In this document: one piece after another, positions 1 through 64,000 of the stretch
How the letters are laid out: the number at the start of each line of letters is the position of its first letter
Numbering within the stretch: position 1 is the stretch's first letter
NCBI GenBank assembly: GCA_963674745.2
Contig: CAXXDV010000001.1
Span: forward strand, 2,592,001-2,656,000
Direction of reading: 5' to 3'
DNA length: 64,000 bases
Source of the DNA: Desulfosudaceae bacterium
GTDB taxonomy: Bacteria; Desulfobacterota; Desulfobacteria; Desulfobacterales; Desulfosudaceae
Made by a program: the position numbers and the translations under genes
The notes under the pieces: generated by a model
Database searches by the model: none
The model's input: only the letters and a program-made list of their open reading frames with translations
What the model was told of the DNA's origin: nothing

Positions 1-842
1 CTTGTGAGTTCCTCCACCCGGGCCGTGACATCGGTTGCTGTCTCCTGTTGCGGTGTAAGGGTGATATCTATCTGGACGGCGTTGTCCAGGTTTTTCTGGA
101 TCAGGGCCATCTGTTCGAATACCGATCCCTGGGCGTCGTATAAAGCTTCTATCGTACTGAATACCAGGGCGTAAAGGCGCTCGGCATGTTTCAGACGGAT
201 TTTTTCCTGCTCCAGTTCCGTGTCTTCGCCAATGGTTATCCGGGCCTTGTCGATTTCGTCCCTCTGGAATGACAGCAGCTCAATCTCCCGGGCGCGCTGC
301 TGCCGGGTTTGAATCAGTTTTTCCCGTTCACGCAAAAGCGGTAGCAGCTCGTGAAATGTCTGCCGGACCGTTTCCCGAAGGGGAATCAAGCCCGCGAACT
401 GATCCAGGATATATAAATGGGTGTCTTCTTTTAAGAGGTGCTGGTGCGCATGCTGGCCGGAAATGCTGGCCAGGCCGGTGGTTACGGCCGTTAAGACCTG
501 CATGGTCGCCAGACTGCCATTGATATAGACCTTGTGTCGGTTGTCGGCTGATATTTTTCGTTTGATCAGCAGCTCACCGTCGGTTTCATAGCCGAGTTCA
601 CAAAGCGCTTGGGCTGCCGGACTTTTGGGGGCAATGGTAAAAATCGCCTCGACCTCTGCGGATTTTGCACCGGCCCGGATCAGTTTCGAACTGGCCCGGC
701 TGCCCAGCAGGAGGTTGAAAGCATTGATGATGATGGATTTGCCGGCGCCGGTTTCGCCACTTAAAATGGTCAGCCCTTTGTCAAAACGGATACGCAAATC
801 ATCGATAATGGCAAAGTTTTTAATGGCAAGCTCTTGCAGCAT
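1..842 (-). CDS. recN: DNA repair protein RecN (5' part; runs off window start)
   Basis: Manual translation from CAT at 840-842: MLQELAIKNFAIIDDLRIRFDKGLTILSGETGAGKS (SMC-type Walker A); absent from ORF track because truncated. Confidence 0.93.
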   Translation of the reverse strand, partial: MLQELAIKNFAIIDDLRIRFDKGLTILSGETGAGKSIIINAFNLLLGSRASSKLIRAGAKSAEVEAIFTIAPKSPAAQALCELGYETDGELLIKRKISADNRHKVYINGSLATMQVLTAVTTGLASISGQHAHQHLLKEDTHLYILDQFAGLIPLRETVRQTFHELLPLLREREKLIQTRQQRAREIELLSFQRDEIDKARITIGEDTELEQEKIRLKHAERLYALVFSTIEALYDAQGSVFEQMALIQKNLDNAVQIDITLTPQQETATDVTARVEELT

Positions 843-884
843 GGCAATCGTCGCTTATGGTTAAAAATTCATAAAATAAACGGG

Positions 885-2162
885 TTAGAAAGGATATCCC
901 AGGCAGTCCATAATCAGGGTTTTTAATTTCTGGTGCAACACCGAATAGGAGAAATAACGCAATGCGATTTCATAATTATGATTAACCATCTGTTCACGAT
1001 AATCCGGATCATCCAGCACGCGCAGGGCCTGGTCAACGGTGTTTTGTGTGACAAAACCTTTGATCTCGATGACGGAGAACCCTTTGGGTTTGATATCGCT
1101 GGAATAAATGGAATAGTTGTTAACAGCAATGGGCTTTTTATAATATACCGCCTCCAGAAAAGCGTTGCCAAAGCCTTCGTAGTTGGATGGGTAGGTTACC
1201 AGGTCGGCATAGGGGTAAATATCATCCAGGGTATATATTTTTTTACCGGAAGGGGTCATGCCCCGTTTTTCATTAATGATTTCTGATATAAAAACCGTGT
1301 TGACATTCAGCATCCGGGAAAAATCCCGAACGCGTTCATAATAATCCATGCCTTCATCCCCGGCCGCATGTGAGATGACCAGCTTTGCTTTTCGGCCCAT
1401 GCGATTGACCAGTTCAACCGCGTGCTCAATGCCCTTTCGCTCGACCACCCGGGTCGGTTGCAGGATAAACAATTCACCTTCCGCAATGCCCAGGTCCTGA
1501 CGGACGTTTTTGGTGTATTCATCAGGCGGGTCGGGCGGGTTTTCAAAGTCCATAACGTTCGGGATAATGGTCGGGGAAATACCGGTACGCAGACTCAACT
1601 GGTGATCGGCCGAAGAATTAATGACGACATCCTTTATGGGATTAAGGTGGGGTGGAAAAGCCATGTTCAGATATTCCCAGACCGAATTGGTCAGAAATCG
1701 CTGTCTTTCCCAGAAAAAGTCATGGTGATGGGCAATGGTGGGGATACCGATTTCAGATATGAGTTCGGTAATGGCCAGGCCTAATGGCAGGTTCATGGGA
1801 ATGGCCAGAACATTTTCCGGTACTATGATGTCGATGTTGAATTTTTCGATAAAATGGTACAGCTGGTCCTTGAGTTCTTCTTTTGTCTTCTGGATGAGTT
1901 GCGTGATATACCGGCCCCGGACCCTTACGCCGAAACAGTTTTCAAATATATCGAGTACTGCGGGATGGTTGAAGTGGGCTTTTTCGGAAAGGTACGAGCA
2001 TTCTTCCGGTGTGTCCAGCTCACCGGCAAAGTAATAACAGTTAAACCCTTCTTTTTTGAAAACATCGGCCCACTTCCACGTTTCCAGGGAAACGCCGTCC
2101 GTGCCGGCCAGCCGGGTTGAAATAAAACCGACGTTTTTTTCTTCCCAGGTGGTTTCATCCAT
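885..2162 (-). CDS. Glycosyltransferase family 4 (mannosylglucosylglycerate synthase-like)
   Basis: GTDGVSLE N-terminal motif, HHHDF, RVVERKGIE, YPSNYEGFGNAFLEA GT-B signature. Confidence 0.8.
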   Translation of the reverse strand: MDETTWEEKNVGFISTRLAGTDGVSLETWKWADVFKKEGFNCYYFAGELDTPEECSYLSEKAHFNHPAVLDIFENCFGVRVRGRYITQLIQKTKEELKDQLYHFIEKFNIDIIVPENVLAIPMNLPLGLAITELISEIGIPTIAHHHDFFWERQRFLTNSVWEYLNMAFPPHLNPIKDVVINSSADHQLSLRTGISPTIIPNVMDFENPPDPPDEYTKNVRQDLGIAEGELFILQPTRVVERKGIEHAVELVNRMGRKAKLVISHAAGDEGMDYYERVRDFSRMLNVNTVFISEIINEKRGMTPSGKKIYTLDDIYPYADLVTYPSNYEGFGNAFLEAVYYKKPIAVNNYSIYSSDIKPKGFSVIEIKGFVTQNTVDQALRVLDDPDYREQMVNHNYEIALRYFSYSVLHQKLKTLIMDCLGYPF

Positions 2163-2188
2163 AATTGCGCTCCTTTATTTCATCTTTT

Positions 2189-2761
2189 TCAAGTTGCGTT
2201 CTGAACTTCATGGTACCGGAAACAATCAATGATATGGTCGTTGACCATACCCACGGCCTGCATGAACGAATAGCATATCACCGGCCCGACAAACGTAAAA
2301 CCCCTGTTCTTCAAATCCCGGCTCAGTTTTTTTGATGTTTCGGTTTGTGCCGGCATTTGTGTTTCATCCTGCCAGGTATTAATCACAGGCTGACCGTCGA
2401 CAAACCGCCACAGGTAATCGGCAAAAGAGTCGAATTCTTCCGCAACGGTTAAAAACGCCCGGGCGTTGTTGACTGCGGCATTGACCTTCAACCGGTTGCG
2501 GATGATGCCGGGGTCGGCCAGCAGCGACGTTATCTTTGTCTGGTCATACCGGGCAATTTTTTCAGGCGAAAACCGGTCAAAGGCGGTTCGATAATGACCC
2601 CTTTTTTTTAAAACCGTCAACCAGCTCAGTCCGGCCTGGGCGCTTTCCAGAACGAGAAACTCGAAGAGCGTCCGGTCATCACGGACCGGAACCCCCCATT
2701 CAGTATCATGATAGGCGATATAATCGGGGTCTGTGCCCGCCCATCGACACCTTTTTTTCAT
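2189..2761 (-). CDS. tag: DNA-3-methyladenine glycosylase I
   Basis: RCRWA..YHDTEWG, LESAQAGLSW, IIRNRLK, GMVNDHIIDC. Confidence 0.95.
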   Translation of the reverse strand: MKKRCRWAGTDPDYIAYHDTEWGVPVRDDRTLFEFLVLESAQAGLSWLTVLKKRGHYRTAFDRFSPEKIARYDQTKITSLLADPGIIRNRLKVNAAVNNARAFLTVAEEFDSFADYLWRFVDGQPVINTWQDETQMPAQTETSKKLSRDLKNRGFTFVGPVICYSFMQAVGMVNDHIIDCFRYHEVQNAT

Positions 2762-2932
2762 TTACAAACCCTTTACCGGTGGTTATATCAAGGAATGTCC
2801 GGCTCTGGTGATGGCGTTTTTTGCTCGGGAAAGAGCGTCCTGCAACATATAAACTCTGAAATTTTCACACAAAAAAAGGCAAAAGGCAAGGCCGGAAAAA
2901 ATTGAATGGCGGACGGCAGGCCCTCTTTTTAA

Positions 2933-3991
2933 ATGAAACAGCATATGGTAAATTCAGACTGGCACGACTTGATAAAAGGCGGCATCAACCATATCCGGGA
3001 TTTTTCCGCCCTGGCGCACCGGGATGTAAAATCCCTGGCAGCCGTTCAATCTGTTTACCCCATGTTCGTCAATGCCTATTATGCCCGTCTGATCTCCAGC
3101 CCGGACGATGCCATTGCCCGGCAGGTGCTTCCCGACGCAAGCGAACTCGATGACCGGGGTCTGGTGGATGATCCGCTGGCCGAAACCCGGCAAAGCCCTG
3201 TCCCCGGCATTATTCATCGCTATCCCGATCGTGTTGTTTTTCTTGTTTCCGGACGCTGTCCGGTATTATGTCGATTCTGCATGCGGAAACGAATGGCGGG
3301 CCGATCAGCCGGTCTGAATGCCGCAGAAACGGCCGGAGCAATGCACTATATCCGGAATAATAAAAATATTCGAGAGGTTATCCTGTCCGGCGGTGATCCG
3401 TTGATGCTCGAGGATGATCGGCTGGACGACATCCTGGCAACGATCCGCACAATTTCTCATATCCAGGTCATCCGGATACACTCCAGGGCTCCCTGCGCCC
3501 TGCCGCAACGGATTACGCCGGAGTTGATCGGGATTTTTAAAAAGTATCACCCGTTATATATGAATATTCATTTTAATCATCCCGATGAGATTACCGGGGA
3601 GGTCACTGAGGCCTGCCGTTGTCTGGCGGATGCGGGAATACCTCTGGGCAGTCAGACGGTGCTCTTAAAAGGCGTTAATGACGCGGCCGATGTCATCGAA
3701 AACCTGATGAGACGCCTGCTGCGCGTTCGGGTCAAACCCTATTACCTGCATCATCCCGATCTGGTCAGAGGCACCGCCCATTTCCGGGTTCCGGTAAGCC
3801 GGGGGTTGGCCATCATGCAAACGCTGCAGGGACGTCTTTCCGGCATCGCCATTCCGAAATACATGATTGACCTGCCGGGCGGCGGCGGCAAGGTGCCCTT
3901 GTCGCCGGAATTTATCCAGAAGGCGGCGGACGGAATGCTAATGGTGAAGAATTTTCAGGGGGAGGTATTTTCTTATCCCATGGATGCCTGA
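2933..3991 (+). CDS. KamA-family radical SAM protein (lysine 2,3-aminomutase-like)
   Basis: HRYPDR, CPVLCRFCMRK, SGGDPL, HFNHP, QTVLLKGVND, DLPGGGGK. Confidence 0.9.
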   Translation: MKQHMVNSDWHDLIKGGINHIRDFSALAHRDVKSLAAVQSVYPMFVNAYYARLISSPDDAIARQVLPDASELDDRGLVDDPLAETRQSPVPGIIHRYPDRVVFLVSGRCPVLCRFCMRKRMAGRSAGLNAAETAGAMHYIRNNKNIREVILSGGDPLMLEDDRLDDILATIRTISHIQVIRIHSRAPCALPQRITPELIGIFKKYHPLYMNIHFNHPDEITGEVTEACRCLADAGIPLGSQTVLLKGVNDAADVIENLMRRLLRVRVKPYYLHHPDLVRGTAHFRVPVSRGLAIMQTLQGRLSGIAIPKYMIDLPGGGGKVPLSPEFIQKAADGMLMVKNFQGEVFSYPMDA

Positions 3992-4017
3992 CCGGTTGTC
4001 GTCAAGAGATTCGGCGG

Positions 4018-4488
4018 TTATTGGAAATCGGCTTCATCCACCGGGTGCAACGGTTTTTTAATGCGGATGATTTTCGGTTTGTAGGCATCTTTTTTGCCCA
4101 TCCGGTTGCCGACAAAAACAACAAACAGAATCGCCAGAATAAACGCCCCGAAACCCACCAGTGCGGGTAGGGTTGATTCGTTTATACCATCGAAAAGGGG
4201 CGTCAGCTTGACGCCGATGGCGGCGCCGATCATCAGGCAGATAATCGGCAGCATGTAAATCAGAAAAGTACCTTTCATCAGGGAGGCGGTACTGAATTCA
4301 ATCACCACCTGGTCGCCTTCTTTGGCGCCGAGTGTGTTGATGGCTTCAACTGCCATCTCGTTGCCCCCGCCGCCCATGGTATGGCAGGCATGCCTGGATT
4401 GACAGCCTTCGCAGCTGGCAGAGCGGGTTGTCTGGATCCAGGCGGTATTATCTTCGGTTCTTATTACGTGGCCTTGTTCGGTAGGCAT
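4018..4488 (-). CDS. RseC/MucC family membrane protein
   Basis: SASCEGCQSRHAC motif, two C-terminal TM helices; adjacent to rnfB-like gene. Confidence 0.8.
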   Translation of the reverse strand: MPTEQGHVIRTEDNTAWIQTTRSASCEGCQSRHACHTMGGGGNEMAVEAINTLGAKEGDQVVIEFSTASLMKGTFLIYMLPIICLMIGAAIGVKLTPLFDGINESTLPALVGFGAFILAILFVVFVGNRMGKKDAYKPKIIRIKKPLHPVDEADFQ

Positions 4489-4538
4489 AATTCTCTTCCT
4501 GGCTGTAACATCTTTATATGGACGCTTTTACGAACCCA

Positions 4539-6575
4539 TTATCTATGTTCGTAGCAGATCAACCCGCACTGGAGGCAACGGGCGGCTTCATCACGGGCCA
4601 CCCGCTCTGAGAAACCGACCTCAAGCTCTTTACCCCGGGCAACTTCGTCCGCACTGCGCTGGTCCATGATATTGCGCGGATACGGGCTGACATTGTCCAG
4701 GGATGTGACGTTTTGAATGACGGAATGCCGGGTTATGACAGTGTCCGGCAGAGACAGGGGATCGCCGTACATGATCATGTGCATGGAGACGGCGCCCCGC
4801 CGTCCGGCGTCAATGGCCTTTATGGCGGCGTCCATGTCGGATATGGGGTCGTTACCGGAAAACAGGCCGGTTTCCTCGGCATACAGCGGTTTCTTGTAGG
4901 GCGGTATAGCGACCCAGGCCACCGGTTCGGTTATCGGGGCATCCCCAACCGCATCACCGTCATTCTTTTCTTCATCGCGTTTTTTGGCAAACACCAGCTC
5001 CGGAAACCTTCCGGTTGCAAAGAAAATCGTGTCGGCCGGGAGCAGATGCGCTTTGTTCGAGGATTTCTCACTGTATTCAACCTGATCTGTTTTGCGGCCG
5101 TTACCGTAAATACGGTCAAGGGAAGCGTTGAAAATGAGGGTGACTTCGGACTTCTTCAGAAGCGACGTATCCAGGTCGGCTTCTTCCGAATTTTTTTCCT
5201 GAAGCAGGAGGGTGATTTGTTCCGCACCGGCTTTCAGGCAGAGATCAACGGCAGTGCCGGCCAGGCTTCCGCCGCCGGCAATAACGACCTGTTTGCCGCA
5301 GGTAATGTCATTTTCTTTCAAGAGATCGATCAGCAGATACATGCCTTCTACCGGTGATTTGGCCGGAGCCGGATTGTCCGCTGCCAGACGGCTGTCCCAC
5401 CCGCCGGTGGCCAGGAAAACGGCTTCATAATTGTCCGCCAGAAGTGAATCAACGGTAAAATTCCGGCCCGACACCTGGCTGGTTTCCATTTTAATACCCA
5501 TGTCCTTAAGGCCGCCGATGTCGTAATCCAGAATGTCCATGGGCAGGCGTTCACGGGCAATGGCCTTTCTCAACAGGCCGCCGAATTGCCCGGACGCTTC
5601 CAGCACCACCGGAGCGTGCCCCAGCCGGGCCATGAAGAAAGCGGCCGACAGCCCTTCAATACCGCCGCCGATGACCGCTACCTTGCGGTTGGTGGACGGC
5701 GCCATGAAGGGAAGTACGCGTTCATTTTCTTTTTCGTAATCGGCCACAAACCGTTTCAACCCATTGATCGCCACGGCTTCATCAACCAGGTTGCGTCGAC
5801 AATCAAATTCACAGAAGCGGGGGCAGATCCTGCCGATGACGGTGGGGAAGGGGTTTCGTTCTTTGATGACGGCCACGGCCCGGTTGTAATCCCCGAGGGT
5901 GATCTGCCGGATGTATTCCCGGATATTGATACCGGCCGGACAGGCTCTCTGGCAGGGCGTGGTACAGTCGTCGACCGTATATTCTCTGAGTATGCGACGG
6001 GTAACCGAAGAAAGCTTGATGATATGCTTGGGGCAGACCCGCTCGCAGGTACCGCATCCCGTGCACTTTTCCGGGTCGACTTCAGGCAGGCCGCGGTCGT
6101 TTATTCTCAATGCGTTGAAAGGGCAGGCCCGCACACAGGTACCCAGTCCCATACAACCGATTTCACAGGTTTTCATACCGCCGGAAAGCAGCGCGGCTGC
6201 CCGGCAGTCGGGAATACCCTGGTAAAGGTACTTCTGGTCCGCTTCGGCGACACTGTAGGTGCATCCCGGCGCGGCGATGTCGGGTTCCTTGGCCTCAACA
6301 CTCATGCCCATCAGGGCGGCGATGGTTTCCGCCAGCTCGGCGCTGCCGGCCACGCATGAGGTCGGGGGAGATTGTCCGGCAACGATGGCTTCGGCGTTCG
6401 CCCCGCATCCGGGGTAACCGCAGCCGCCGCAGTTGGCACCGGGCAGCGCATCGGTTATGGCTTCCACTTTGGGGTCAACATAAACATAAAAGACTCTTGA
6501 GGCGATGGCCAGGCATACCCCGATAATGCACCCCAGACCGCCCATCATCATTACAGCTTCAATCGCTTCAGTCAT
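4539..6575 (-). CDS. RnfB-like Fe-S subunit fused to GltD-like FAD/NAD(P) oxidoreductase
   Basis: TM + LPGANCGGCGYPGC; CEIGCMGLGTCVRACP; CTGCGTCERVCP; PCQRACP..GRICPRFCEFDC; VAVIGGG; EAARCLQC. Confidence 0.85.
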   Translation of the reverse strand: MTEAIEAVMMMGGLGCIIGVCLAIASRVFYVYVDPKVEAITDALPGANCGGCGYPGCGANAEAIVAGQSPPTSCVAGSAELAETIAALMGMSVEAKEPDIAAPGCTYSVAEADQKYLYQGIPDCRAAALLSGGMKTCEIGCMGLGTCVRACPFNALRINDRGLPEVDPEKCTGCGTCERVCPKHIIKLSSVTRRILREYTVDDCTTPCQRACPAGINIREYIRQITLGDYNRAVAVIKERNPFPTVIGRICPRFCEFDCRRNLVDEAVAINGLKRFVADYEKENERVLPFMAPSTNRKVAVIGGGIEGLSAAFFMARLGHAPVVLEASGQFGGLLRKAIARERLPMDILDYDIGGLKDMGIKMETSQVSGRNFTVDSLLADNYEAVFLATGGWDSRLAADNPAPAKSPVEGMYLLIDLLKENDITCGKQVVIAGGGSLAGTAVDLCLKAGAEQITLLLQEKNSEEADLDTSLLKKSEVTLIFNASLDRIYGNGRKTDQVEYSEKSSNKAHLLPADTIFFATGRFPELVFAKKRDEEKNDGDAVGDAPITEPVAWVAIPPYKKPLYAEETGLFSGNDPISDMDAAIKAIDAGRRGAVSMHMIMYGDPLSLPDTVITRHSVIQNVTSLDNVSPYPRNIMDQRSADEVARGKELEVGFSERVARDEAARCLQCGLICYEHR

Positions 6576-7342
6576 TGGTTGTTCCTGCTTAATCGATTAA
6601 TAATCATTTCACCGACCGGTGTTATCTCCGGCATGGCCGTTGTCAGCGGCTCTCCTTCCAGGCTGCTCAGGAAAAGCGCCTCGCTGGAAGGGATGGCCGT
6701 CAGGATTTTTTCTTTATCAACATGGGCTTCCATTACCGCCCGGCTGCGGTCATCCGTCTTATTTAAAATGAAGAAAAACGCCGCCCGGGTGTTGTCGGTC
6801 ATTTTTTGTATTTTTTCCGCCAGCAGAAAGGATTCAAAAGCCGGATCCACGACATCCAGGATGATATCACATGCGGCATCGACGTCCCGGCCGAAATGTT
6901 CCACGCCGGCTTCGGTATCAATGAGAACAATGTCCTTGTCCTGCAAAACCAGCTTGGACAGGACCATCTTGGACAGAACACCGATGGAACAGGCGCAGCC
7001 TTCGCCGGCATGGTGGATTTTCCCCACGGCAATCAATCTGATGTTGCCGGTGGTGGCCACGCATTCAGCCGGTAAATCGGAAAGCGGTATTTTTTCCCCG
7101 AAAAGCGTGCCCTCGGGGGGCGGGAATTTCTGGTTGATTTTTTGCTTAAAGGCTTTCTTGCCGCCCAGGTGGTCCAGCAGAATGACAGGAGAAGCAACCC
7201 CCAGAAGACGATGTAACCCCATGTTGGATTCGTCGGCGTCCACAACCAGGACGTTAAAACCCCGGCTTGAAAGGTATTGGGCCAGTAACGCGGTAATCGA
7301 GCTTTTTCCGCTGCCGCCTTTTCCGCAGATAGCTATTTTCAT
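6572..7342 (-). CDS. CooC/AcsF-family P-loop ATPase (nickel insertion)
   Basis: MKIAICGKGGSGKS, DADE, GEGCAC, DTEAGVEHFGR. Confidence 0.85.
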   Translation of the reverse strand: MKIAICGKGGSGKSSITALLAQYLSSRGFNVLVVDADESNMGLHRLLGVASPVILLDHLGGKKAFKQKINQKFPPPEGTLFGEKIPLSDLPAECVATTGNIRLIAVGKIHHAGEGCACSIGVLSKMVLSKLVLQDKDIVLIDTEAGVEHFGRDVDAACDIILDVVDPAFESFLLAEKIQKMTDNTRAAFFFILNKTDDRSRAVMEAHVDKEKILTAIPSSEALFLSSLEGEPLTTAMPEITPVGEMIINRLSRNNQ

Positions 7343-7535
7343 AATTTATTTTCTCCAAATTCTGATTTTTACATAGCAATCAGAACGGATGACCCGTATA
7401 AAAAATGTTCAAAAATAGTTAATTAAACCAGGCCGGTGATATTTGTCAAGGACAATCCCCCCGGGTGAATATCGTATTTGGGGTGCCCCTTAGCCGGGTA
7501 TTTAACTGGATGGAGGGACGTACTTCTGGGTTCAG

Positions 7536-7567
7536 GTGCTTAAGAGCTTAAGTGGTTAAGGTCTTAG
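7536..7567 (+). repeat. Degenerate 8-bp tandem repeat (GTGSTTAA-like x4)
   Basis: gtgcttaa gagcttaa gtggttaa ggtcttag. Confidence 0.6.
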
Positions 7568-7621
7568 GTCTGGGGGGGGTAAGATTCAAGGCGACGGGGT
7601 TGTCGGTCGCCTGCGAATGTT

Positions 7622-7679
7622 GTAGGGGCACCCCCCTGTGGCCGCCCTGTGAAGGGCGCCCACAGGGGGGTGCCCCTAC
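7622..7679. repeat. GTAG-type REP-like palindrome
   Basis: Perfect 20-bp arms GTAGGGGCACCCCCCTGTGG (7622-7641) / CCACAGGGGGGTGCCCCTAC (7660-7679) with inner GCCC/GGGC stem. Confidence 0.8.
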
Positions 7680-7706
7680 GTGTATTCACGTCCCGGGTCT
7701 TCTGTA

Positions 7707-7746
7707 TAATCACATAACCACATAACCACATAATCACATAATCACT
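7707..7746 (+). repeat. 8-bp tandem repeat (TAAYCACA x5)
   Basis: taatcaca taaccaca taaccaca taatcaca taatcact. Confidence 0.85.
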
Positions 7747-7839
7747 TCCGTAATTTCTTGACCAATAATTATCTGTCCATGTTAAGATGCCGGCATAATA
7801 TATAACAGGCTTTCAGCATCGTTTAATTCGGAGGGTAAC

Positions 7840-8670
7840 TTGTTGAATTATTGGGTTGTCAGATCATTGACGGTTTCGGGACTGATCGTTTTTTGTTTAT
7901 TCGGTATGTTTTCTGGTGCGGCCTTGTCCGGACAGGATAAAAACGGCCTTGACCGGACGGTGGAAGATATCTCCGCCATGATCGAAAAGGCGGATCGGTA
8001 TTTTGCGAATATCCACCAGGACAAATCCGGTCTTGAAACGTCCGTTCAGCTTTACCAACAGGTCCTTGAACAGCAGCCGGACCATCTGGAAGCCCTGTGG
8101 AAACTATCGGAAGTATTGTTTATTTCCGCTATGGAGGCCGGTGACGAAAATGCCGCGAAAGCGTTTTACGAGCAGAGCCTGGCGCATGCCGAAAAGGCGC
8201 TGGTTTCTGACCCGTTGTGCGTTGCGGCTCTTTTTTACAGCGGCTGCGCCCATGTCAGCCTGGCCGATATGGCCGGTGTGATAAGTGCGCTGTCTTTGTT
8301 GAAAAAAGGCAAAAAGGAACTGGCCCGGGCCATGGAATTCGCGCCCGCGGATCGTTTCGGCATAGTGGCCGCTGTTGTTCTTTCTCAGGTGAATTCCGAC
8401 GCCCCCTGGCCCATGAGGGATCTGGGAGAAGCTGAAAAGCTGGCCAAACAGGCCGTCGCCTGGGATGCCGACCTTACCATGGCCGGTACGCAACTGGCTG
8501 CTGTTTACTTTCAGCAGAAAAAATATGACGCTGCCCGAAATGAGGCCAGGCGCTGCCTGGATATCGCCCGGCCGACCTATATGTCGGACGCCGTACTCTG
8601 GGACTGGCCCGCTTCCAGGCAGATTCTGGCAAAAATTAAGGGTGCCCTTAAAGAGAAAACAGGTGAATAG
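7840..8670 (+). CDS. Exported TPR-like helical repeat protein
   Basis: GGAGGG RBS, signal peptide, TPR-like segments (LYQQVLEQQPDHLEALWKL). Confidence 0.7.
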   Translation: MLNYWVVRSLTVSGLIVFCLFGMFSGAALSGQDKNGLDRTVEDISAMIEKADRYFANIHQDKSGLETSVQLYQQVLEQQPDHLEALWKLSEVLFISAMEAGDENAAKAFYEQSLAHAEKALVSDPLCVAALFYSGCAHVSLADMAGVISALSLLKKGKKELARAMEFAPADRFGIVAAVVLSQVNSDAPWPMRDLGEAEKLAKQAVAWDADLTMAGTQLAAVYFQQKKYDAARNEARRCLDIARPTYMSDAVLWDWPASRQILAKIKGALKEKTGE

Positions 8671-8674
8671 AACA

Positions 8675-9388
8675 ATGACCATTAATCGGAGCCGGTTAAA
8701 TCAAAGCGTCGGCGAAGTGCAACAGCTTCTGTCCGAAGTTGCCCGCAGCCTGCGTTTTTATGCTGATGCCGGGTACACGGGAGGAGATTGCCGGAAGGAG
8801 AACCTGGACAGTATCCGATCATGGTGCCATCCGAATTGTCTGCGTCTGCAGGCGGTGCCGTCGGAGCAATCCTTTTGTGAAGGATGCCCGCTGCAGGCAA
8901 GCGGGGCACATGCCGTTAATGGGGCTGGTCCCCCAAAAGCCAGGCTGATATTTGTCCTGGGATACCCGTCTATCCCGGCTGAGAGGGAAAAATCACCCTA
9001 CGCGGGGGCCTCCGGGCAACTGTTAACCCGGATGATCTCCGCCATGAATTTGATGCCCGATGATATTTATGTAAGCCATATCGTCAGATGCCGTCCGCCG
9101 GACGGCAGAGCGCCTTCTGATCTGGAAACGCGGCGTTGTATCAATTTTCTGGTGCAGGATATTGGCGCTATCGCGCCAAAGGTGATCTGTACCTTCGGCG
9201 AACTCGCCACCCGGTCACTTCTGAGCGGCAATGCGTCCCTGGAACGGATGCGCGGTCGATTCCAAGAAAGAGACGGCATCCGGATCATGCCGACCTGGCA
9301 TCCGGATGATATGCTTGAAGATCCGGGTAAAAAGCGGCCCGTCTGGGAAGATATGCAGAAGGTGATGCACTTTCTTGACATAACCTGA
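8675..9388 (+). CDS. Uracil-DNA glycosylase family 4-like protein, catalytic motifs degenerate
   Basis: CEGCPL, GQLLTRM, IVRCRPP, MPTWHP, VWEDMQKV; start reassigned to ATG 8675. Confidence 0.8.
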   Translation: MTINRSRLNQSVGEVQQLLSEVARSLRFYADAGYTGGDCRKENLDSIRSWCHPNCLRLQAVPSEQSFCEGCPLQASGAHAVNGAGPPKARLIFVLGYPSIPAEREKSPYAGASGQLLTRMISAMNLMPDDIYVSHIVRCRPPDGRAPSDLETRRCINFLVQDIGAIAPKVICTFGELATRSLLSGNASLERMRGRFQERDGIRIMPTWHPDDMLEDPGKKRPVWEDMQKVMHFLDIT

Positions 9389-9505
9389 TTTTTTTGATCA
9401 TATTGTCAAGTTATGCCGATATGGCAACTTTGTTTTTATATAATATAATAAATCCGCGGCAAGGCAAAAGCCGGGGAAAAGAATCGTCAAGGAGGTTGGG
9501 TCGTA

Positions 9506-9823
9506 ATGGCAAAGGAAAAAAAAGAAAAACCGCTGGAAAAGATGACGGCGACAGAACTGCGGGCTGTGGCCAAGGAAATTGAAGGCATAACCGGCGCGCA
9601 CGGTATGAACAAATCGGAACTGCTGGATGCCATCCGTCAGGCCAAAGGTATTGAAGTCCAGGGCAAGCAGAAAGATGTATCCTATGTCCGTGACTTGAAA
9701 GCCAAAATTAAAGGATTAAAGCAACAGCGGCAGGAAGCTTTGGACGCTGAAGACAGCGCCAAAGCGGACCGACTGCGTCTTCGCATCAGCCGGCTCAAGA
9801 AAAAAACCCGCCGGGCCGCGTAA
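9506..9823 (+). CDS. Small basic protein with Rho N-terminal-like domain
   Basis: AGGAGG RBS; LEKMTATELRAVAKEIEGITGAHGMNKSELLDAI. Confidence 0.7.
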   Translation: MAKEKKEKPLEKMTATELRAVAKEIEGITGAHGMNKSELLDAIRQAKGIEVQGKQKDVSYVRDLKAKIKGLKQQRQEALDAEDSAKADRLRLRISRLKKKTRRAA

Positions 9824-9866
9824 TGGCCGCATTCTGATGCATTCAGGCTGTTGACGCGGGGAAGGC

Positions 9867-10811
9867 TTGTCGTTGAATAAACAGGAAAGACCAGTCACGT
9901 TAAGTGAGCAGGCGGAGCGGTTTATTACGGCTCTGGAAACGGAAAAAGGCTATTCCCCGCATACGCTGCGCGCCTACTCCGGAGATCTCCGGGAATTTAT
10001 CACTTATGTTGAAAAGTCCGGGGCGTCCCGCGGTGAACCTGATGCCCCCCCCGGGGTTGAGCAGGTGACGGTACTGTCTATTCGCGGTTACCTGACCTGG
10101 CTGTATAAAAAGTCAGTTGACCGGCGTTCCGTGTCGCGAAAGCTTTCGACGCTGCGGTCTTTTTTCAGATATCTGAAGAAGCGGAACCTGGTGGTTGATA
10201 ACCCGGCCGAAAGTGTCCTGTCGCCAAAAACCGGTGAAAAAATTCCCGCTTATCTGTCTGTCGACGATATGTTCCGTCTGCTGGACTCGATTTCAGGTGA
10301 CACGCTTCCGGACTTGAGAAACCGGGCAATTTTTGAAACCATTTATTCCACCGGGATACGGGTATCCGAAGCCGCCGGACTGGATGTGTCCAGTATTAGC
10401 AGCGGGCAGGGTGTCATGCGGGTTTACGGCAAGGGCGGAAAAGAACGCCTGGTGCCTGTCGGTCGTCAGGCGCTGGACGCTATTGACCGTTATCGCCGCA
10501 GGCTTTTTGAGGAAACAGGGCATCCGGCCGAAAGCGGCCCCCTTTTTTTAAACAAGAACAACGGGCGGTTGACGTCCCGTTCCATAAACCGGATTTTAAA
10601 AAAGGTCGCCGCCGCCTGTGGGCTGTCGATTCCCCTGTCACCTCATGCGTTGCGTCATTCTTTCGCCACGCACATGCTGGACGCGGGAGCCGATTTGAGA
10701 ATCGTTCAAGAGTTGCTCGGGCATAAAAGCCTGTCGACCACACAGAAATACACGCATTTAACCATCGATAAACTGATGGAGGTATATGATCGTGCCCATC
10801 CCAGAAAATAA
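9867..10811 (+). CDS. xerC: Tyrosine recombinase XerC
   Basis: YSTGIRVSE, GKGGKER, HALRHSFATH, LGH, TTQKYTH; directly upstream of hslVU. Confidence 0.9.
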   Translation: MSLNKQERPVTLSEQAERFITALETEKGYSPHTLRAYSGDLREFITYVEKSGASRGEPDAPPGVEQVTVLSIRGYLTWLYKKSVDRRSVSRKLSTLRSFFRYLKKRNLVVDNPAESVLSPKTGEKIPAYLSVDDMFRLLDSISGDTLPDLRNRAIFETIYSTGIRVSEAAGLDVSSISSGQGVMRVYGKGGKERLVPVGRQALDAIDRYRRRLFEETGHPAESGPLFLNKNNGRLTSRSINRILKKVAAACGLSIPLSPHALRHSFATHMLDAGADLRIVQELLGHKSLSTTQKYTHLTIDKLMEVYDRAHPRK

Positions 10812-10824
10812 CAGCGGCCGGGAT

Positions 10825-11349
10825 ATGAGGGGAACCACCATTATCGCGCTGCGACATCAGGGGAAAACCGTGATGGCGGGTGACGGACAGGTGACCCTGG
10901 ATACAACCATTATCAAGCACACGGCCCGAAAGGTGAGGCGCATCTACAACGATCAGATTATCGTGGGGGTGGCCGGCGCCACCGCCGATGCGTTGAATCT
11001 TTCAGAACGGCTGGAGTCGAAACTGGAACGTTATAACGGTAATCTGACCCGCGCGGCGGTGGATCTGGCCAGAGACTGGCGCACGGACAAATACTTGAGA
11101 CGCTTAGAAGCGTTGATGATCACGGTTGACACGGAACATATGTATCTGATTTCCGGTAACGGGGATGTTATCGAACCGGATAAAGATGTGGTCGGTATCG
11201 GCTCCGGGAGTGTGGCCGCCCAGGCGGCGGCGCTGGCGCTGATGGAGAACTCAACCCTGGAGGCCGCCGATATCGCCCGGGCGGCCATGCGTATTGCGGC
11301 CACGTATTGTATTTACACCAACACACAGGTGACTTTAGAAGAATTGTAG
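10825..11349 (+). CDS. hslV: ATP-dependent protease subunit HslV
   Basis: [37 protein letters not shown]. Confidence 0.95.
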
Positions 11350-11363
11350 TCAGGGAAACAGGC

Positions 11364-12734
11364 ATGAGTGAATTAAAACCAACTCAAATTGTTACAGAAC
11401 TTGATAAATATATTATCGGTCAGAATAAAGCCAAGCGGTCGGTGGCCATTGCTTTGAGAAACCGGTGGCGCCGTCGCCAGGTGCCCGATGAGCTGCGCGA
11501 TGAAATCGCACCCAAGAATATTATCCTGATCGGACCCACCGGCGTGGGTAAGACGGAAATTGCCAGACGGCTGGCCAATCTGGCGGATTCGCCTTTTTAC
11601 AAGGTGGAAGCGTCCAAATTCACGGAAGTCGGTTATGTGGGCCGTGACGTTGAATCCATGGTCAGAGACCTGGTGGAGTTGACCATGAACAAGGAAAAAG
11701 TCAACCAGCAGGAGGTGGTTAGATCCAAGGCCAGGGAAAATGCCGAAGAACGGTTGCTGGATGTCCTTCTGCCTGCTTCAGGAGGGCAGGCTTTGATGGA
11801 TGATGATGCCGACCATGAGGGGTCTGGAGAGATTACCGTGATCGATGAAAGCCGTTCGTCTACCAGGGAAAAATTCCGGGAGATGTTGCGCAACGGTAAG
11901 CTTGATGACCGCTATGTCGACCTGGAGTTGGCCGAAAAGAGCATGCCCATGGTGGAGATTTTTTCAAATGCCGGCCTGGAGGAGATGGGCATTAACTTCA
12001 AGGATATGCTGTCCGGCATCATGCCCAAGAACGTCAAGCGGCGGAAGGTGAAGGTGTCCGAGGCGCTTGAAATGCTGACCAACGAGGAAGTCGGCGAACT
12101 GGTCGACATGGATCAGGTCGTCAAAAACGCCATTACCCGGGTGGAACAGGCCGGGATTATTTTTTTAGACGAGATTGACAAAATCGCAGGGGCTGAAAAA
12201 GGGCACGGGCCGGATGTTTCCAGGGAAGGTGTCCAGCGCGATCTGCTGCCCATTGTGGAGGGCTGCACGGTAACCACCAAGTACGGCCCGGTGCAGACGG
12301 ATCATATCCTGTTTATTGCTTCCGGCGCCTTTCAGTCGAGCAAACCGTCGGACCTGATTCCGGAGCTTCAGGGCCGGTTCCCCATCCGGGTGGGGCTCGA
12401 TGCCCTGGGCAAAAAAGAGTTCGTGCGGATTTTAACCGAGCCCAGGAACGCGTTGCTGTTGCAGTATATGGCGCTGCTCAGGACCGAGGGCGTTGACATC
12501 GTTTTCAGCGATGATGCCGTAGACGTGATTGCCGCCATCGCCGAAGAGGTGAACAATAACATGGAAAACATCGGCGCCCGTCGGCTGCACACCCTGATGG
12601 AATGCCTGCTCGAGGACATCCTTTTTGACGCGCCGGACACGGCCGAAAAACGGATTGAGATTGACGGCGCGTACGTAAATGAAAAGTTAAAAGACATAAA
12701 GGCGGATGAAGACCTAAGCCGGTTTATCCTTTGA
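11364..12734 (+). CDS. hslU: ATP-dependent protease ATPase subunit HslU
   Basis: [43 protein letters not shown]. Confidence 0.97.
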
Positions 12735-12775
12735 TGGCCCGGTAAAAAAGTCATCGGACTTTTTACGGTGCCGTC
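12733..12775. repeat. Short palindromic element with the same ends as 30394-30518
   Basis: GATGGCCCGGTAAAAAAGTC-ATCG-GACTTTTTACGGTGCCGTC; overlaps hslU stop. Confidence 0.65.
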
Positions 12776-12830
12776 CGGCTTTTAGCTTTTTGCGATTGTA
12801 TTAACCGGTGAATTTAAAAAGAGGACGATC

Positions 12831-13721
12831 ATGGACCCCAATGTAGCCGACATACTGATTGAATCCTTGCCCTATATCAGGCGGTTTTCCGGCATGACCA
12901 TTGTTGTCAAGTATGGCGGGCATGCCATGGTGGATGAACAGCTCAAGCAGGATTTCGCCCGGGATATTACCCTGCTCAAGTTTATCGGCATTAATCCGGT
13001 GATCGTCCATGGCGGCGGCCCCCAGATTAATCTCGTGTTGGAGCAGATGGGCATCGAGACCAGCTTTGTCAGGGGTATGCGCTATACGGATCAGGCCACC
13101 ATGGACGTGGTCGAAATGGTGCTGGGCGGCAAGGTGAACAAGTCCATCGTCGCCCAGATCAACCAGTGCGGCGGTAAAGCGGTCGGTTTGAGCGGCAAGG
13201 ACGGTGGTCTGATTTCCGCGTCCAAATTGACCATTGTCAGTGAGGCGGAGGGCAAATCCCCTCCGGAAATCATCGATCCCGGACTGGTCGGCGATGTCAC
13301 GGCCATTTCACCCCAGGTTATTGAAACCCTGGCCGGGCAGGGTTTTATTCCGGTTATCGCGCCGGTCGGGGTGGGTAAAAACGGTGAGACGTTCAATATC
13401 AACGCCGACCTGGTCGCGTCCCGGATGTCCGCTGCGCTGTCGGCCGGCCGGTTGATTATGCTGACTGACGTGGACGGGGTCCTGAACGCCGGCGGTGAGT
13501 TGATCTCATCCATTGACGCGGCCACGATTCAAAAAATGATAATCGATAAGCAGATTACCGGGGGAATGATTCCCAAAATCGAGTATGCCCTGGCCGCAAT
13601 CGAAAGCGGCGTGGAAAAGGTCCAGATTATCAACGGCACCAGGCGGCACGCGGTACTGCTGGAGTTGTTTACCGATCAGGGCATTGGAACGGAAGTGACG
13701 AAAACGGAAGAAACGAAATGA
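12831..13721 (+). CDS. argB: Acetylglutamate kinase
   Basis: [28 protein letters not shown]. Confidence 0.97.
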
Positions 13722-14908
13722 GTCAGAAGATAAAAGCAAAAGCGGATGCCGTAATCGCGCAGACATATAACCGTCTGCCGCTGGTCTTCGTCAAAGGTGA
13801 AGGCTGCACCCTGTGGGACGCGGAGGGTAAATCCTACACGGATTTTTTAGCTGGTATCGCGGTCTGCAGCCTGGGGCATGCCCATCCGGAAGTGGCCGAA
13901 GCGATCTGCCGTCAGGCCGGCCAACTGGTCCATGTGTCCAATCTTTTTTATACGCTGCCGCAGATAGAGCTGGCTGACTGGCTGGTGGACAGATGTTTTG
14001 CCGACCGGGTTTTTTTCTGTAACAGCGGGGCCGAAGCCAACGAGGCGGCGATTAAACTGGCCAGAAAATATTTTGCCGTAAAAGGCGATAAGCGACGCAG
14101 CCGGATTATCAGTATGGAGAAGTCGTTTCATGGCAGGACGATGGGGGCCCTGGCCGCTACGGGGCAGAAAAAAATTCAGGAAGGGTTCGACCCCCTGTTG
14201 CCCGGATTTGATTATGTCACTTTTAATAATCTGGAATCCCTTGAAAAAAGCATATCTCCGGACGTTTGTGCCGTCATGCTCGAGCCGATTCAGGGTGAGG
14301 GCGGGGTCGTGTGCCCTTCTGAGGGATATCTGGAAAAGGTCAGGCGGATATGTGATGACAATGGCGCGCTGCTGATTTATGACGAAGTCCAGACCGGTAT
14401 CGGCCGCACCGGAAAACTGTTCGCCTATGAACACTCGGGGGTGCAACCGGATATCATGACCCTGGCCAAGGCCCTTGGAAACGGCCTGCCCATCGGCGCC
14501 ATGCTGGCGACGGAAGACGTCGCAGCCGCTTTTACATATGGTTCACATGCCACGACGTTCGGCGGCACACCGTTGATTTGCGCGGCCGCACTGGCTGTCT
14601 TAAAATGCATCGAACGCGACAGCCTGCTGGAAAAGTGCCGTACGAGTGGTGATTATTTTAAAAACCGTCTGGCGGCTTTGAAAGACAAGCATGCCGTTAT
14701 CCGGAATGTGCGCGGTATGGGCCTGTTGATAGGGGTGGAACTGGACTGTGAGGGCGCACCGATCGTGCAGGCCTGCATGCAACAAGGATATATCATCAAT
14801 TGTATTCAGAACAATGTGTTGCGGTTCGCACCGCCCCTGATCATTTCGGAACAGGAGATCGACGGCCTGATTGGCTGTCTGGACAAGGTCCTGACGGAAG
14901 TAAAATAA
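13718..14908 (+). CDS. argD: Acetylornithine aminotransferase
   Basis: [26 protein letters not shown]; arg operon context. Confidence 0.95.
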
Positions 14909-14963
14909 CGGGGGCGATGATTTCGGGCTCATGGAGACGCCGGGCCTCGATGAAGAAGCGGAA

Positions 14964-14995
14964 GTGATTATGTGTTTAAGTGATTAGGTGGTTAA
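14964..14995 (+). repeat. 8-bp tandem repeat (GTGDTTAN x4), related to the 7536 and 7707 arrays
   Basis: gtgattat gtgtttaa gtgattag gtggttaa in the argD-argF spacer. Confidence 0.65.
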
Positions 14996-15073
14996 GTATT
15001 GTGGCGCAATGCAATTGCCCCCTGCCAGCCTGATCCCAAACTGTATGGCGTGGAAATTAACGAAGAGGTTGTA

Positions 15074-16000
15074 GTGAAAAAAGACATACTGACACTGAGT
15101 GATTTGACCCGGCAGGACATGATTGATCTGTTCGACCTGGCCGGGGAGTTGAAAGCCAGGTATAAACAGGGCATTGTTGACGATTTTTTAAAAGGCAGGG
15201 TGCTGGGGCTTATTTTCGACAAGCATTCCACCCGTACGCGGGTTTCGTTCGAGGCCGCCATGAATCAGATCGGCGGTTCGGTGATTTACATGAGCTCGGG
15301 AGACATGCAGATCGCCCGGGATGAACCGGTCAAAGACACGGCCCGGGTCCTGTCCCGCTACATAGACGCGCTGGTGGTCCGAACCTATTCCCAGGAACTG
15401 ATCGAGGCCTATGCCGCTTATGCCGATATACCGGTGATCAATGCTTTGAGCGACAGATATCATCCCTGCCAGGTACTGAGCGACCTGTTGACGATTATTG
15501 AGCATAAAGGCGAATGTGAGGGACAGAAAATCGTCTGGTTGGGTGATGGCAATAATGTCGCCAATTCATGGATTAACGCCGCTGCCGTTCTGGGGCTCAA
15601 TCTTGTCCTGGCCTGTCCAAAAGGGTATCAGCCCGATGAGGAACTGCTCAAAATGGCTGTGGCCCAGGGGCATGGGACGGTTTCCGTAACCGGTGATCCC
15701 AGAGAAGCGGTACGTGATGCGGATGTCATTTATACGGATGTCTGGGCCAGCATGGGACAGGAGAATGAGCGCGCAAGCCGCATCAAGGCTTTTGAGGGAT
15801 TTCAGCTCGATAACGAGCTGGTGTCGCTGGCCGCGGACGATGTTGTTGTCATGCATTGCCTGCCTGCCCACAGAGATGAAGAAATCGCTGAAGATGTTCT
15901 GGAAGGAGAACGGTCTATTGTGTGGGACCAGGCGGAGAACAAGCTTCACATGCACAAGGCGGTTCTGAAAGTGTTGATCGAAAACAATTTGAGCCAATAA
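15074..16000 (+). CDS. argF: Ornithine carbamoyltransferase
   Basis: STRTR, HPCQ, DVWASMG, HCLP; likely GTG start at 15074. Confidence 0.96.
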
Positions 16001-16014
16001 GAGGGAGAAACGAA

Positions 16015-17214
16015 TTGAGTGATATTAAAAAGGTCGTGCTGGCCTATTCCGGCGGCCTGGACACGTCTGTTATTTTAAAATGGCTGATCGAGACCTATGA
16101 CTGTGAAGTGGTTGCCTTCTCGGCCGATATCGGTCAGGCGGAAGAGTTGTCGGGAATCGAGGAAAAAGCCAAATCGACCGGCGCCGTCAAGGCTTATGTC
16201 GATGACCTCCGGGAAACCTTTGTGGCCGATTATGTTTTTCCGGCTTTTCGCGCCAATGCTGTTTATGAAGGTCAGTACCTTCTGGGGACGTCCCTGGCCC
16301 GGCCGCTGATTGCCAAACGGCAGATCGAAATCGCCGAGGCCGAAGGCGCCGATGCCGTCAGTCATGGCGCTACCGGTAAAGGCAACGACCAGGTCCGTTT
16401 TGAGCTGGGATATTACGCGCTCAAGCCGGATATCAAAATTATCGCGCCCTGGCGTGAATGGGACCTGGGGTCACGTACCGCCCTGATGGCCTTTGCCGAA
16501 GAGCACGGCATTCATGTGCCGACAACGGTTGAAAAACCTTACAGTTCGGACAGAAACCTGCTTCACATAAGCTACGAAGGCGGTGTGCTGGAAGACCCAT
16601 GGCATGAACCGTCGGAAGACATGTTCATCCTGACGGTTTCGCCGCAGAACGCCCCTGATCAGGCGGAAAATGTGGAAATCGGCTTTGAAAAGGGTGACCC
16701 GGTAAGCATTAACGGACAGGCCTTATCTCCGGCCTCACTTCTGGCGGAATTGAACCGGCTGGGCGGCAAACACGGCATCGGACGGGCCGATATCGTCGAA
16801 AACCGTTTTGTGGGTATGAAGTCACGCGGTGTTTATGAAACACCCGGCGGCACCATTCTGCGGGCGGCGCACATGGCCATGGAGTCCATTACCATGGACC
16901 GGGAAGTGATGCATCTGCGGGATTCACTGATGCCCAGGTACGCGGAAATGATCTATTACGGTTTCTGGTTTTCTCCGGAAAGAGAGCTGCTGCAGCAGTT
17001 GATCGATCAGGCCCAGGTCAATGTAAGCGGTATTGTCCGGCTGGCGCTTTACAAGGGTAACTGCCGTGTGCTGGGCAGAAAATCGGAAAAATCACTTTAT
17101 AGCGAAGACTTTGCGACGTTTGAAGAAGATTCGGTTTACCGGCAGAAGGATGCGGAGGGGTTTATCCGATTGAACGCGCTGAGACTGCGGTTGGAAAAGC
17201 TGATGGGTAGGTAG
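16015..17214 (+). CDS. argG: Argininosuccinate synthase
   Basis: [26 protein letters not shown] start after GGGAGA. Confidence 0.97.
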
Positions 17215-17235
17215 GGAAATTAAAGAGGGCGGATT

Positions 17236-18618
17236 ATGACAGATAAGCCATGGGGAGGCAGGTTCGCTGAAAAGACCGATCAGGCGGTAGAACAATTTAC
17301 GTCATCGGTGGCTGTGGATCGGCAACTGGCCAAATGCGATATTCAGGGCAGCATTGCTCACTGCCGGATGCTGGCCAGACAGAAAATAATTTCCGATCAG
17401 GAAGCAACCGCGATCATCGAGGGGCTGGAGGCCATTGAAAAGGATATCGCATCCGGTACGTTTATATTCTCGGACAGCCTGGAAGATGTGCATATGAATA
17501 TTGAAGCAGCGCTGTCCGAGAGAATCGGCCCCACGGCCGGCAAGCTCCATACCGGGCGCAGCCGTAACGACCAGGTGGCGGTTGATGTACGGTTGTGGCT
17601 GCGGGAGGAAAGCCGGCGCACTATCGAAGGCATCAAGGCGCTACGCCGTGCCATCGTCGCCGCGGCCAAAGACAATATTGATGTCATCATGCCCGGTTAC
17701 ACCCATCTCCAGCGGGCTCAGCCTGTCCGGCTGGCTCACCATCTCATGGCTTATTATGAGATGTTTTCCAGGGATGCCCGGCGATTTAAAGACGGCATGC
17801 GGCGCATCAATGTCATGCCCCTTGGCAGCGCGGCCCTGGCCGGAACGACCTATCCCCTGGACAGGGACTATACCGCTTCGCTCCTGGGCTTTGACGCTGT
17901 ATCGGCCAACAGTATGGATGCCGTTTCGGATCGGGACTTTGTAATTGAATTCCTGGCGTCGGCCAGCATCTGTATGATGCATTTTTCACGCCTGGCCGAA
18001 GAGCTGGTGATCTGGTCATCATCCGAATTCGGTTTTATAACGTTTTCAGACGCCTTTGCCACGGGCAGCAGTATCATGCCCCAGAAGAAAAATCCGGATA
18101 TTCCGGAGCTTGTGCGGGGCAAGACCGGCCGGGTATACGGCGCCCTGGTGGCCCTGCTGACCACCATGAAAGCCCTGCCCTTATGCTACAACCGGGACAT
18201 GCAGGAGGACAAGCCGCCGCTTTTTGACGCTGTCCAAACGCTGACGGCCTGTATCGATATCTGTACCCGGATGTTTGACAATTTTTCCGTAAACCATGAA
18301 GCCATGCGTCAAGCCGCCGGCAGCGGCTTCCTGAACGCCACGGATCTGGCGGATTATCTGGTCGGCAAGGGGCTGCCTTTCCGGGATGCGCATGCCTGTG
18401 CCGGTAAGGCGGTGGCGGTCGCTATCGAAAAAGGGTGTGAGTTACAGGCCCTGGCCCTGGATGAGTTAAAACAGTTTTCAGAACTTTTTGAGAAGGACGT
18501 GTATCATTTCCTTGACCTTGAACAGGTGGCGGATAAAAGAGACACATACGGCGGCACTTCCAGAAACGGGGTGCTGTCCCGGATAAAAGAGGCGGAAAAA
18601 GAGATTGGTCAAGCATAA
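17236..18618 (+). CDS. argH: Argininosuccinate lyase
   Basis: WGGRF, HTGRSRNDQ, GSSIMPQKKNPD. Confidence 0.97.
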   Translation: MTDKPWGGRFAEKTDQAVEQFTSSVAVDRQLAKCDIQGSIAHCRMLARQKIISDQEATAIIEGLEAIEKDIASGTFIFSDSLEDVHMNIEAALSERIGPTAGKLHTGRSRNDQVAVDVRLWLREESRRTIEGIKALRRAIVAAAKDNIDVIMPGYTHLQRAQPVRLAHHLMAYYEMFSRDARRFKDGMRRINVMPLGSAALAGTTYPLDRDYTASLLGFDAVSANSMDAVSDRDFVIEFLASASICMMHFSRLAEELVIWSSSEFGFITFSDAFATGSSIMPQKKNPDIPELVRGKTGRVYGALVALLTTMKALPLCYNRDMQEDKPPLFDAVQTLTACIDICTRMFDNFSVNHEAMRQAAGSGFLNATDLADYLVGKGLPFRDAHACAGKAVAVAIEKGCELQALALDELKQFSELFEKDVYHFLDLEQVADKRDTYGGTSRNGVLSRIKEAEKEIGQA

Positions 18619-19051
18619 TCCGCTGGTATGGGCGGTCCTGATAATGTTGACGCTTTTTGCGTGCGGTCGAAAAACCCTGCCCGTAGCCCCGAACGTTTAT
18701 GTTCCTCCGGCGGTGGAAAACTTGACCGCCACGTCAGCTTCCGGAGAAGTTACATTACGCTGGATTGTCCCGGATGGACAGCGGCAACGGAAAAAAGGCC
18801 TGTCCCGGGTAGTGGTTTTTATGGCGGATCGCTTTTCATGCCCGGACTGTCCGCCTGCTTTTGAGCCGATCGCGTCTATTTCATCCCGGGAGCTGGCGGA
18901 AAATGATCGGGGAGACCTGATAGGGACCTATACGCTACCGGCCCGGGAAAAAGGCCGCCGGCTGTTTTATGTGAAGCCCTTCACATCGCTCGGCATGCAA
19001 GGACCGGAATCGGATATTGTCGAGGTTGTCCGGCCGGCGGAGGAACGTTAA
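18605..19051 (+). CDS. Lipoprotein of unknown function
   Basis: Lipobox LFAC-GRK, FN3-like strand pattern, CPDCP. Confidence 0.7.
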   Translation: MVKHNPLVWAVLIMLTLFACGRKTLPVAPNVYVPPAVENLTATSASGEVTLRWIVPDGQRQRKKGLSRVVVFMADRFSCPDCPPAFEPIASISSRELAENDRGDLIGTYTLPAREKGRRLFYVKPFTSLGMQGPESDIVEVVRPAEER

Positions 19052-19546
19052 ATGTCTCATATCGCTTATATATCCATTGGGTCCAATATCGGTGACGGAA
19101 CCAGGAACTGCGACCGGGGTATAGCGGCAGTGGCGGCTGCGGATGGAATCGAATTGCTGGAACGGTCAAAGCTGTTTTTGACCGAGCCTGTGGATTATCT
19201 GGATCAACCCTGGTTTACCAATGCCATGATCAAGATCAGGACTTCTCTTGAGCCGCTGGAACTGCTGGACGTTTTGAAGCAGATTGAACGGGAGGCCGGC
19301 AGAAAGCCCCATACGGTGAGATTCGGGCCGCGAGTCCTTGATCTGGACATTCTGTTTTATGAGGATATGGTGTTGGATTCCGATGTGCTTGTGCTGCCAC
19401 ATCCGCGAATGCACAAAAGACATTTTGTCCTGCGGCCGTTTTGTGATATTGACCCAACTGTGGAGCATCCCGTTTATAAAAAAAATATTCAGGAATTGTT
19501 TGATCTGCTGGATGAACAGGGGCAGAAAGTGCAGGTGCATGAATGA
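19052..19546 (+). CDS. folK: 6-hydroxymethyl-7,8-dihydropterin pyrophosphokinase
   Basis: YISIGSNIG, GPRVLDLDIL, LPHPRMHKRHFVL. Confidence 0.96.
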   Translation: MSHIAYISIGSNIGDGTRNCDRGIAAVAAADGIELLERSKLFLTEPVDYLDQPWFTNAMIKIRTSLEPLELLDVLKQIEREAGRKPHTVRFGPRVLDLDILFYEDMVLDSDVLVLPHPRMHKRHFVLRPFCDIDPTVEHPVYKKNIQELFDLLDEQGQKVQVHE

Positions 19547-19809
19547 TATTACGTTTACTGGCCTTTATCGGACTTGTCTATCTGCTGACCAAGGGGATCC
19601 GGCTCTGGTTGGCAGCGGTTCAGGCCGGCCAGCGGATCGCCAAAGCGGGCGAGGAACAGTCAAGGATCGACGATGTGATGGTCAAGGATCCGTATTGCAG
19701 TGTTTATTTTCCGAAAAGGGATGGGGTGCATTTAAGGTTCAAGGGCGAAGACCTCTATTTTTGTTCGGAAACCTGTCGTGATAAGTTTCTGATGGAACGG
19801 AAAAAATAG
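19543..19809 (+). CDS. Membrane-anchored YHS/TRASH domain protein
   Basis: TM helix + KDPYC...YFCSETC. Confidence 0.8.
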
Positions 19810-19891
19810 GTCGCTGGCAGAACGGAAGGTGTCGACCGGTTTTAAAAAAAATGAACAAAGATTTGATAAGCTTAAGAAAGGAGATGTTTTA

Positions 19892-20536
19892 ATGAAATTT
19901 TTTATCGATACAGCGAATATAAACGAGATTAAGGAAGCAGCGAAAATGGGGATGGCGGACGGGGTTACCACCAATCCGTCTTTGATCGCCAAAGAAGGCG
20001 GTGACTTCAAGACGATTATCAAGCAGATCTGCGAAGTCGTGGATGGCCCCATCAGCGCCGAGGTGATCAGTCTTGAAACGGACGGCATGATTGCAGAAGC
20101 CCGGGAGCTGGCAAAAATCCATGAGAATATCGTGATCAAAATTCCCATGACCGTGGATGGTTTAAAGGCGGTCACGGCTCTGGCGGAAGAGAATATTCGT
20201 ACCAATGTGACACTGGTTTTTTCACCGCTTCAGGCGCTGATGGCCGCCAAAGCCGGTGCCGCTTATGTCAGCCCTTTTGTCGGTCGCCTGGATGATCTTT
20301 CGGCTGACGGCATGGTTCTGGTAGAGCAAATTGTCGAGATTTACAGCAATTACGCTTTTGACACCGAGATTATCGTGGCCAGTATCCGTAACCCCCTGCA
20401 CGTGCTGGAATCGGCTTTGATGGGCGCGGATATCGCGACCATCCCGTTTAATGTACTTTCAAAGCTGGCCGCACACCCCATGACGGACAAAGGCATTAAA
20501 GCCTTTCTGGATGACTGGGAAAAAACCAAAAAATAA
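19892..20536 (+). CDS. tal: Transaldolase / fructose-6-phosphate aldolase family
   Basis: [40 protein letters not shown]. Confidence 0.92.
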
Positions 20537-20569
20537 TCCGGAAAGGGCGATTCCCTTAGGAGTTTTAAT

Positions 20570-21151
20570 ATGGCAGCAATATCAGATGTGAAGCGAATAC
20601 TGCAAAATCCCAATGCCCTGACCATGTCCCGCATTATCGCCAGCCCGGTTATTGTGATTCTTTTGTTGTTCCCCATGAACCGGGTGACGTGCTTTCTGGC
20701 GGCTCTGGTATTTTCCGCGGCCGCGATTACGGATTATTTTGACGGCTTTTTTGCCAGAAAATATGGTCAGATATCGGGTTTTGGAAAAGCCATGGATCCA
20801 CTGGCGGATAAAATGCTGATGACGGCTGTGTTTATCATGCTCACGTCCAAGGGGCTGATTCCCGGTTGGGTGGTATGCCTTATCATCGGGCGGGAACTGG
20901 CGGTTACCGGGTTGCGCAATATACTGGCCGGTAAGGGAGAAGATATCTCCGCTTCAATCTGGGGGAAATGGAAAACCGGTTTTCAGATCGGGGCGTCGAT
21001 CCCCCTGCTGCTGCATTATGAATATTTTGGCATCGATTTTCACGCCCTTGGTATTCTGGTGCTCTGGGTTGCGGTGGCATTGACGCTCTGGTCGGCGATT
21101 GACTATTTTGTCAAAGCCCGGTCGGTTTTTTTTGATGAAGCTTTACCCTGA
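20570..21151 (+). CDS. pgsA: CDP-diacylglycerol--glycerol-3-phosphate phosphatidyltransferase
   Basis: PNALT, DYFDGFFAR..GKAMDPLADK. Confidence 0.93.
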   Translation: MAAISDVKRILQNPNALTMSRIIASPVIVILLLFPMNRVTCFLAALVFSAAAITDYFDGFFARKYGQISGFGKAMDPLADKMLMTAVFIMLTSKGLIPGWVVCLIIGRELAVTGLRNILAGKGEDISASIWGKWKTGFQIGASIPLLLHYEYFGIDFHALGILVLWVAVALTLWSAIDYFVKARSVFFDEALP

Positions 21152-21177
21152 TATTTTAATATGATATATTAAATAAG

Positions 21178-22107
21178 ATGAATAAGCGGATCACCATATT
21201 TGTTGCCAGCCATTCCGGAGCCCTGGTTAAACAGGTCACGCTACCCAGAATCTTTCTGGTGGGGATCGGTTTTCTGGTCGTTGCCGGCATCATTTCGGCA
21301 GGGGTTGTTTTTTCAAATTACATTACCCTCAAAAAGAAGGCCGCCAGTGCAAGGCTTCTTTCCGAAACCATCGAATCCCAGCAGAATGCGCTGGCAGAAC
21401 AGCAGCAGCAGATAAAAGGGCTGGTTGACCGGATTAACATGATGAAATCACAGCTTTTTGCCTTACGTGATTTCGAGAAGAAAATCCGAGTGATCGCTGA
21501 TTTGGAAAGCCAGTCGGAATCCACCGGGCTGTTTGGTATAGGGGGGGTGTCTTTAAAAGAGATTAATGCGCAGGACTGTACGGAAGAAAGGCAGAACGCG
21601 CTTGTCAGGGAAATGCACCAGCAGTTGAATTTGCTGGATAACGCCTTTTCCGGTCAAGAGGACGGCCTTTCCTCTTTGTTAAGTTGCCTGGAAGATAAAC
21701 GCCGACTCCTGGCCTCGACGCCCGCCATTCGGCCTATGAACGGCGGTTGGATCACGTCCCGGTTTGAATACCGGAAATCTCCTTTTACCGGCCGGCGGGA
21801 GTTCCATCATGGGCTTGATATCGCAGCCAGCATGGACACGCCTGTTATTGCTTCGGCTGACGGAAAGGTGATCTTTTGCGGAACCAAAGGGGGGCTGGGA
21901 AAAGCTGTTATCATTGATCACGGTCGCGGAATTGTCTCCCGCTATGGTCATTTGAATAAATTAAAAAAGAAAAAAGGCGATTTCGTGAGTCGGGAAGATA
22001 TTATCGGAACGGTCGGGAATACCGGCCAGTCCACCGGTCCTCACCTTCATTATGAAGTCCGGGTGAATGGTGTGCCGGTTGACCCGGAAAAGTATATCCT
22101 GAATTAA
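21178..22107 (+). CDS. M23 family metallopeptidase
   Basis: TM + coiled coil + HHGLD, YGHL, STGPHLHYEV. Confidence 0.92.
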   Translation: MNKRITIFVASHSGALVKQVTLPRIFLVGIGFLVVAGIISAGVVFSNYITLKKKAASARLLSETIESQQNALAEQQQQIKGLVDRINMMKSQLFALRDFEKKIRVIADLESQSESTGLFGIGGVSLKEINAQDCTEERQNALVREMHQQLNLLDNAFSGQEDGLSSLLSCLEDKRRLLASTPAIRPMNGGWITSRFEYRKSPFTGRREFHHGLDIAASMDTPVIASADGKVIFCGTKGGLGKAVIIDHGRGIVSRYGHLNKLKKKKGDFVSREDIIGTVGNTGQSTGPHLHYEVRVNGVPVDPEKYILN

Positions 22108-22274
22108 CCCCCCCTCATAACCACTTCTTTTTCTTATCAGTATCAAATGATTTGCAGACATGTCATAAATGCGGGCGGACAAGGTGCCTCCGGCCGACCT
22201 CCGATACGGTGAGGTTCTGTCTGAAAGATATAGAAGATAACATCCAACAGTGACATAGATTTTAAGAAAGTGCG

Positions 22275-24854
22275 ATGATGACATTTATTGAGTGGTTGGA
22301 GAAGGTTGTTGCAGATTTTTTCGGCCGGATCGGCCAGTTGCTGATCGCCGTTTTTGGTAGCCGGAATGAGCGGGAATTGAAAAAGATCGCGCCCCAGGTG
22401 ACGGCCATTAATGATCTTGAACCCGCCCTGCAGGCCATGTCGGACGAAGAACTTAAGCGCCAGACAGATGTGCTGAAAAAGCGTTATCAGGATGGGGAAA
22501 CGTTGGATGATCTGCTGCCTGAAGCCTTTGCCACCGTCAGAGAGGCTTCTGTCAGGACGCTGGGCATGCGGCATTATGATGTTCAGTTGATCGGCGGTAT
22601 CGTTTTGCATCAGGGCCGGATTTCGGAGATGAAAACCGGTGAAGGTAAAACCCTGGCTGCCACGCTTCCGGTTTACCTGAACGCGCTTTCCGGGCGTGGC
22701 GTTCATGTGATTACCGTTAATGATTATCTGGCAACCCGTGACGCTGAGTGGATGGGAACGATTTACCGGTTTCTGGGGATGTCGGTGGGGGTCATCACCC
22801 ATGACATCAGCGATGAGGACCGTATTGCCGCTTATCAGGCGGATATTACTTATGGAACCAATAATGAGTTCGGGTTTGATTATCTCCGGGACAACATGAA
22901 GTTTTATAAGGCGTCTCTGGTTCAACGGGAGTTGAATTTTGCCATTGTTGACGAAGTGGACAGTATTTTGATTGATGAGGCCAGAACGCCGTTGATCATT
23001 TCGGGCCCGGCGGAAAAATCGACAAACCTCTATTACCAGGCAAATAATATTATTCCCGGACTCAAAGCCGAAGACGATTACACCATAGATGAAAAGGCCA
23101 GGAGCGTCACATTGACGGAAAGCGGTGTCGCCAAAGCGGAGCGCGCCTACGGGGTGGAAAATCTTTACGGCCCTGAGAATGTGGAACTTCTTCATCATGC
23201 CAACCAGGCGTTGAAGGCCCACAAACTTTTCAAACGGGATGTGGATTACATTGTTACGGATGATCAAGAGGTGGTTATTGTCGACGAGTTTACCGGTCGT
23301 CTGATGCCCGGGCGCCGTTTCAGTGAAGGCCTGCATCAGGCGCTTGAAGCCAAGGAAAACGTGAAAATCGAGAACGAAAACCAGACCCTGGCGACGATCA
23401 CATTTCAGAATTACTTCCGGATGTATGACAAGCTGGCCGGTATGACCGGTACGGCAGATACAGAAGCTGAAGAGTTTGGAAAGATTTACGGGCTGGACGT
23501 GATGGTGATCCCGACCAATAAAGCAATGATTCGAATTGATTATCCGGACGTGATTTACCGGACCAGGAAAGAAAAATACCAGGCCGCCCTGGAAGAAATT
23601 GTGGAACTGCATGAAAAAGGGCAACCGGTGCTGGTCGGTACGGTTTCCATTGATGTGTCGGAGCAGATCAGCCGGACGTTAAAGAAAAAAGGGGTCCCGC
23701 ATACTGTCCTGAATGCTAAACGACACCGGCAGGAGGCTGAAATTATTGCCAACGCCGGCCAAAAAGGGGCGGTGACCATTTCCACCAACATGGCCGGTCG
23801 GGGGACGGATATTGTCCTGGGCGAGGGGATCGTCGAACTGGGTGGATTGCATATTCTCGGCACGGAGCGGCATGAGAGCCGGCGAATTGACAATCAGTTA
23901 CGAGGGCGTTCCGGGCGGCAGGGGGATCCCGGTAGCTCCCGTTTTTATCTGGCGCTGGAAGATGATCTGCTGCGGATTTTCGGCGGTGAACGGATGGGCA
24001 GAATCATGAGCACCCTCGGCATGCAGGAAGGTGAGCCGATCACCCACGGCATGATCAGCCGGGCCATTGAAAACGCCCAGAAAAAAGTCGAAGCGCACAA
24101 TTTTGATATTCGTAAACATCTGCTCGAATATGATGACGTCATGAACGAACAACGGGAAGTCGTTTACAGCCAGCGGCGCACCGCACTTGACGGGGAAGGG
24201 CTGGGGGATTTCATCCTGTCCATGGTCAGCGATAAATGTGTCGATATTGCCGACCGTTATGCGGACAGCAGAGTCCCGCCTGAAAATTGGGATTTGTCCG
24301 GCTTGTCGGAAGCGGTTTATAAACAGTTCAACTTTCACCTGAAACTGGACGATGACCGTCTTGACGGGCTTGATGCCGAGGCATTGACCGATCTGATATA
24401 TGATGAATGCACTGTCCGTTATCAGGAAAAAGAACGACAGATCGGTGCCGATGAATTAAGAAAGCTGGAACAGATATTGCTTTTACAGACGGTTGATGCC
24501 CTGTGGAAAGACCATTTACTTTCCATGGACCACTTAAAGGAGGGCATCGGTTTGCGGGGTTATGCTCAGCAGAATCCCCTGATTATATATAAGCGGGAAG
24601 CTTTTGAGATGTTTGAGGAGATGGTCGAACGGATCAAGGAAGAGACCCTGATGATTCTTTTCAGGATACGGATCGAAAGTGAAGAAAAAGTCGACGCTCT
24701 GATGCAGCCCAAAGAACAGAATTTTACATTATCCCATGGGGATATGGACGAACGTAAAAAAGAGCCGGTGAAACGAAAAGAAGGCAAGGTCGGCCGCAAT
24801 GACCCCTGCCCGTGCGGCAGCGGAAAAAAATATAAGAAATGTTGCGGCGCTTAA
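22275..24854 (+). CDS. secA: Preprotein translocase ATPase SecA
   Basis: [50 protein letters not shown]. Confidence 0.98.
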
Positions 24855-24910
24855 GCCCGGCTCTGGGGATAATATGTCTTCTGCGTGGTGTTTCACATGT
24901 TTTTTCAGGC

Positions 24911-24939
24911 TTGATTTTTACCCGCCGGATGTATATACT
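24911..24939 (+). promoter_or_regulatory. Sigma70-like promoter for clpS-clpA-aat
   Basis: TTGATT-17 nt-TATACT. Confidence 0.55.
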
Positions 24940-25031
24940 ATACTATAGTATCAAGACAACTGCTGCTGATAGACAGGTTCACGCGTATTCTGACGGTCGT
25001 CATTCGTTTTAACAATTCGTAGAGTTTAATC

Positions 25032-25346
25032 ATGGGTGATCGAAATTCTGAAATCCAGCCCGGTTTTTTACCCACCACCCGTCAGCGGGTAAAGCTGCCA
25101 TCCATGTATAAGGTATTGCTCCATAATGATGATTACACGACCATGGAGTTTGTGGTTGAAGTTTTGCGGCGGGTATTCAACAAATCATTTGAAGAAGCGA
25201 CGATGATTATGTTGAATGTGCATCGCAGCGGGCTGGGTGTGTGTGGCCTTTTCACCTATGAAATTGCTGAGACGAAAGTCGACCTGGTTCATACCATGGC
25301 CCGGGAAAGAGGATTCCCGTTAAAATGTTCTATGGAAAGGGAATAG
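25032..25346 (+). CDS. clpS: Clp protease adaptor ClpS
   Basis: YKVLLHNDDYTTMEFVV, FPLKC. Confidence 0.96.
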   Translation: MGDRNSEIQPGFLPTTRQRVKLPSMYKVLLHNDDYTTMEFVVEVLRRVFNKSFEEATMIMLNVHRSGLGVCGLFTYEIAETKVDLVHTMARERGFPLKCSMERE

Positions 25347-25350
25347 TCGT

Positions 25351-27591
25351 ATGATCAGTAAAGAACTCAGCGCCACGCTCGGCTTTGCTGTTAGCGAGGC
25401 AAAAAAATACCGACATGAGTTCGTCTGCCTGGAGCATGTTCTGTATGCCATTCTTCACGACAATTCCGGTATCGAGATTGTTGCCGGTTGTGGCGGTAAT
25501 GTAGAAGAACTGAAGAATTCTCTGGAGATTTTTTTCAGACATAAGGTGGAAAGTGTTCCGCATGGTGAGGAATATGTTTTACAGCAGACGATCGGTTTCC
25601 AGAGAGTGATTCAAAGAGCGGTAAACCATGCCCGGTCGGCTGAAAAAGAAAAAGTTGTCGTCGGTGATATCCTGGCCGCGATTTTTGAGGAAAAATCCTC
25701 TCATGCGGTTTATTTCCTTGAAAAAGAGGGTATCACCCGGCTGGAGGTGTTGAATTATATCTCCCACACCCAGGAAAATATCTTTATTCAGGAATATCCG
25801 GAAGAAACAGAACGGACGACGGATACCGGTAAAAAGAAAACCCGCCTGGATCCGCTGGAAGTATTCACGGTTGAGCTGGTGCAGAAAGCGGCTGACGGTG
25901 AGATCGATCCCTTTATCGGCCGGGAACTTGAAATGCAGCGGACGATCCAGGTCCTCTGCCGCAGGAAGAAAAACAATCCGGTTTTTGTCGGTGATCCCGG
26001 TGTCGGGAAAACGGCCATTGCCGAGGGCCTGGCCCAGAAAATCTGCAACGGGGAAGTCCCGCCCATGCTGGTTGATATCCGGATATACTCCCTTGATATG
26101 GGGTCACTTCTGGCCGGAACCAAATTCAGGGGGGATTTCGAGCAGCGACTGAAAAAGGTACTCCAGGCATTAAAGAAAAAGAAAAACGCCATTCTGTTTA
26201 TCGATGAGATCCATACCATTGTCGGCGCCGGTGCTACCAGTAGCGGCTCCATGGACGCGTCCAATATTTTAAAGCCGGTGTTGTCCACCGGCGATATCCG
26301 CTGTGTCGGTTCCACGACTTATGAAGAATACAAAAATCATTTTGAAAAAGACCGGGCCCTTTCAAGGCGGTTCGAGAAAATAGAAATCAGCGAACCCTCT
26401 CCGGAAGACACGTTAAAGATTTTGAAGGGCTTAAAAGACCGTTATGAAGCACATCATGAGATTGTATTCACGGAAGCGGCTTTAAAAAGCGCGGTTGACC
26501 TGTCATCCCGCTATCTGAACGATCGCTTTCTGCCGGACAAGGCCATAGACGTGATTGACGAGGCGGGTGCCTATATCCGGCTTTCCGGCGGTGCGCACCG
26601 GACAAAAGTCAATCCGGCCGACATCGAGAAAATTGTCGCCGGTATGGCCAAGATTCCCTTACAGCGGGTCTCCAAAAACGATCGCGAACGGCTGAGCGGC
26701 CTGGAACCAGGACTGAAATCAGTGGTTTTCGGTCAGGATGAGGCTATTTCTTTTCTGACGGCGTCTATCAAACGCAACCGGGCCGGCCTGGCCAGGCCGG
26801 ATAAACCCATTGGCTCTTTTCTGTTTACCGGCCCGACCGGCGTAGGTAAAACGGAAATTGCCAGACAGGTGGCCGCCATCCTGGGTGTCAGCTTTTTCAG
26901 GTTTGATATGAGTGAATACATGGAAAAGCATGCTGTCGCCCGCCTGATCGGTGCGCCTCCGGGATATGTCGGATTTGAACAGTCGGGAATGTTGACCGAC
27001 CGGATCCGTAAGCATCCTTACAGTGTGTTGCTGCTGGACGAAATTGAAAAAGCCCACATTGACGTTTATAACATCCTGCTTCAGATTATGGATCGGGCGG
27101 TACTGACGGACAACAACGGTAAGGAAGCCGACTTCCGGAATGTGATTGTTATCATGACATCAAACGTCGGCTCCCGGGAGATCAGCAGCCAGTCCATCGG
27201 TTTCGGCAGTGACGCTAATGATCCTGCCGGTAAAGGGAAAAAGGCAATTGAGAACTTTTTTACGCCGGAATTCAGGAACCGGCTGGATGGAATTGTTGCC
27301 TTTAACGCACTGACGACAGAAATCATGGAACTGGTGGTGGACAAGTTTATCAGTCAGCTTTGTTCACAGCTTGCCACACAGAAAATATCGCTTTCCATTT
27401 CCCGGCATGCCAGGCGGTGGCTGGCCGAGGAGGGGCATGATTCGATATACGGTGCCCGTCCCCTGGAGCGGCTGATTCAGACAAAGATCAAGGATGTCCT
27501 GTCCGATGAAATTCTGTTCGGCCGCCTGGAAAAGGGCGGCGATGTTTTTGTCGATTTTGCCGAAGACACCCTGACGTTTGACTACAGGTAG
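25351..27591 (+). CDS. clpA: Clp protease ATP-binding subunit ClpA
   Basis: Two AAA modules ([16 protein letters not shown]), IGF loop, follows clpS. Confidence 0.96.
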   Translation: MISKELSATLGFAVSEAKKYRHEFVCLEHVLYAILHDNSGIEIVAGCGGNVEELKNSLEIFFRHKVESVPHGEEYVLQQTIGFQRVIQRAVNHARSAEKEKVVVGDILAAIFEEKSSHAVYFLEKEGITRLEVLNYISHTQENIFIQEYPEETERTTDTGKKKTRLDPLEVFTVELVQKAADGEIDPFIGRELEMQRTIQVLCRRKKNNPVFVGDPGVGKTAIAEGLAQKICNGEVPPMLVDIRIYSLDMGSLLAGTKFRGDFEQRLKKVLQALKKKKNAILFIDEIHTIVGAGATSSGSMDASNILKPVLSTGDIRCVGSTTYEEYKNHFEKDRALSRRFEKIEISEPSPEDTLKILKGLKDRYEAHHEIVFTEAALKSAVDLSSRYLNDRFLPDKAIDVIDEAGAYIRLSGGAHRTKVNPADIEKIVAGMAKIPLQRVSKNDRERLSGLEPGLKSVVFGQDEAISFLTASIKRNRAGLARPDKPIGSFLFTGPTGVGKTEIARQVAAILGVSFFRFDMSEYMEKHAVARLIGAPPGYVGFEQSGMLTDRIRKHPYSVLLLDEIEKAHIDVYNILLQIMDRAVLTDNNGKEADFRNVIVIMTSNVGSREISSQSIGFGSDANDPAGKGKKAIENFFTPEFRNRLDGIVAFNALTTEIMELVVDKFISQLCSQLATQKISLSISRHARRWLAEEGHDSIYGARPLERLIQTKIKDVLSDEILFGRLEKGGDVFVDFAEDTLTFDYR

Positions 27592-27674
27592 AACGAAAAC
27601 GATGTGGTAAGGGGGGGGCATCGTGTGAATATCGGACACCGTAATAACGGGTCCGTTCGATCCTATGCACAAAC

Positions 27675-28352
27675 ATGACGATTTTTCTACTGGATGGGGA
27701 AACCGTTGATTTTCCACCACCGCGACTGGCTGACGCCGTTGGTTTGTTGGCCGTTGGAGGGGACCTTTCAATCGAACGTCTTGTGAGTGCTTATCGTTCT
27801 GGTGTTTTTCCCTGGTTTTCAGAAGGTGATCCGGTCTTGTGGTGGTCGCCCGACCCCCGGCTGGTCCTGTATCCTGAAGAACTGAACGTATCGAAAAGCC
27901 TGCGCAGGGTGATTAATAAACAGTTGTTTGACATTCGTTTTGATACGGCTTTTGGTGATGTAATCGGGTTTTGTGCCCGGGTAAAACGAAAAGGTGTTCA
28001 AGACACATGGATAACAGCCGATATGATTGACGCCTATTGCCATCTTCATAAAGCCGGTCTGGCGCATTCAATCGAAGCCTGGCAGAACGATCAACTGGCG
28101 GGCGGTTTGTACGGGGTGGCCATCGGGCGGTGTTTTTTTGGAGAATCCATGTTTACCCTGATCAGTAATGCCGCCAAGGTGGCGCTTGTGGCTCTGGTGG
28201 ACTTTCTGAAACAGCACAATTTTTCAATGATTGACTGCCAGATGACCACTGATAATCTGCTTCGTTTTGGTGCCAGGGAGATCCCGCGGCGTCATTTTCT
28301 GGCGCAACTGGCAACGGCTGTGGCAGCACCGTCCCTAAAGGGAGCATGGTGA
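27675..28352 (+). CDS. aat: Leucyl/phenylalanyl-tRNA--protein transferase
   Basis: GLLAVGGDL, WWSPDPR, GGLYGV, FFGESMF. Confidence 0.96.
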   Translation: MTIFLLDGETVDFPPPRLADAVGLLAVGGDLSIERLVSAYRSGVFPWFSEGDPVLWWSPDPRLVLYPEELNVSKSLRRVINKQLFDIRFDTAFGDVIGFCARVKRKGVQDTWITADMIDAYCHLHKAGLAHSIEAWQNDQLAGGLYGVAIGRCFFGESMFTLISNAAKVALVALVDFLKQHNFSMIDCQMTTDNLLRFGAREIPRRHFLAQLATAVAAPSLKGAW

Positions 28353-28439
28353 GGAAAAAAAAGTGAATAAAAGGGGTTGGGGGCTTTTAAAATACGGTTG
28401 CCCGACCCATAAAAGCAGGTGTGTTGAAAAGGAGGCAAT

Positions 28440-29009
28440 ATGGCGAAAATAGTAGAGCGGAAATTTTACCTGTCGGAGTTCAAGGCCATCAGCAGGGCGA
28501 TTTCCAATTACGGGGATTTAAATGTGTTATTTACGCATATCCTCGACGGGCTGCACCGAACGTTTTCGCTGAAAGGCTGCTGTATCATGCTTTATGATGA
28601 ACGGGAAAAACAGCTTTTTCGTGTCAGAAGCGTCGGATTGAGTGAAGCCTACACCAGTAAAGGTCCGCTTCTGGCCAACCCCCAGGAATCGTCGTTCTTT
28701 AAAAAGGAACCGGTCTTTATTGAAGATATGCAGACCAGTCCGCTGATTGTTTACCCGGACGAGGCCAAAAACGAAGGCATCAAATCGCTGCTTTCCGTGC
28801 CCGTCATGTACGGTGATAATGCCCTTGGCCTGTTACGTATGTATACAGCCGAAGTACAGTATTATAATGAAGATGATATTGATTCCATCTCTACCCTTTG
28901 TCTGCAGTTGGCGGTTGTGCTTGAAAAAAACGGCCTGGAAAATTTTTTAGAGGGGGTAAAGATGGCCATGGGCAGTATCCCGCCCCGATTGTTAAAGGGA
29001 CTGCATTGA
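28440..29009 (+). CDS. Stand-alone GAF domain protein
   Basis: GLSEAYTSKGP, EGIKSLLSVP, GLLRMY; AGGAGG RBS. Confidence 0.85.
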   Translation: MAKIVERKFYLSEFKAISRAISNYGDLNVLFTHILDGLHRTFSLKGCCIMLYDEREKQLFRVRSVGLSEAYTSKGPLLANPQESSFFKKEPVFIEDMQTSPLIVYPDEAKNEGIKSLLSVPVMYGDNALGLLRMYTAEVQYYNEDDIDSISTLCLQLAVVLEKNGLENFLEGVKMAMGSIPPRLLKGLH

Positions 29010-29013
29010 TCTG

Positions 29014-29934
29014 ATGAAAAAAACATTTCGTCAGGTCAGCGATACCTCCGATTTTTTTTCGATTGATAAAGGAGATGTCCTTGTCATCGGGGAAAGGCAG
29101 TATGAAATTCTCGGGCACGCGCGGGAACTCCGATTCGGAATTGAGGACCCTAAGTTCTGGGTGAAACGGGTGGTTGATCTGTCCACCCGCGAAAGAAAGC
29201 TGATAAAACTGGCTTTCTTTGAATCATTTGAGGCGTCGTTGGGGGGCGTAAAAATCAAATGCTTCAGGGATCCGGATAAGGAAGGCAAAATTCTTTCACT
29301 GGTCAAGGGACATCCCGATTTCATGCAGGGAGAAGTGTTTCATGACGAGAACGGTAATAATATCAGAGTGCTGGACATTGTTCGGGGGGAGAATTTCATG
29401 CAGCATATCGGCACATTCTCAATGCCGTATGAAAAATATTTTCGAAATGTATTGCCGGGTGTCTTAAAGCATCTGGTCCGGGCACTTGAGGCCATCCGGT
29501 TTTTGCATGTTAATGGCTTTAAGCACGGTGATATCAGAAACGATCACATTATTGTGGAGAAACTGACAGGAAATTACGTCTGGATCGATTTTGATTATGA
29601 TTTTCAGGCTACTGAGAACCCCTTCAGCCTGGATATTTTCGGTTTAGGCAACGTTCTCAGTTATGCCGTGGGCAAGGGGTTTCATAATTATTACATGATT
29701 AAAACAGACCGTTTGAAATACGGAGACCTGGTGGACCGTTTGGAACCCGAAGATTTCGCGTTGCTGGATCCGCGCCGGTTTATCAATCTGGCCAAATTGT
29801 ACCCGATGATACCCGAGGCGCTTAACAGTATCCTGATGTTTTTTTCAGCCGGGGCAGCCGTTTATTATGAAACGGTTGATGAAATAATTGACGATTTAAA
29901 CTGGTTTCTGGACAACTCTCCATATTGTCAATAA
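29014..29934 (+). CDS. Ser/Thr protein kinase-like protein
   Basis: LIKL (beta-3 Lys), HGDIRNDH catalytic loop, WIDFD, DIFGLG. Confidence 0.8.
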   Translation: MKKTFRQVSDTSDFFSIDKGDVLVIGERQYEILGHARELRFGIEDPKFWVKRVVDLSTRERKLIKLAFFESFEASLGGVKIKCFRDPDKEGKILSLVKGHPDFMQGEVFHDENGNNIRVLDIVRGENFMQHIGTFSMPYEKYFRNVLPGVLKHLVRALEAIRFLHVNGFKHGDIRNDHIIVEKLTGNYVWIDFDYDFQATENPFSLDIFGLGNVLSYAVGKGFHNYYMIKTDRLKYGDLVDRLEPEDFALLDPRRFINLAKLYPMIPEALNSILMFFSAGAAVYYETVDEIIDDLNWFLDNSPYCQ

Positions 29935-29951
29935 ATCAGGGAGGTTAAATT

Positions 29952-30395
29952 TTGAACCTTTCCATTCTATTTGCGATAAACGAGTCGGCCAGCTCAAGAG
30001 CTGCAGTAAAGTTTCTGGCATCGCTTCCCCTGGAGCCGGAAGCGGTCCGTATCAAGCTGGTTCATGTGTTACGGAAACCCTCGTCCGGAGAAGAGATGAT
30101 GGGGAAAAAGTATATGAACCAGCAGGCGGAAAGATATACAGAAACGCTTGACAGGGCCAAAGATCAGCTTGTGGAGAACGGCTTTCTAGCGGAAAACATC
30201 GATATCGAGCTGGTGGCCGAACCCTATGACACGATCAGTGATGGTATCATGGATAAGTTTAACAACGGCAAATATGATATGGTCGTGATCGGCAGGAAGA
30301 AAATGTCCAAGGCGGAAGAATTCGTGCTGGGAGATCCGAGTGTCAAACTGGTGAGGGCGCTGGAGGGGACGGCGATAGTCGTGATTAAATCCTGA
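29952..30395 (+). CDS. Universal stress protein
   Basis: ILFAI..S, VVIGR, FVLGDPSVKLV; GGGAGG RBS. Confidence 0.88.
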   Translation: MNLSILFAINESASSRAAVKFLASLPLEPEAVRIKLVHVLRKPSSGEEMMGKKYMNQQAERYTETLDRAKDQLVENGFLAENIDIELVAEPYDTISDGIMDKFNNGKYDMVVIGRKKMSKAEEFVLGDPSVKLVRALEGTAIVVIKS

Positions 30396-30518
30396 ATGGC
30401 GTCTTAAAAAGCCCAACCTCTGCGTTGCGCTGCGTCTCTCGAAATTTCACGTACTATTAGTACGCTGTATTTCTCGAGACTTGCGCGCCTTGATCTTGAA
30501 CTTTTTACGACGCCATTC
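30394..30518. mobile_element. 125-bp MITE/REP-like palindromic element
   Basis: Terminal IR GAATGGCGTCTTAAAAAG / CTTTTTACGACGCCATTC (17/18), nested GTCTC..GAAAT/ATTTC..GAGAC and CGTACTA-T-TAGTACG. Confidence 0.7.
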
Positions 30519-30540
30519 GATTTTTGATTCTCTCCCGTTA

Positions 30541-31332
30541 TCATATTTCCTCGTTTTCGATTTTCTGACTCATCAGCCTGTAATAATCAATGCCCGCTGC
30601 AGCGAATCCTTCTCTACCGTATTTCATGTTGGCTTCTATTACGTAAAACCGGTTGCCCGATGGAATAATGTCCAATCCGACATCGTTCCAGCCGCATGTC
30701 CGGGCGGTTCGCAAGGCAAGATCGGCGGCTTCGTCAGGGATGGAAGCCAGGCTGATCGTCGCTCCGGCCGCCACGTTGTTCCTGAATTCTCCCGGTGAGG
30801 CAATGCGCCAGTAGGCGTGAGCGATCGTATCCCCGATAATCACCACCCTGATATCCCTGTCTGCTTCAAGATATTCCTGTATATAGGCCGGCCGGATTGA
30901 ATCGGTGTAACAGATCAGATCTTCGACGGTGTTGATCAGAAAAACGCCTGCCCCCCGGGCTGATCCCCGCGGAACTTTGGCGATAAAAGGAAAGGTAAAG
31001 TCCGCCAGAATGCTATCGATGGGTGTTTTTTTATAATAAATTTTCGTTCTGGGATGTGGCAGGGCGGCCATTTCAATCATGGCGGTTTGTTTGATTTTGT
31101 CCTGGGCACATTTATAGTTATGGTAAGCGGGAAATGTTTTTTTGCCTAAAGCGTCAAGAATATCCGCGTAGAAAATGGTCGGGTAATAAATTTTGTCCGC
31201 TTTTTGAATCAGGGCGATCTCTTCCCGGGAATAATCGGAGAAACATGGCCGTACACCCAGGGTCATCACGTTTTCGCATCTTGCCAGTCGTCTTCCAAGT
31301 GCGATGGCTTTTTTTGAATATGTGCTGATCAA
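30541..31332 (-). CDS. RimK-family ATP-grasp ligase
   Basis: FPFIAK..GSARGAGV, YIQEY, DIRV, FRNNVAAG, GLD..VIEAN. Confidence 0.85.
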   Translation of the reverse strand: MISTYSKKAIALGRRLARCENVMTLGVRPCFSDYSREEIALIQKADKIYYPTIFYADILDALGKKTFPAYHNYKCAQDKIKQTAMIEMAALPHPRTKIYYKKTPIDSILADFTFPFIAKVPRGSARGAGVFLINTVEDLICYTDSIRPAYIQEYLEADRDIRVVIIGDTIAHAYWRIASPGEFRNNVAAGATISLASIPDEAADLALRTARTCGWNDVGLDIIPSGNRFYVIEANMKYGREGFAAAGIDYYRLMSQKIENEEI

Positions 31333-31352
31333 GTTTCGACCGGACCTTTTCG

Positions 31353-32120
31353 TCAGGAGGGGGTGGTCAATATGAATTTTTCAGCTTCGATGCCGGATTC
31401 GGGCCAGAAACGCTGGATGTCGATGTCAACGCTCTCATTCCGGTCGTTTCGAAGCGTGATGGATTCAGGTATGGTTGCCCCGTTGATCAGCCGGATACCG
31501 TTGAAATAGACAGAATATTCGGGCTCATGGCCACCGCCCTTGATGAATTCAATTTTGTGGGGCCTGCCGTTTGCTTTATCAAAAAAAATATTTTCGGTTT
31601 TGTCCGGCCGGTAATTCCTCAGATGGAGCATATAATTCCCGTCCGGAAGATCAATCCGTTCAGCCGTATCAAACGCATGCAGCGGAATGGCGCCGGCCAG
31701 CAGGTGACTCGCGTCGCGGATGGTCAGCGGTATGGAAATGATTTTTTCAAGGTTTACGCGTTTTGCTTTTCTTTTGTGCAGCCTGTGGTCTTCGCTGTGG
31801 GAAAGAACGTAGAACCAGGTGCCGTCGGCAGAAACCGTCAGCAGCGGGATTCCGGTAGGTGCCAGAAGTTCCAGCCGAATGCGGTCCGGCAGGTCGCATA
31901 ACCAGGCAAAGCGCATGCGGGGGATGGGAGATTCTGTTTTAAACGACATCATTCCGATGCCCTTGCATGCATTCAGCCGGGTGTTGATAAGGCGGACCTG
32001 TTCAAGCAATGCTCCGGCTGCCATGGAAACGCTTTTTTCCGGTTTGATCGAAAACCGTGCGCAACCGGTCACCATCAGTATAAAGACCAATGTGACGAAA
32101 AAGAAAAGCCTGCTTTTCAT
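31353..32120 (-). CDS. Lipoprotein, LolA/LolB-like fold
   Basis: Lipobox VTGC; RIRLELLAPTG; IPESITL. Confidence 0.6.
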   Translation of the reverse strand: MKSRLFFFVTLVFILMVTGCARFSIKPEKSVSMAAGALLEQVRLINTRLNACKGIGMMSFKTESPIPRMRFAWLCDLPDRIRLELLAPTGIPLLTVSADGTWFYVLSHSEDHRLHKRKAKRVNLEKIISIPLTIRDASHLLAGAIPLHAFDTAERIDLPDGNYMLHLRNYRPDKTENIFFDKANGRPHKIEFIKGGGHEPEYSVYFNGIRLINGATIPESITLRNDRNESVDIDIQRFWPESGIEAEKFILTTPS

Positions 32121-34078
32121 TGTATGTCTGCGGACTGGAGGATTTGGTTGATTTTGTTCTGGATTTTTTCCTTGTCTTTTTCCGGAGCAAACTCAAGACT
32201 TTGTCGGTAGGTTTCCAGGGCCTTTTCAAGGTTGCCGTTTTTCTTGTAGGCGTCACCAAGGTGTTCCAGCAGGATCGGATCGTTCGGAGACAATTGGAGC
32301 GCCCGGGTTAACAGTTCTATCGCCTTCTCAAATTCACCTTTCTGGTAATACACCCACCCGAGACTGTCGGTGATATATCCGTTATCGGGTTCAATGCGCA
32401 GCGCTTTTTCAATTAAAGACTGGGCCTCATCCAGTTCTATGCCCATATCAGCATATGTATAACCAAGATAATTCAACGCGTTGGCATTGTCGGGCGCAAT
32501 TTTGATAATATTTTTCATCTGCTTGATAACCGCTTCTTTCCGCCCGGTTTTATCATAAACAACACCCAGTCGAAAAAGCAGGTCCATGTTTTCTGGCTCA
32601 ACTTCGATGCCGCGAAGGTACAACGCTTCGGCCTGCTCATACTGCTCCTGCCTTTCCAGAAATGAACCGGCATAAAGCAGCAGCTCAGCATTATCGGATT
32701 CTACTTCAAGCAGTTGATCGAAAATTGCTTGTGCCTTTTGGGGCTGCTCTGTTTCTTCATACAGGAATGCCATTTGCAATCGCGCGGTACTGTAAAATGT
32801 TGAATCGGCGCTTATTTTTGAAAAGTGCTGGATGGCTTTGGCGGGTTTTTGTTGTTTATCTTCAATAACGCCCAGAAGATAGTGGAAATCGGAATTTTCC
32901 GGTGCGCCGCGAAGCAGGCCGACCAGGATCGTTCGCGCGTCGTCAACCCGTTGACGGCTGATAAAAATCTGAGAGATATACTGCATTATCTGTTGAGATA
33001 TCTTGTCACTTTTGCGGCCGAGGCCAATGAGCAGATCATCAGCCTGTTGTTGTTCTCCGACAGAATAGTAGAAAAGGGCAAGTTCCATGACCGCTCTGTA
33101 ATTTTCCGGATAATCATTCAGAATAGAATTATACAGGTCAACGACTTTCTGTCTGCAGGCCGAATCGCAGGATTGAGTTGATCCCGGCAGGATCAGTTTC
33201 TGGCCGGACTTAAGCGCGCTGATGTCTTCTATCTCTGGATTGGCAGCTGAAATTTTTTTGACCAGTTCATCGCTATATCGCTGGTAGTGGGTCTGGCACA
33301 ACGAAAAAAGCGTATCGCCGGACTTGACGGTAACTTCGATATCTGCGGCGGATTCTTGTTGATACAGCTCGATCAGTTCAAAGCGGGGGCTTACCAGGGT
33401 TTTTTCCAGTTCCAGGCAGTGGCGGAAATTTTTTTCAGCAGCCGCGAACTTTTTTTGTTGCGCCTGAATTTTCCCCAGAAAAAAAAAGCCTTCCCATTTT
33501 TCCGGGAACCGCTCGGTCATTTGTTGATAAACGGTTTCCGCTTTTCCCGGCGCATTGTTTTCCAGATAGTATTCTCCGAGAATATGGTATATTTTCTCCT
33601 GGTCCGGTTTCAGTGAAAGGACTTTTTCAAACTCGGAGGCAGCTTCTTTATCCCGGCCGAGCTCTTTTTGTATGGTACCCGCTATAATCAGGCTGCCGAT
33701 GTCTTCCGGGGTTTCGGTTAGAATGTCTTCTATCGTGGCCAGTGCTTTTTCCGTGTCACTGTTCTGCAAATAGAGGTAAACCAGTTCTTTTTTTAAAAAA
33801 ATCGATTCGGGTTGATCCGCTACCGCCTTTTTCATATAGTCAGTGGCCTGTGCGATATCACCATCCCGGCTTTCAATTTCCGACCGCATAAAGTTAAAGT
33901 AGGCATTATCCCCTATGGAAACGGTGGGGTTTTCCTCCGGCATGTTAATCTGGCCGGATGGCAACGTGGTGCACCCGAACACCAGCAGGGTGGTGATTAC
34001 CAGGGCCAGGACATTTATTATGAACAGGTCGGAAAACGTATCTTTATTGTTGGTCGATGTATGATTCAAAATCAGCAA
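32117..34078 (-). CDS. TPR lipoprotein with embedded LysM domain
   Basis: Lipobox VFGC, many TPRs (ALNYLGYTYAD..DSLGWVYY), LysM VTVKSGDTL..LKSGQKLILP; start uncertain. Confidence 0.85.
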   Translation of the reverse strand: MLILNHTSTNNKDTFSDLFIINVLALVITTLLVFGCTTLPSGQINMPEENPTVSIGDNAYFNFMRSEIESRDGDIAQATDYMKKAVADQPESIFLKKELVYLYLQNSDTEKALATIEDILTETPEDIGSLIIAGTIQKELGRDKEAASEFEKVLSLKPDQEKIYHILGEYYLENNAPGKAETVYQQMTERFPEKWEGFFFLGKIQAQQKKFAAAEKNFRHCLELEKTLVSPRFELIELYQQESAADIEVTVKSGDTLFSLCQTHYQRYSDELVKKISAANPEIEDISALKSGQKLILPGSTQSCDSACRQKVVDLYNSILNDYPENYRAVMELALFYYSVGEQQQADDLLIGLGRKSDKISQQIMQYISQIFISRQRVDDARTILVGLLRGAPENSDFHYLLGVIEDKQQKPAKAIQHFSKISADSTFYSTARLQMAFLYEETEQPQKAQAIFDQLLEVESDNAELLLYAGSFLERQEQYEQAEALYLRGIEVEPENMDLLFRLGVVYDKTGRKEAVIKQMKNIIKIAPDNANALNYLGYTYADMGIELDEAQSLIEKALRIEPDNGYITDSLGWVYYQKGEFEKAIELLTRALQLSPNDPILLEHLGDAYKKNGNLEKALETYRQSLEFAPEKDKEKIQNKINQILQSADIQ

Positions 34079-35009
34079 TTTGTTCCCTGAAAAAAGTTTT
34101 CATTTTTTTTATAATGTTGCTCTCCAGTTGCCGGACGCGTTCACGTGAAATATTGTAACGCTCCCCTATCTCCTGAAGCGTTACCGGTTCGTCGGTAAAA
34201 ATCCGGTTGTTGAGAATTTCGATTTCACGTTCATTCAGCGTTTTTTGAAATTCATTCAAGTTTTCCCTGATCAGCTTTTTGAGCTCTTTATCTCCCACCC
34301 GATCTTCCTGGGAAATCGTTTCATCCAGATCGAGCAACTCGCTCCTTTGGGTGTCTGAATCGCTTTTGACGGGTTCATCCAAAGACACATCCCAGGAACT
34401 GAGGCGTTGCTCCATGTTGATGACATCGGCTTGAGGCACGCCCAGTCGTTCGGCCAGCAGTTTCGGCCGCGGTTCGAATCCCTGGTCGATCAACCGCTGT
34501 TTCTCCTTGTTCAGTTTGAAAAACAGTTTTCGCTGGTTCTGGGTTGTGCCGACTTTAACCAGACGCCAGTTATCCATAATGAATTTAAGTATATAAGCCT
34601 TGATCCAGAAGGAAGCATAATAGGAAAATCGTACGTTTTTGTAGGGATCAAATTTTTTGACCGCCTGCATCAGACCGATATTGCCTTCCTGGATAAGATC
34701 AAGCAGGTTCTGCATCCAGACACGCTGAAAGTCCAAAGCGATCTTGACGACCAGTCTCAAATTGGACGTGGCCAGAATGTAGGCCGCTTCATCATCACCC
34801 TCGTCCTGGATAAGTTTGCCCAGCTCGATCTCTTTTTCTCTGGTGATCAGGCCATACCGCGAGACCTCCCTCAAATAACGCTGGAGCGGATCGGTGGTGA
34901 CAAGGCTTTTGCTGGGGGCCTTTGCCGGCACCATGGCTTTTGGCGTTTTCGAGCGCCCCTTCGGTGCCTTTTTATCCGGTTGATCCTGATTTTCAGCGGA
35001 TTTGCTCAT
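34044..35009 (-). CDS. rpoH: RNA polymerase sigma-32 family factor
   Basis: DLIQEGNIGLMQAV, RpoH box VKVGTTQNQRKLFFKL, SRERVRQLE. Confidence 0.9.
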   Translation of the reverse strand: MSKSAENQDQPDKKAPKGRSKTPKAMVPAKAPSKSLVTTDPLQRYLREVSRYGLITREKEIELGKLIQDEGDDEAAYILATSNLRLVVKIALDFQRVWMQNLLDLIQEGNIGLMQAVKKFDPYKNVRFSYYASFWIKAYILKFIMDNWRLVKVGTTQNQRKLFFKLNKEKQRLIDQGFEPRPKLLAERLGVPQADVINMEQRLSSWDVSLDEPVKSDSDTQRSELLDLDETISQEDRVGDKELKKLIRENLNEFQKTLNEREIEILNNRIFTDEPVTLQEIGERYNISRERVRQLESNIIKKMKTFFREQIADFESYIDQQ

Positions 35010-35229
35010 GATTATTGACTGTTCCTGTCGATGTCCGGACCGTGTTTCTGTCCCGAATCAGGGGTAGAGCCCATTTAATTTGTTGTATCTGTATTTAAAT
35101 TTTAATCGTAACGTAAAACAGCCTCTGATACAAGGGGTTTAATTCTTATTTCCGTAACTTTGCCGTTTTTTTCTGAAAATTCTATAGACAATGACCAGGC
35201 GGTATGGTAGTAAAAAATGTTTTTCCAGC

Positions 35230-35306
<77 letters not shown>

Positions 35307-35383
35307 ATCATATCAAACGGTTACGTCCCCAAAGCATCTCGAAATTAAAAGAGAATAAAACCCGAACCAAGGCAGGCATAACT

Positions 35384-37462
35384 ATGACAACAAACACAGT
35401 GGTCCGGCTGGAAAAGGAAAACAACCTGGTGTTGATAAGAATAAACAACCCCCCTGTCAACGCCCTTGGTCATGCTGTCCGGCAGGGTATTTATGACGGC
35501 ATTGCCGATGCGGCCGATGATGATCAGGTTAAGGTAATTATCATTATTTGTGAAGGCCGTACTTTCTGTGCCGGAGCGGATATAAAAGAATTCGGCAAGC
35601 CCCCGCAGTCGCCGGGCCTGGGTGAAGTGCTCGAGCGCATTGACGCTTGTCCCAAACCGGTTATCGCGGCCATCCACGGCACGACGTTGGGTGGGGGGCT
35701 TGAAACCGCTTTGGCCTGCCATTTCCGGGTGGCTCTGGCTTCAACGAAAATGGGATTGCCGGAAGTCAAGCTCGGCCTGATTCCGGGTGCCGGTGGTACC
35801 CAACGGTTGCCAAGGGTAGTGGGTGTAAAAACCGCCCTGGAAATGATTACCTCCGGAAAGCAGGTCAACGCGACCGATGCCCTGGAAGCAGGACTGGTTG
35901 ATAAAATTGTTAACGAAGATCTGGAAGCCGGTGCCCGGGCCTTTGCTCAGGCAATAATTTCTGAAGATAGACCTTTGATACAGGTCAGCCGGCTTGATGA
36001 CAAGCTCCTTCCGGCCCGAGACAACCCCGGTTTGTTTGAAGCTTTCCGGCAATCCATAGCCGCTAGGACAAGAGGGTTTGAAGCACCGGAAGCCTGTGTC
36101 AAAGCGGTTGAGGCGGCCGTGAACATGCCTTTTGAGCAGGGCCTGGCTTTTGAACAGGGGTTGTTTAGAGAGCTTGTGACCGGTACCCAGTCCGCGGCCC
36201 AGCGATACTATTTTTTTGCCGAGCGTCAGACCGCCAAAATTCCCGGTATTTCCAAAGACACTGGAACGCTGGATATCCGCAAGGCGGCCGTAATCGGTGC
36301 CGGCACCATGGGCGGCGGTATTACCATGAACTTTGTCAATGCCGGTATCCCCGTCACGCTGGTGGAGACCACGCAGGAGTTTCTTGACCGGGGGTTGAAT
36401 GTGATCCGCAAAAATTATGATATTTCAGCCGCCAGGGGAAAGATGAAAACAGCGGATGTGGAACAGTGCATGGCCTTGATCACCGGTACACTTTCCATGG
36501 AAGACGTGGCCCGGGCAGATATTGTCATTGAAGCCGTGTATGAAAATATGGACCTCAAAAAAGAGATTTTTTCAAGACTCGACCATATTTGCGGTCCGGA
36601 AACAATCATGGCGACAAATACGTCTTATCTTGATGTCAATGCTATTGCCGCCAAGACCTCCCGACCGGAACATGTTCTGGGCCTGCATTTTTTCAGCCCG
36701 GCCAATGTCATGCGTCTGCTGGAAATCGTTCGAGCGGAAAAAACATCCCAAAAGGTCCTCGCCACCAGTCTTGCCCTGGCCAAAAAGATCAATAAACTGC
36801 CGGTCGTGGTGGGTGTATGTTATGGATTTGCCGGTAACCGCATGTTCGCCCAGCGCAAAAGAGAAGCTGATGCCCTGGTTTTGGAGGGTGCCCTGCCGAC
36901 ACAGGTGGACAAGGTGATGGTTGATTTCGGCTTTCCAATGGGGCCGTTTGCATTGTACGATTTGATCGGCCTGGACCTGGGCTGGCGTCGGGAGGCATCG
37001 ACCGGTTCGACGATCAAGGAAAGATTATGTGAAATGGGCCGTCTGGGCCAGAAATCCGGTTCCGGTTACTACACTTACAAACCCGGCAGCCGCACGCCGA
37101 TTGCAGACCCCGAAATAGAGCAATTGATAAAAGATTTCGCGCAGGAAAAACATATTCACCAGCGGGAAATTTCTGATCAGGAAATAATCGAAAGGTGTAT
37201 TTATCCCATCATTAATGAAGGCGCCAAAATCCTGGAAGAGGGGATTGCCGCCCGCGCCAGCGATCTGGACGTTATCTGGGTCAACGGTTATGGTTGGCCG
37301 GTTTATCGGGGAGGCCCCATGTTTTACGCTGACACCATCGGACTGGATAACACTCTTGAGACAATAAAGGGTTATCAGGCCAGGCTTGGAAACGATTGGC
37401 AGCCTGCCGCGCTGCTGGAAAAACTTGTCGCCCGGGGACAGCGGTTTCAGGATGTTGAATAA
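35384..37462 (+). CDS. Enoyl-CoA hydratase / 3-hydroxyacyl-CoA dehydrogenase (FadB/FadJ-like)
   Basis: [43 protein letters not shown]. Confidence 0.93.
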
Positions 37463-37518
37463 ACCGGATGAAAATATGATAAATTGCCCCGCATGGAGGC
37501 TTTCCGGTTGACAAGAAA

Positions 37519-37552
37519 AGACGCTGCCGCACACATGTGTGCGGCAGCGTCT
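37519..37552. terminator. Perfect 34-bp palindrome between convergent genes; probable terminator
   Basis: AGACGCTGCCGCACACA|TGTGTGCGGCAGCGTCT, followed by TTTCTT on the minus strand. Confidence 0.7.
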
Positions 37553-37574
37553 CAAGGTTTTGTGACCGGACGAA

Positions 37575-39200
37575 TTAATTCAGCGCGGGCAGGGCATCAA
37601 GCATTTTCTTGTCCGAAGATCCGTTCAACTGGAAGCCCACCACATTTCCGGTGGCCGAAAATGCGATATAGGTGGCGTTGGTAATCGGCCTTGGCGTAAA
37701 AAGCTGCTCCGCCATGGCAACCACTTTTTCATAACCGTTCAGACTGATCGTCGTTGTCGCCAACACCCCTCCGTTGTCATTATAAGCCCTCAGGGTAATG
37801 GATGCATTTGTGGCCTCCGTGTTGACAAAAGCGATGCCTGTCCAGCCGTTTTTTTCAATTTTGGGGAATACACCTGCCAGGGCACCGGCTGAACCGCTTT
37901 CGGCATAGGCTGCCAGCTGACTGTTGTCCAGGGTGCTGAACAGCTCGAAGCCGCTGAGCGCTCTGGTGGCGTCAATCTTGAACCAGGCTGTCTGTTCCGG
38001 AAGATCAAGGTTTTTGACCAGGCCGATATATTTTTCTTTGCCCCCGATGGTAAGGTTGGATGTGGCCAGAGCAGTGCCGTCCTGGCTGAAAGGTGTGATG
38101 GTAATGTCGCTGGCGGCAGCTGACGGATTATAGGCGACAATACCGGTCCACCATGATTCCTGGTTGGCCACATGGGGATAGTATATGGTTGTTGCCGTAT
38201 CGTCTGTAAGGAGCAGGCCGTCCAGCTGGGTGGTACTGCCGAAAAGCTCCAGCCCGATGATGCCGCTGGCGTTGGAGATGACGGCAGACTTGATTCCCGT
38301 CTGGGGTTGCCCGCCGAAAAGTCCGGCGATGGTAAATATTTTATGCTCGTTGGCATTAATCGTGTAATTCTTACTTCGGCCGTCACTGAAATTAATGACC
38401 AGGGCTTTCGCCTGGTTGTTTGTATTCACCAGGCTGACACCGGTCCAGAAGTTATTGTTTGAAGCGATGTGTGAAATGTAAATGTTCGACGTGTTGATTT
38501 CTTTTACAGCCGGTATGGCCGTCCTGTATGCTCCTGATTGAAAGAATTTCGTATAACCTTCAACCTCGGCAACCGTATTCGTGGAAAAAACGATGTAACC
38601 GATATTGGCGTGGTTGACAAAGTCATTGGCAACAGTGATTTGTTTGCGGCCCCGGGGCCCAAGCGTAACGTCCATGACCTCCAGGAGGACACCACTGTTG
38701 CTTTTGGCCTTCAGCGTACCGTTGAGGGTCTGATTGGTACTGGTATTGATAATCGCAATCTCCGTCTGCCAGGGCGACCGCGTGGTAACATGCGGGAAAT
38801 AAAGATAGGTGACGTCCAAGGTATCAATGAAATACGCGGTCACGGATTTACTCTGTGAGGCCGTGTTAACCGTTATCGAGTTGGTGGTGTATATAACCGT
38901 GCTGCCATTGGCCTCGACTTTCCAGTAGTCAAAGGCATACCCCGTTGCCGGGACCGCCGTCAACGTATAAGTATCGCTGCACGTATAATCCGCGGGATAG
39001 TACGGTGGAATGGGGTTACCGGAAAAATCATTAGAGGACATATCACCACCACCGGCTGGGCTGACATTCACGGTCAGCGCTGGGCCAGGTCAGGCGGCGG
39101 TTGCCGCACCGGGCATGATCAGGGTGATACAAGAGAAGGCAAGGATCAGGCAAAACAAAAGAAGGCTTTTGTGGTTTAAAAAATGCGTTTTATATATCAT
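37575..39200 (-). CDS. Putative secreted selenoprotein, paralog C (541 aa, Sec37)
   Basis: ATG 39200; MIYKTHFLNHKSLLLFCLILAFSCITLIMPGAATAA-TGA(39090-39092)-PGPALTVNVSPAGGG continues in frame into the 498-aa ORF; SECIS-like hairpin 11 nt after TGA. Confidence 0.8.
39060..39078 (-). promoter_or_regulatory. Putative bacterial SECIS element (paralog C)
   Basis: GCTGAC-CGTGAAT-GTCAGC starting 11 nt 3' of in-frame TGA. Confidence 0.75.
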
Positions 39201-39256
39201 GTTTTTTTCCTTGTTTGTTGAAAAAATTGAACATTAACGAACGGAACGCAAGCCCA

Positions 39257-41050
39257 TCAGTGTAAGGCTGGAAGCCCGTCCATCAGCAATCCGTCTGAAG
39301 AGGCGGTTAACTGAAACCCCACGATATTTTTGCTTGAGGTAAAGGCAATGTAACCGGCAAAAGAAACGTTCTGGGGTGCAAAGAAATTTTCCACCAGGTC
39401 CACTTTTTTGGCAAGACTGCCCACGGTGAAAGTGCGGGAGGCCAATGCCACGCCTTCGTTGGTGTAGGCTGTCAGCGTAATTGTAGCATCACCGGCTTCC
39501 GCGTTGACAAAGGCGATACCGGTCCATCCGTCGGCTTCGATTTTGGGGAAAATACCCTGCCTGGCCCCGGCACCGTTTCTTTCAGCGTAGGCGGCCATTT
39601 TATTGTTATCCAGGGTGCCGAAAAGTTCAAAACCGACCAGGGGCTGGGAAGCGTTGATCTTGAACCAGGCTGTCTCGGATGGCAGGTTAAGACCCCTAAC
39701 CACACCGATATATTTTTCTTTTCCGCCGAGTACAAGTGTGGATTGGGTCAGCATTGCTCCTGTTACACTATAAGGGGTAATCGTAATCTGCGTGCTCAAG
39801 TTCCATGGATTGTAGGCGACGACACCTGTCCACCAGAAGGCCATATTGGCGATATGGGGATAGTAAACGACGGAGGTGGTATCATCCGTCAGCAGAATGC
39901 CATCCAGATGCTTTAAACCGCCGAACATTTCCATGCCGAGAATGCCGTAGGCATTGGTGATCACGGCAGACTGGATATCCGGTTGTGATCCACCCATCAG
40001 GCTGGAGATCGTAAATGCTTTATGCTCTTTGGCGTCAAGGGTTATTACAGCGGTTCGTCCGTTGTTAAAGGTAATAACCGGATTTTGAGGCGCTGAATTT
40101 GTATTCAAAAGGCTGATACCGGTCCAGAACCGTTCGTTCGAGGCAATGTGCGGAATATAAATATTCTGTGTGTTGACCTCGGTTGCCGCCGGTACTGCCG
40201 CCCGGTAGAGCCCTTCCTGTGAGAACTGGGTATACCCCTGAAGGCCGGTATCGGCGGCGTAAAAGATGACGTAGCCAATGTTATCATCGGATACAAAGGG
40301 GTTGGAAAAGTCAGTTACAACATTGTACTCCAGTCGCTCGTGGGGCGCAATCGTGACAGATTTGGTCTCTATCAGTTCTCCGGAATCACTGAATGCTTTC
40401 AGTTTTCCATTGATGCTTTGGGTGGCGTTGGTATTGATTATACCGATGACCGTTTTCCAGGGGAGGTCCGCGTAGATATGGGAGAAGTAGAGCGCAGGTG
40501 TTCCCTCTACTTCATCACCGGGACCCTGGTCTGTGTCATCGCCACCATCACCGTCGTCGCCACCATCACCGTCATCACCACCATCACCGTCATCACCGTT
40601 ATCACCACCACCGGTTCCCGGAGGCGGCTGCGCGCCCGTGTTTGAAAAGTGGGCTGTCACATATTTGCTGTCTGTTTCAATGTTCACGGTAACCGGGTTC
40701 TGAGTGGTTGTGGACACGGTAATTGTTTCGCCGGTACAAGCCACAGTGATCGTTTCAATTTCCCAGTAAACAAAAGAATACCCGTCTGCCGCATTTGCTT
40801 CCGCTCTTAACGTGTATTCGGAACTGGTTGAAAAATTTTCCGGATATGTGTAAGGTGGGCGACTGAAACTATAGCCGAAATCATCGGAATAGATATCACC
40901 GCCGCCGGCCGGGCTGACATCCACGGTCAGCTTGGGACCGCCTCAAGCCAGTGCCTTTCCGGGGGTTGCCACCACAATGATGGTTAACGCCCAAATCGTG
41001 CAAGCGACAAAAAAATTAAGACTATGGAAGAAGATATTATTTCGTCCCAT
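39257..41050 (-). CDS. Putative secreted selenoprotein, paralog B (597 aa, Sec36) with Gly/Asp linker
   Basis: AAGGAGG RBS, ATG 41050; MGRNNIFFHSLNFFVACTIWALTIIVVATPGKALA-TGA(40943-40945)-GGPKLTVDVSPAGGG in frame with the 555-aa ORF. Confidence 0.82.
40535..40606 (-). repeat. 18-bp coding tandem repeat (GDGGDD-like x4)
   Basis: gtcatcgccaccatcacc-type units encoding GDNGDDGDGGDDGDGGDDGDGGDD. Confidence 0.85.
40913..40931 (-). promoter_or_regulatory. Putative bacterial SECIS element (paralog B)
   Basis: GCTGAC-CGTGGAT-GTCAGC starting 11 nt 3' of in-frame TGA. Confidence 0.75.
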
Positions 41051-41088
41051 ATTGTTCCTCCTTATTCGGAAGTTTCGTCAACGAACAA

Positions 41089-42744
41089 TCAATCAAGGGC
41101 CGGCAGTCCGTCTAACATCTTGTCGTCGGAAGATCCGTTCAGCTGAAAACCCACGACGTTTCTGTCCGAACGAAAGCCGATGTAACTGGCAATCGAGATG
41201 TTGCTGTTGGAAAAGATGCTTTCCGCCATCTTGACCACTTTGGCATGGCTGTTGACTCTGAGTGTCGCCGTAGCCACGTTCATCCCGTCGTTCCGGTAAG
41301 CGGTCAGGGTCACATTGGCGGGGCTTACTTCTGTATTAACAAAAGCAATGCCCGTCCAACCGTCCTTTTCAAGCTTGGCAAAAGCACCTTGCTTACTTCC
41401 GGCACCGCTTTGTTCTGCATAAGCCGCCAGTTTCTGGTTATCCAGGGTGCTGAACAGCTCGAATCCGACCATCGGCGAAGTGGCGGTCAACCTGAACCAG
41501 GCCGTCTGATCGGGAAGGTTAAGGTTTCTGACCAGGCCGATATATTTATCATTTGGCCCGATACTGATGGTTGAACCGGTCAGCGCGTTTCCCAACTCGG
41601 AGTAAGGCGTGACGGTTATCGTGTTGGTCGTGTTCGACGGGTTATAACCGACGATACCGGTCCACCATGATCGGGTGTCGGCCACGTGGGGATAATATAT
41701 GGTAATCACCGTGTCGTCCGAAAGTACAATGCCATCCAACTGCGTATTTGTGCCGAAAAGTTCCAGGCCGACAATACCGCTGGCATTGGTAATCCTGGCC
41801 GATTTGATGTTCGGTTGCGCTTCACCTCCGAACAGGCTGGCGATGGTAAACGCCTTATGCTCGTAAGGGTTAAGCGTGACATTAGCCTGGCGGCCGTCAT
41901 TAAACAGAATCGTCAGTTTCTTGGTCACGGAGCCCGAGTTGACCAGGCTTATTCCGGTCCAGAAATTGTCGTTGGAGGCAATATGCGGCACATAAATGTC
42001 GCCCGTGTTCGCCTCTTTTATGGCGGGAACGGCGGTTCTGAATTTTCCTTCCTGGTAAAATTTCGTGTAACCAACGGCACCTTCTCTATCTCCATGAAAG
42101 GTAATGTGCCCGATTTCTTCCGGGTTCGAAAACCAGTCGCCAATGTTCAGCTCTCTCCGACCATGGGGATAAAGGGTGATCGATTTGTTATCTATTACCT
42201 GGCCGCTGTCAGTGTAGGCCCTCAACGTGCCGAGCATGTTCTGATCAGCATTGGTGTTGATAATGCATATTTCCGTTTCCCATGGTGATTTGGTGGACAC
42301 GTGTGGAAAAAACAGGGATGGCGCTTGGCTGAGCTCAAGAAAATAGGCCGTAACAGATTTTCCCTCTTCTAAAATACTGACGCTAATGGGATTCTGGGTG
42401 GAAAAATCGGTTGATGATACGGTATCACCCTGGCAGGTACTCGTTATGGTGTCGACTTGCCAGTAGGAGAACACATATCCTGTTTCCGAGTTGGGCATTG
42501 CCATCAGGGTATAGCTGGTTGCACTTGAAAAATTTTCCGGATACGTGCTTGGCATATTGTTATACGTATCAAATTGATTTGACATAATATCTCCGCCGCC
42601 TGCCGGGCTGACATCCACGGTCAGCTTTGGGCCGCCTCAGGCAAAAGCGTTACCCGGCGTCATAATAGCGGCGCAAACCATAACCGGCAGCGCAATTAAA
42701 AAGAAAATTGTCAGACATTTTTTAAGCATACGCTTGTGAATCAT
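41089..42744 (-). CDS. Putative secreted selenoprotein, paralog A (551 aa, Sec36)
   Basis: GGGAGA RBS, ATG 42744; MIHKRMLKKCLTIFFLIALPVMVCAAIMTPGNAFA-TGA(42637-42639)-GGPKLTVDVSPAGGG in frame with the 509-aa ORF. Confidence 0.82.
42607..42625 (-). promoter_or_regulatory. Putative bacterial SECIS element (paralog A)
   Basis: GCTGAC-CGTGGAT-GTCAGC starting 11 nt 3' of in-frame TGA. Confidence 0.75.
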
Positions 42745-42925
42745 TTTTAAGTCTCCCTAAATTAGTGCAATTTTTTACTGCTCTGGTCCGTACAGAAAGC
42801 ACTGCTGAGTGGACAGGTTTTCTAAGAACTTTTCCAGACCTTCAGACACCCGTTATATAATTTTAACGATTATATAATCGGATGATGATATTTCCCAGCT
42901 TTTTGTCAAAAAAAATAACGCTGTT

Positions 42926-42954
42926 ATTATGGGTTTTTTTTTAAGCCCTGTCAA
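42926..42954 (-). promoter_or_regulatory. Sigma70-like promoter for the three-paralog operon
   Basis: Minus strand TTGACA (42954-42949)-17 nt-CATAAT (42931-42926). Confidence 0.55.
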
Positions 42955-43042
42955 TATTTCATATGTATTTCGTAGAGAATTTTCAATTTACTGATATCAT
43001 GAAGGATAATTTATTTTGAAGCCATTATCGGGGTTATCGTCT

Positions 43043-43867
43043 TCAGGTAACATCAATTTTTTGGTTCAGGCGTTCGATGGTGGCGTTGATGTAGTCGTTA
43101 TCCTCAATGTCAGCCACTATCGCCTGGTTCGGACATATAACCGCACACCGGCCGCATCCCCGGCAATTGTCATTAATGCACGCGACCCCCTCTTCCATGC
43201 CGATGCCGTCAAATATGCAGACACCTTCTGCGGTACAGGCGCCGCATCCCACGCAATCTTCCGTGACAAGCATTTTCAGGCCGGGCATGCGGCTATAATG
43301 ATTCCCCAGTAACGGGTGGCTGCCGACCAACCCCCGTGTAATACAACAGCAGGGGCAACACATACAGATCGTGAACAGCTTATCGCCCGGACCGATGCTC
43401 AGCCAGACCGTGTCGAGCTTGCTTTTGCCCACTGAAAAAACCAGCCCTTGCGCAGAGGCATTGCGGACATGCGCTATCGCCTCTTCTACCGTTGCTTCAC
43501 GACCGAGGTCAGGATGAATATCCCGTGCCGGTTCACCCAGAAAGATGCAGCCGATTTCATGGGGGTAAGTCTCACAGGGCATGCATTCCCGGCAAATGCA
43601 CTTGTGCATGATAAAACGGTAGCTTGCCTTTTCGATAAAATGTTCCGCCACCTTTGAGGGGAGAATGGTGTCCGGCCCTTTGTCAATCTCCTGATTGATG
43701 GTGATCACATTGTCATTCGGCAGGCAATAAAGCTCATCTCCCTCAAAATATTTTTTTTCAATCATCCTGGCGAAAATTTTCATCCTGGCAGGATTGTATC
43801 TGGGAAATTTTTTAGGAAAGAATTTTTTGTAAAAGGCGACCTTTTTCAGCTGTTTTGCTTTATCCAC
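43043..43867 (-). CDS. 4Fe-4S ferredoxin-domain protein
   Basis: CICR..C, ICMCCPCCC, CVGCGAC..VC, CRGCGRCAVICP. Confidence 0.85.
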   Translation of the reverse strand: MDKAKQLKKVAFYKKFFPKKFPRYNPARMKIFARMIEKKYFEGDELYCLPNDNVITINQEIDKGPDTILPSKVAEHFIEKASYRFIMHKCICRECMPCETYPHEIGCIFLGEPARDIHPDLGREATVEEAIAHVRNASAQGLVFSVGKSKLDTVWLSIGPGDKLFTICMCCPCCCITRGLVGSHPLLGNHYSRMPGLKMLVTEDCVGCGACTAEGVCIFDGIGMEEGVACINDNCRGCGRCAVICPNQAIVADIEDNDYINATIERLNQKIDVT

Positions 43868-43939
43868 GGCGTTGATCCTGATTATATTCGTTGATATTAA
43901 ATCTCGGCTTTTGGGGAATCAAAAGTTTCATACCGGCTA

Positions 43940-44707
43940 TTATTGGACAGGTTTTGAAAAAGCCTTTTTGGGAAGGTCGAGGTCAACCTGGACCTCTACA
44001 GGGATTGGGTCCGGAACACGGGCGTTGACCATGACATTTTCCGGAAGGCTGACCTGAAACACGTCATCAACCGGCAGGCTGACATGGGTCGTCAGGTCAA
44101 GCGGCAAAGTGAAGACCTTGTTCACATGAACGGTTACATCCTGTTTTATGCGCACGTCAGCCAGCGTCTTAATGTGAACTGTTCGTTTGAACGGGATCGT
44201 GATGTTAATCGGAAAGATTCCGCTTACCGGAAGACTGACATTTTTCAGCCCCCAGAGATTGGTCTGGACCATAACGTCTTTCAATGGGATTTCGGCTTCA
44301 ATGGGAACTTCGGTTTCGACGAATATTTCCTGGTCTATGGGGATTGAAATGGTTACGTCCAGCGGCACCGTAAAGTCGCTGTCAACAGGCACTTCTACGT
44401 CCTGCTGAAAGGGGATGTCGGCTTCCAGGACTTTGGAAAGCCTGACGGGGATGGGTCCTTTTGCCTCCACTGCCACCGGTGACCATGACGGCATTCTGGC
44501 CTGAACGGTTTTATTCAGCTGGTAGGAGGCAATGGGGTCCGGTGCTTTGTGGTAAAGATATCGGACAATGCTGAAAGATACCAGCATCAGCAGAACAAAG
44601 ATCAGGCCGAGCACGATCATTATGCCGGCGGCCCAGGCCAGAATCAATCTGGGACGCAACCTCAAAGTATAGAACTCGTCCGGAGTGCTTTTCGAGGGCT
44701 GATCCAT
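43940..44707 (-). CDS. Membrane-anchored hypothetical protein with V/I-P-V/I repeats
   Basis: Likely ATG 44707 (MDQPSK); one TM helix then Val/Ile/Pro-rich beta pattern. Confidence 0.65.
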   Translation of the reverse strand: MDQPSKSTPDEFYTLRLRPRLILAWAAGIMIVLGLIFVLLMLVSFSIVRYLYHKAPDPIASYQLNKTVQARMPSWSPVAVEAKGPIPVRLSKVLEADIPFQQDVEVPVDSDFTVPLDVTISIPIDQEIFVETEVPIEAEIPLKDVMVQTNLWGLKNVSLPVSGIFPINITIPFKRTVHIKTLADVRIKQDVTVHVNKVFTLPLDLTTHVSLPVDDVFQVSLPENVMVNARVPDPIPVEVQVDLDLPKKAFSKPVQ

Positions 44708-44753
44708 TATTTTTATATATCTGTACAAAAACAGCTTGTCAATGATTTCAAGG

Positions 44754-46655
44754 TTATTGAGCAGCGCCCCTGGCCATGAACGGCGGAATGGGGATGTCCA
44801 TGGCATAGGCCACCGCCCGCAACACTTCCGCCTCACTGACAGCGACCCGGCCGTCAAACAGGACACACTGGCAGCAGGCATCAAAAACCGTTTTTTTGAC
44901 CCCGGGTGAAGCCTGTGACAGTCGTTCCAGCGCCGCATGCAGCGTTTTGACCGAAACTTTGGCCGATATTGTAGTGGACTCAGCGCCTCTGATCGGCAAG
45001 GCAGTTATCGCCGCCTGAAAAGCCTTGTCCGCGGTTTCTTTATCATTTCCGGTCCGGGCCAGTATGGATATCAGGGCAATGATGTCTTCTGTCAGGGGGG
45101 TGATATTCTTATACAACGTTCTGGGTGAATTGTTGACAAAGACGGCCTCCAGCCGGTGCCGGATGATCTCTTTGACTGAGAATTCAAAAAGCGTAATCTT
45201 TTTGTCGGCCTCAATAAGGGCCTGAAGATAATTTTTGAAATCGTCGAATTGTTCCGGTGACATCTGCCTCAGCGTAGGGATGGCAAGATCAAGGACCGGC
45301 AGCCTCAGTTCAACCGGAAGATCTTTTACGTAAAAGTCCACAATTTCCAGCTGTCGAACAAATGAAGACGGGGCGGTCTCTTTGAGTATGTTGTATTGAT
45401 TTTCTTTTTCGGCCGGGTTTTTATCCAGAAGAAGGGCGCAGACCACGACCGATGCCCCGAGCATATCCCGGGTTTCATGCTTGATGGGTTCCGGAATCGC
45501 GTCCAGGATGACAGCACTGTAGGCGACATTTTCAGGGGTTATGTTACCCACCGTTTCCATGGCGCTGTCGGGGTTGATGGAAACGTCTCCGCCAGCCTGA
45601 AAAGAAGCGTAAGGCTGCGGTCCACTGATACCTGAAATCCCGGGCGTTGCCGTTTCCTTCCCCGCAGCAAGGGTAAAGTCCCCCGAAAATCCCGGTTCGA
45701 TCCTCTGGATTCTTTCGGCCAGTGGCGGATGGGTGGCGAAAAAAGAGTTGATGGCCTTGCCGAAAAACATATGACAGGCTTCTCCGGCGGCCGGGGAATT
45801 GATTTCTGAACCGTTTGACAGGCCGCCTATTTTTTTCAGCGCCTGGGCAATTCCCGTACTCCGGGTGAATTGAACCGCCGAGGCATCGGCCAGGTATTCC
45901 CGCTGGCGTGAAACAGCGCTTTGAATGAGCCGGCCGACCAGCACACCGCCATAACCGATAACCAGCAAAAGCAGGGCGACAATGGCGATCTGGCCGCTTC
46001 CCTTGCTGCTCCTCCTTGAGCTATAGGACCGCCTGGAAGAACCCCGGAGCGCTATCCTGCCGATTGTGGCAATCGCCATAATACCGCCCAGCAGGCCGAT
46101 TAACCGGATGTTCAATCGCATGTCGCCGTTTAAGATATGGCTGAATTCATGGGCGATGACACCCTGCAGCTCTTCCCGCGTCAGCCGCTGGCAGCACCCC
46201 CTGGTAACGCCGATGACCGCGTCATTGGGCGAAAATCCGGCCGCAAAGGCATTGATGCCCTCTTCATTTTCCAGCAGGTATACAGGCGGAACCGGTATGC
46301 CCGAGGCGATAGCCATTTCTTCCACCACGTTCAGGAGTTTTCGCTGATCCGGATCTTTTGTCGCCGTATTGACAAGGTCTCCGCCCAGTCCTTCGGCGAT
46401 ATAACTGCCGCCTTTTGAAAGTGCCGTCATTTTGATGATGCTGCCAACGCAGATAACGGCAAATGTGATGCCTGCGATGGTCAGAAACAGGTCAGGGTCG
46501 TAAAAGGTCAGTCCGGGAACAGAAGAATTGTACATGACCACCGCCATGATCGCGGCATAAACGCCCAGAACCACAAGAAGCACGGCGACGATAAAGAGAA
46601 AAACCAGCATACCCGTTTTGGATCTGGCTTTATCTTGCTGCTGAAAGAAATCCAT
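44754..46655 (-). CDS. M48 (HtpX-like) zinc metallopeptidase with C-terminal extension
   Basis: INAFAAG, AHEFSH, SRQREYLADA, THPPLAERI; follows lemA. Confidence 0.9.
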   Translation of the reverse strand: MDFFQQQDKARSKTGMLVFLFIVAVLLVVLGVYAAIMAVVMYNSSVPGLTFYDPDLFLTIAGITFAVICVGSIIKMTALSKGGSYIAEGLGGDLVNTATKDPDQRKLLNVVEEMAIASGIPVPPVYLLENEEGINAFAAGFSPNDAVIGVTRGCCQRLTREELQGVIAHEFSHILNGDMRLNIRLIGLLGGIMAIATIGRIALRGSSRRSYSSRRSSKGSGQIAIVALLLLVIGYGGVLVGRLIQSAVSRQREYLADASAVQFTRSTGIAQALKKIGGLSNGSEINSPAAGEACHMFFGKAINSFFATHPPLAERIQRIEPGFSGDFTLAAGKETATPGISGISGPQPYASFQAGGDVSINPDSAMETVGNITPENVAYSAVILDAIPEPIKHETRDMLGASVVVCALLLDKNPAEKENQYNILKETAPSSFVRQLEIVDFYVKDLPVELRLPVLDLAIPTLRQMSPEQFDDFKNYLQALIEADKKITLFEFSVKEIIRHRLEAVFVNNSPRTLYKNITPLTEDIIALISILARTGNDKETADKAFQAAITALPIRGAESTTISAKVSVKTLHAALERLSQASPGVKKTVFDACCQCVLFDGRVAVSEAEVLRAVAYAMDIPIPPFMARGAAQ

Positions 46656-46769
46656 TATGTTTCACCATTTATATCATATCAGCCTCTGGTCGTGGCCCGA
46701 GGATAAAGCATTTCTCAACATGGAACAATCTGTTAACGCGCAGTAAAGTCAAATTTTTTATCTTAAATT

Positions 46770-47360
46770 TTAAAAAGATACTTTGGGCGCTTTTCGTTCT
46801 TCTTCCGACTCGGTTGACTCGAGAAGCTCGGCCGCGGTGAAATTGAACATATTGGCGATAATGCTGTTGGGGAATTTTTCACGGCCGATATTATAGGATG
46901 TGACCGCGTCGTTAAAGGCCTGCCGGGCAAAAGCGATCCGGTTCTCAGTGGAGGTCAGTTCCTCCTGGAGCGCCAGCATGTTTTCGTTGGCTTTCAAGTC
47001 CGGATAACTTTCTGACAGGGCGAAGATGCGGCCGAGGGCGCCGGAAAGCACGCCTTCAGCACTGGCCAGTCCCTGCATGGCGCCTGGCTCCCCGGGGTTC
47101 CGGGCGGCTTTGTCACTGGCGCTCATGGCGCTGCTACGGGCCTTGATAACCGCCTCGAGGGCCTCACGTTCATGTTTCATATACCCCTTGGCGGTTTCGA
47201 CCAGGTTGGGTATCAGGTCATAGCGGCGTTTCAACTGGACATCTATCTGAGAAAAAGCGTTCTTATAGCGATTTCTAAGGGTCACCAGGTTGTTGTACAG
47301 GCCGACGATAAAAATGATCAGCACCACAATAATGCCTAAAAAAACCAGAATCGCAATCAT
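46770..47360 (-). CDS. lemA: LemA family protein
   Basis: YNNLV..IDVQLKRRYDLIPNLV, YPDLKAN, ENRIAFARQ. Confidence 0.93.
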   Translation of the reverse strand: MIAILVFLGIIVVLIIFIVGLYNNLVTLRNRYKNAFSQIDVQLKRRYDLIPNLVETAKGYMKHEREALEAVIKARSSAMSASDKAARNPGEPGAMQGLASAEGVLSGALGRIFALSESYPDLKANENMLALQEELTSTENRIAFARQAFNDAVTSYNIGREKFPNSIIANMFNFTAAELLESTESEEERKAPKVSF

Positions 47361-47399
47361 TGATTCCTCCTCCAAATCGTTAAAAGATTATTATTTGTC

Positions 47400-49898
47400 T
47401 CAGACCATATCCGGTGTCGCGACCGGCACCGGTCCGACCTTCCAGATATCGCGGCAGTATTCAGCAATGGCGCGGTCCGACGTGAACATACCCATCCGCG
47501 CCACATTTAATATTGACATACGATGCCAGCGGTCGGGCAGATTAAAGGCCCTTCCCACGGCTTCCTGACATTGCACATAAGCGGTATAGTCGGCCAGGAC
47601 CATGAATTCATCCCTGGCCAGCAGGGAATCAACCAGCGGGGTAAACAGGCCGCTGTCCCCGCCGGAGAAGGTGCCGCCGCTGATCATGTCCAGCACCGCC
47701 CGCAATTCATCATTCTGCCGGATGACTTCACGAGGGTTGTATCCCTGTTGTTTTGTCACGGCCACCTGATCCGCTGTCAGGCCGAACAGGAAAAAATTTT
47801 CCGGCCCCACTGATTCCCGGATTTCCAGGTTGGCGCCATCCAGGGTGCCGATGGTTAAGGCACCGTTTAACGAGAATTTCATGTTGCCCGTACCCGAGGC
47901 TTCTTTGCCGGCGGTTGATATCTGTTCTGACAAATCCGCAGCCGGGTAAATCCGCTGGGCGTTTTTGACGTTAAAATCCGGATAAAAGATTACCTTGATC
48001 CGGCCCTGAATGTGGGGATCATTGTTGATGACGTCGGCCACGCCGTTAATCAGGCGGATAATCAGCTTGGCCCGGGTATAACCGGGGGCTGCCTTGCCGC
48101 CGAAAATAAAAGTCCGGGGAGGGGCGTCCGGGTCAAGTCCCTGCTTGAACCGGCGGTAGAGGGTGATAATATGCAGCACATTCAAGTGCTGGCGTTTGTA
48201 TTCATGGATCCGCTTGACATGAATATCAAACATGGTGGAAGGGTCCACGGTCGTCCCGGTTTGTTTTTTGATCATGTCGGCCAGGCGGATTTTACACTGG
48301 TGCTTTACTTCTGCCCATTGGGCGCAAAAGCCGCTGTCATCCGCAAACGGTTCCAGGCCTTTGAGCTGATCAAGGTCATTTATCCATCCCTTACCGATGG
48401 CCCGGGAAATCAAACCGGTCAGCCCGGGGTTGGCCAGGACCATGAAACGTCTGGGGGTGACACCGTTGGTTTTGTTTGAAAATTTTTCCGGCCACAGGTC
48501 AAAAAAATCTTTAAGTACGGTCTGCTTCAGAAGGTCGGTATGAAGCGCCGCCACACCATTGATGGCGTGGCTTCCCACGCAGGCCAGATGCGCCATACGA
48601 ACATGCTTTTCTCCGGTCTCGCCGATCAGTGACATCCTTTCCAGCCGCTGGTTATCGCCGGGAAAACGGCGGCTGACAGCATCCAGAAAACGTTGGTTGA
48701 TCTCATAAATAATTTCCATGTGCCGCGGCAGCAGTCGGCCGAACAGGGAAACGGGCCAGGTCTCCAGTGCCTCGGGCAGCAGGGTGTGGTTGGTATAGGC
48801 GAACAGTTTCGTGGTTATCCGCCAGGACCGCTCCCAACTCAGGTTATAGGCATCCACCAGCAGTCGCATCATTTCACTTATGGCCACGGCCGGATGGGTA
48901 TCGTTTAACTGTACCACGAATTTGTCGGGCAATCGCTTCAGGTCGGTCTCCCGCTGAAAGAATACGCGCAGCATGTCTGAAAGGGAACAGGCGACAAAGA
49001 AATATTGCTGCTCCAGCCGCAGCCTCCGGCCGGCTTCGGCCTCATCGTTGGGGTAAAGGACCTTGGTGATGTTTTCCGATACCACTTTCTGGGCAACGGC
49101 CTTGTAATAATTGCCCATGTTGAATGCTTGAAAGTCGAAAGATTCTCGGGCTTCAGCCTGCCAGAGCCTGAGAATAATAGCGTTTTTGACGCCATACCCT
49201 AAAACCGGCGTGTCAAAGGGCGTGCCCAGAACGGAACGTTCAGCCAGCCAGCGAACCCGATAACGGCCCTGTTCATCCCGGTAAGCCTCGGTGTGGCCGC
49301 CGAAATTGACTTCGATGCGACGTTCCGGGTGGGGGACTTCCCAGGGATTGCCGAAGCGCAGCCATTTATCAGCGATTTCAACCTGCCAGCCGTCTTTGAT
49401 GACCTGATCGAAAATGCCGTATTCGTATCGGATGCCATACCCGAAGGCCGGTACCTGAAGCGTGGCCAGAGAATCAAGGTAGCAGGCCGCCAGCCGTCCC
49501 AGGCCGCCGTTTCCAAGGCCGGGTTCTTCTTCCTGTTCCAGCAGTTCGTCCAGCGAAAGGCCCAGTTCCGTCATGGCCTGGTTGACGACCTCCCAGAGGC
49601 CCAGGTTGATGATGTTATTGCCCAACTGAGGTCCCAGGAGATATTCAGCCGAGAGGTAAATCACGGTGCGGCTGTCCTGATTGAAATAGGTGTGGGCACT
49701 GTGAATCCAGCGCTGCAGGACCCGGTCCCGGATGACGTAAGACAGCGCCAGGTAATAATCGTTGAGGGTGGCTACTTCCGGAAATTTGGCGCGCATGGAA
49801 AACAGCTTCTCGGTCAGGTCCTTTTTAATCGCTTCAACGGAATTGTCGAAAAACGGCTCGGGTAGCTGGGTATTTTCCGGGTTGCGTATTGTCTCCAT
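47400..49898 (-). CDS. glgP: Glycogen/alpha-glucan phosphorylase
   Basis: LGNGGLGRLAAC, QLNDTHP, KRIHEYKRQ, EASGTGNMKF. Confidence 0.97.
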   Translation of the reverse strand: METIRNPENTQLPEPFFDNSVEAIKKDLTEKLFSMRAKFPEVATLNDYYLALSYVIRDRVLQRWIHSAHTYFNQDSRTVIYLSAEYLLGPQLGNNIINLGLWEVVNQAMTELGLSLDELLEQEEEPGLGNGGLGRLAACYLDSLATLQVPAFGYGIRYEYGIFDQVIKDGWQVEIADKWLRFGNPWEVPHPERRIEVNFGGHTEAYRDEQGRYRVRWLAERSVLGTPFDTPVLGYGVKNAIILRLWQAEARESFDFQAFNMGNYYKAVAQKVVSENITKVLYPNDEAEAGRRLRLEQQYFFVACSLSDMLRVFFQRETDLKRLPDKFVVQLNDTHPAVAISEMMRLLVDAYNLSWERSWRITTKLFAYTNHTLLPEALETWPVSLFGRLLPRHMEIIYEINQRFLDAVSRRFPGDNQRLERMSLIGETGEKHVRMAHLACVGSHAINGVAALHTDLLKQTVLKDFFDLWPEKFSNKTNGVTPRRFMVLANPGLTGLISRAIGKGWINDLDQLKGLEPFADDSGFCAQWAEVKHQCKIRLADMIKKQTGTTVDPSTMFDIHVKRIHEYKRQHLNVLHIITLYRRFKQGLDPDAPPRTFIFGGKAAPGYTRAKLIIRLINGVADVINNDPHIQGRIKVIFYPDFNVKNAQRIYPAADLSEQISTAGKEASGTGNMKFSLNGALTIGTLDGANLEIRESVGPENFFLFGLTADQVAVTKQQGYNPREVIRQNDELRAVLDMISGGTFSGGDSGLFTPLVDSLLARDEFMVLADYTAYVQCQEAVGRAFNLPDRWHRMSILNVARMGMFTSDRAIAEYCRDIWKVGPVPVATPDMV

Positions 49899-50167
49899 GC
49901 CGGGCTCTCCAAGTTATTCGTTTTGTGTGAAAAAAAGTTCTCCGCTGTTTCAACGGAGATGGCAAAGAGCTTATATTTTAATCTTTTCATGTAGTTATGG
50001 CAAAGCTCCAGGAATTTGTCAAGGAGAAAGAATGAAGCGGTCAGGTTGTTGAGTTTTTTTACGGGTTAAAAAAATCTCGTTGCACCGGATCACACCTTTT
50101 GTTAGAAAACAGATAGCTTTCTGTTAAAAAATATTAAGTGCAAATACATATCGGGCATATTTTAATC

Positions 50168-51403
50168 ATGAGCGTTGAGACTGTAATATTGATATGCGGT
50201 TATATTTTCGGATTTTACATGGCCTGGAATATCGGTGCCAATGACGTGGCCAATTCCATGGCCTCTGCCGTGGGTGCCCGGGCGATTACCCTGCGTCAGG
50301 CGGTTTTTATCGCCGGTATACTGAATATTATCGGCGCGGTCTTTGTCGGGTCCCATGTGACCAATACGATTTGTAAAGGCATTGTTTCTACCGAGGTAAT
50401 GACCGATCCGACAATGGCCATGCTGGGGGCCTTGTCGGCACTCCTGGCCGCGGCTGTCTGGGTGTCCTTTGCCACCTGGAAATCCCTGCCGGTTTCAACC
50501 ACCCACTCAATTGTAGGGGCCATGGTCGGATACGGCCTTGTTACCGGCGGATTTTCGGTAGTGCAGTGGGGAAAACTGGGGGCGGTGGTGGCCAGCTGGA
50601 TCATTTCCCCGTTTTTCAGCTTTCTTCTGGCCTATTTTATGTTTAAATTTATTATCAAGGTTATCTATAACAGAAAAGACGCCTCCGGCATGGCCTTGAA
50701 GTTCTCCCCCCTGTTTGTCGGGCTGGCCCTGTTTATTGTCGCGCTCTCTTTTTTGTTTAAAACACCGCTGGGTAAATCGCTTTCACTCAGCGTACCGTCG
50801 GCGCTGTTTTATGCCCTGATTCTCGCCGTATGCGGCGGCTTTCTGGGCAAGCTGCTGATCAGTCGTTTTGGAATGAAACACGAGGGGGATGAGACGGAAA
50901 CCGTTTTCCGGCGCATTCAGGTGGGGACATCATGTTATGTGGCGCTGGCCCAGGGCGCCAATGACGTGGCCAATGCCATCGGTCCCCTGGCGTTGATTTA
51001 TTATATTGTTAAAAGCGGTTCCGTGGCCGGAATCAAAACGGTTCCGGTACCGGCGATGTTGCTGGCCTTTGGCGGCCTGGGCATTGCCGCCGGGATTGCC
51101 ATGGCCGGCCGACGCGTGATTGAAACAGTGGGATCCAGGATTACAACGCTTAACAATACCCGGGGCTTTTCGGTGGATTTTGCCGCAGCCACGACCGTTA
51201 TGGCGGCCTCAAAGATGGGGCTGCCGGTGTCCACAACTCATGCCGCAGTCGGTGGGGTCATCGGGGTCGGTCTTGCCCGGGGTTTTGACGCGGTTAATTT
51301 TCGCGTTATATATGAAATCGCTCTGTACTGGGTGCTGACCGTGCCGATGGCGGCTGTCACCAGTATCGTGATTTTTAAGATACTTCAGTATTTTATTTAT
51401 TAA
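50168..51403 (+). CDS. Inorganic phosphate transporter (PiT family)
   Basis: Two GANDVAN motifs and two PVSTTH motifs. Confidence 0.94.
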   Translation: MSVETVILICGYIFGFYMAWNIGANDVANSMASAVGARAITLRQAVFIAGILNIIGAVFVGSHVTNTICKGIVSTEVMTDPTMAMLGALSALLAAAVWVSFATWKSLPVSTTHSIVGAMVGYGLVTGGFSVVQWGKLGAVVASWIISPFFSFLLAYFMFKFIIKVIYNRKDASGMALKFSPLFVGLALFIVALSFLFKTPLGKSLSLSVPSALFYALILAVCGGFLGKLLISRFGMKHEGDETETVFRRIQVGTSCYVALAQGANDVANAIGPLALIYYIVKSGSVAGIKTVPVPAMLLAFGGLGIAAGIAMAGRRVIETVGSRITTLNNTRGFSVDFAAATTVMAASKMGLPVSTTHAAVGGVIGVGLARGFDAVNFRVIYEIALYWVLTVPMAAVTSIVIFKILQYFIY

Positions 51404-51416
51404 AGGAGGCGTTAAA

Positions 51417-52085
51417 ATGCGTATTCCGCTTGTTTCCATGTTTATCACTTCCCCTTTTGCCGACCTTCAGGAACACGCTGAAAAATTGCAGGAGTGTGCC
51501 TGTGCCTTTCAGCAGGCAATGGAGTGCCATATGTCCGATAAGTGCAGCACGTTTGAAAACCATAAAGGCAAGGTGGATGAAATTGAAAGAGAGGCCGATG
51601 CCATCAAGCGGCGCATCCGCGGCCATTTACCCAAGGGGACCCTCCTGGCGGTGGATAAATTCCAGTTGTTCCGATATCTTAGAGAACAGGACAGTGTTCT
51701 TGATTCCATGAAGAGCGCCCTGAGCTGGTTGTCGTACCGGGAGTCTCCGGGCATCCCCCCGGAATTGAAGAAGGATTTTGCCAAACTGGTCGACAGCGCC
51801 ATTGACCCCATAGACGCCCTGAACGAAATGCTGACGGAAGCGCGGAAATACTTTAACAGTTTTTCGGAAAAACAGCGCGTTGTCGTCAAGGATATCATCA
51901 GTATTCTTCGCCAGAAAGAACATGATTCAGACCAGGTGGAGCATGCTTTGAAGCAGAAGATTTTTTCGGTGAATACGGATCCGGTCACGATTTTTCATGC
52001 CCTGATGCTGGCTGAAAAAATTGGGGACATTGCCGATCACGTGGAAAATGCCGGGGACATGATGCGGGCCATGGTGGCCCGGTAA
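51417..52085 (+). CDS. DUF47 / PhoU-like phosphate transport regulator
   Basis: IEREADAIKR, EHDSDQVE, IADHVENAGD; follows PiT. Confidence 0.9.
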   Translation: MRIPLVSMFITSPFADLQEHAEKLQECACAFQQAMECHMSDKCSTFENHKGKVDEIEREADAIKRRIRGHLPKGTLLAVDKFQLFRYLREQDSVLDSMKSALSWLSYRESPGIPPELKKDFAKLVDSAIDPIDALNEMLTEARKYFNSFSEKQRVVVKDIISILRQKEHDSDQVEHALKQKIFSVNTDPVTIFHALMLAEKIGDIADHVENAGDMMRAMVAR

Positions 52086-52122
52086 TCCGGTCGTGATATG
52101 TCCCGGAAGGGATATTAGTAGA

Positions 52123-52149
52123 TTGACAGTTGCAAATCGCTGGTATAAT
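52123..52149 (+). promoter_or_regulatory. Sigma70-like promoter with extended -10
   Basis: TTGACA (52123) and TG-G-TATAAT (52141-52149); 15-nt spacer is short. Confidence 0.5.
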
Positions 52150-52213
52150 ATTTATGGCCAGTTCGGTTTAAAAAATGGCGGATCACTAAATATATTTTAA
52201 AAAGGGGACGGGC

Positions 52214-52858
52214 ATGAAACATCGCGGCTTTTTATTGGTTGTTATAGTTTGTTCGGTTCTGGTGCTGTCCGGTGCCACGGCAGGTTATTGCACCAACGCG
52301 TTGACGATGACTCAGGGCAACGGCTGTGTTAATTCGAATATGGATGTAAACGATTATATCGCCGTTGGTGTCGGCAGGACGCATTATCTGGGCGGCCAGG
52401 ACGCGGGTGGGGCGAACACCATAGTGGTGGCCCAAAAAGAATCGTTGATCGGCCATGACGGCGGGTCACTGGAGGGAATCTGCCGTTGCTCGGGGATGCC
52501 GGATGGGGCTGATGTGGATGAACGCGGCTGCTGGGTTGTGGCGCACTTTGAATTCGAAAAAGCCAATATCACAACCGCCAGTGCCGACAAGCTGGATGAA
52601 GCAGTCGGCGTTTTGAAGAATGATCCGGACTTGAACATTGAAATTCAGGGGCATACCTGCAGTATGGGCCCGTTGCTTTATAACCAGGTCCTGTCTGAAA
52701 AACGGGCCAAGGCGGTTTATGACTATTTGATTCTTCAAGGGATTAATGCACCCCGCATGAGCTACAAAGGTTTTGCGTATAAAAAACCGGCCGCTTCTAA
52801 CGAAACACTTTCGGGACGGAAATTGAACCGGCGTGTTGAATTCCAGCCGGTCGAATAA
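52214..52858 (+). CDS. OmpA-family peptidoglycan-binding protein
   Basis: Signal peptide; IEIQGHTC..YNQVLSEKRAKAV..NRRVEF. Confidence 0.88.
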   Translation: MKHRGFLLVVIVCSVLVLSGATAGYCTNALTMTQGNGCVNSNMDVNDYIAVGVGRTHYLGGQDAGGANTIVVAQKESLIGHDGGSLEGICRCSGMPDGADVDERGCWVVAHFEFEKANITTASADKLDEAVGVLKNDPDLNIEIQGHTCSMGPLLYNQVLSEKRAKAVYDYLILQGINAPRMSYKGFAYKKPAASNETLSGRKLNRRVEFQPVE

Positions 52859-52970
52859 CTGAATTCGTCCCAATTTTATTTGTGTTTTTCCAGGAAGGCA
52901 TTCAGTTGCCCTGTTGCGGTGGCAGCGGGGAAATCACTGTCCCGAACAAGATAGAGACATAGTTGGTTTA

Positions 52971-54086
52971 TTGAACCGTCGATCTTTTCTGAAAACAACC
53001 TTTGCCCGGTGTCTGGAACTTTTTTCCATGGGGGTTCTGGCATATTTTTTTCCCCGGGACTCGGCCCTGGCGGCAGCGCCCGGCCAAAATTCGGTTGACC
53101 GCTTAAAAGGCCTTTCCCTTAAAAAATGGTGCCAGGAAAAACGCCATCACAGAAACGGCCGTTATCTGAACCCCTTCACCCCTTTCGAGCATAAAAACTT
53201 CTGGGGCTTGCTGCGCTGGAAACTGCTCTCTAAAAACCATTTCAAATCTTATTATCACCAGGAAAAGGTTGTCCCGGTTGATATCAACTGGGAGACGATT
53301 GAAGCCCAGAAGGGATGTGCGGTGACCTATATCACTCATTCCTGCGTCATGGTCAAGGATCTGGATCGATATATCCTGGTGGATCCGATTTTCTTCGGGC
53401 TTTTCGGCTTTAAAAATTTTACCCCCCTGACCGATCGGGCCGCGCGGGTTCCCCAACCGGATCATGTCCTCATTACCCATGGCCATTACGATCACCTGGA
53501 CGTCGACACGTTGAAGCAATTTGACCGGGACACCCATGTGGTCTCACCGCCCGGGTACCGGGTCATTTTTCGTGATCTGGGAATGACCCGCCATTCCCAG
53601 TTGGACTGGTTTGAGTCTTACACCGACGATGGTAGAGAGATTCTGTTTCTGCCCTGTAATCACTGGACCATGCGCAATCCCCTGGCCGGCCCGAACGATG
53701 CCCTGTGGGGGTCATACCTGATTAAAGGCCGAACCGCCAATATTTTTATCAGCGGGGATCTGGGCTGGTTTGACCATTTTGAGGAGATCGGAGAAGCCGG
53801 GCCGATTGATCTGGCCATATTCAATCTCGGTGCCTATGAACCGCGATGGTTCATGAAAAGTTCTCATATCAATCCGGCTGAAACGGTCAGCGCGTTTAAG
53901 GCCTTGAACGCCAGGCACCTGATGATTATTCACTGGGGAACCTTCCGCCTGGGAGACGAACCGGTGCACTTCCCGCCGAAGGATATCCGCCATGAAATGG
54001 AACGGCAGGGACTGGCCGACCGCCTGATTCATTTGAATCACGGTCAGACCGTGTGTTATGACCGGCACCAATTTGATATTATTTGA
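52971..54086 (+). CDS. Tat-exported MBL-fold hydrolase (NAPE-PLD/RomA-like)
   Basis: NRRSFLK twin-Arg, THGHYDHLD, GAYEPRWFM..H, IHWGTF; start uncertain. Confidence 0.85.
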   Translation: MNRRSFLKTTFARCLELFSMGVLAYFFPRDSALAAAPGQNSVDRLKGLSLKKWCQEKRHHRNGRYLNPFTPFEHKNFWGLLRWKLLSKNHFKSYYHQEKVVPVDINWETIEAQKGCAVTYITHSCVMVKDLDRYILVDPIFFGLFGFKNFTPLTDRAARVPQPDHVLITHGHYDHLDVDTLKQFDRDTHVVSPPGYRVIFRDLGMTRHSQLDWFESYTDDGREILFLPCNHWTMRNPLAGPNDALWGSYLIKGRTANIFISGDLGWFDHFEEIGEAGPIDLAIFNLGAYEPRWFMKSSHINPAETVSAFKALNARHLMIIHWGTFRLGDEPVHFPPKDIRHEMERQGLADRLIHLNHGQTVCYDRHQFDII

Positions 54087-55650
54087 AGTTTTTGATTGTC
54101 CAGTGGTAGGTCCCGTATAGTTTCTGCCTGTAAAGATTGAAAAGGGTCCGTTCCTGTTCCGGGCTGCGGGTAACCAGGAGCCCGATGATGATGGCGGCGG
54201 TAACAAATATGGCCAGAATTTTTTGACTGTTATTACCTGTTGCATATGCCGGCGCGCTGCTCCTTATCCGGTAGCCGAGTACGAGAAGCAAGACAATTGC
54301 CAGGACAATAACCGCCAGTCCGATCAGCACTCCCGTAGACCTGCCAAAACCGATCGCACTGAGTATCGTGTCCGGCAGATAACCCATTTTCATGAGCGGT
54401 ATCATCAGTTCGAATATCGGGTTTTTGAATACCGGCGGTGTGTGGGGCATGATGATAATGCCCGGAAGCACCAGGAGAATCGAGAGTACCAGCAGAAGTC
54501 CCCAGGCCCGGCTTCGAACAGGGCTGAAAAAAAGCGCTAGTGTTAAAAACGGAAGCGTGGGGACAAGATACCGGGGACCATATGTCCATCCGCCGTGCCA
54601 TCCGAAATAACCGCTGATCAGGAAAAAATACCAGAGCGCAATTGAGCTGATGACCACCATTTCAGGACGGAACCGGGCTGAACGCCACATCCGCCACAAC
54701 CCGATCAGGCTGAAAAAGTACACGGGCATTAAGAAAAAAAAGCCCCGGGACGGCGAGAAAAGCAGCATGATTAATGAACGCGGCTGGGGGAAACTGATGC
54801 CGAGGAATCCTTTGGCCGTTCCTTCAGCGAATTCGTCCAGTGCCAAGTGATGATAGCCGGTTGAAAAGAAAGACCCGAAACATTGAAAATTATATGCCAA
54901 TACAAACATCAGGGGAATGGCCGCGCCAAAAGAAAAAAACACGATACGGGAAAACGGCGGCCTCAGCCAGAAAAGGTAGCCGAACAGGACAATGACGATA
55001 AAAAGAGAGGTGTATTCGCAGGCAAAACCGAATCCGGTAAAAAGGCCGCCCGAAAAGGCCAAAAGTGACGTGAAGGACGCGTCTTTTTCATCGCTTGTGC
55101 GCCTTAAACGCATTAAACAGGTAAACCCGAAAAAGAACAATATGCCTGTCATCAGATGCCCGCTGAAATACTGTGAATGACTCCAGGCGATACTGCCGAA
55201 GGCAAAAGCCAATACACCCGGCAGGGCACAGAAAACGTCATCGGTCCATCTCAGGCCGACGTGAAAAAGCACCAGGCCTGCAATGGCAAACAACAGGCTG
55301 TTGGTTAAAAGATTAATAAGGTGTCGGTGCCAGAAAAAAAGAACCGGTTTGTCCCTGGCGGGAAAAATTTTTTTGATCAGCCAGTATGCCGGTGCGCCGA
55401 TCATGGCCGCGCCGGGTGCCTTATTTGAATATTGGTGGCCCCCGTTTATCGAGACATCGATTGTCTGAAAATGGGGGAGTCGCTGCAGGTGATCAATCGC
55501 ATAGGTGTGATGATCGACCATTGCGCTGATCAGCATGAGACGGGTACGGGAATTGTCATAATCAACCGGTTGATGGAAATACCCGCTGGCAAAAAAAAGC
55601 GTCAGAAAAAGCAAGATGTTGATTAATATTCTGGTTGTGTAATTTCTCAA
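54079..55650 (-). CDS. Polytopic membrane protein, GT-C glycosyltransferase-like
   Basis: Many TM helices, YSNKAPG, LLFSPSRGFF, GGWTYGPRYLVP. Confidence 0.6.
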   Translation of the reverse strand: MRNYTTRILINILLFLTLFFASGYFHQPVDYDNSRTRLMLISAMVDHHTYAIDHLQRLPHFQTIDVSINGGHQYSNKAPGAAMIGAPAYWLIKKIFPARDKPVLFFWHRHLINLLTNSLLFAIAGLVLFHVGLRWTDDVFCALPGVLAFAFGSIAWSHSQYFSGHLMTGILFFFGFTCLMRLRRTSDEKDASFTSLLAFSGGLFTGFGFACEYTSLFIVIVLFGYLFWLRPPFSRIVFFSFGAAIPLMFVLAYNFQCFGSFFSTGYHHLALDEFAEGTAKGFLGISFPQPRSLIMLLFSPSRGFFFLMPVYFFSLIGLWRMWRSARFRPEMVVISSIALWYFFLISGYFGWHGGWTYGPRYLVPTLPFLTLALFFSPVRSRAWGLLLVLSILLVLPGIIIMPHTPPVFKNPIFELMIPLMKMGYLPDTILSAIGFGRSTGVLIGLAVIVLAIVLLLVLGYRIRSSAPAYATGNNSQKILAIFVTAAIIIGLLVTRSPEQERTLFNLYRQKLYGTYHWTIKNFK

Positions 55651-55845
55651 AACCTTTTCCTTACTGCTTTAACAAAGGTATTCTATAGCGCATTATTTTG
55701 GAGATTATTATCATTGTTGTGACATTACAAGGGATTTCCGGCACTACCCGGTTCCGGAATTTTGACACAGCCGGGGAAAAACGATAGAATGCAGCATTCA
55801 GCCGACTGACGCAGACCGGTTTGAACCGGCACCGGAAAATCAACC

Positions 55846-57417
55846 TTGCCTTTTTGCGCCAAACACAGCGCAGCTGGAGCTGTTGTGGAAATAAAGAAAT
55901 ATTCCCTGCTACTTGTCATCATCCCTGTTCTGCTCGTTTTTTTGCAGGTCATTTCTTTTGATTTTCTGCAATATGATGATACCATCAACGTATCGAAAAA
56001 CCTTTTTATCCTGAACCCGACGGCGCAACATATCCTTGATTTCTGGAAAGCCCCTTTTTTAAAATTATATATTCCGGTCACCTATACCGCCTGGGCGGGC
56101 CTGGGTATGTTATCCTTGAACGTATTCAGCGGCCGTCTTGATCCCGGGCTTTTTCATCTGTTAAATGTCCTTGTTCATATTTTGAATTGTGTCCTGCTTT
56201 ACTTTATCATCAGAAAACTGTTCCGCTTAAAAGACAAGTCGGTCAATGAAAATCATCTTCTGCCGGCGGCAATCTTCGGGGCCTTGATTTTCGGGCTTCA
56301 TCCGGTTCAAGTTGAGACCGTATCGTGGGTTACCGGCTTAAAGGGCGTTTTGAGCGGGGTTTTTTTTCTGTGCGCCATATATTTTTACCTTGTTTATTAC
56401 AAAGCTGAAAGAAAGTTCCGGGTTTATGCTGTTTCGACGGGATTTATGATACTGGCTGTTTTATCCATGCCCTCGGCCGTTTGCCTTCCGGTCATGCTTT
56501 TTTTCATACTGTTTTGGCTGGATTGCAGGGTTACCGGCAAAACATTTTATCCCCTGCTTCCCTGGGTTGTCATCGGTTTTGTCATTGTGCTGGTCACCCG
56601 TTGGGCCCAGCCCATGGCAGACGGGGTGGCGGACTATCCATGGGTAATCAGGCCTTTTGTCGCGCTGGACGCGGTCATGTTTTATGCCCATAAAATTCTC
56701 TGGCCGAATGTTCTGATCATTGATTACGGTCGTACACCCGCCTATGTAACCGGCAAAATGTGGCAGAATTTATACCTCTGGATGGCGCTTCCTGTTGCCG
56801 GCCTGGTCTGGGGACTCAGGCGCCGGCCACAGTGGGTGGCGCTGGGACTCGCTTTTGTGGCCGGCCTGCTTCCCGTCTCCGGGTTGTTGCCGTTCGGCTT
56901 TCAGGTGACTTCGACGGTCGCCGATCGTTACCTTTATATGTCCATGGCGGTTATCGGCGTCATGGCCGCGGCCGTACTAATGATAAAACCGCGGCCTTTG
57001 ATGGTCGGCCTTTGTTTTATACTGGTGATATCCTCCGGCGTGAAAAGTTTTTATCAGTGCCGTCAATGGAAAGACACTGCCACGATTATGGGACATACGC
57101 TGGAGCATAATCCGGACAGTTTTCTGGCGAATCTAAATTATGGCATCGCCCTGATGTGCCAGGGAACGTTTAAACCCTCCATTCCGTTTTATCAAAAGGC
57201 GCTGCGATTAAGGCCGGATTCCGTACTGGCATATTATAACCTGGGGCTGGCTTATATCGGAACGGGTGACAAAGCGTCGTATGAGCACCTGTATCAAAAA
57301 GTATACACCATGGACAAGCAGAAGGCCGCCAAATTGGTGAAGGCGGCCCGGGTATATGAAAAAATGAATGCCTCAGGCACGATGAATGATGTCACGCCTG
57401 AGTCCCTGAGCCCGTGA
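55846..57417 (+). CDS. TMTC-like GT-C membrane protein with C-terminal TPR
   Basis: FLQYDD, FHLLNVLVH, FGLHPVQVETVSW, ADRYLY, TPR tail. Confidence 0.8.
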   Translation: MPFCAKHSAAGAVVEIKKYSLLLVIIPVLLVFLQVISFDFLQYDDTINVSKNLFILNPTAQHILDFWKAPFLKLYIPVTYTAWAGLGMLSLNVFSGRLDPGLFHLLNVLVHILNCVLLYFIIRKLFRLKDKSVNENHLLPAAIFGALIFGLHPVQVETVSWVTGLKGVLSGVFFLCAIYFYLVYYKAERKFRVYAVSTGFMILAVLSMPSAVCLPVMLFFILFWLDCRVTGKTFYPLLPWVVIGFVIVLVTRWAQPMADGVADYPWVIRPFVALDAVMFYAHKILWPNVLIIDYGRTPAYVTGKMWQNLYLWMALPVAGLVWGLRRRPQWVALGLAFVAGLLPVSGLLPFGFQVTSTVADRYLYMSMAVIGVMAAAVLMIKPRPLMVGLCFILVISSGVKSFYQCRQWKDTATIMGHTLEHNPDSFLANLNYGIALMCQGTFKPSIPFYQKALRLRPDSVLAYYNLGLAYIGTGDKASYEHLYQKVYTMDKQKAAKLVKAARVYEKMNASGTMNDVTPESLSP

Positions 57418-58544
57418 TGGGGAAAACAAGAATGAGAATGTTGATAATCACCTGGAATTTTCCGCCCAAACGGGGAGGCATGGAAAATTTACTTTATGAT
57501 ATCTATTCCCATCTTTCACAGGTATATACCATTCAAGTCATCGCTCCGATGTCGTCCGATTCGGATTCGGAGGATAATGCCATTTACCGGCCTGGTTTTG
57601 GGGGGTTTATACCCTTTATCCTCTTTTCATTTTTCAAGGGAATTCGTCTGCTTAACAAAAACCGGGCGGACATTATTTTGGGCGGAAGCCTGGCGGTCTT
57701 GCCGGTGGTGGTATTGCTGAAGCTGGTTTTTCGGGTCAAGAGCATTGTTTACGCGCATGGTCTTGATATAATATATAATAATTCTATTTATCAAACCATG
57801 CTTAAAGTATGTGCGCCATTGATGGACGGGGTTCTCTGTAACAGCCATAATACCCGGGATTTATTGGCCCAAAAGATGCCGAAAATTAAAAACGTAGCTG
57901 TCATCCCTCCCGGTGTGGATATCCAGGACGAACCGGACAGGACCGCCCGCCCCTATCCGCGCAAGTATCTTTTAAGCGTCGGCCGACTGGTACCACGAAA
58001 AGGCCTGACCGGTTTTATCGCGCATTGTTTCCGTCACATCGCCGAAAAGCATGATGACGTGGATTTATTGATTGTCGGGGAGGAGCCCGGGGAAGCGATG
58101 TTTCATCAGGCCGGATATCGGCAGGAAATTATTGATTGTATTTTTGAAAACGGTTTGCAGGAACGGGTTCATTTACTTGGCTGGGTCGACGAGACCCGAA
58201 AAATGACATTGTATCGGTTTTGTGAATGTCTGGTTTTCCCGGTGATCCCGATTGACGACGACGTGGAAGGCTTTGGTATTGTGGCGATAGAAGCGGGCAT
58301 CATGGGCCGCCCGACGGTGGCTTTTAATGTGGGGGGCATTGCGGATGCGATTGATCAAAAGGCCGGTGTGCTGATTGAAGCCATGGATTATCAATCAATG
58401 ACGCAGGAGATTGACCATATTATTGCCGGTCAACAATTTTCAGATTCCGCCAGTATCTCGAAGGCTGTCAAGGAACATTATTCCTGGAGTCGAACAGTGC
58501 ATGAATATATAATTTTTATAAATAAGATAGCCGGTATGGATTGA
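57414..58544 (+). CDS. Glycosyltransferase family 4
   Basis: FPPKRGGME, VGRLVPRKG, EGFGIVAIEA. Confidence 0.92.
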   Translation: MMGKTRMRMLIITWNFPPKRGGMENLLYDIYSHLSQVYTIQVIAPMSSDSDSEDNAIYRPGFGGFIPFILFSFFKGIRLLNKNRADIILGGSLAVLPVVVLLKLVFRVKSIVYAHGLDIIYNNSIYQTMLKVCAPLMDGVLCNSHNTRDLLAQKMPKIKNVAVIPPGVDIQDEPDRTARPYPRKYLLSVGRLVPRKGLTGFIAHCFRHIAEKHDDVDLLIVGEEPGEAMFHQAGYRQEIIDCIFENGLQERVHLLGWVDETRKMTLYRFCECLVFPVIPIDDDVEGFGIVAIEAGIMGRPTVAFNVGGIADAIDQKAGVLIEAMDYQSMTQEIDHIIAGQQFSDSASISKAVKEHYSWSRTVHEYIIFINKIAGMD

Positions 58545-58620
58545 GGGATGCGAGGGCGGCAAGCCGGTTTGCCTGGTCATCCTGTAGCGCAATATGGCGT
58601 GCTCAGAAAAAGCGGAGAAC

Positions 58621-59343
58621 ATGATGGATAGCGAGACCTCTACCGAAGCGCTTGATGATATTCGAAATTATTATGATACGGTTTATTACCGTGAACCCAG
58701 GACTTCTTCCAGGGTTTCCAGGCACCTGTTCAGGCTGTCAAATAAAATTTGTGTACAGGAGCACCAGACCGTGCTGGATATCGCCTGTGGTCAGGCAGAA
58801 TGGCTGTGTGTCTGTAGCCAACGTGGGGCGGTACCATATGGAATCGATTTGTCTTTCAGGGCGATCGCAAGGGGTAAGCAGGTGCTTCCCCGGGGGGGTG
58901 TGTGTGCCGGATCCGCCGGCTTCCTGCCGATTAAAAGTGGCATCTTTGACATCGTTTCCTGCCTGGGTGCGTTAGAACATTTTCCGGATCAGCGCAAAGC
59001 AATTGCCGAGATGATTCGTGTTGCTAAGGTTGATGCCGCGTTTTTACTGTTGGTACCGAATGCCGATTTTTTAACCCGTCGATTGGGTTTTTTCGGCGGT
59101 ACGGATCAAAGCAAAATTAAAGAGGATGTAAAAACACTTGAAGAATGGGAACGCCTTTTTGTGCAGGCCGGCCTGGAGGTCAAAGAAAAATGGCGTGATT
59201 TGCATGTCTTTTCCTGGTCGTGGATATCATTGGGGCGGTGGTACTCAATCCCCTTGCGTTTTATTCAGGCGTTGGCGCTGACAATCTGGCCGCTGAAGTG
59301 GCAGTATCAGGTTTATTTCTTGTGCAACAGGAAGTCTGTCTGA
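58621..59343 (+). CDS. Class I SAM-dependent methyltransferase
   Basis: VLDIACGQA, FDIVSCLGALEHF. Confidence 0.88.
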   Translation: MMDSETSTEALDDIRNYYDTVYYREPRTSSRVSRHLFRLSNKICVQEHQTVLDIACGQAEWLCVCSQRGAVPYGIDLSFRAIARGKQVLPRGGVCAGSAGFLPIKSGIFDIVSCLGALEHFPDQRKAIAEMIRVAKVDAAFLLLVPNADFLTRRLGFFGGTDQSKIKEDVKTLEEWERLFVQAGLEVKEKWRDLHVFSWSWISLGRWYSIPLRFIQALALTIWPLKWQYQVYFLCNRKSV

Positions 59344-59389
59344 ACACAATATGTTCGTTGGCGCTCCTGCGGTTGTCGCCTGATTATTC

Positions 59390-59436
59390 TTGACAAAAAT
59401 ATGTTGTCGTGTTATGAGTAAAACAATTACTCATAA
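59390..59436 (+). promoter_or_regulatory. Promoter -35 with overlapping inverted-repeat operator
   Basis: TTGACA 59390-59395; TTATGAGTAA-AACAA-TTACTCATAA 59412-59436. Confidence 0.7.
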
Positions 59437-59451
59437 AATGACAGGTTCGGT

Positions 59452-60000
59452 ATGCAGAATGTCCTTTCCGGCATCATCACATCAAAGTTAAAAATCAAGA
59501 TGCTTGTCCGGTTTTTTCTAAATCCGGCTTCCAGGGCCTATTTGAGAGAACTGTCAGCCGAGTTCCAGGTTTCCTCTAACGCTGTAAGGACGGAGTTGAA
59601 TCATCTGGCTGAAGCCAGTCTGATTGAATCCGAAAAAGACGGTCGAAAAGTCCTTTACCGTGCCAACCGGCAGCATCCCCTGTTTCCCGAACTGGCCTCC
59701 ATGGCCAGAAAATCCTTGGGCGTAGATCAGGTGATTGAAAGCGTTGTCACCCGACTGGGGCGGCTGGAAAAAGCGTACCTGCTGGATGACTATGCCCTGG
59801 GAAAAGATACCGGTATTATAGATCTGTTGCTGGTGGGTGAAATCGATAATTTTCATCTTCATGATTTGAGCAAGAAAACAGAACGATATCTCAAAAGAAA
59901 AATCCGTCATCTGGTGCTGACAGAAGAAGAATTTCAGCGTTTCCTAAAAGATTTTCAGGGCCGTCCCTCGTTGTTGATCTGGGAAGCGCCGAAACAATAA
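59452..60000 (+). CDS. Winged-helix regulator with degenerate nucleotidyltransferase-like C-domain
   Basis: YLRELSAEFQVSSNAVRTELNHL; DDYALGKDTGIIDLLLVG. Confidence 0.8.
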   Translation: MQNVLSGIITSKLKIKMLVRFFLNPASRAYLRELSAEFQVSSNAVRTELNHLAEASLIESEKDGRKVLYRANRQHPLFPELASMARKSLGVDQVIESVVTRLGRLEKAYLLDDYALGKDTGIIDLLLVGEIDNFHLHDLSKKTERYLKRKIRHLVLTEEEFQRFLKDFQGRPSLLIWEAPKQ

Positions 60001-60198
60001 AATGTAAACAGAATAGATAAACTATTCAAATGGTTATTGTTAAAATCCGGTTGTAACCCGGGCGGCGGAGCTTTCTGCTAAGGATGTGGATGCACCGGAA
60101 TACAAGGTTTATGGTTACTCAGATTCATACAAAAGTTCGGTGGCCTGATTTTTTATGCCATGCGCCCCGATGAACAGGAATAAACCGCAGCACCATAA

Positions 60199-61176
60199 AT
60201 GAAAAAATTTATTATCATAACGACGATAAACGAGAAAACCAGGGCCGTCTGCGAGTTTGAGCGCCGGCCAGGCTGGCACACCATCGTTGTCGGCGACCGG
60301 AAAAGCAAACCCATCAGAAACAGCGAAAGCCTCACTTTTCTTTCATTGGATGATCAACGGAAGCTGGGGTTTCACCTGACAGAAAATCTTCCCCTAAACC
60401 ACTACACCAGAAAAAATATCGGCTACCTGTATGCCATTCGTGAGGGGGCTGATGTGATCTATGATACCGATGATGATAACGTGCCAAATCCTGACTGGAA
60501 GACCGAAGGTTTTACGTGCGAAAACAGCCTTCAATGTCATGACATCTGGATTAATGTGTATCGGTATTTTACCCGGGATTATATCTGGCCGCGAGGCTTC
60601 CCGCTTGATCAGATCAATCAGGATCAGGCGCTGACGGTAGAAAAAACCTTGCCGGTTAAGATAGGTGTCTGGCAGGGGCTGGTCGATAACGACCCGGATG
60701 TGGACGCCATTTATCGGTTGATATTGAACAAACCGGTAAAATTTGACCGTCGAAAAGCGATAGCCCTGCCGGTGAATAGCTTCTGTCCCTTTAATTCTCA
60801 AAATACCCTGTGGTCTAAAGAAGCATTCCCGTTGCTGTACCTTCCGGCAACAACCAGCTTCAGGTTTACGGATATCCTGCGCGGTCTTATCGCACAGAAA
60901 TTGTTATGGGTGTCCGGTATGCACCTGGGGTTTCATCAGGCGACGGTCAGCCAGAACAGAAGTCATCATGATCTAATGAATGATTTCAGAGAAGAAGTCG
61001 AGTGTTATTTAAATACAACAACGATCGTCGATGTTTTGCAGGGAATCGATTTTCCAGGTAATGCCCTCGAAAACCTGTGCCTTGCTTATCAGCGATTGCA
61101 TGCCGGCCGACTGGTAAGTGCGGACGAACTGTTGTTTCTAGATGCATGGCGGAAGGACCTTGAGCAGGTTCTATAA
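60199..61176 (+). CDS. STELLO-like (DUF288) glycosyltransferase
   Basis: IITTIN, VVGDRK, RKNIGYLYAI..IYDTDDDN, WPRGFPL, DPDVDAIYRL. Confidence 0.8.
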   Translation: MKKFIIITTINEKTRAVCEFERRPGWHTIVVGDRKSKPIRNSESLTFLSLDDQRKLGFHLTENLPLNHYTRKNIGYLYAIREGADVIYDTDDDNVPNPDWKTEGFTCENSLQCHDIWINVYRYFTRDYIWPRGFPLDQINQDQALTVEKTLPVKIGVWQGLVDNDPDVDAIYRLILNKPVKFDRRKAIALPVNSFCPFNSQNTLWSKEAFPLLYLPATTSFRFTDILRGLIAQKLLWVSGMHLGFHQATVSQNRSHHDLMNDFREEVECYLNTTTIVDVLQGIDFPGNALENLCLAYQRLHAGRLVSADELLFLDAWRKDLEQVL

Positions 61177-61203
61177 GGCAAAGAAAATCCGGACATTTTT
61201 ATT

Positions 61204-62028
61204 GTGAGCGAAGAAACCATTTACGTATCAGCAGAGAAAAGAGGGCTCGCCTATTGGAAAGACCTTTGGCGGTATCGGGAACTTTTTTACTTTCTGGCCT
61301 GGCGGGATATCCTGGTCCGATACAAGCAGACGATTATCGGGATCGCGTGGGCACTGATCCGGCCGATGTTGATGATGATCGTGTTTACCGTCATCTTCGG
61401 CAAACTGGCGAAGTTGCCGTCCGATAACGCACCGTATGCCATCATGGTTTTTGCCGCCATGCTGCCCTGGCAGTTTTTTTCAACGGCTTTTACCGAGGCC
61501 GGTAACAGCATGGTCGGAAACGCAAGTATGATTTCAAAAATATACTTTCCCAGATTAATCATACCCACCAGTACCGTTATTGTCAGTTTCGTCGATTTTT
61601 TCATCTCTTTTTCCATACTTGTCTGTCTGATGGTATGGTATGGTTTTGTCCCCGGGCCGCGTATTCTGATGCTGCCGTTGTTTATGGTGCTGGCTTTTGC
61701 CGCTTCTCTTGGCGCCGGATTGTGGATCGCCGCGCTTAATGTCAAATACCGGGATTTCCGCATTATCGTTCCATTTGTCGTGCAGATGGGGTTGTATATC
61801 TCGCCGGTGGGTTTCAGCAGTAACATTGTACCGGAAAAGTGGCGCCTGGTTTACTCCATCAATCCCATGGTCGGTGTTATAGACGGTTTCCGCTGGTCCA
61901 TCCTCGGCGGTGATTATCATCTTTACTGGCCCGGTCTCTGGCTGTCCATTGTGCTTGTGGGGATTATCTTTTTCGGCGGATTGTGGTATTTCCGCGAGTC
62001 CGAAAAACAATTCGCGGATGTGATTTAA
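61204..62028 (+). CDS. wzm: Polysaccharide ABC exporter permease (Wzm)
   Basis: LAWRDILVRYKQT, KIYFPR, NPMVGVIDGFR, FADVI. Confidence 0.92.
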   Translation: MSEETIYVSAEKRGLAYWKDLWRYRELFYFLAWRDILVRYKQTIIGIAWALIRPMLMMIVFTVIFGKLAKLPSDNAPYAIMVFAAMLPWQFFSTAFTEAGNSMVGNASMISKIYFPRLIIPTSTVIVSFVDFFISFSILVCLMVWYGFVPGPRILMLPLFMVLAFAASLGAGLWIAALNVKYRDFRIIVPFVVQMGLYISPVGFSSNIVPEKWRLVYSINPMVGVIDGFRWSILGGDYHLYWPGLWLSIVLVGIIFFGGLWYFRESEKQFADVI

Positions 62029-62034
62029 CAGATT

Positions 62035-63312
62035 ATGACGACCGTTATTAAAGTTGACCATCTTTCCAAAAGTTACCTGATCGGGCACCAGAAACGCGTG
62101 CGATACCTGACCTTACGCGATGTTCTGGCCCATAAGGCCCGCGGGATGGCGCAGCGTATCCGTCATCCGCTTTCTCCCAACAAAGAGACGGTTCAGTTGG
62201 AGGAGTTCTGGGCGCTTAAAGACATCAACCTGGAGATTCAGCAGGGGGAACGGGTCGGCATTATAGGGCGAAACGGTGCCGGAAAGTCGACCCTGCTGAA
62301 AATATTGAGCCGTATCACGGAGCCCACCAAAGGCAGATTCATGCTTAATGGCAGGGTGGCCAGCCTTCTGGAGGTGGGCACCGGGTTTCATCCGGAACTT
62401 TCTGGCAGGGAGAATATCTTTCTTAACGGCGCTGTCCTGGGTATGAAAAAACAGGAGATTAAACGGAGATTCGACGAGATCGTCGCTTTTGCCGAGGTAG
62501 AGAAATTTCTGGACACACCGGTTAAACGCTATTCCAGCGGCATGTATGTGCGGCTTGCTTTTGCCGTGGCAGCGCATCTTGAATCCGAAATTTTGATTGT
62601 TGACGAGGTGTTGGCCGTAGGTGACTTGGCGTTTCAGAAAAAGTGCCTGGGGAAAATGGGCGAAGTTGGTGGGGGGGCACGGACGGTATTGTTTGTGAGT
62701 CATAATATGAACTCGATAACAAGCTTATGTGAGCGTTGCTTGTTGCTCGAAGATGGCGATATCATTCGGTATGGGGATACCAAAGATGTTATAGAAACAT
62801 ATCTTGATAGAGATTACTGCTTGTTGAAAAGTGATGTTGAGACTTCCGATTACAGGCGACCGGTCAATCATGGCATTAAAGTGAAAATTAAAAGAGTTAA
62901 ACTGCACCATAATGAGAAAGTAGCCAAATTATCATTGGGCAGTCCTTTTGAAATTGAAATATTTGTGGATGTTTATACCAGAGTTGAGAATATTTCAGTC
63001 GGTTTATCAATTATATCCTTTGATGAAATAAATATTATCGGAAGCACCAGCGCAATAGATCATGGAATTTATCATTTCCTTGAAGTCGGCACATATAAAA
63101 TAAAGGCACGAATGGCTCCTTTTATTCTCGCACCAGGAAAATATAATATTCATATTGATGTGCGCAATGAGTATGAACGTCTTGATTATTTATACGCCTG
63201 CCTCCCCTTTGAGGTTGTTGAGACACGAAAAATTGAAAGCCTGTGGTTCAGGAACAAGGAAGGTTTTTTTAAGTCAGAATTCGAATGGAAGTTTAATAAA
63301 AATACAAGGTGA
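62035..63312 (+). CDS. wzt: Polysaccharide ABC exporter ATPase (Wzt) with C-terminal domain
   Basis: GRNGAGKST, YSSGM, DEVLAVGD, VSH; C-terminal beta domain (LAPGKYNI). Confidence 0.93.
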   Translation: MTTVIKVDHLSKSYLIGHQKRVRYLTLRDVLAHKARGMAQRIRHPLSPNKETVQLEEFWALKDINLEIQQGERVGIIGRNGAGKSTLLKILSRITEPTKGRFMLNGRVASLLEVGTGFHPELSGRENIFLNGAVLGMKKQEIKRRFDEIVAFAEVEKFLDTPVKRYSSGMYVRLAFAVAAHLESEILIVDEVLAVGDLAFQKKCLGKMGEVGGGARTVLFVSHNMNSITSLCERCLLLEDGDIIRYGDTKDVIETYLDRDYCLLKSDVETSDYRRPVNHGIKVKIKRVKLHHNEKVAKLSLGSPFEIEIFVDVYTRVENISVGLSIISFDEINIIGSTSAIDHGIYHFLEVGTYKIKARMAPFILAPGKYNIHIDVRNEYERLDYLYACLPFEVVETRKIESLWFRNKEGFFKSEFEWKFNKNTR

Positions 63313-63386
63313 TAGAATCCAAAGTAATGGAGAAAGTTAAAATTTCAGCGCACATTTTTAACCGTAATGAATAAGGAGTTCGGTGG

Positions 63387-64000
63387 ATGCAAAACATCGA
63401 AACAAATGACAACAGGTCGGAACATAAAACCATCTCTGATATTTTAGATATGCCGTATTTACAGCTTTTCTGTTCACCCGTCTGCAACCTGAATTGTAAA
63501 TATTGCTCCAACCGGAAAAGAAAACAGCAGGGAGAGGGCGAAAATAAAGATTTTAATTTTTTAAAATCGAAGGATTTACACAATTTTATAAAAAATATTC
63601 CGCCTACTCATCTGTATGTAAGCGGTGGAGAGCCTTTAATCCATCCGGGAATCAAAGAGTTTGTCCTTATGGCCGGCGAGTCAGGCCATAAAATTTCATT
63701 TGATACTAATTTTTCACTCTCTCGTAACAGGCTGTACGAGCTATTTACAGCCTGGGATCCTGAATACATAGGCTTTGTAAATATAAGTCATCATTTAGTT
63801 TGCAACATCTCCTTCAAAGACATGGAAAAACGGGTCACGATGCTCAAGGATATGTCATTTCCCCATTTCGTTAAATATGTCGGTGTCCCGGAATTGCGTT
63901 TTGATATTGAGAAATATCTGAACCGGTGGAAAGAAAATAAAACAGGGGCGGCCGTTACGGTCCTGCAAGGAAAATGGAATGGACGTACATTACCTGAAAA
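63387..64000 (+). CDS. Radical SAM protein (runs off window end)
   Basis: AAGGAG RBS, ATG 63387; manual translation CNLNCKYC and SGGEPLIHP; absent from ORF track. Confidence 0.85.
   Translation, partial: MQNIETNDNRSEHKTISDILDMPYLQLFCSPVCNLNCKYCSNRKRKQQGEGENKDFNFLKSKDLHNFIKNIPPTHLYVSGGEPLIHPGIKEFVLMAGESGHKISFDTNFSLSRNRLYELFTAWDPEYIGFVNISHHLVCNISFKDMEKRVTMLKDMSFPHFVKYVGVPELRFDIEKYLNRWKENKTGAAVTVLQGKWNGRTLPE

What the first reader, a model, noticed from the sequence alone, without database searches (positions are those of the whole stretch)
37575..42744. Operon of three paralogous secreted proteins with a conserved in-frame TGA right after the signal peptide: candidate new selenoprotein family
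Seen: each ORF called from an internal GTG is preceded in frame by an ATG and a 35-36 aa signal peptide, then one TGA. The junctions are PGNAFA*GGPKLTVDVSPAGGG (42637), PGKALA*GGPKLTVDVSPAGGG (40943) and PGAATAA*PGPALTVNVSPAGGG (39090). The signal peptides are strongly diverged, yet the TGA is kept at the homologous position in all three and is never TAA/TAG. The downstream 500-550 codons are intact. The extended genes have RBSs (clear for A and B) and pack with 38- and 56-nt gaps. Known: UGA is recoded as Sec when followed by a SECIS, and anaerobic deltaproteobacteria commonly use Sec. Inference: 551/597/541-aa exported selenoproteins. I recognise no selenoprotein family with this architecture, and they lack thioredoxin-like or molybdoenzyme features.
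Basis: partly seen in the sequence, partly recalled or inferred. Interest (0 to 1): 0.95.

Follow-up and report, generated by a model that had tools for sequence, protein, structure and literature searches.

The report
Exported proteins capped by selenocysteine
Three neighbouring genes encode exported surface-type proteins in which a stop-like TGA right after the signal peptide is almost certainly read as selenocysteine, and they belong to a widespread selenoprotein family that gene callers cut short and that I could not find described.

Summary
Genes A, B and C (minus strand, 37575-42744) each have an ATG, a 35-36 aa signal peptide and one in-frame TGA, followed by a beta-sandwich domain of the InlB B-repeat type.

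- **Sec machinery:** the genome has tRNA-Sec, selA, selB and selD.
- **Hairpin:** a 19-nt hairpin, GCUGAC-CGUGNNN-GUCAGC, starts 11 nt after each TGA. It fits the published bacterial SECIS model and encodes the first strand, LTVxVS.
- **Family:** I found 49 distinct members, and all 49 have TGA. They lie in 16 of 401 genomes sampled from the order and in named Dehalococcoidales and Syntrophaceae MAGs. All keep the hairpin, with fixed synonymous sites.
- **Cys-forms:** eight protein clusters have Cys in place of TGA. The two whose DNA I read lack the hairpin.
- **Partner Cys:** 47 of 49 Sec-forms have exactly one other Cys in the domain. By contrast, 35 of 45 ordinary B-repeat domains have a Cys pair. 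I infer from this that Sec pairs with the single Cys in a selenosulfide.
- **Position of Sec:** by the -3/-1 rule, Sec is residue +1 or +2 of the mature protein.

Relatives combine this module with rhodanese and PKD domains and a C-terminal CFI-box. A 2026 list of 119 selenoprotein families and NCBIfam both lack this family. Selenium incorporation and function are untested.

The parts
42926..42954 (-). sigma-70-like promoter candidate upstream of gene A (TTGACA-17-CATAAT)
   Evidence: 11 of 12 hexamer matches. This is a consensus match only; 8 sites were found in the region against 6.8 expected from shuffles.
41089..42744 (-). Gene A, 551 aa with U36: signal peptide (42640-42744), Sec codon, B-repeat-type domain (about 42334-42636, Cys104), and a four-beta-sandwich C-terminal module (about 41092-42318)
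42637..42639 (-). In-frame TGA of gene A, read as selenocysteine (U36)
42607..42625 (-). SECIS-like hairpin of gene A, GCUGAC-CGUGGAU-GUCAGC, starting 11 nt after the UGA; it encodes (K)LTVDVS
39257..41050 (-). Gene B, 597 aa with U36 and Cys105. Same plan as A, plus a Gly/Asp-rich insert (about 40496-40636) between the N-domain and the C-module
40943..40945 (-). In-frame TGA of gene B (U36)
40913..40931 (-). SECIS-like hairpin of gene B, identical to that of A
37575..39200 (-). Gene C, 541 aa with U37 and Cys74. Its N-domain scores over the Pfam cut-off for Flg_new_2
   Evidence: (26.5 bits against a cut-off of 23.6).
39090..39092 (-). In-frame TGA of gene C (U37)
39060..39078 (-). SECIS-like hairpin of gene C, GCUGAC-CGUGAAU-GUCAGC
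37518..37553 (-). Intrinsic-terminator-like hairpin (16-bp stem followed by a T run) 22 nt after the stop of gene C; it closes the three-gene unit
   Evidence: The same palindrome was also picked up.

Best explanation
**What it is.** A, B and C are one transcription unit encoding three paralogous exported selenoproteins.

**How it is decoded.**
- The ribosome starts at the upstream ATG.
- SelB carrying Sec-tRNA(Sec) reads the single UGA after the signal peptide as selenocysteine.
- SelB is directed by a 6-bp, 7-nt-loop hairpin that begins 11 nt downstream. That hairpin is at the same time the coding sequence of the first beta-strand (LTVxVS) of a B-repeat-type beta-sandwich domain.

**What happens to the protein.**
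- It is exported through the Sec translocon.
- It is cut by signal peptidase I at a small-x-small site, so that Sec is residue +1 or +2 of the mature protein.
- There Sec most likely pairs with the one Cys of the domain as a selenosulfide or redox couple. This couple takes the place of the CPxxC Cys pair of ordinary B-repeat domains. It would form a reactive cap on a surface protein whose body is four tandem beta-sandwich domains.

**Shown by computation:** the ORF structure, the Sec machinery, the conservation and fit of the hairpin, Sec/Cys pairs, the taxonomic spread and the one-Cys rule.

**Inferred:** actual Sec insertion, the cleavage site, the Se-S bond, and any chemistry such as redox, polysulfide or metal handling.
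For: **Sec machinery in this genome.** tRNA-Sec scores 75.1 bits, selB 369.8 bits, selA 607.9 bits and selD 368.6 bits. All are over their cut-offs, and selD itself holds one TGA.

**Fit to the published SECIS model.** The review PMC13188914 (section 5 and the legend of Fig 2, read) gives these criteria: a loop of 3-9 nt, a stem of 4-16 bp, a G in the first two loop positions (usually G[G|U]), and 16-37 nt from the UGA to the loop.
- Here the loop is CGUGNNN (7 nt) and the stem is 6 bp.
- The distance from UGA to loop is 17 nt in 31 of 49 members, 20 nt in 9, 23 nt in 8 and 26 nt in 1.

**The hairpin is kept at the RNA level.**
- Among the 30 members found by protein search, 179 of 180 stem cells pair.
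- Two stem pairs show compensatory GC>UA and CG>UA changes in L046 and L070.
- Slid control structures pair in only 12.8-53.3% of cells.
- Thr is ACC in 30 of 30, Val is GTG in 30 of 30 and the second Val is GTC in 30 of 30. Genome usage of these codons is 54%, 29% and 33%.
- The next codon, Pro, uses all four synonymous codons.
- Eight LTVxV motifs not preceded by a stop use mixed codons, and none forms the hairpin.

**TGA is universal in the family.**
- All 49 distinct members have TGA; none has TAA or TAG.
- Sixteen of 401 genomes sampled from the order carry them, in 8 families.
- Sixteen of the 80 loci read from a hairpin-pattern scan are members, and 6 more came from its remaining loci. 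These include 3 Dehalococcoidales MAGs and 1 Syntrophaceae MAG.

**Cys-forms exist.**
- A Cys aligns with U in a tandem paralog in this genome and in G002.
- Eight protein clusters in the protein collection are Cys-forms.
- The two Cys-forms whose DNA I read lack the hairpin.

**Export.**
- 48 of 49 members have an uncharged run of at least 12 residues before U.
- 47 of 49 have a small-x-small site ending at U-1 or U-2.
- Only 2 of 49 are lipobox-like.
- Relatives carry extracellular domain types and a C-terminal CFI-box sorting motif (NF041763: 17.2 and 18.2 bits against a cut-off of 15.9).

**The one-Cys rule.** 47 of 49 Sec-forms have exactly one Cys in the domain. Five of these Cys lie next to Sec as UC, UxC or UxxC. 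Of 45 non-Sec B-repeat domains from the same order, 35 have exactly two Cys.

**Precedent for export of a selenoprotein.** MccSep of Geobacter has a signal peptide whose cleavage was shown by Edman sequencing (bioRxiv 10.1101/2025.11.18.688581; passages read).
Against: - There is no direct evidence that selenium is incorporated.
- Covariation in the stem comes from two related sequences of one genus, so it is probably a single event. The rest of the signal is conservation, which relatedness inflates.
- The bare hairpin folds at -7.0 kcal/mol (-3.2 for L046). That is weaker than the -7.5 criterion of the model, unless flanking pairs count.
- Whole 68-nt folds are no more stable than shuffles, with z-scores of 0.40, -0.68 and -0.55.
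- No Rfam family matched.
- Cys-forms are few and all have one architecture (PKD repeats plus CFI-box).
- selA was not found in one carrier genome, G386, which is 83% complete. Because 388 of 401 genomes in the order have selA, its presence hardly discriminates.
- Nineteen of the 49 members were retrieved by the hairpin pattern itself, so they say nothing about hairpin conservation.
- Against the Se-S sub-claim: L157 has no Cys, L042 has three, and two Cys-form clusters have a single Cys. I could not measure distances in the models.
- The cleavage site rests on a simple -3/-1 rule and not on a trained predictor.
Confidence: 0.85

Rival explanations
1. The TGA is a true stop. A hydrophobic leader peptide of 35-36 aa is made, and the main protein starts at the GUG exposed in the hairpin loop, as gene callers annotate it. 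This would be termination-reinitiation or an independent start.
For: The GUG is invariant in the loop in all 49 members. Public gene calls start there or close by: P0007-P0020 begin MDVSP, VDVSP or MNVSP.
Against: - The upstream ORF is in frame in 49 of 49 members, and the linker varies only in whole codons, from 4 to 7 aa.
- The linker is conserved as protein: G follows U in 35 of 49.
- No Shine-Dalgarno sequence precedes the GUG, whereas the ATGs have one.
- Cys-forms are continuous ORFs of signal peptide, Cys and domain.
- Products starting at the GUG would lack a signal peptide, although they consist of extracellular domain types and C-terminal sorting motifs.
- The stop is never TAA or TAG, although 65% of long ORFs here end in those codons.
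- G and U of the GUG are fixed by any Val codon anyway.
Confidence: 0.06
2. The UGA is read through without Sec, either by near-cognate insertion of Trp, Cys or Arg, or because the organism reads TGA as a sense codon.
For: The ORF is open and conserved across the TGA.
Against: - TGA serves as an ordinary stop in this genome: it ends 35% of long ORFs, and genes A and B themselves end in TGA.
- There is exactly one internal TGA per gene, at one position.
- A hairpin fitting the SECIS model follows it.
- The full Sec machinery is present.
- Homologues have Cys at the site, not Trp or Gly.
Confidence: 0.04
3. Sec is the lipid-modified +1 residue of a lipoprotein. The signal peptide would be cut by signal peptidase II, and Sec would be diacylglyceryl-modified in place of Cys.
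For: A Sec or Cys directly follows a signal peptide ending in small residues. Two of 49 members have a lipobox-like [LVI][ASTVI][GAS] before U.
Against: - 47 of 49 members lack a lipobox.
- Position -3 is often A, K, E or D.
- Sec sits one residue after the best small-x-small site in many members.
- The one-Cys rule points to a pairing role for Sec.
Confidence: 0.03
4. The genes are pseudogenes, or the TGA codons are assembly errors.
For: None beyond the presence of an internal stop.
Against: - The same codon is at the same place in 49 distinct genes from many assemblies, with intact frames of 500-1600 codons downstream.
- Paralogs are 45-63% identical, yet every one keeps the TGA.
Confidence: 0.01

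Closest known systems
Bacterial selenoproteins decoded by SelB and an in-ORF SECIS (consensus model as given in review PMC13188914, section 5)
   Same: In-frame UGA, a stem-loop just downstream with GU in the apical loop, 17-26 nt from UGA to loop, Cys-containing homologues, and truncated annotation in databases.
   Different: - Sec lies at the extreme N-terminus of the mature exported protein instead of in a thioredoxin-like or metal-cofactor active site.
- The fold is a non-enzymatic beta-sandwich.
- The SECIS is nearly invariant in sequence across two phyla and doubles as a structural beta-strand.
- None of the 119 families in that review's Table 1 (section 7, parts 1-2 read) has this domain or architecture.
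MccSep, the multiheme cytochrome c selenoprotein of Geobacter (bioRxiv 10.1101/2025.11.18.688581; passages read)
   Same: A selenoprotein of Desulfobacterota with a cleaved N-terminal signal peptide. It was mis-annotated as two genes at the UGA.
   Different: In MccSep Sec is residue 325, inside a heme enzyme. Here Sec directly follows the signal peptide, and no cofactor motif is present.
Divergent InlB B-repeat domain, Pfam PF18998 (Flg_new_2)
   Same: Gene C scores 26.5 bits and many relatives up to 42.8 bits, over the cut-off of 23.6. The strand pattern is the same: LTVxVSP ... YTLTA ... GYxFxxW ... VTAxF.
   Different: Ordinary copies in the same order carry a CPxxC Cys pair (35 of 45). 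The Sec-forms lack that pair and instead have U before strand 1 plus one Cys elsewhere (47 of 49). Genes A and B fall below the Pfam cut-off.
Proteins with the CFI-box putative sorting motif, NCBIfam NF041763
   Same: Many relatives that carry the Sec module, and all Cys-forms seen, end in a Gly/Ser-rich stretch followed by GCF[IV]xxx.
   Different: The three window genes do not. They end in ...LDGLPAL[D/H/N] after the four-beta-sandwich module. A search of the paper library for 'CFI-box' found nothing.
Selenoprotein families recognised from truncated gene calls by Haft and co-workers (bioRxiv 10.1101/2022.07.06.499078; passages read)
   Same: The same kind of evidence: truncation at a conserved Cys/Sec column, 100% TGA, and at least ten examples.
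   Different: Those families (SaoL, SaoB, SaoP, HgcA and others) are unrelated in sequence. I could not read the 2025 follow-up (Haft and Tolstoy, mSystems). Its families as listed in the review do not match.

Membership tests
Bacterial selenoprotein (SelB/SECIS-dependent UGA recoding) | A single in-frame UGA with protein-level conservation on both sides | tested here: met
Bacterial selenoprotein (SelB/SECIS-dependent UGA recoding) | The genome encodes tRNA-Sec, SelA, SelB and SelD | tested here: met
   All four score over their curated cut-offs.
Bacterial selenoprotein (SelB/SECIS-dependent UGA recoding) | A stem-loop downstream of the UGA that fits the bSECIS model: loop 3-9 nt, stem 4-16 bp, G in loop position 1-2, 16-37 nt spacing, MFE <= -7.5 kcal/mol | tested here: inconclusive
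   Loop, stem, GU and spacing are met in 49 of 49 members. The bare hairpin folds at -7.0 kcal/mol, so the energy criterion is met only if flanking pairs are counted. The criteria come from PMC13188914.
Bacterial selenoprotein (SelB/SECIS-dependent UGA recoding) | Homologues with Cys aligned to the UGA | tested here: met
   8 Cys-form clusters, including one in this genome.
Bacterial selenoprotein (SelB/SECIS-dependent UGA recoding) | TGA-containing homologues in other Sec-using organisms; never TAA or TAG | tested here: met
   49 of 49 have TGA. 15 of the 16 carrier genomes in the order sample have selA.
Bacterial selenoprotein (SelB/SECIS-dependent UGA recoding) | Selenium physically present in the protein (75Se labelling or mass spectrometry) | not testable with these tools
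   No proteomic data were available, and no RNA run was listed.
Any of the selenoprotein families already described or modelled | A match to a curated model or a listed family | tested here: not met
   - NCBIfam release 20.0 gives no family for A or C, and only a 13.4-bit chance hit for B.
- Table 1 of PMC13188914 has no such entry.
- The family motifs are absent from the deep-Sep supplement and from the BSepDB supplement as held, which may have been cut.
Pfam PF18998 Flg_new_2 (divergent InlB B-repeat) | HMM score over the gathering cut-off of 23.6 bits | tested here: met
   Gene C scores 26.5 bits, and relatives score up to 42.8 bits. Gene B scores 14.0 bits and gene A has no hit, so these two are assigned only through their homology to C.
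Bacterial lipoprotein | A lipobox [LVI][ASTVI][GAS] immediately before the +1 Cys | tested here: not met
   2 of 49. A, B and C have AFA, ALA and TAA.
NCBIfam NF041763 CFI-box sorting-motif proteins | A C-terminal Gly-rich stretch followed by a CFI motif | tested here: not met
   A, B and C end in LDGLPAL[D/H/N]. The motif is present in relatives.
Pfam PF18986 DUF5719 (C-terminal module) | HMM score over the cut-off of 26.2 bits | tested here: not met
   Scores are 16.5, 11.9 and 15.3 bits. Foldseek finds only generic tandem beta-sandwich arrays, with TM about 0.1.

The most novel reading that the evidence does not exclude
A widespread class of cell-surface selenoproteins exists in sulfate-reducing Desulfobacterota and in Dehalococcoidia. 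In this class, signal-peptidase cleavage exposes selenocysteine as the first or second residue of the mature protein.

This N-terminal Sec forms a selenosulfide or redox couple with a single migrating Cys. The couple has replaced the structural disulfide of the B-repeat fold. The result is an extracytoplasmic reactive selenium cap that was recruited again and again onto rhodanese-, PKD- and CFI-box-bearing surface proteins. Its job would be to capture or transfer sulfur, polysulfide or soft metals outside the cell.

Its SECIS is a near-universal 19-nt cassette that also encodes the first beta-strand. That allows the whole signal peptide-Sec-SECIS-strand unit to move between genes, and between phyla, as one portable module.
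Probability: 0.35. Interest if true: 0.85.

Novelty: new variant of a known kind. Interest (0 to 1): 0.72.

Why it matters
**Where Sec sits.** Nearly all known bacterial selenoproteins hold Sec in a cytoplasmic or periplasmic redox or metal active site. Here Sec would sit at the very N-terminus of exported, adhesin-like beta-sandwich proteins. It occurs in dozens of genes, across at least 8 families of one order and in a second phylum.

**What follows if this is real:**
- It adds a sizeable and systematically mis-annotated family to the selenoproteomes of Desulfobacterota and Dehalococcoidia. Public gene calls start inside the SECIS loop.
- It offers a compact, sequence-defined SECIS (19 nt, usually 11 nt from the UGA) that is compatible with a beta-strand. 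That is of practical interest for engineering Sec into secreted proteins.
- It points to extracellular selenium chemistry, possibly tied to the rhodanese domains that follow the module in 8 of the 16 relatives whose full length I read.
- The replacement of a Cys pair by a Sec plus Cys pair in one fold is a clean natural experiment on selenosulfide versus disulfide.

Tried and rejected
- **Rfam:** no SECIS or other credible family in 37000-43200.
- **Whole-region folding against shuffles:** not significant. The signal lies in the conserved short hairpin, not in bulk stability.
- **The search for related loci with alignment A2:** the tool found no stretch of the alignment conserved enough to search with. 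I used a DNA pattern scan instead. Sixty-four of the 80 loci read from it were chance matches in unrelated ORFs, mostly in high-GC genomes.
- **Gene neighbourhood:**
  - In the window: sigma factor, TPR protein, FadB-like protein, Fer4 protein, M48 peptidase.
  - Around the paralogs and around two minimal 149-150-aa members: RND efflux, BrkB, HSP20, tyrA, GNAT, prfC.
  - No conserved partner or maturation gene was seen.
- **Dedicated SelB:** a second SelB-like gene (G000:C3:1795409-1797292, 239.9 bits) suggested a dedicated factor. A second full-length SelB-like hit occurs in 2 of 6 carrier genomes looked at (G000, G222) and in 1 of 5 non-carriers (G061), so there is no link.
- **selA across the order:** present in 388 of 401 genomes, so it does not discriminate.
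- **RNA evidence:** no RNA holder listed.
- **Structure:**
  - The full-length model (pLDDT 89.9) gave only generic macroglobulin- or Ig-like arrays in the PDB.
  - The N-domain model (pLDDT 82.8) gave no match at E <= 0.001.
  - Profile searches of PDB sequences found nothing.
  - Coordinates are not returned, so I could not measure the Sec-Cys distance.
- **The protein-atlas search:** it would not take the recoded reading. I did not pursue it.
- **Earlier findings of this scan:** nothing to show.
- **Literature:**
  - No paper holds 'selenocysteine' together with 'InlB B-repeat'.
  - No paper holds 'CFI-box'.
  - The search for 'N-terminal selenocysteine' and 'signal peptidase' gave nothing relevant.
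  - Haft and Tolstoy 2025 (mSystems) is not held, so I cannot exclude that it mentions this family beyond what the review lists.
- **Lipoprotein reading:** rejected.

Full report
**Observation.** On the minus strand of 37575-42744 lie three tandem genes.

| Gene | ATG | Internal TGA | Length |
|---|---|---|---|
| A | 42744 | 42637-42639 | 551 aa |
| B | 41050 | 40943-40945 | 597 aa |
| C | 39200 | 39090-39092 | 541 aa |

- Each gene opens with a 35-36 aa stretch made of a basic N-terminus, a long uncharged run and a small-x-small end. The single TGA follows, and then GGPKLTVDVSPAGGG (PGPALTVNVSPAGGG in C).
- Shine-Dalgarno-like sequences precede the ATGs.
- The extended genes are 38 and 56 nt apart.
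- A promoter-like site lies at 42926-42954, and a terminator with a 16-bp stem at 37518-37553 brackets the unit.

**Is TGA a Sec codon here?**
- The genome (5.55 Mb, 3 contigs, 50.5% G+C) has tRNA-Sec (75.1 bits), selB (369.8), selA (607.9) and selD (368.6, itself with one TGA). All score over their curated cut-offs.
- TGA is otherwise an ordinary stop. It ends 582 of 1661 long ORFs (35%), and it ends genes A and B themselves.
- Exactly 11 nt after each internal TGA begins GCUGAC-CGUG(G/A)AU-GUCAGC, a 6-bp stem with a 7-nt loop.
- The consensus bacterial SECIS model is given in the review PMC13188914 (section 5 and the legend of Fig 2, read). It asks for a loop of 3-9 nt, a stem of 4-16 bp, a G (usually GG or GU) in the first two loop positions, 16-37 nt between UGA and loop, and an MFE of -7.5 kcal/mol or lower.
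- The hairpin meets every geometric criterion. Its own energy is -7.0 kcal/mol, which is marginal unless flanking pairs are counted.
- In this genome the motif with a TGA 11 nt upstream occurs only five times, all in this family.

**Relatives.**
- A six-frame search of this genome and of its relatives found two further TGA-members here (G000:C1:1646226 and C3:1352659) and five in a congener, G002.
- A profile of the N-terminal 145 residues (A2) was run over 401 genomes of the order. It found 20 more hits that cover the signal peptide and hold one TGA. They lie in 14 genomes of 7 further families.
- Eight hits cover a signal peptide without a stop. In all eight the domain starts directly after the signal peptide, with neither Cys nor stop at that place.
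- I then scanned the species-representative genome collection for the hairpin with the CCC that follows it.
  - Of the 80 loci I read through, 16 are family members. Each has a signal peptide and a TGA 4-6 codons upstream. The other 64 are chance matches in unrelated ORFs.
  - Six more members turned up among the remaining loci.
  - Record titles place members in Desulfobacteraceae, Desulfococcaceae, Desulfosalsimonadaceae, Syntrophaceae and three Dehalococcoidales MAGs.
- In total there are 49 distinct members: 49 with TGA and none with TAA or TAG.

**RNA-level constraint.** To avoid circularity I used only the 30 members found by protein search.
- 179 of 180 stem cells pair. Four pairs never vary. 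Two pairs change on both sides (GC>UA and CG>UA) in L046 and L070, which are two genomes of one genus. Slid controls pair in 12.8-53.3% of cells.
- The codons under the hairpin are frozen: Thr ACC in 30 of 30, Val GTG in 30 of 30, Val GTC in 30 of 30, Leu CTG in 28 and TTG in 2. Genome usage of ACC, GTG, GTC and CTG is 54%, 29%, 33% and 52%. The adjacent Pro codon uses all four synonymous forms.
- Eight LTVxV motifs in the same loci that are not preceded by a stop use mixed codons, and none forms the hairpin.
- The two Cys-forms whose DNA I read lack the hairpin.
- The distance from UGA to stem is 11 nt in 31 of 49 members, 14 nt in 9, 17 nt in 8 and 20 nt in 1. It is always a whole number of codons.
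- The covariation amounts to one event. The weight of this evidence is synonymous-site conservation, which shared ancestry inflates. Even so, it spans paralogs only 36-51% identical in this N-terminal region, and two phyla.

**Cys homologues.**
- Directly downstream of the TGA-member at G000:C1:1646226 lies a paralog with ...PGHAEAACQCELHVRVNPAGSG. G002 has the same tandem pair.
- MAFFT puts these Cys in the U column.
- The protein collection holds 8 such clusters (P0126-P0133). They carry CQC, a single C, C...C or C...FTC, and all have PKD repeats and a CFI-box.
- Public gene calls for Sec-forms start at or near the GUG in the hairpin loop, as MDVSP, VDVSP or MNVSP. These calls are truncated.

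**Export and position of Sec.**
- By simple rules, 48 of 49 members have an uncharged run of at least 12 residues.
- 47 of 49 have small residues at -3 and -1 that place signal peptidase I cleavage directly before U or one residue earlier.
- Only 2 of 49 resemble a lipobox.
- No trained predictor was available, so the cleavage site is an inference.
- Export of a selenoprotein with a cleaved signal peptide has precedent in MccSep of Geobacter (10.1101/2025.11.18.688581; passages read).

**The protein.**
- The N-domain is of the divergent InlB B-repeat type, PF18998. Gene C scores 26.5 bits against a cut-off of 23.6, relatives score up to 42.8 bits, and A and B fall below the cut-off.
- AlphaFold2 models are confident. 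The full-length model of A has pLDDT 89.9 and pTM 0.85 and is all-beta, with residues 1-34 below 50. The N-domain model has pLDDT 82.8.
- Foldseek finds only generic tandem beta-sandwich arrays for the whole protein: A2ML1, TEP1, complement C5 and adhesins, with TM about 0.1. It finds nothing significant for the N-domain.
- The 410-aa C-terminal module is very common. At least 592 proteins match at E <= 1e-5 among the candidates scored. Their heads are of many kinds: BACON, peptidases, LamG, rhodanese, FN3 and Kelch. I read this module as a carrier or anchor and the N-domain as one of many heads.

**A rule that hints at mechanism.**
- In 47 of 49 Sec-forms the N-domain holds exactly one Cys. 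L042 has three and L157 has none.
- The place of that Cys migrates among a few sites:
  - next to Sec (UC in L039 and L144, UxC in L174, UxxC in L046 and L070);
  - about U+28 to U+45 ('FTCS', as in gene C);
  - an inserted hairpin at U+67 to U+69 (genes A and B);
  - before the last strand ('TLTCDQT').
- Ordinary B-repeat domains of the same order have exactly two Cys in 35 of 45 cases, as a CPxxC loop.
- An even count of chalcogen residues is thus kept. I infer a Sec-Cys selenosulfide or redox pair. This is the least secure step of the argument: two Cys-form clusters have a lone Cys, and I could not measure distances.

**Architectures.** I read the full length of 16 members from other genera.
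- 8 carry a rhodanese domain right after the Sec module.
- 12 carry K319L-like PKD repeats.
- 4 carry SdrD-B domains.
- 3 carry a choice-of-anchor U domain (NF041766).
- 8 end in a Gly/Ser-rich stretch followed by GCF[IV]xxx.
- Two minimal proteins of 149 and 150 aa consist only of signal peptide, U, B-repeat, acidic linker and a CFI-box (NF041763: 17.2 and 18.2 bits against a cut-off of 15.9).
- The Sec module is therefore a portable cap of surface proteins. The rhodanese link suggests sulfur or selenium chemistry but does not show it.

**Comparison with what is known.**
- Table 1 of the 2026 review lists 119 prokaryotic selenoprotein families (section 7, parts 1-2 read). None has this domain or a Sec directly after a signal peptide.
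- NCBIfam release 20.0 has no model that hits the N-domain.
- The new families in the deep-Sep supplement are different proteins.
- The BSepDB supplement as held, which may have been cut, lacks the family motifs.
- Haft and Tolstoy 2025 could not be read.
- I therefore rate this a new selenoprotein family of unusual design, not a new kind of system.

**Verdict.**
- Observation: confirmed.
- Interpretation: supported. Probability about 0.85 that these are true selenoproteins.
- Mature N-terminal position of Sec: likely.
- Se-S pairing: plausible, about 0.4-0.5.
- Biochemical role: open.

Noticed in passing
window 41092-42318, 39260-40490 and 37578-38770 (C-terminal parts of A, B and C): The module of about 410 aa, made of four beta-sandwiches with the repeated motif PH[VI]...W.T(G)I..[VI]N, is shared by at least 592 database proteins from Thermodesulfobacteriota MAGs. 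Their N-terminal heads are of many kinds: BACON, M10/S8/C1 peptidases, LamG, rhodanese, FN3 and Kelch. It looks like a common carrier or anchor module with no known function. Pfam DUF5719 matches it only weakly.
   Followed up: partly
G000:C1:1646226-1648589 (outside the window; loci L014, L015, L211): A Sec-form and a Cys-form of the same 339-aa protein (signal peptide, U or C, B-repeat, two PKD repeats, CFI-box) sit in tandem. The same pair exists in the congener G002 (C9:14649 and C9:15712).
   Followed up: yes
Relatives L198, L199, L201, L202, L205, L208; G000 paralogs L014, L015, L018: The C-terminal CFI-box (Gly/Ser-rich stretch, then GCF[IV] and 4-6 further residues, with no transmembrane segment) co-occurs with the N-terminal Sec or Cys module. 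NCBIfam calls it a putative sorting motif. In L200 and L210 a similar GGGGCFV is followed by a transmembrane segment and a basic tail. No processing enzyme was identified.
   Followed up: partly
Relatives L196, L198 (two genes), L199, L200, L201, L203, L210: Rhodanese-like domains directly follow the Sec-capped B-repeat. Many have the motif GHI.CA.N, and in several an Asp stands where the usual active-site Cys would be. Extracytoplasmic rhodanese arrays of up to 4 copies alternate with SdrD-B and PKD domains.
   Followed up: no
G000:C3:1795409-1797292: A second full-length SelB-like gene (239.9 bits, just under the cut-off of 242.25) lies elsewhere in the genome from the canonical selB. Similar second copies occur in G222 and G061. 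Their presence is not linked to this family.
   Followed up: partly
window 40496-40636 (gene B): A Gly/Asp-rich low-complexity insert (GGGDNGDDGDGGDDGDGGDD...) lies between the N-domain and the C-module of B only. Similar acidic linkers precede the CFI-box in the minimal relatives.
   Followed up: no
G000:C1:326061-326981: selD of this genome is itself a selenoprotein (one in-frame TGA, ...VAGAG*ASK...). Its downstream hairpin is a different one (CCAGG-GGA-CCUGG, 15 nt after the UGA), so the organism's SelB accepts dissimilar SECIS sequences.
   Followed up: partly
window 43043-43867 (minus strand): The ORF upstream of the operon (274 aa) has only a weak 4Fe-4S ferredoxin-type match at its C-terminus. 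The next ORF (43940-44938) has no Pfam match. Neither was studied.
   Followed up: no

Follow-up and report, generated by a model that had tools for sequence, protein, structure and literature searches.

Three tandem genes for putative exported selenoproteins, each with a SECIS-type hairpin behind an in-frame UGA, in a Desulfosudaceae bacterium

Three tandem paralogous genes on the minus strand of the window, the 64,000-nucleotide stretch of Desulfosudaceae bacterium DNA analysed here, are almost certain to encode selenocysteine (Sec) proteins of an uncatalogued family, held in databases as shortened hypothetical proteins. The genes, A, B and C, code for exported surface proteins and share one order of elements, in which a signal peptide is followed by an in-frame TGA, 11 nt and the hairpin GCUGAC-CGUG(G/A)AU-GUCAGC. 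Each hairpin is very probably a bacterial SECIS element that directs selenocysteine insertion at the UGA upstream of it. The features, in window coordinates, are as follows.

41089..42744, minus strand: gene A, with a 35-residue signal peptide, the proposed Sec36, an InlB-B-repeat-like module and a C-terminal part of about 410 aa
42637..42639, minus strand: UGA of gene A (proposed Sec36), in frame, directly 3' of an A-F-A signal-peptidase-like site
42607..42625, minus strand: SECIS-type hairpin of gene A, GCUGAC CGUGGAU GUCAGC, 11 nt after the UGA, coding for (K)LTVDVS
39257..41050, minus strand: gene B, with the architecture of gene A plus a linker rich in Gly and Asp that joins the module to the C-terminal repeats
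40943..40945, minus strand: UGA of gene B (proposed Sec36), in frame, after A-L-A
40913..40931, minus strand: SECIS-type hairpin of gene B, GCUGAC CGUGGAU GUCAGC, 11 nt after the UGA
37575..39200, minus strand: gene C, with the architecture of gene A and an InlB-B-repeat match above the Pfam cut-off (PF18998)
39090..39092, minus strand: UGA of gene C (proposed Sec37), in frame, after A-T-A-A
39060..39078, minus strand: SECIS-type hairpin of gene C, GCUGAC CGUGAAU GUCAGC, 11 nt after the UGA

In all three genes one frame begins at an ATG that has a Shine-Dalgarno-like site, spans the signal peptide and the TGA, and continues uninterrupted into the domain. The frame of gene A is open from the ATG at 42744, preceded by the Shine-Dalgarno-like GGGAGA, when TGA is translated as U, and an ordinary TGA stop closes it, as is also the case in gene B. 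Between the TGA and the hairpin, G-G-P-K is kept with synonymous changes (GGC/GGT, CCA/CCC), indicating that these codons are translated in this frame. The hairpin itself codes for L-T-V-D/N-V-S, the first strand of the InlB-B-repeat-like domain, and the module behind the Sec position is predicted to form a compact all-beta domain (pLDDT 87.9). The C-terminal part of about 410 aa in gene A consists of four tandem beta-sandwich repeats.

The module of gene C matches PF18998 (divergent InlB B-repeat) at 26.5 bits, against a gathering cut-off of 23.6, while gene B reaches 14 bits and gene A has no match, both aligning with C throughout. PF18998 is listed for 14 of 18 homologs at a whole-protein E-value of 0.001 or below, with at least 23.6 bits in 12 of those and 53.4 bits at the top. 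In this match the module resembles those of PF18998 surface proteins; the ordinary members of that family, with internal repeats in related genomes among them, lack the UGA, the N-terminal U-G-G-P extension and the frozen codons. The downstream domains of the family are InlB-like, PKD, SdrD-B and Ig-like repeats, all extracellular types, and rhodanese is a frequent neighbouring domain, which suggests that sulfur or selenium is handled on the surface of sulfate-reducing cells. Another C-terminus occurs among the Sec-type homologs without the 410-aa C-terminal domain: of the 13 complete ones, 10 terminate in G-C-F-[IVL]-x5-6, including two paralogs in this genome, D and F. One homolog passes the model for the putative CFI-box sorting motif (NF041763; 17.6 bits against a cut-off of 15.9), paralogs D and F gave no NF041763 match at E ≤0.01, and no mention of the CFI-box was found in the literature searched. 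This tail is absent from A, B and C, whose C-termini read …LDGLPAL-D/H/N.

No NCBIfam match was obtained for A, B or C, nor does NF049953 ('hypothetical protein DG', with a GUxG motif) match these genes. Table 1 of PMC13188914 (2026), covering 119 selenoprotein families, has no entry with this exported, N-terminal-Sec architecture, a rare kind of selenoprotein. Like the catalogued families, the present one has a single Sec, Cys homologs, and hosts among the selenoprotein-rich Desulfobacterota and Dehalococcoidia; unlike them, it would carry Sec at the tip of a mature exported protein, before an Ig-like repeat domain and not within a thioredoxin-like or catalytic fold. The mechanism is of a known kind; what appears to be new is the family, in which Sec would stand at the tip of exported proteins. 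Its relatives in databases are called from a start 3' of the TGA and named 'hypothetical protein'. Gene callers split or shorten these genes, which leaves the five copies of this exported family in the present genome out of selenoprotein counts. Cys homologs are required by at least one current selenoprotein-finding method (deep-Sep), and with Cys homologs as rare as they are here, pipelines may miss the family.

The five genes with a TGA and the identical stem in this genome are A, B, C and paralogs D and F, while the adjacent paralog E is one continuous ORF in which Cys replaces Sec, and it has no hairpin. Complete Sec machinery is encoded, comprising SelA (607.9 bits), SelB (369.8 bits), SelD, with an in-frame TGA of its own, and a tRNA-Sec with anticodon TCA. 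The genome also holds three FdhA genes with a TGA, whose hairpins lie 12 nt after the UGA and have 6-bp stems and loops of GGUCU or AGUCU; comparison with such known SECIS elements of the same genome, which the earlier note on this DNA had proposed, therefore reveals a like geometry.

Homologs were sought by protein profile, not by hairpin, in 802 genomes, of which 401 belong to the order and 401 were sampled across the phylum. A profile match was found in 42 genomes of the order, with 23 TGA-type genes in 15 genomes other than this one, and the phylum sample contributed 1 further TGA-type gene. Together these are 24 TGA-type genes in 16 other genomes, or 29 genes in 17 genomes with the five described above, and all 29 retain the TGA at one and the same position, with coding conservation on both sides in the homologs. 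The hairpin is present in 24/24 TGA homologs, so that the counter-example envisaged earlier, a TGA homolog without it, was not encountered; 22 stems are identical, one is a compensated variant (L053) and one has 5 bp (L064). Of the 15 further genomes in the order with the element, 14 yielded a selA gene and one, G385 (83% complete), did not; since selA occurs in 386 of the 401 order genomes, its presence does not discriminate.

These observations suggest how the element would work. With the ribosome positioned at the UGA, 11 nt before the hairpin, SelB loaded with Sec-tRNA(Sec) would attach to the 6-bp stem and the C-G-U-G loop, and selenocysteine would be delivered in place of termination, so that the signal peptide and the downstream surface protein would be made as one chain. 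Cleavage of the signal peptide at the AxA site would leave Sec as residue +1 or +2 of the mature protein, directly before the first beta-strand of the InlB-B-repeat-like domain. The 19 nt of the hairpin would then perform two jobs, as RNA signal and as code for the strand L-T-V-x-V-S, which would account for the stem and the first four loop letters being frozen and the loop codon x being free. Such a stretch, fixed both as RNA signal and as beta-strand, offers a model of dual coding.

As to the role of the residue, it may be guessed that Sec provides a reactive selenol that pairs with the module's single Cys or handles sulfur or metal at the cell surface. It is unlikely, by contrast, that Sec is inserted as a residue of little import and that UGA and SECIS serve as a selenium-dependent gate or export pause. 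Such a role would suit the UGA always being codon 36-37 or following shortly after the signal peptide across proteins of many architectures, the rarity of Cys-type genes (2 in the searched genomes, where TGA-type genes number 29) and the existence of some relatives with neither Cys nor Sec. However, nearly every module keeps one Cys, whose position differs between subfamilies, a pattern that better fits a functional Sec-Cys pair, and the G-G-P context after Sec is conserved among homologs.

Still less probable is translation in two parts, in which the UGA ends a short signal-peptide ORF and the GUG within the loop restarts translation, giving two products and no Sec. A GUG does occur in the loop of every copy, and ORF callers begin the downstream frame at exactly this GTG, leaving databases with proteins so shortened; yet the protein sequence (G-G-P) of the 4-7 codons from the UGA to the hairpin is maintained through synonymous changes, so these codons are translated, and the spacer in genuine copies is always a multiple of 3 plus 2. 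The downstream domains, being of extracellular types, need a signal peptide, the Cys-type paralog is a single continuous ORF with Cys at the UGA position, and the window sequence has no Shine-Dalgarno-like site at a normal distance 5' of the GUG.

The earlier note had described a near-identical hairpin exactly 11 nt after each of the three TGAs, with an invariant 6-bp stem, G-U at loop positions 2-3 and varying neighbour codons. All of this is confirmed on the minus strand: GCTGAC/GTCAGC is identical in A, B and C, genes A and B share the 7-nt loop CGTGGAT and gene C has CGTGAAT, each with G-U at positions 2-3, and the neighbouring codons vary as CCA/CCC, GCA/GCC and GGC/GGT. The distance of 11 nt holds in A, B and C but is not universal, being 11, 14, 17 or 20 nt in homologs, which places the loop 17 nt from the UGA in the window and 17, 20, 23 or 26 nt in homologs. 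The SelB-binding stem-loop of E. coli fdhF likewise lies 11 nt after its UGA. The window hairpins resemble the fdhF-type SECIS of formate dehydrogenase genes in being coding-region stem-loops after a UGA, with a 6-bp upper stem and G-U at loop positions 2-3. They differ in having a 7-nt loop (CGUGNNN) instead of 5 nt, in lacking the bulged U and a conserved lower helix, in folding alone at only -7.0 kcal/mol, and in a sequence frozen over many genes and at least two phyla, since it also encodes a conserved beta-strand.

The bacterial SECIS consensus (Zhang and Gladyshev, summarised in PMC13188914) comprises a loop of 3-9 nt, a stem of 4-16 bp, a G at one of the first two loop positions with, as a rule, G or U after it, a distance of 16-37 nt from the UGA to the apical loop and a minimum free energy of -7.5 kcal/mol or lower. 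The window hairpins conform in being stem-loops within the coding region right after an in-frame UGA, with a 7-nt loop, a 6-bp stem, a G at the required loop position (C-G-U-G) and a distance of 17 nt; the isolated hairpin, at the energy given above, falls slightly short of the -7.5. No Rfam family matches the hairpin, and hence no curated RNA model backs it.

As a fold the hairpin is weak: the minimum-energy structures of the single sequences include it for A and C but leave it out for B. The 76-nt contexts fold at -19.9 to -27.3, and none of the three is clearly better than shuffles (z = 0.51, -0.52 and -1.99). A weaker lower stem, also proposed before, is not conserved, as RNAalifold on 27 homologous sites returned exactly the 6-bp hairpin and nothing else, at -7.93 kcal/mol. 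Paired cells make up 99.4% of that alignment, against 13-55% with the partners slid. Covariation was found in part: two compensated pairs exist, both in L053 (stem CUUUGAC/GUCAAAG, with Leu TTG and Ser replaced by Lys AAA), but the signal is thin, with 4/6 pairs never varying and both changes coming from this one gene. The case as read from the alignments is thus one of synonymous-site invariance, not of covariation.

That invariance is evident at several levels. The DNA of A, B and C is only about 60% identical, and the same 4/6-fold degenerate residue occupies 129 columns, in 30 of which (23%) the codon is shared; the five such codons of the hairpin are all identical across the three genes, for which the chance is roughly 0.23^5 = 7e-4. 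The longest three-way nucleotide identity in the genes is the hairpin region, with two 10-nt runs separated by one G/A loop difference, and identity runs outside it are ≤11. By this reckoning the identity of the hairpins exceeds what chance or common ancestry would give. Across 27 genes the hairpin codons are CTG (26/27), ACC (27/27), GTG (27/27), GTC (27/27) and AGC (25/27), whereas the nearly invariant Pro after the hairpin uses all four codons (CCG 10, CCT 7, CCC 5, CCA 4), counts that overstate the statistics because related genes are non-independent samples. The 5' base of the stem, just before the Leu codon, is G in 25/27 regardless of the residue encoded by the preceding codon, and the loop opens with C-G-U-G in 27/27 aligned sites.

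Relatives without the TGA provide the controls. Where LTVxVS occurs without an upstream TGA, other codons are used, and the pairs formed are 2, 3, 3, 5, 2, 3, 2, 3 and 4 of 6 in nine related repeat proteins and 2, 2, 2 and 3 in four unrelated cases in this genome. Equal conservation in Cys homologs, which would have counted against a SECIS role, was not observed: in both Cys-type homologs found, paralog E and its counterpart in a same-genus genome, Cys aligns to the UGA position and the hairpin is degraded, to 1/6 and 4/6 pairs, a Sec/Cys comparison that rests on few cases as only 2 such homologs exist in the set. The conservation of the hairpin goes beyond protein needs and is strictly tied to an in-frame TGA. 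It is therefore least probable of all, to the point of being negligible, that the 19-nt identity reflects conservation of L-T-V-x-V-S plus codon bias or recent duplication, with an incidental palindrome and TGAs that are stops or pseudogene lesions: the hairpin does lie wholly within a conserved peptide motif of a repeat-domain family, its invariant pairs and its folds no better than shuffles are what such a palindrome would display, but the codon evidence, the controls and a TGA position kept, unlike a pseudogene lesion, in so many genes largely refute it. The earlier interpretation of the hairpins as RNA-level support for Sec recoding is upheld by homologs, controls, codon use and machinery, with a favourable outcome for each computational check that the earlier note had put forward, and from these we infer Sec insertion.

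An exact-pattern scan of one genome per species, with spacers of 9-18 nt allowed, gave 54 matches, of which 38 were in frame, as are 3 of the 10 permitted spacer lengths, and 16 out of frame. A signal peptide, U and the module were recognised in 36/38 in-frame matches, against 0/16 out of frame, by reading translations by eye in a set that overlaps the profile matches. The 19-nt stretch is accordingly a specific search probe as well, and 4 of the 36 genuine matches come from Dehalococcoidia, a different phylum. It is possible, if rather doubtful, that signal peptide, Sec codon and SECIS strand form a portable 'N-terminal selenol cassette' that has passed, with its hairpin intact, between the Desulfobacterota and the Dehalococcoidia and has been joined to surface proteins of many kinds, with the selenol acting extracellularly. 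The exposed selenol might then swap sulfane sulfur with a neighbouring rhodanese, or its Se-S links might involve either the Cys of its own module or the CFI-box Cys at the C-terminus of a partner; if true, this would amount to extracellular selenium chemistry with almost no Cys-only equivalent. The bodies so joined would be a four-repeat stalk, rhodanese together with PKD arrays, proteins with SdrD-B domains, and minimal proteins that end in a CFI-box tail.

Three tandem paralogous genes on the minus strand, encoding exported surface proteins, are each open from ATG to stop when an in-frame TGA is read as selenocysteine (Sec), and each has a Shine-Dalgarno-like site ahead of its start:

42744-41089, minus strand, gene A
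41050-39257, minus strand, gene B
39200-37575, minus strand, gene C

Their signal peptides of 35-36 residues end in A-F-A, A-L-A or A-T-A-A and are followed by the in-frame TGA, by G-G-P-K or P-G-P-A, by L-T-V-D/N-V-S-P-A-G-G-G-D and, 3' of this, by an InlB-B-repeat-like module of ~100 residues. The divergent InlB B-repeat domain PF18998 reaches 26.5 bits in gene C and 14 bits, under the cut-off, in gene B, and gives no match in gene A. An alternative genetic code with TGA as a sense codon everywhere was rejected, since both A and B are terminated by an ordinary TGA, and it is also ruled out by the normal other ORFs in the window. The mRNAs of A and B each carry a final TGA as stop and an earlier TGA as the would-be Sec codon; no hairpin lies behind the real stops of B (39257-39259) and A (41089-41091).

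The near-identical hairpin 11 nt behind each of the three TGAs, claimed in the earlier note, is indeed present on the minus strand: GCUGAC-CGUG(G/A)AU-GUCAGC begins exactly 11 nt 3' of the TGA in A, B and C; split into codons, it reads (N)G CUG ACC GUG RAU GUC AGC. The weaker lower stem suggested there was not conserved, with RNAalifold giving the upper hairpin and no other pair. Rfam, searched at a permissive threshold over window 37500-42900, returned chance-level matches only and no SECIS family. The three genes share ~60% DNA identity, and the same codon is kept in 30 of the 129 columns that share a four- or sixfold degenerate residue, while the hairpin codons of that class are identical in all cases (5/5). 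The hairpin is under nucleotide-level selection behind the in-frame UGA.

Homologs were sought with a protein profile of six N-terminal modules, in which the hairpin was not used. Matches were found in 42 of 401 same-order genomes; leaving aside the genome of the window, 23 matches interrupted by a TGA lay in 15 genomes. The same profile in 401 genomes across the phylum added one further TGA-type match. All 24 TGA-type homologs were inspected and the hairpin is present in every one, with an identical stem in 22, a compensated stem in locus L053 and a 5-bp stem in locus L064. In the L053 stem, CUUUGAC/GUCAAAG, both changed pairs are compensated, with TTG in place of CTG for Leu and Lys AAA in place of Ser AGC. 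In an alignment of 27 hairpin sites, 99.4% were paired in the pair count, compared with 13-55% for slid partners. Two-sided changes occur at only two pairs, so that the covariation looked for across homologs exists as two compensated pairs, but both come from the single gene L053. The 11-nt distance holds for A, B and C but not as a fixed family value: spacers in the alignment measure 11 nt at 18 sites (L064 included), 14 nt at five, 17 nt at three and 20 nt at one.

Across these 27 sites, the Thr codon is ACC, the first Val codon GTG and the second Val codon GTC without exception (27/27 each), the Leu codon is CTG in 26 and the Ser codon AGC in 25, and the Pro codon after the hairpin varies (CCG 10, CCT 7, CCC 5, CCA 4). 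The 5' base of the stem, just before the Leu codon, is G in 25/27, though the preceding codon specifies T, P, K, L, V, S, Q or E. Codon choice inside the loop varies freely (AAT, GAT, ACC, ACT, ATT, GAC, TCC, ATC). Two wobble bases that fall in the loop, the third bases of the Thr codon ACC and of GUG, are frozen as well, which fits a sequence-specific reading of the loop. Termination at the UGA followed by re-initiation at the loop GUG is an unlikely rival explanation that would involve the invariant GUG; the stem codons are held as well, and the spacer is in frame at every site.

Codon bias alone is another, very unlikely rival explanation for the identity of the hairpin. As controls, related loci contain 10 copies of LTVxVS that have no TGA in the nine codons before them. 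One copy was left out because it is a real hairpin read in antisense; the remaining nine form 2, 3, 3, 5, 2, 3, 2, 3 and 4 of 6 pairs with mixed codons. Long ORFs of the same genome supply four unrelated sites with LTVxVS, which form 2, 2, 2 and 3 pairs. Motif-based controls meet a trap at hairpins whose loop codon is ACC, as at locus L050: the stem codons are reverse complements of one another, so the opposite strand encodes L-T-V-T-V-S too.

The same genome holds two further Sec-type genes and a Cys-type paralog:

C1:1646226-1647572, gene D, Sec-type, same layout and same stem, different 11-nt spacer sequence
C3:1353066-1352146, gene F, Sec-type, same layout and same stem, different 11-nt spacer sequence
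C1:1647573 onward, gene E, adjoining D, with Cys at the Sec position

At the hairpin position, E reads CTT CAC GTC AGG GTC AAC and forms 1/6 pairs. A second Cys-type gene, at the same-genus locus L066, keeps 4/6 pairs with the loop CGUAAAG, as though a switch from Sec to Cys had been followed by erosion of the hairpin. The loss expected in Cys homologs is seen as degradation in both Cys-type genes. The tandem of D (Sec-type) and E (Cys-type), C1:1646226-1649000, is also kept at L066. A metagenome scan with the Cys paralog found distant InlB-like domains only and no new Cys-type genes.

An exact-element scan of one genome per species, allowing spacers of 9-18 nt, gave 54 matches, 38 of them with an in-frame spacer (11, 14 or 17 nt). 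Judged by reading the translations, a signal peptide, U and the module were encoded at 36/38 in-frame and 0/16 out-of-frame matches; these loci overlap the profile matches and were picked by the hairpin, and are uninformative on covariation. The hairpin is strictly linked to UGA. Taxa with the element, as named in database records, include Desulfobacterales, Desulfococcaceae, Desulfosalsimonadaceae, Desulfonema, Syntrophaceae and four Dehalococcoidia.

The Sec machinery of the genome is complete, comprising SelB (369.8 bits), SelA (607.9 bits), tRNA-Sec and a SelD with an in-frame TGA of its own. Co-occurrence of selA with the element is uninformative, selA being present in 386/401 genomes of the order. 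The SECIS of E. coli fdhF has a spacing of 11 nt. Three FdhA genes of the same genome have an in-frame TGA, and their hairpins, 12 nt after the UGA with 6-bp stems and loops GGUCU or AGUCU, have the conserved G-U at most one nucleotide away from where it lies in the new element; the comparison with known selenoprotein elements proposed earlier yields close agreement in spacing, stem and loop G-U position. In its loop, stem, loop G and spacing the element also conforms to the consensus model of bacterial SECIS (PMC13188914, section 5), and the hairpin alone, at -7.0 kcal/mol, falls just short of that model's limit of -7.5 kcal/mol. The hairpin is very probably a bacterial SECIS.

A second full-length SelB-like protein of 676 aa is encoded in the same genome at C3:1795409-1797292 (L008:1492-3522, minus). 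It shares 25% identity with the true SelB and scores 239.9 bits, just below the family cut-off; the beta-barrel and last winged-helix domains are kept and the DxxG and NKxD GTPase motifs are lost. It may be a protein that binds SECIS elements without acting as a GTPase.

The proposed mechanism is ordinary bacterial Sec insertion: SelB loaded with Sec-tRNA would bind the hairpin with the ribosome at the UGA, leading to insertion of Sec, and signal peptidase I would cleave after AxA, leaving Sec at +1 or +2 of the mature protein. The family seems unlisted. Neither NCBIfam in general nor NF049953 matched A, B or C, no such family is among the 119 in Table 1 of a 2026 review (PMC13188914), and no literature pairing 'selenoprotein' with 'InlB B-repeat' was found. 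Haft and Tolstoy 2025 could bear on novelty; Table 1 probably takes that work in, as the review cites its title once. The families described in passages of preprint 10.1101/2022.07.06.499078 differ from the present one.

The selenol may have a function, in redox chemistry or as a ligand, with the Cys or the rhodanese domain as its partner. At least one Cys besides Sec occurs in almost every module, at positions that differ between subfamilies: mid-domain in (Y/F)TCS, before the last strand in xTCDQ, in an insertion in A and B, or beside Sec as UC or UAAC. This retained, shifting Cys hints at a Sec-Cys pair. That Sec is merely a selenium gate is an unlikely rival reading. The Sec module precedes the four-repeat body, a rhodanese and then K319L-type PKD domains, or SdrD-B domains, or forms minimal proteins of 117-118 residues. 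Rhodanese (PF00581) follows it in 9 of 18 homologs scanned (L031, L032, L033, L034, L035, L058, L062, L063, L064), an arrangement that points to chemistry outside the cell in which sulfur or selenium is transferred. The window neighbours (an enoyl-CoA hydratase/3-hydroxyacyl-CoA dehydrogenase fusion, a sigma factor, a TPR protein, an M48 peptidase and LemA) give no functional link to A, B and C.

AlphaFold models the Sec module with confidence as all-beta (pLDDT 87.9), and Foldseek found no match for the N-terminal module in the PDB at E <= 0.001. The last ~410 residues of A, B and C, with no Pfam or NCBIfam family found, form a separate body:

41092-42327, minus strand, C-terminal body of A
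39260-40501, minus strand, C-terminal body of B
37578-38810, minus strand, C-terminal body of C
C1:713965-715185, further copy in the same genome

Its 412 residues are likewise confidently modelled (pLDDT 91.1, pTM 0.89) as four tandem beta-sandwiches, each with a Y-x-P-H-V…W-W-T-G-I…N motif. Foldseek matched only generic Ig-like or tandem beta-sandwich arrays (alpha-2-macroglobulin-like proteins, adhesins; TM 0.10-0.18), from which no function is deducible. The body is very conserved, and the protein database has many copies from Thermodesulfobacteriota metagenomes, at 50-60% identity. Its N-terminal fusion partners there are unrelated domains numbering in the dozens, among them proteases, BACON, rhodanese, LamG and FN3. 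Nearly all these entries are titled 'hypothetical protein', the body itself has no family name, and Sec-type relatives there start after the UGA. The body appears to be a shared stalk or anchor on which various domains are displayed.

Among complete ORFs without the four-repeat body, 10/13 end in G-C-F-[IVL]-x5-6; the loci considered for this tail, which most but not all Sec-type proteins lacking the body have, are genes D, E and F and homologs L038, L041, L049, L063, L034, L065, L045 and L066. One homolog with this tail passes NCBIfam NF041763 (CFI-box putative sorting motif). Some small exported proteins thus combine Sec at the N-terminus with a Cys tail at the C-terminus. A Gly/Asp-rich repetitive linker, GGGDNGDDGDGGDDGDGGDDGDGGDD (window ~40500-40610, minus strand), occurs in paralog B only, and acidic linkers resembling it precede the CFI-box tail in minimal homologs.

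Follow-up and report, generated by a model that had tools for sequence, protein, structure and literature searches.

Candidate selenocysteine-tipped, exported adhesin-like proteins encoded by a three-gene locus of a Desulfosudaceae bacterium

Introduction

What does a TGA codon mean when it stands, in frame, directly behind a signal peptide? The question is raised by three tandem minus-strand genes, ordered C, B, A, in a 64,000-nucleotide stretch of DNA from a Desulfosudaceae bacterium (hereafter the window). Each of them has a Met start, a Sec-type signal peptide, an in-frame TGA and, behind it, a conserved domain. To our knowledge, the bacterial selenoproteins catalogued so far are, with few exceptions, redox enzymes that have selenocysteine (Sec, U) in the active site; here, exported, adhesin-like structural proteins would carry the residue at their tip. 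A preliminary description of gene B had read its TGA as the first residue of the mature protein, either a free N-terminal Sec or, less likely, a lipidated one. We propose that the locus encodes Sec-decoded, exported adhesin-like proteins whose Sec tip works together with a single cysteine. Taken as a whole, we judge this proposal to have somewhat better than even chances, its parts being of unequal strength.

Results

Layout of the locus

Gene B starts at an ATG (41050..41048) preceded by the Shine-Dalgarno sequence AAGGAGG. It reads as MGRNNIFFHSLNFFVACTIWALTIIVVATPGKALA, the TGA at 40945..40943 and GGPKLTVDVSPAGGGD, in one frame throughout. An in-frame TGA after a P-G-x-A-x-A leader had been described as a shared layout, and it does recur in genes B, C and A (the last being the 'paralog C' of that description). 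All coordinates are collected in Table 1.

The three genes are probably one operon. The promoter-like site upstream of gene C is a possible start for it; the consensus scan that returned it found 8 sites, against 7.0 expected from shuffles. A 266-nt contig from an RNA library, identical to positions 40717..40982, spans the TGA of gene B; as DNA can occur in such libraries, it is weak evidence and no proof of transcription. The neighbouring genes, coding for a FadB-like enzyme, an Fe-S protein, an M48 peptidase with LemA, a glycogen phosphorylase, a sigma factor and a TPR protein, offered no functional clue. Sequencing runs X1 and X2 contain the whole stretch and are possibly its source, hence not independent; the uncovered parts in runs X3, X7 and X10 are uninformative.

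Table 1 Features of the three-gene locus, in positions of the window
Feature	Coordinates	Strand	Remarks
Gene C	41089..42744	-	551 codons + TGA stop (41091..41089); signal peptide 42744..42640; Sec codon 36
Gene B (feature under study)	39257..41050	-	597 codons + TGA stop (39259..39257); signal peptide 41050..40946
Gene A	37575..39200	-	541 codons + TAA stop; signal peptide 39200..39093; Sec codon 37
Gene C in-frame TGA, read as selenocysteine (U36)	42637..42639	-	junction ..MTPGNAFA-TGA(42639..42637)-GGPKLTVDV
Gene B in-frame TGA, read as selenocysteine (U36)	40943..40945	-	predicted mature residue +1
Gene A in-frame TGA, read as selenocysteine (U37)	39090..39092	-	predicted mature residue +1 or +2; junction ..MPGAATAA-TGA(39092..39090)-PGPALTVNV
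Gene C SECIS-type hairpin	42607..42625	-	GCUGAC-CGUGGAU-GUCAGC, in L-T-V-D-V-S codons
Gene B SECIS-type hairpin	40913..40931	-	6-bp stem, 7-nt loop CGUGGAU, 17 nt UGA-to-loop
Gene A SECIS-type hairpin	39060..39078	-	GCUGAC-CGUGAAU-GUCAGC
Gene B Sec-tipped beta domain	40640..40930	-	residues 41-137; divergent InlB B-repeat / CnaB-like
Gene B Cys105	40736..40738	-	only Cys of mature protein; proposed U36 partner
Gene A Cys74	38981..38979	-	lone mature Cys
Promoter-like TTGACA-17-CATAAT	42926..42954	-	11/12; ~180 nt upstream of gene C; consensus scan only
Terminator-like hairpin	37518..37553	-	16-bp stem + T-rich tail, directly past gene A; consensus scan only

Decoding of the TGA codon

The genome holds the machinery for selenocysteine: tRNA-Sec (75.1 bits, anticodon tca), selA (607.9 bits), selB (369.8 bits) and selD (368.6 bits) all score over their cut-offs, and its own selD contains one in-frame TGA. 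The codon is not globally recoded, since genes B and C end at TGA where gene A ends at TAA.

Among 301 genomes of the order, a protein-profile search picked out 22 matches that have exactly one in-frame TGA; they come from 10 genomes, this one among them. With the profile alone, the layout is seen again in 17 genes of 9 other genomes, and a DNA pattern scan adds 26 more genes; the latter were selected by the hairpin described below, so they are no independent evidence for it. Altogether, 48 Sec genes of this family were found, mostly in Desulfobacterales. The recurrence of hairpin, TGA and signal peptide in this layout is far beyond chance.

The column of the TGA is invariant in an alignment of 24 sequences, holding 22 TGA and 2 Cys codons, with signal peptide and domain in frame on either side. 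The two Cys homologs, gene E of this very genome and a relative designated G129b, both have TGT and a continuous frame. Given this conserved frame and these homologs, together with the machinery and the hairpin, the TGA of genes C, B and A is very probably decoded as Sec, in line with the first reading of gene B.

A hairpin within the first beta-strand

A small stem-loop follows each of these codons. The 5.5-Mb genome contains its exact 17-nt motif five times, always 12 nt past an in-frame TGA that lies behind a signal peptide. The codons that form it, CUG ACC GUG nnn GUC AGC, are identical in all 22 profile-found members. With domain copies aligned from the first strand, 5/5 stem pairs are present in 22/22 copies with an upstream TGA, against 1/45 copies without one, many of which encode the same LTVxVSP peptide. 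The hairpin was not found in the two Cys homologs. An RNA signal can in this way fix the codons, perhaps even the residues, of a beta-strand.

The bSECIS model, as given in PMC13188914, comprises an apical loop of 3-9 nt with a G in its first two positions, an upper stem of 4-16 bp, a UGA-to-loop distance of 16-37 nt and a minimum free energy of at most -7.5 kcal/mol. In loop, stem and spacing, all 22 hairpins agree with this description (PMC13188914): each has a 7-nt loop CGUGNNN with G then U at positions 2-3, a stem of 6 bp (in one member 5 bp) and a UGA-to-loop distance of 17, 20 or 23 nt. The bare hairpin, at -7.0 to -7.3 kcal/mol (-4.3 in one member), falls just short of the threshold quoted there (PMC13188914). 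In 60-nt contexts the energies are -8.1 to -23.8, with the hairpin present in the minimum-energy fold of only 14 of 22, and the 63-nt folds do not outdo shuffled sequences (z of -1.12, 0.12 and 0.00). As thermodynamic support failed against shuffles, the case for the hairpin is one of codon-level conservation; the stem never varies, so covariation adds nothing to it. Downstream of the UGA of the genome's own selD there is no similar hairpin, a comparison that is uninformative because bSECIS elements differ between genes.

The arrangement is that of SelB/SECIS genes of the E. coli fdhF type, with an in-frame UGA, a coding-region stem-loop right downstream, G-U at the start of a small loop, 17-23 nt between UGA and loop, a selA/selB/selC/selD set and Cys-bearing homologs. 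Unlike in those genes, the Sec would not belong to the active site of an oxidoreductase but stand at the start of an exported adhesin-like protein, as mature residue 1 or 2; the hairpin, at -7.0 kcal/mol alone, is a small one made of conserved beta-strand codons; and the whole N-terminal module recurs ahead of unrelated C-terminal bodies.

Export and the predicted cleavage site

Ahead of the Sec codon, 47 of 48 segments have a positively charged n-region and a hydrophobic core, by a charge and hydropathy test with thresholds of our own setting. None of the 48 contains a twin-arginine motif (S/T-R-R-x-F-L-K-like). The leader is of the Sec type and not Tat, the lack of a twin-arginine motif having been pointed out before, and the AxA ahead of the TGA, which has small residues at -3 and -1, was rightly taken for a predicted signal peptidase I site.

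By the -3/-1 rule, Sec is mature residue +1 in 16 of the 24 aligned members; in the other 8, only a cut one residue earlier is possible and Sec becomes +2. The rule gives +1 for genes B and C, and either position for gene A. Three relatives among the 26 members from the pattern scan have N, Q or D directly ahead of Sec (AKA|N-U, AVA|Q-U and AAG|D-U). Cleavage directly before Sec, or one residue earlier, is compatible with all 50 Sec and Cys members. Judging from these sequences, export with signal peptidase I cleavage at Sec or one residue before it is likely.

These positions bear on the free 1,2-aminoselenol that signal peptidase I had been suggested to expose. It agrees with the prediction for genes B and C but is not conserved in the family, because Sec is +2 in a third of the alignment (8/24) and preceded by N, Q or D in the three relatives just named. 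The conserved features of the predicted proteins are instead a Sec within the first two mature residues and exactly one Cys in the domain that follows.

The Sec-tipped domain and its bodies

That domain looks like a divergent InlB B-repeat (PF18998, Flg_new_2; PF09479 / TIGR02543, the Listeria-Bacteroides repeat) or a CnaB-like unit. PF18998 matches gene A at 26.5 bits (Pfam cut-off 23.6) and gene B at 14.0, below the cut-off, and gives no match to gene C; precomputed PF18998 labels are found on many database homologs. The pattern LTVxVSPxxGG...YxFxxW...VTAxF occurs also in multi-copy non-Sec repeats of related genomes, whereas only Sec-tipped copies have the N-terminal Sec extension and the lone Cys. 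No Pfam or NCBIfam family covers the N-terminal tip, and for the C-terminal body both collections yield only sub-threshold DUF5719 or DOMON matches. The bodies of A, B and C look like a string of Ig-like domains, without a catalytic family match.

An AlphaFold2 model of the full-length gene C protein has a pLDDT of 89.4. Residues 31-40 are placed by AlphaFold2 at a pLDDT of only ~65-67. The best structural matches of the Sec-tipped domain are 8f70_A (Z 7.1, rmsd 3.0 Å, 90 residues), 3b2m_A (Z 7.0) and 5u6f_A (Z 6.1), and these values are to be read against a Z of about 7, which the tool states as typical background for models without a true match. A Foldseek search of the N-terminal model against the PDB gave no match at E <= 0.001, the weak top rows being beta-grasp proteins.

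At least four different kinds of protein body are found behind the module. Several relatives carry it joined to rhodanese-like stretches, and in those of the D/E/F type a short GCF tail at the C-terminus adds a further Cys. Signal peptide, Sec codon, SECIS-encoding strand and domain appear to move as one cassette onto these C-terminal bodies. A Sec form (D) and a Cys form (E) are adjacent genes, both in this genome and in a congener. Methanococcus species keep a comparable Sec/Cys isoform pair in their selenium-dependent and selenium-free hydrogenases; those are enzymes, whereas D and E are surface proteins.

A Sec-Cys pair or a free selenol

Exactly one Cys is present in 47 of the 48 Sec-tipped domains, and three in the remaining one. 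This lone Cys occupies at least five different alignment positions, U-C and U-x-C included. The mature proteins of genes B and A contain one Sec and one Cys each in total; in that of gene C the second domain adds Cys160, and the Cys-form relative G129b has none in the domain. Non-Sec copies follow another pattern, with an even Cys count in 45 of 53, mostly two. One Cys in Sec copies against mostly two in the others suggests a Sec-Cys dyad, and we lean towards a functional pairing of the two residues. That the dyad takes the form of an intramolecular selenylsulfide is plausible, at rather less than even chances; the several positions of the partner Cys are not obviously explained by a single fixed bond geometry.

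Alternatively, the selenol may be free and reactive: it could bind soft metals or metalloids, be a site of redox chemistry or of sulfur/selenium transfer, or offer an intermolecular Se-S handle to a surface component. The low model confidence of the tip, which may thus be flexible, would suit such a role, as would the widely varying partner Cys, the rhodanese-like fusions and the extra Cys of the GCF tails; at +1, the Sec of B and C would give the aminoselenol discussed above. However, the Ig-like body of A, B and C matches no catalytic family, the aminoselenol is lost wherever Sec is +2, and the strict one-Cys rule, set against two Cys in most non-Sec copies, resembles the swap of half a bonded pair. 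We consider a free selenol unlikely, though well worth keeping in mind.

Less probable fates of the codon

Signal peptidase I might also cut after U-G. The Sec would then belong to the c-region of the signal peptide and be lost on export, and the UGA with its SECIS would serve as a selenium-dependent gate on synthesis, failed decoding giving a 35-residue leader alone. By row count, about 40 of 50 members have the small -3 and -1 residues for such a cut: A or G precedes Sec in 45 of the 48 Sec members, and G follows Sec or Cys in 40 of 50, a legal -3/-1 pair. Yet about ten of the 50 have P, V, E, D, Q, Y, C or A past Sec/Cys and three have N, Q or D before it, while a site before Sec or one residue earlier fits every member. 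Loss of the residue would moreover leave unexplained why both non-TGA homologs keep a Cys in its column and why the domain has its single Cys. We regard this cut as improbable.

A seleno-lipoprotein, in which Lgt, LspA and Lnt would treat Sec as the +1 Cys and attach lipid to selenium, is more doubtful still. As in bacterial lipoproteins, a chalcogen residue comes right after the signal peptide and is usually followed by Gly, and most members have A or G at -1; lipoprotein families likewise place diverse passenger domains behind a shared N-terminal module. Against this, the strict lipobox [LVI][ASTVI][GAS]C is found in 0 of 24 members, bearing out the earlier remark that a poor lipobox makes lipidation less likely, and a permissive PROSITE-like pattern in six of them. 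Seven of the 24 carry K, E or D at position -3, and just two carry L, V or I there; N, Q or D stands at -1 in 3 of the 26 further members. A Pro/Gly break ~6 residues upstream and a polar c-region, with an AxA of the signal peptidase I type, part the hydrophobic core from Sec, and the folded domain begins only 4-6 residues past it. On these counts the lipoprotein candidate is disfavoured.

Least credible of all is a true stop that closes a 35-codon leader peptide, with the real protein starting at a GTG or ATG few codons downstream: public gene calls for these genes and almost all close homologs do start at (M/V)DVSP, (M/V)NVSP or further downstream, but the frame, the residues between TGA and called start and the full signal peptide are conserved in 48 genes, no Shine-Dalgarno sequence precedes the internal GTG of gene B, the product would be an adhesin-like protein without export signal, the Cys homologs read through, and the hairpin goes with the TGA (22/22 against 1/45 without it).

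Discussion

We now return to the Sec-Cys dyad and propose a course of events for it. SelB, guided by the small hairpin (6-bp stem, loop CGUGNNN) within the first beta-strand codons of the mature protein (Leu-Thr-Val-x-Val-Ser), would bring Sec-tRNA to the UGA at codon 36 or 37. The Sec-type signal peptide of 35-36 residues would be cut by signal peptidase I behind AxA, and Sec would thereby become residue +1 (genes B and C) or +1/+2 (gene A) of the exported protein. The latter would consist of one CnaB / B-repeat-like domain and then four Ig-like beta-sandwich domains. The selenol would pair with the single Cys of the first domain, most likely in an intramolecular selenylsulfide that pins down the flexible N-terminal tip, and such a covalent Se-S staple would hold in a reducing, sulfidic setting.

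In Gram-positive pilins, isopeptide bonds staple the N-terminal strand region to another strand. CnaB-type pilins and adhesins such as the Spy0128 pilin (3B2M) and the Mobiluncus adhesin (5U6F), the latter with disulfide, isopeptide and ester bonds, are surface proteins too and are among the best structural matches here, at Z values within background. The chemistry proposed for the Sec tip differs, being Se-S and not isopeptide, and the bond is in our case only a proposal. If true, the staple would be a chalcogen counterpart of the pilin isopeptide bonds, able to form and persist where disulfides get reduced.

A wider reading would make of it a portable selenium-tip cassette on sulfate-reducer surface proteins: a selenylsulfide staple from tip to lone Cys, with synthesis gated by selenium, since failed decoding gives the signal peptide alone, and with adjacent Cys paralogs as back-up. 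We offer this fuller picture as a speculation that has more against it than for it. Should the dyad prove to be a selenylsulfide with a structural role, extracellular proteins would have a new natural cross-link for reducing conditions, and protein engineering a useful precedent.

Extracytoplasmic selenoproteins with Sec next to or near Cys are already catalogued. The DUF1573 'UGC' proteins and SaoB, SaoX and SaoC have signal peptides and truncated database gene calls as well, but differ in fold and in Sec position (10.1101/2022.07.06.499078; PMC13188914). No surface protein of the B-repeat/CnaB-like type that carries Sec at its mature tip is among the 119 families and subfamilies in Table 1 of the 2026 selenoprotein catalogue (PMC13188914); the BSepDB family list (Table S2 of its supplement) may also bear on novelty. 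Among the matches listed by literature searches on secreted bacterial selenoproteins or SECIS and on selenocysteine with lipobox, the titles and abstract beginnings contained no relevant report. The one-Cys rule, with its varying positions in Sec-tipped domains and its contrast to non-Sec copies, which mostly have two Cys, is new here.

All these genes are shortened in public gene calls, with the loss of both export signal and selenium site. Selenoproteome counts for Desulfobacterales are consequently too low, and the proteins are mislabelled as cytoplasmic fragments.

Three tandem genes with a TGA after the signal peptide

Genes C, B and A, paralogs in tandem on the minus strand of the window, share the same N-terminus: a methionine, a short basic stretch, a hydrophobic core and the motif P-G-x-A-x-A, followed by an in-frame TGA. 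This position directly behind the signal-peptide c-region, noted in the preliminary description, is confirmed in all three genes and recurs across their relatives. Beyond the TGA, the frame continues as GGPKLTVDVSPAGGGD in C and B and as PGPALTVNVSPAGGGD in A. At the equivalent terminal position B and C stop at TGA and A at TAA, so TGA also serves this organism as a normal stop codon. In public annotations the window genes and close homologs begin at (M/V)DVSP or further on, truncated at the TGA. Gene B, the one located by the preliminary description, is preceded by a strong Shine-Dalgarno sequence, AAGGAGG; the genes neighbouring the trio are unrelated to it.

Coordinates of the C-B-A trio, its flanking elements and relatives D, E and F in the same genome
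Feature	Position	Strand	In-frame TGA	Remark
Promoter-like site	42954..42926	minus		one flank of the trio; consensus scan only
Gene C, 551 codons	42744..41092	minus	codon 36	
Gene B, 597 codons	41050..39260	minus	codon 36	
Gene A, 541 codons	39200..37578	minus	codon 37	
Terminator-like hairpin, 16-bp	37553..37518	minus		other flank of the trio; consensus scan only
D	contig 1, about 1646223-1647242			Sec form
E	contig 1, about 1647573-1648589			Cys form
F	contig 3, about 1353066-1352041			Sec form

The source genome (5.55 Mb, 99.96% complete) possesses the full selenocysteine machinery: tRNA-Sec (75.1 bits; anticodon tca by ARAGORN), selB (369.8 bits), selA (607.9 bits) and selD (368.6 bits), the last match containing one in-frame TGA itself. 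A second selB-like gene on contig 3 (1795409-1797292) scores 239.9 bits, against a TIGR00475 cut-off of 242.25.

In a sediment metatranscriptome (run X10, whose study is not that of the window's likely source), one 266-nt contig matches 40717..40982 with full identity and covers the TGA of gene B, a weak hint that this region is transcribed. The linker of gene B between its first domain and Ig-like body is Gly/Asp-rich and of low complexity (GDDGDGGDD repeats, about 40530-40620, minus strand); it shows 10 differences in a metagenome contig of run X7.

Table 1 of a 2026 review lists 119 selenoprotein families and subfamilies (PMC13188914); its entries include neither a B-repeat or CnaB-like surface protein nor a family whose defining feature is selenocysteine at the mature tip. 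Haft's 2022 preprint describes other exported selenoproteins. A keyword search of the literature on exported or lipobox-type bacterial selenoproteins returned nothing on point.

A hairpin strictly tied to the TGA

The DNA just 3' of the TGA is nearly invariant among C, B and A and would form a SECIS-type hairpin, GCUGAC-CGUG(G/A)AU-GUCAGC, whose codons encode Leu-Thr-Val-Asp/Asn-Val-Ser in the first β-strand of the Sec-tipped domain. Exact matches to CTGACCGTGNNNGTCAG are present at five places in the source genome, each 12 nt past an in-frame TGA preceded by a signal peptide: in A, B and C, in D (contig 1) and in F (contig 3).

Relatives were searched without any RNA motif: a profile built from six N-terminal modules was run on 301 genomes from the order to which the source genome belongs. 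Matches were found in 38 genomes; those reaching the signal peptide with exactly one TGA number 22, from 10 genomes (the source genome included) and several families. The Sec column is invariant in the 24-module alignment, with 22 TGA codons and two Cys codons, the latter in E and in G129b, a relative from a congener genome.

The hairpin codons are identical in all 22 Sec genes, 12, 15 or 18 nt from the UGA and in frame every time. As a control, an HMM built from the 24-module alignment gathered 67 domain copies aligned from the first strand: all five stem pairs are present in 22/22 copies with an upstream TGA, against 1/45 without. Many TGA-less copies encode the same LTVxVSP peptide through different codons, and the hairpin is absent from both Cys homologs.

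In loop, stem and spacing the hairpin agrees with the bSECIS model given in the review (PMC13188914), but the bare element reaches only -7.0 kcal/mol, short of that model's -7.5. It appears in the 60-nt minimum-energy fold of 14 of the 22 Sec genes; 63-nt folds of C, B and A are not better than shuffles, and the invariant stem offers no covariation. With such folding energies and an invariant stem, the case rests on synonymous-site conservation strictly tied to the TGA. The in-frame TGA of C, B and A is very likely read as selenocysteine.

In addition, the DNA pattern TGAG-N(10-16)-CTGACCGTGNNNGTCAGCC was scanned over one genome per GTDB species, giving 57 loci. The 25 out of frame, mostly from Streptomyces, were rejected as noise. 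Of the 32 in frame, 31 show the layout of signal peptide, Sec and domain, which one, from a Propionicimonas MAG, lacks. Five of the 31 were already in the profile-found set; the 26 new members belong to Desulfobacterales families, Syntrophaceae, unclassified 'Deltaproteobacteria', a Dehalococcoidales MAG and a MAG labelled Pseudomonadota. Being chosen by their hairpin, they provide no independent evidence for it and serve for protein features.

Sec-form D adjoins Cys-form E, and the same pair exists in the congener; the two may be isoforms for selenium-replete and selenium-limited conditions. The pairs lie at 1646223-1648589 of contig 1 and at 14649-16092 of congener contig 9.

Predicted fold of the Sec-tipped domain and its single cysteine

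The AlphaFold2 model of the 161 N-terminal residues of B (24-row alignment; pLDDT 85.6) has a signal helix (5-28) and a β-domain (41-137), residues 31-40 reaching only about 65. Full-length C (38-row alignment; pLDDT 89.4, pTM 0.84) is predicted with the same first domain followed by four β-sandwich domains, residues 28-33 scoring below 50. With Foldseek, the whole model resembles strings of Ig-like or macroglobulin-type domains (A2ML1 7q62_A, E 1.1e-7, TM 0.13; PrgB Ig-like domains); the first domain alone has no significant match. Its best VIA-align rows are CnaB-type domains of Gram-positive pilins and adhesins (8f70_A, Z 7.1; 3b2m_A, Z 7.0; 5u6f_A, Z 6.1), in a Z range that models lacking any true counterpart often reach.

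The Sec-tipped domain holds exactly one cysteine in 47 of 48 members: 21 of 22 found by the profile, the other having three, and 26/26 found by the pattern. Sec and Cys each occur just once in the whole of mature B, and likewise in mature A; in C the second domain adds a further Cys. The lone Cys most often stands before the 'YTLTA' strand. Elsewhere it lies in an inserted hairpin (B, C and the congener's G129d), just before the last strand (T-C-D type), after the Trp strand or next to Sec (U-C, U-x-C); wherever such a vicinal Cys occurs, the distal one is missing. Among 53 non-Sec copies of the domain, a set that excludes 26 copies of the source genome and Sec-bearing loci, 45 have an even count, mostly two. 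One Cys with Sec versus mostly two without is the pattern to be expected if Sec has taken the place of one member of a pair that is bonded or acts jointly. The exceptions are G129b, a Cys form with zero Cys in the domain, and eight non-Sec copies with an odd count, where envelope edges may account for some cases.

Our best mechanistic guess, put forward tentatively, would be a selenylsulfide staple between Sec and the lone Cys. CnaB-type pilin domains carry covalent bonds joining their first and last strands, and by analogy a link from Sec to a last-strand Cys would be geometrically plausible. The main rival to the staple is a free, reactive selenol.

Export signal and predicted cleavage register

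A positive n-region and hydrophobic core precede Sec in 47 of 48 segments (two members are left out for want of an ATG in range), and no twin-arginine motif occurs in any of the 48. The segments, 41050..40946, 42744..42640 and 39200..39093 in the window plus 45 from relatives, measure 29-44 residues. Their median of 35 is on the long side for signal peptides and near the length of a nascent chain filling the ribosomal exit tunnel.

Of the 24 aligned members, 16 (B, C and A among them) permit a cut right before Sec under the -3/-1 rule, applied with our own residue sets; for the remaining eight the sole legal site is one residue upstream, leaving Sec at +2. Three of the 26 further members have N, Q or D immediately before Sec (AKA|N-U, AVA|Q-U, AAG|D-U), so there Sec must be +2. 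The preliminary description's placement of Sec at mature residue +1 thus holds, as a rule-based prediction, for B and C and does not extend to the whole family: what the members are predicted to have in common is a Sec at either +1 or +2 that works together with a single Cys.

About 40 of 50 members would also allow a cut after U-G, by which the mature protein would lose its Sec, but this site fails in about 10 and would leave both the Cys homologs and the one-cysteine rule unexplained. A lipidated Sec, the less favoured option of the preliminary description, is unsupported: no aligned member has a strict lipobox (0/24), six match a permissive PROSITE-like pattern and seven carry K, E or D at -3.

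One cassette on different bodies

The N-terminal cassette is shared by different bodies: four Ig-like domains in A, B, C and their orthologs, PKD-like repeats with a short Gly-rich GCF tail in D, E and F, and, in other fusions, rhodanese-like or SdrD/CnaB-like stretches. The rhodanese-like stretch (..VIDVRE.. / ..HMLCAKNY..) directly follows the Sec-tipped domain at five loci (L035, L066, L067, L038, L068) in genomes G134, G063 and G214; such fusions hint that some of the members take part in sulfur or selenium chemistry.

At the C-terminus of the relatives with PKD repeats, a Gly-rich run leads into G-C-F-(I/V) and a final 5-6 residues before the stop. This short conserved Cys tail, carried by D, E and F (L026, L027, L030) and by L040, L074, L101 and L107, has no transmembrane stretch and matched no sorting-signal model in NCBIfam.

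The four-domain body of A, B and C (genes within window 37578-42744) spans roughly 410 residues with repeats of YFPHV..W.TEIA.INT. It is very common among Thermodesulfobacteriota metagenome proteins (homologs P0023-P0123), fused there to varied N-terminal domains: peptidases, LamG, Kelch, rhodanese, fibronectin III and others.
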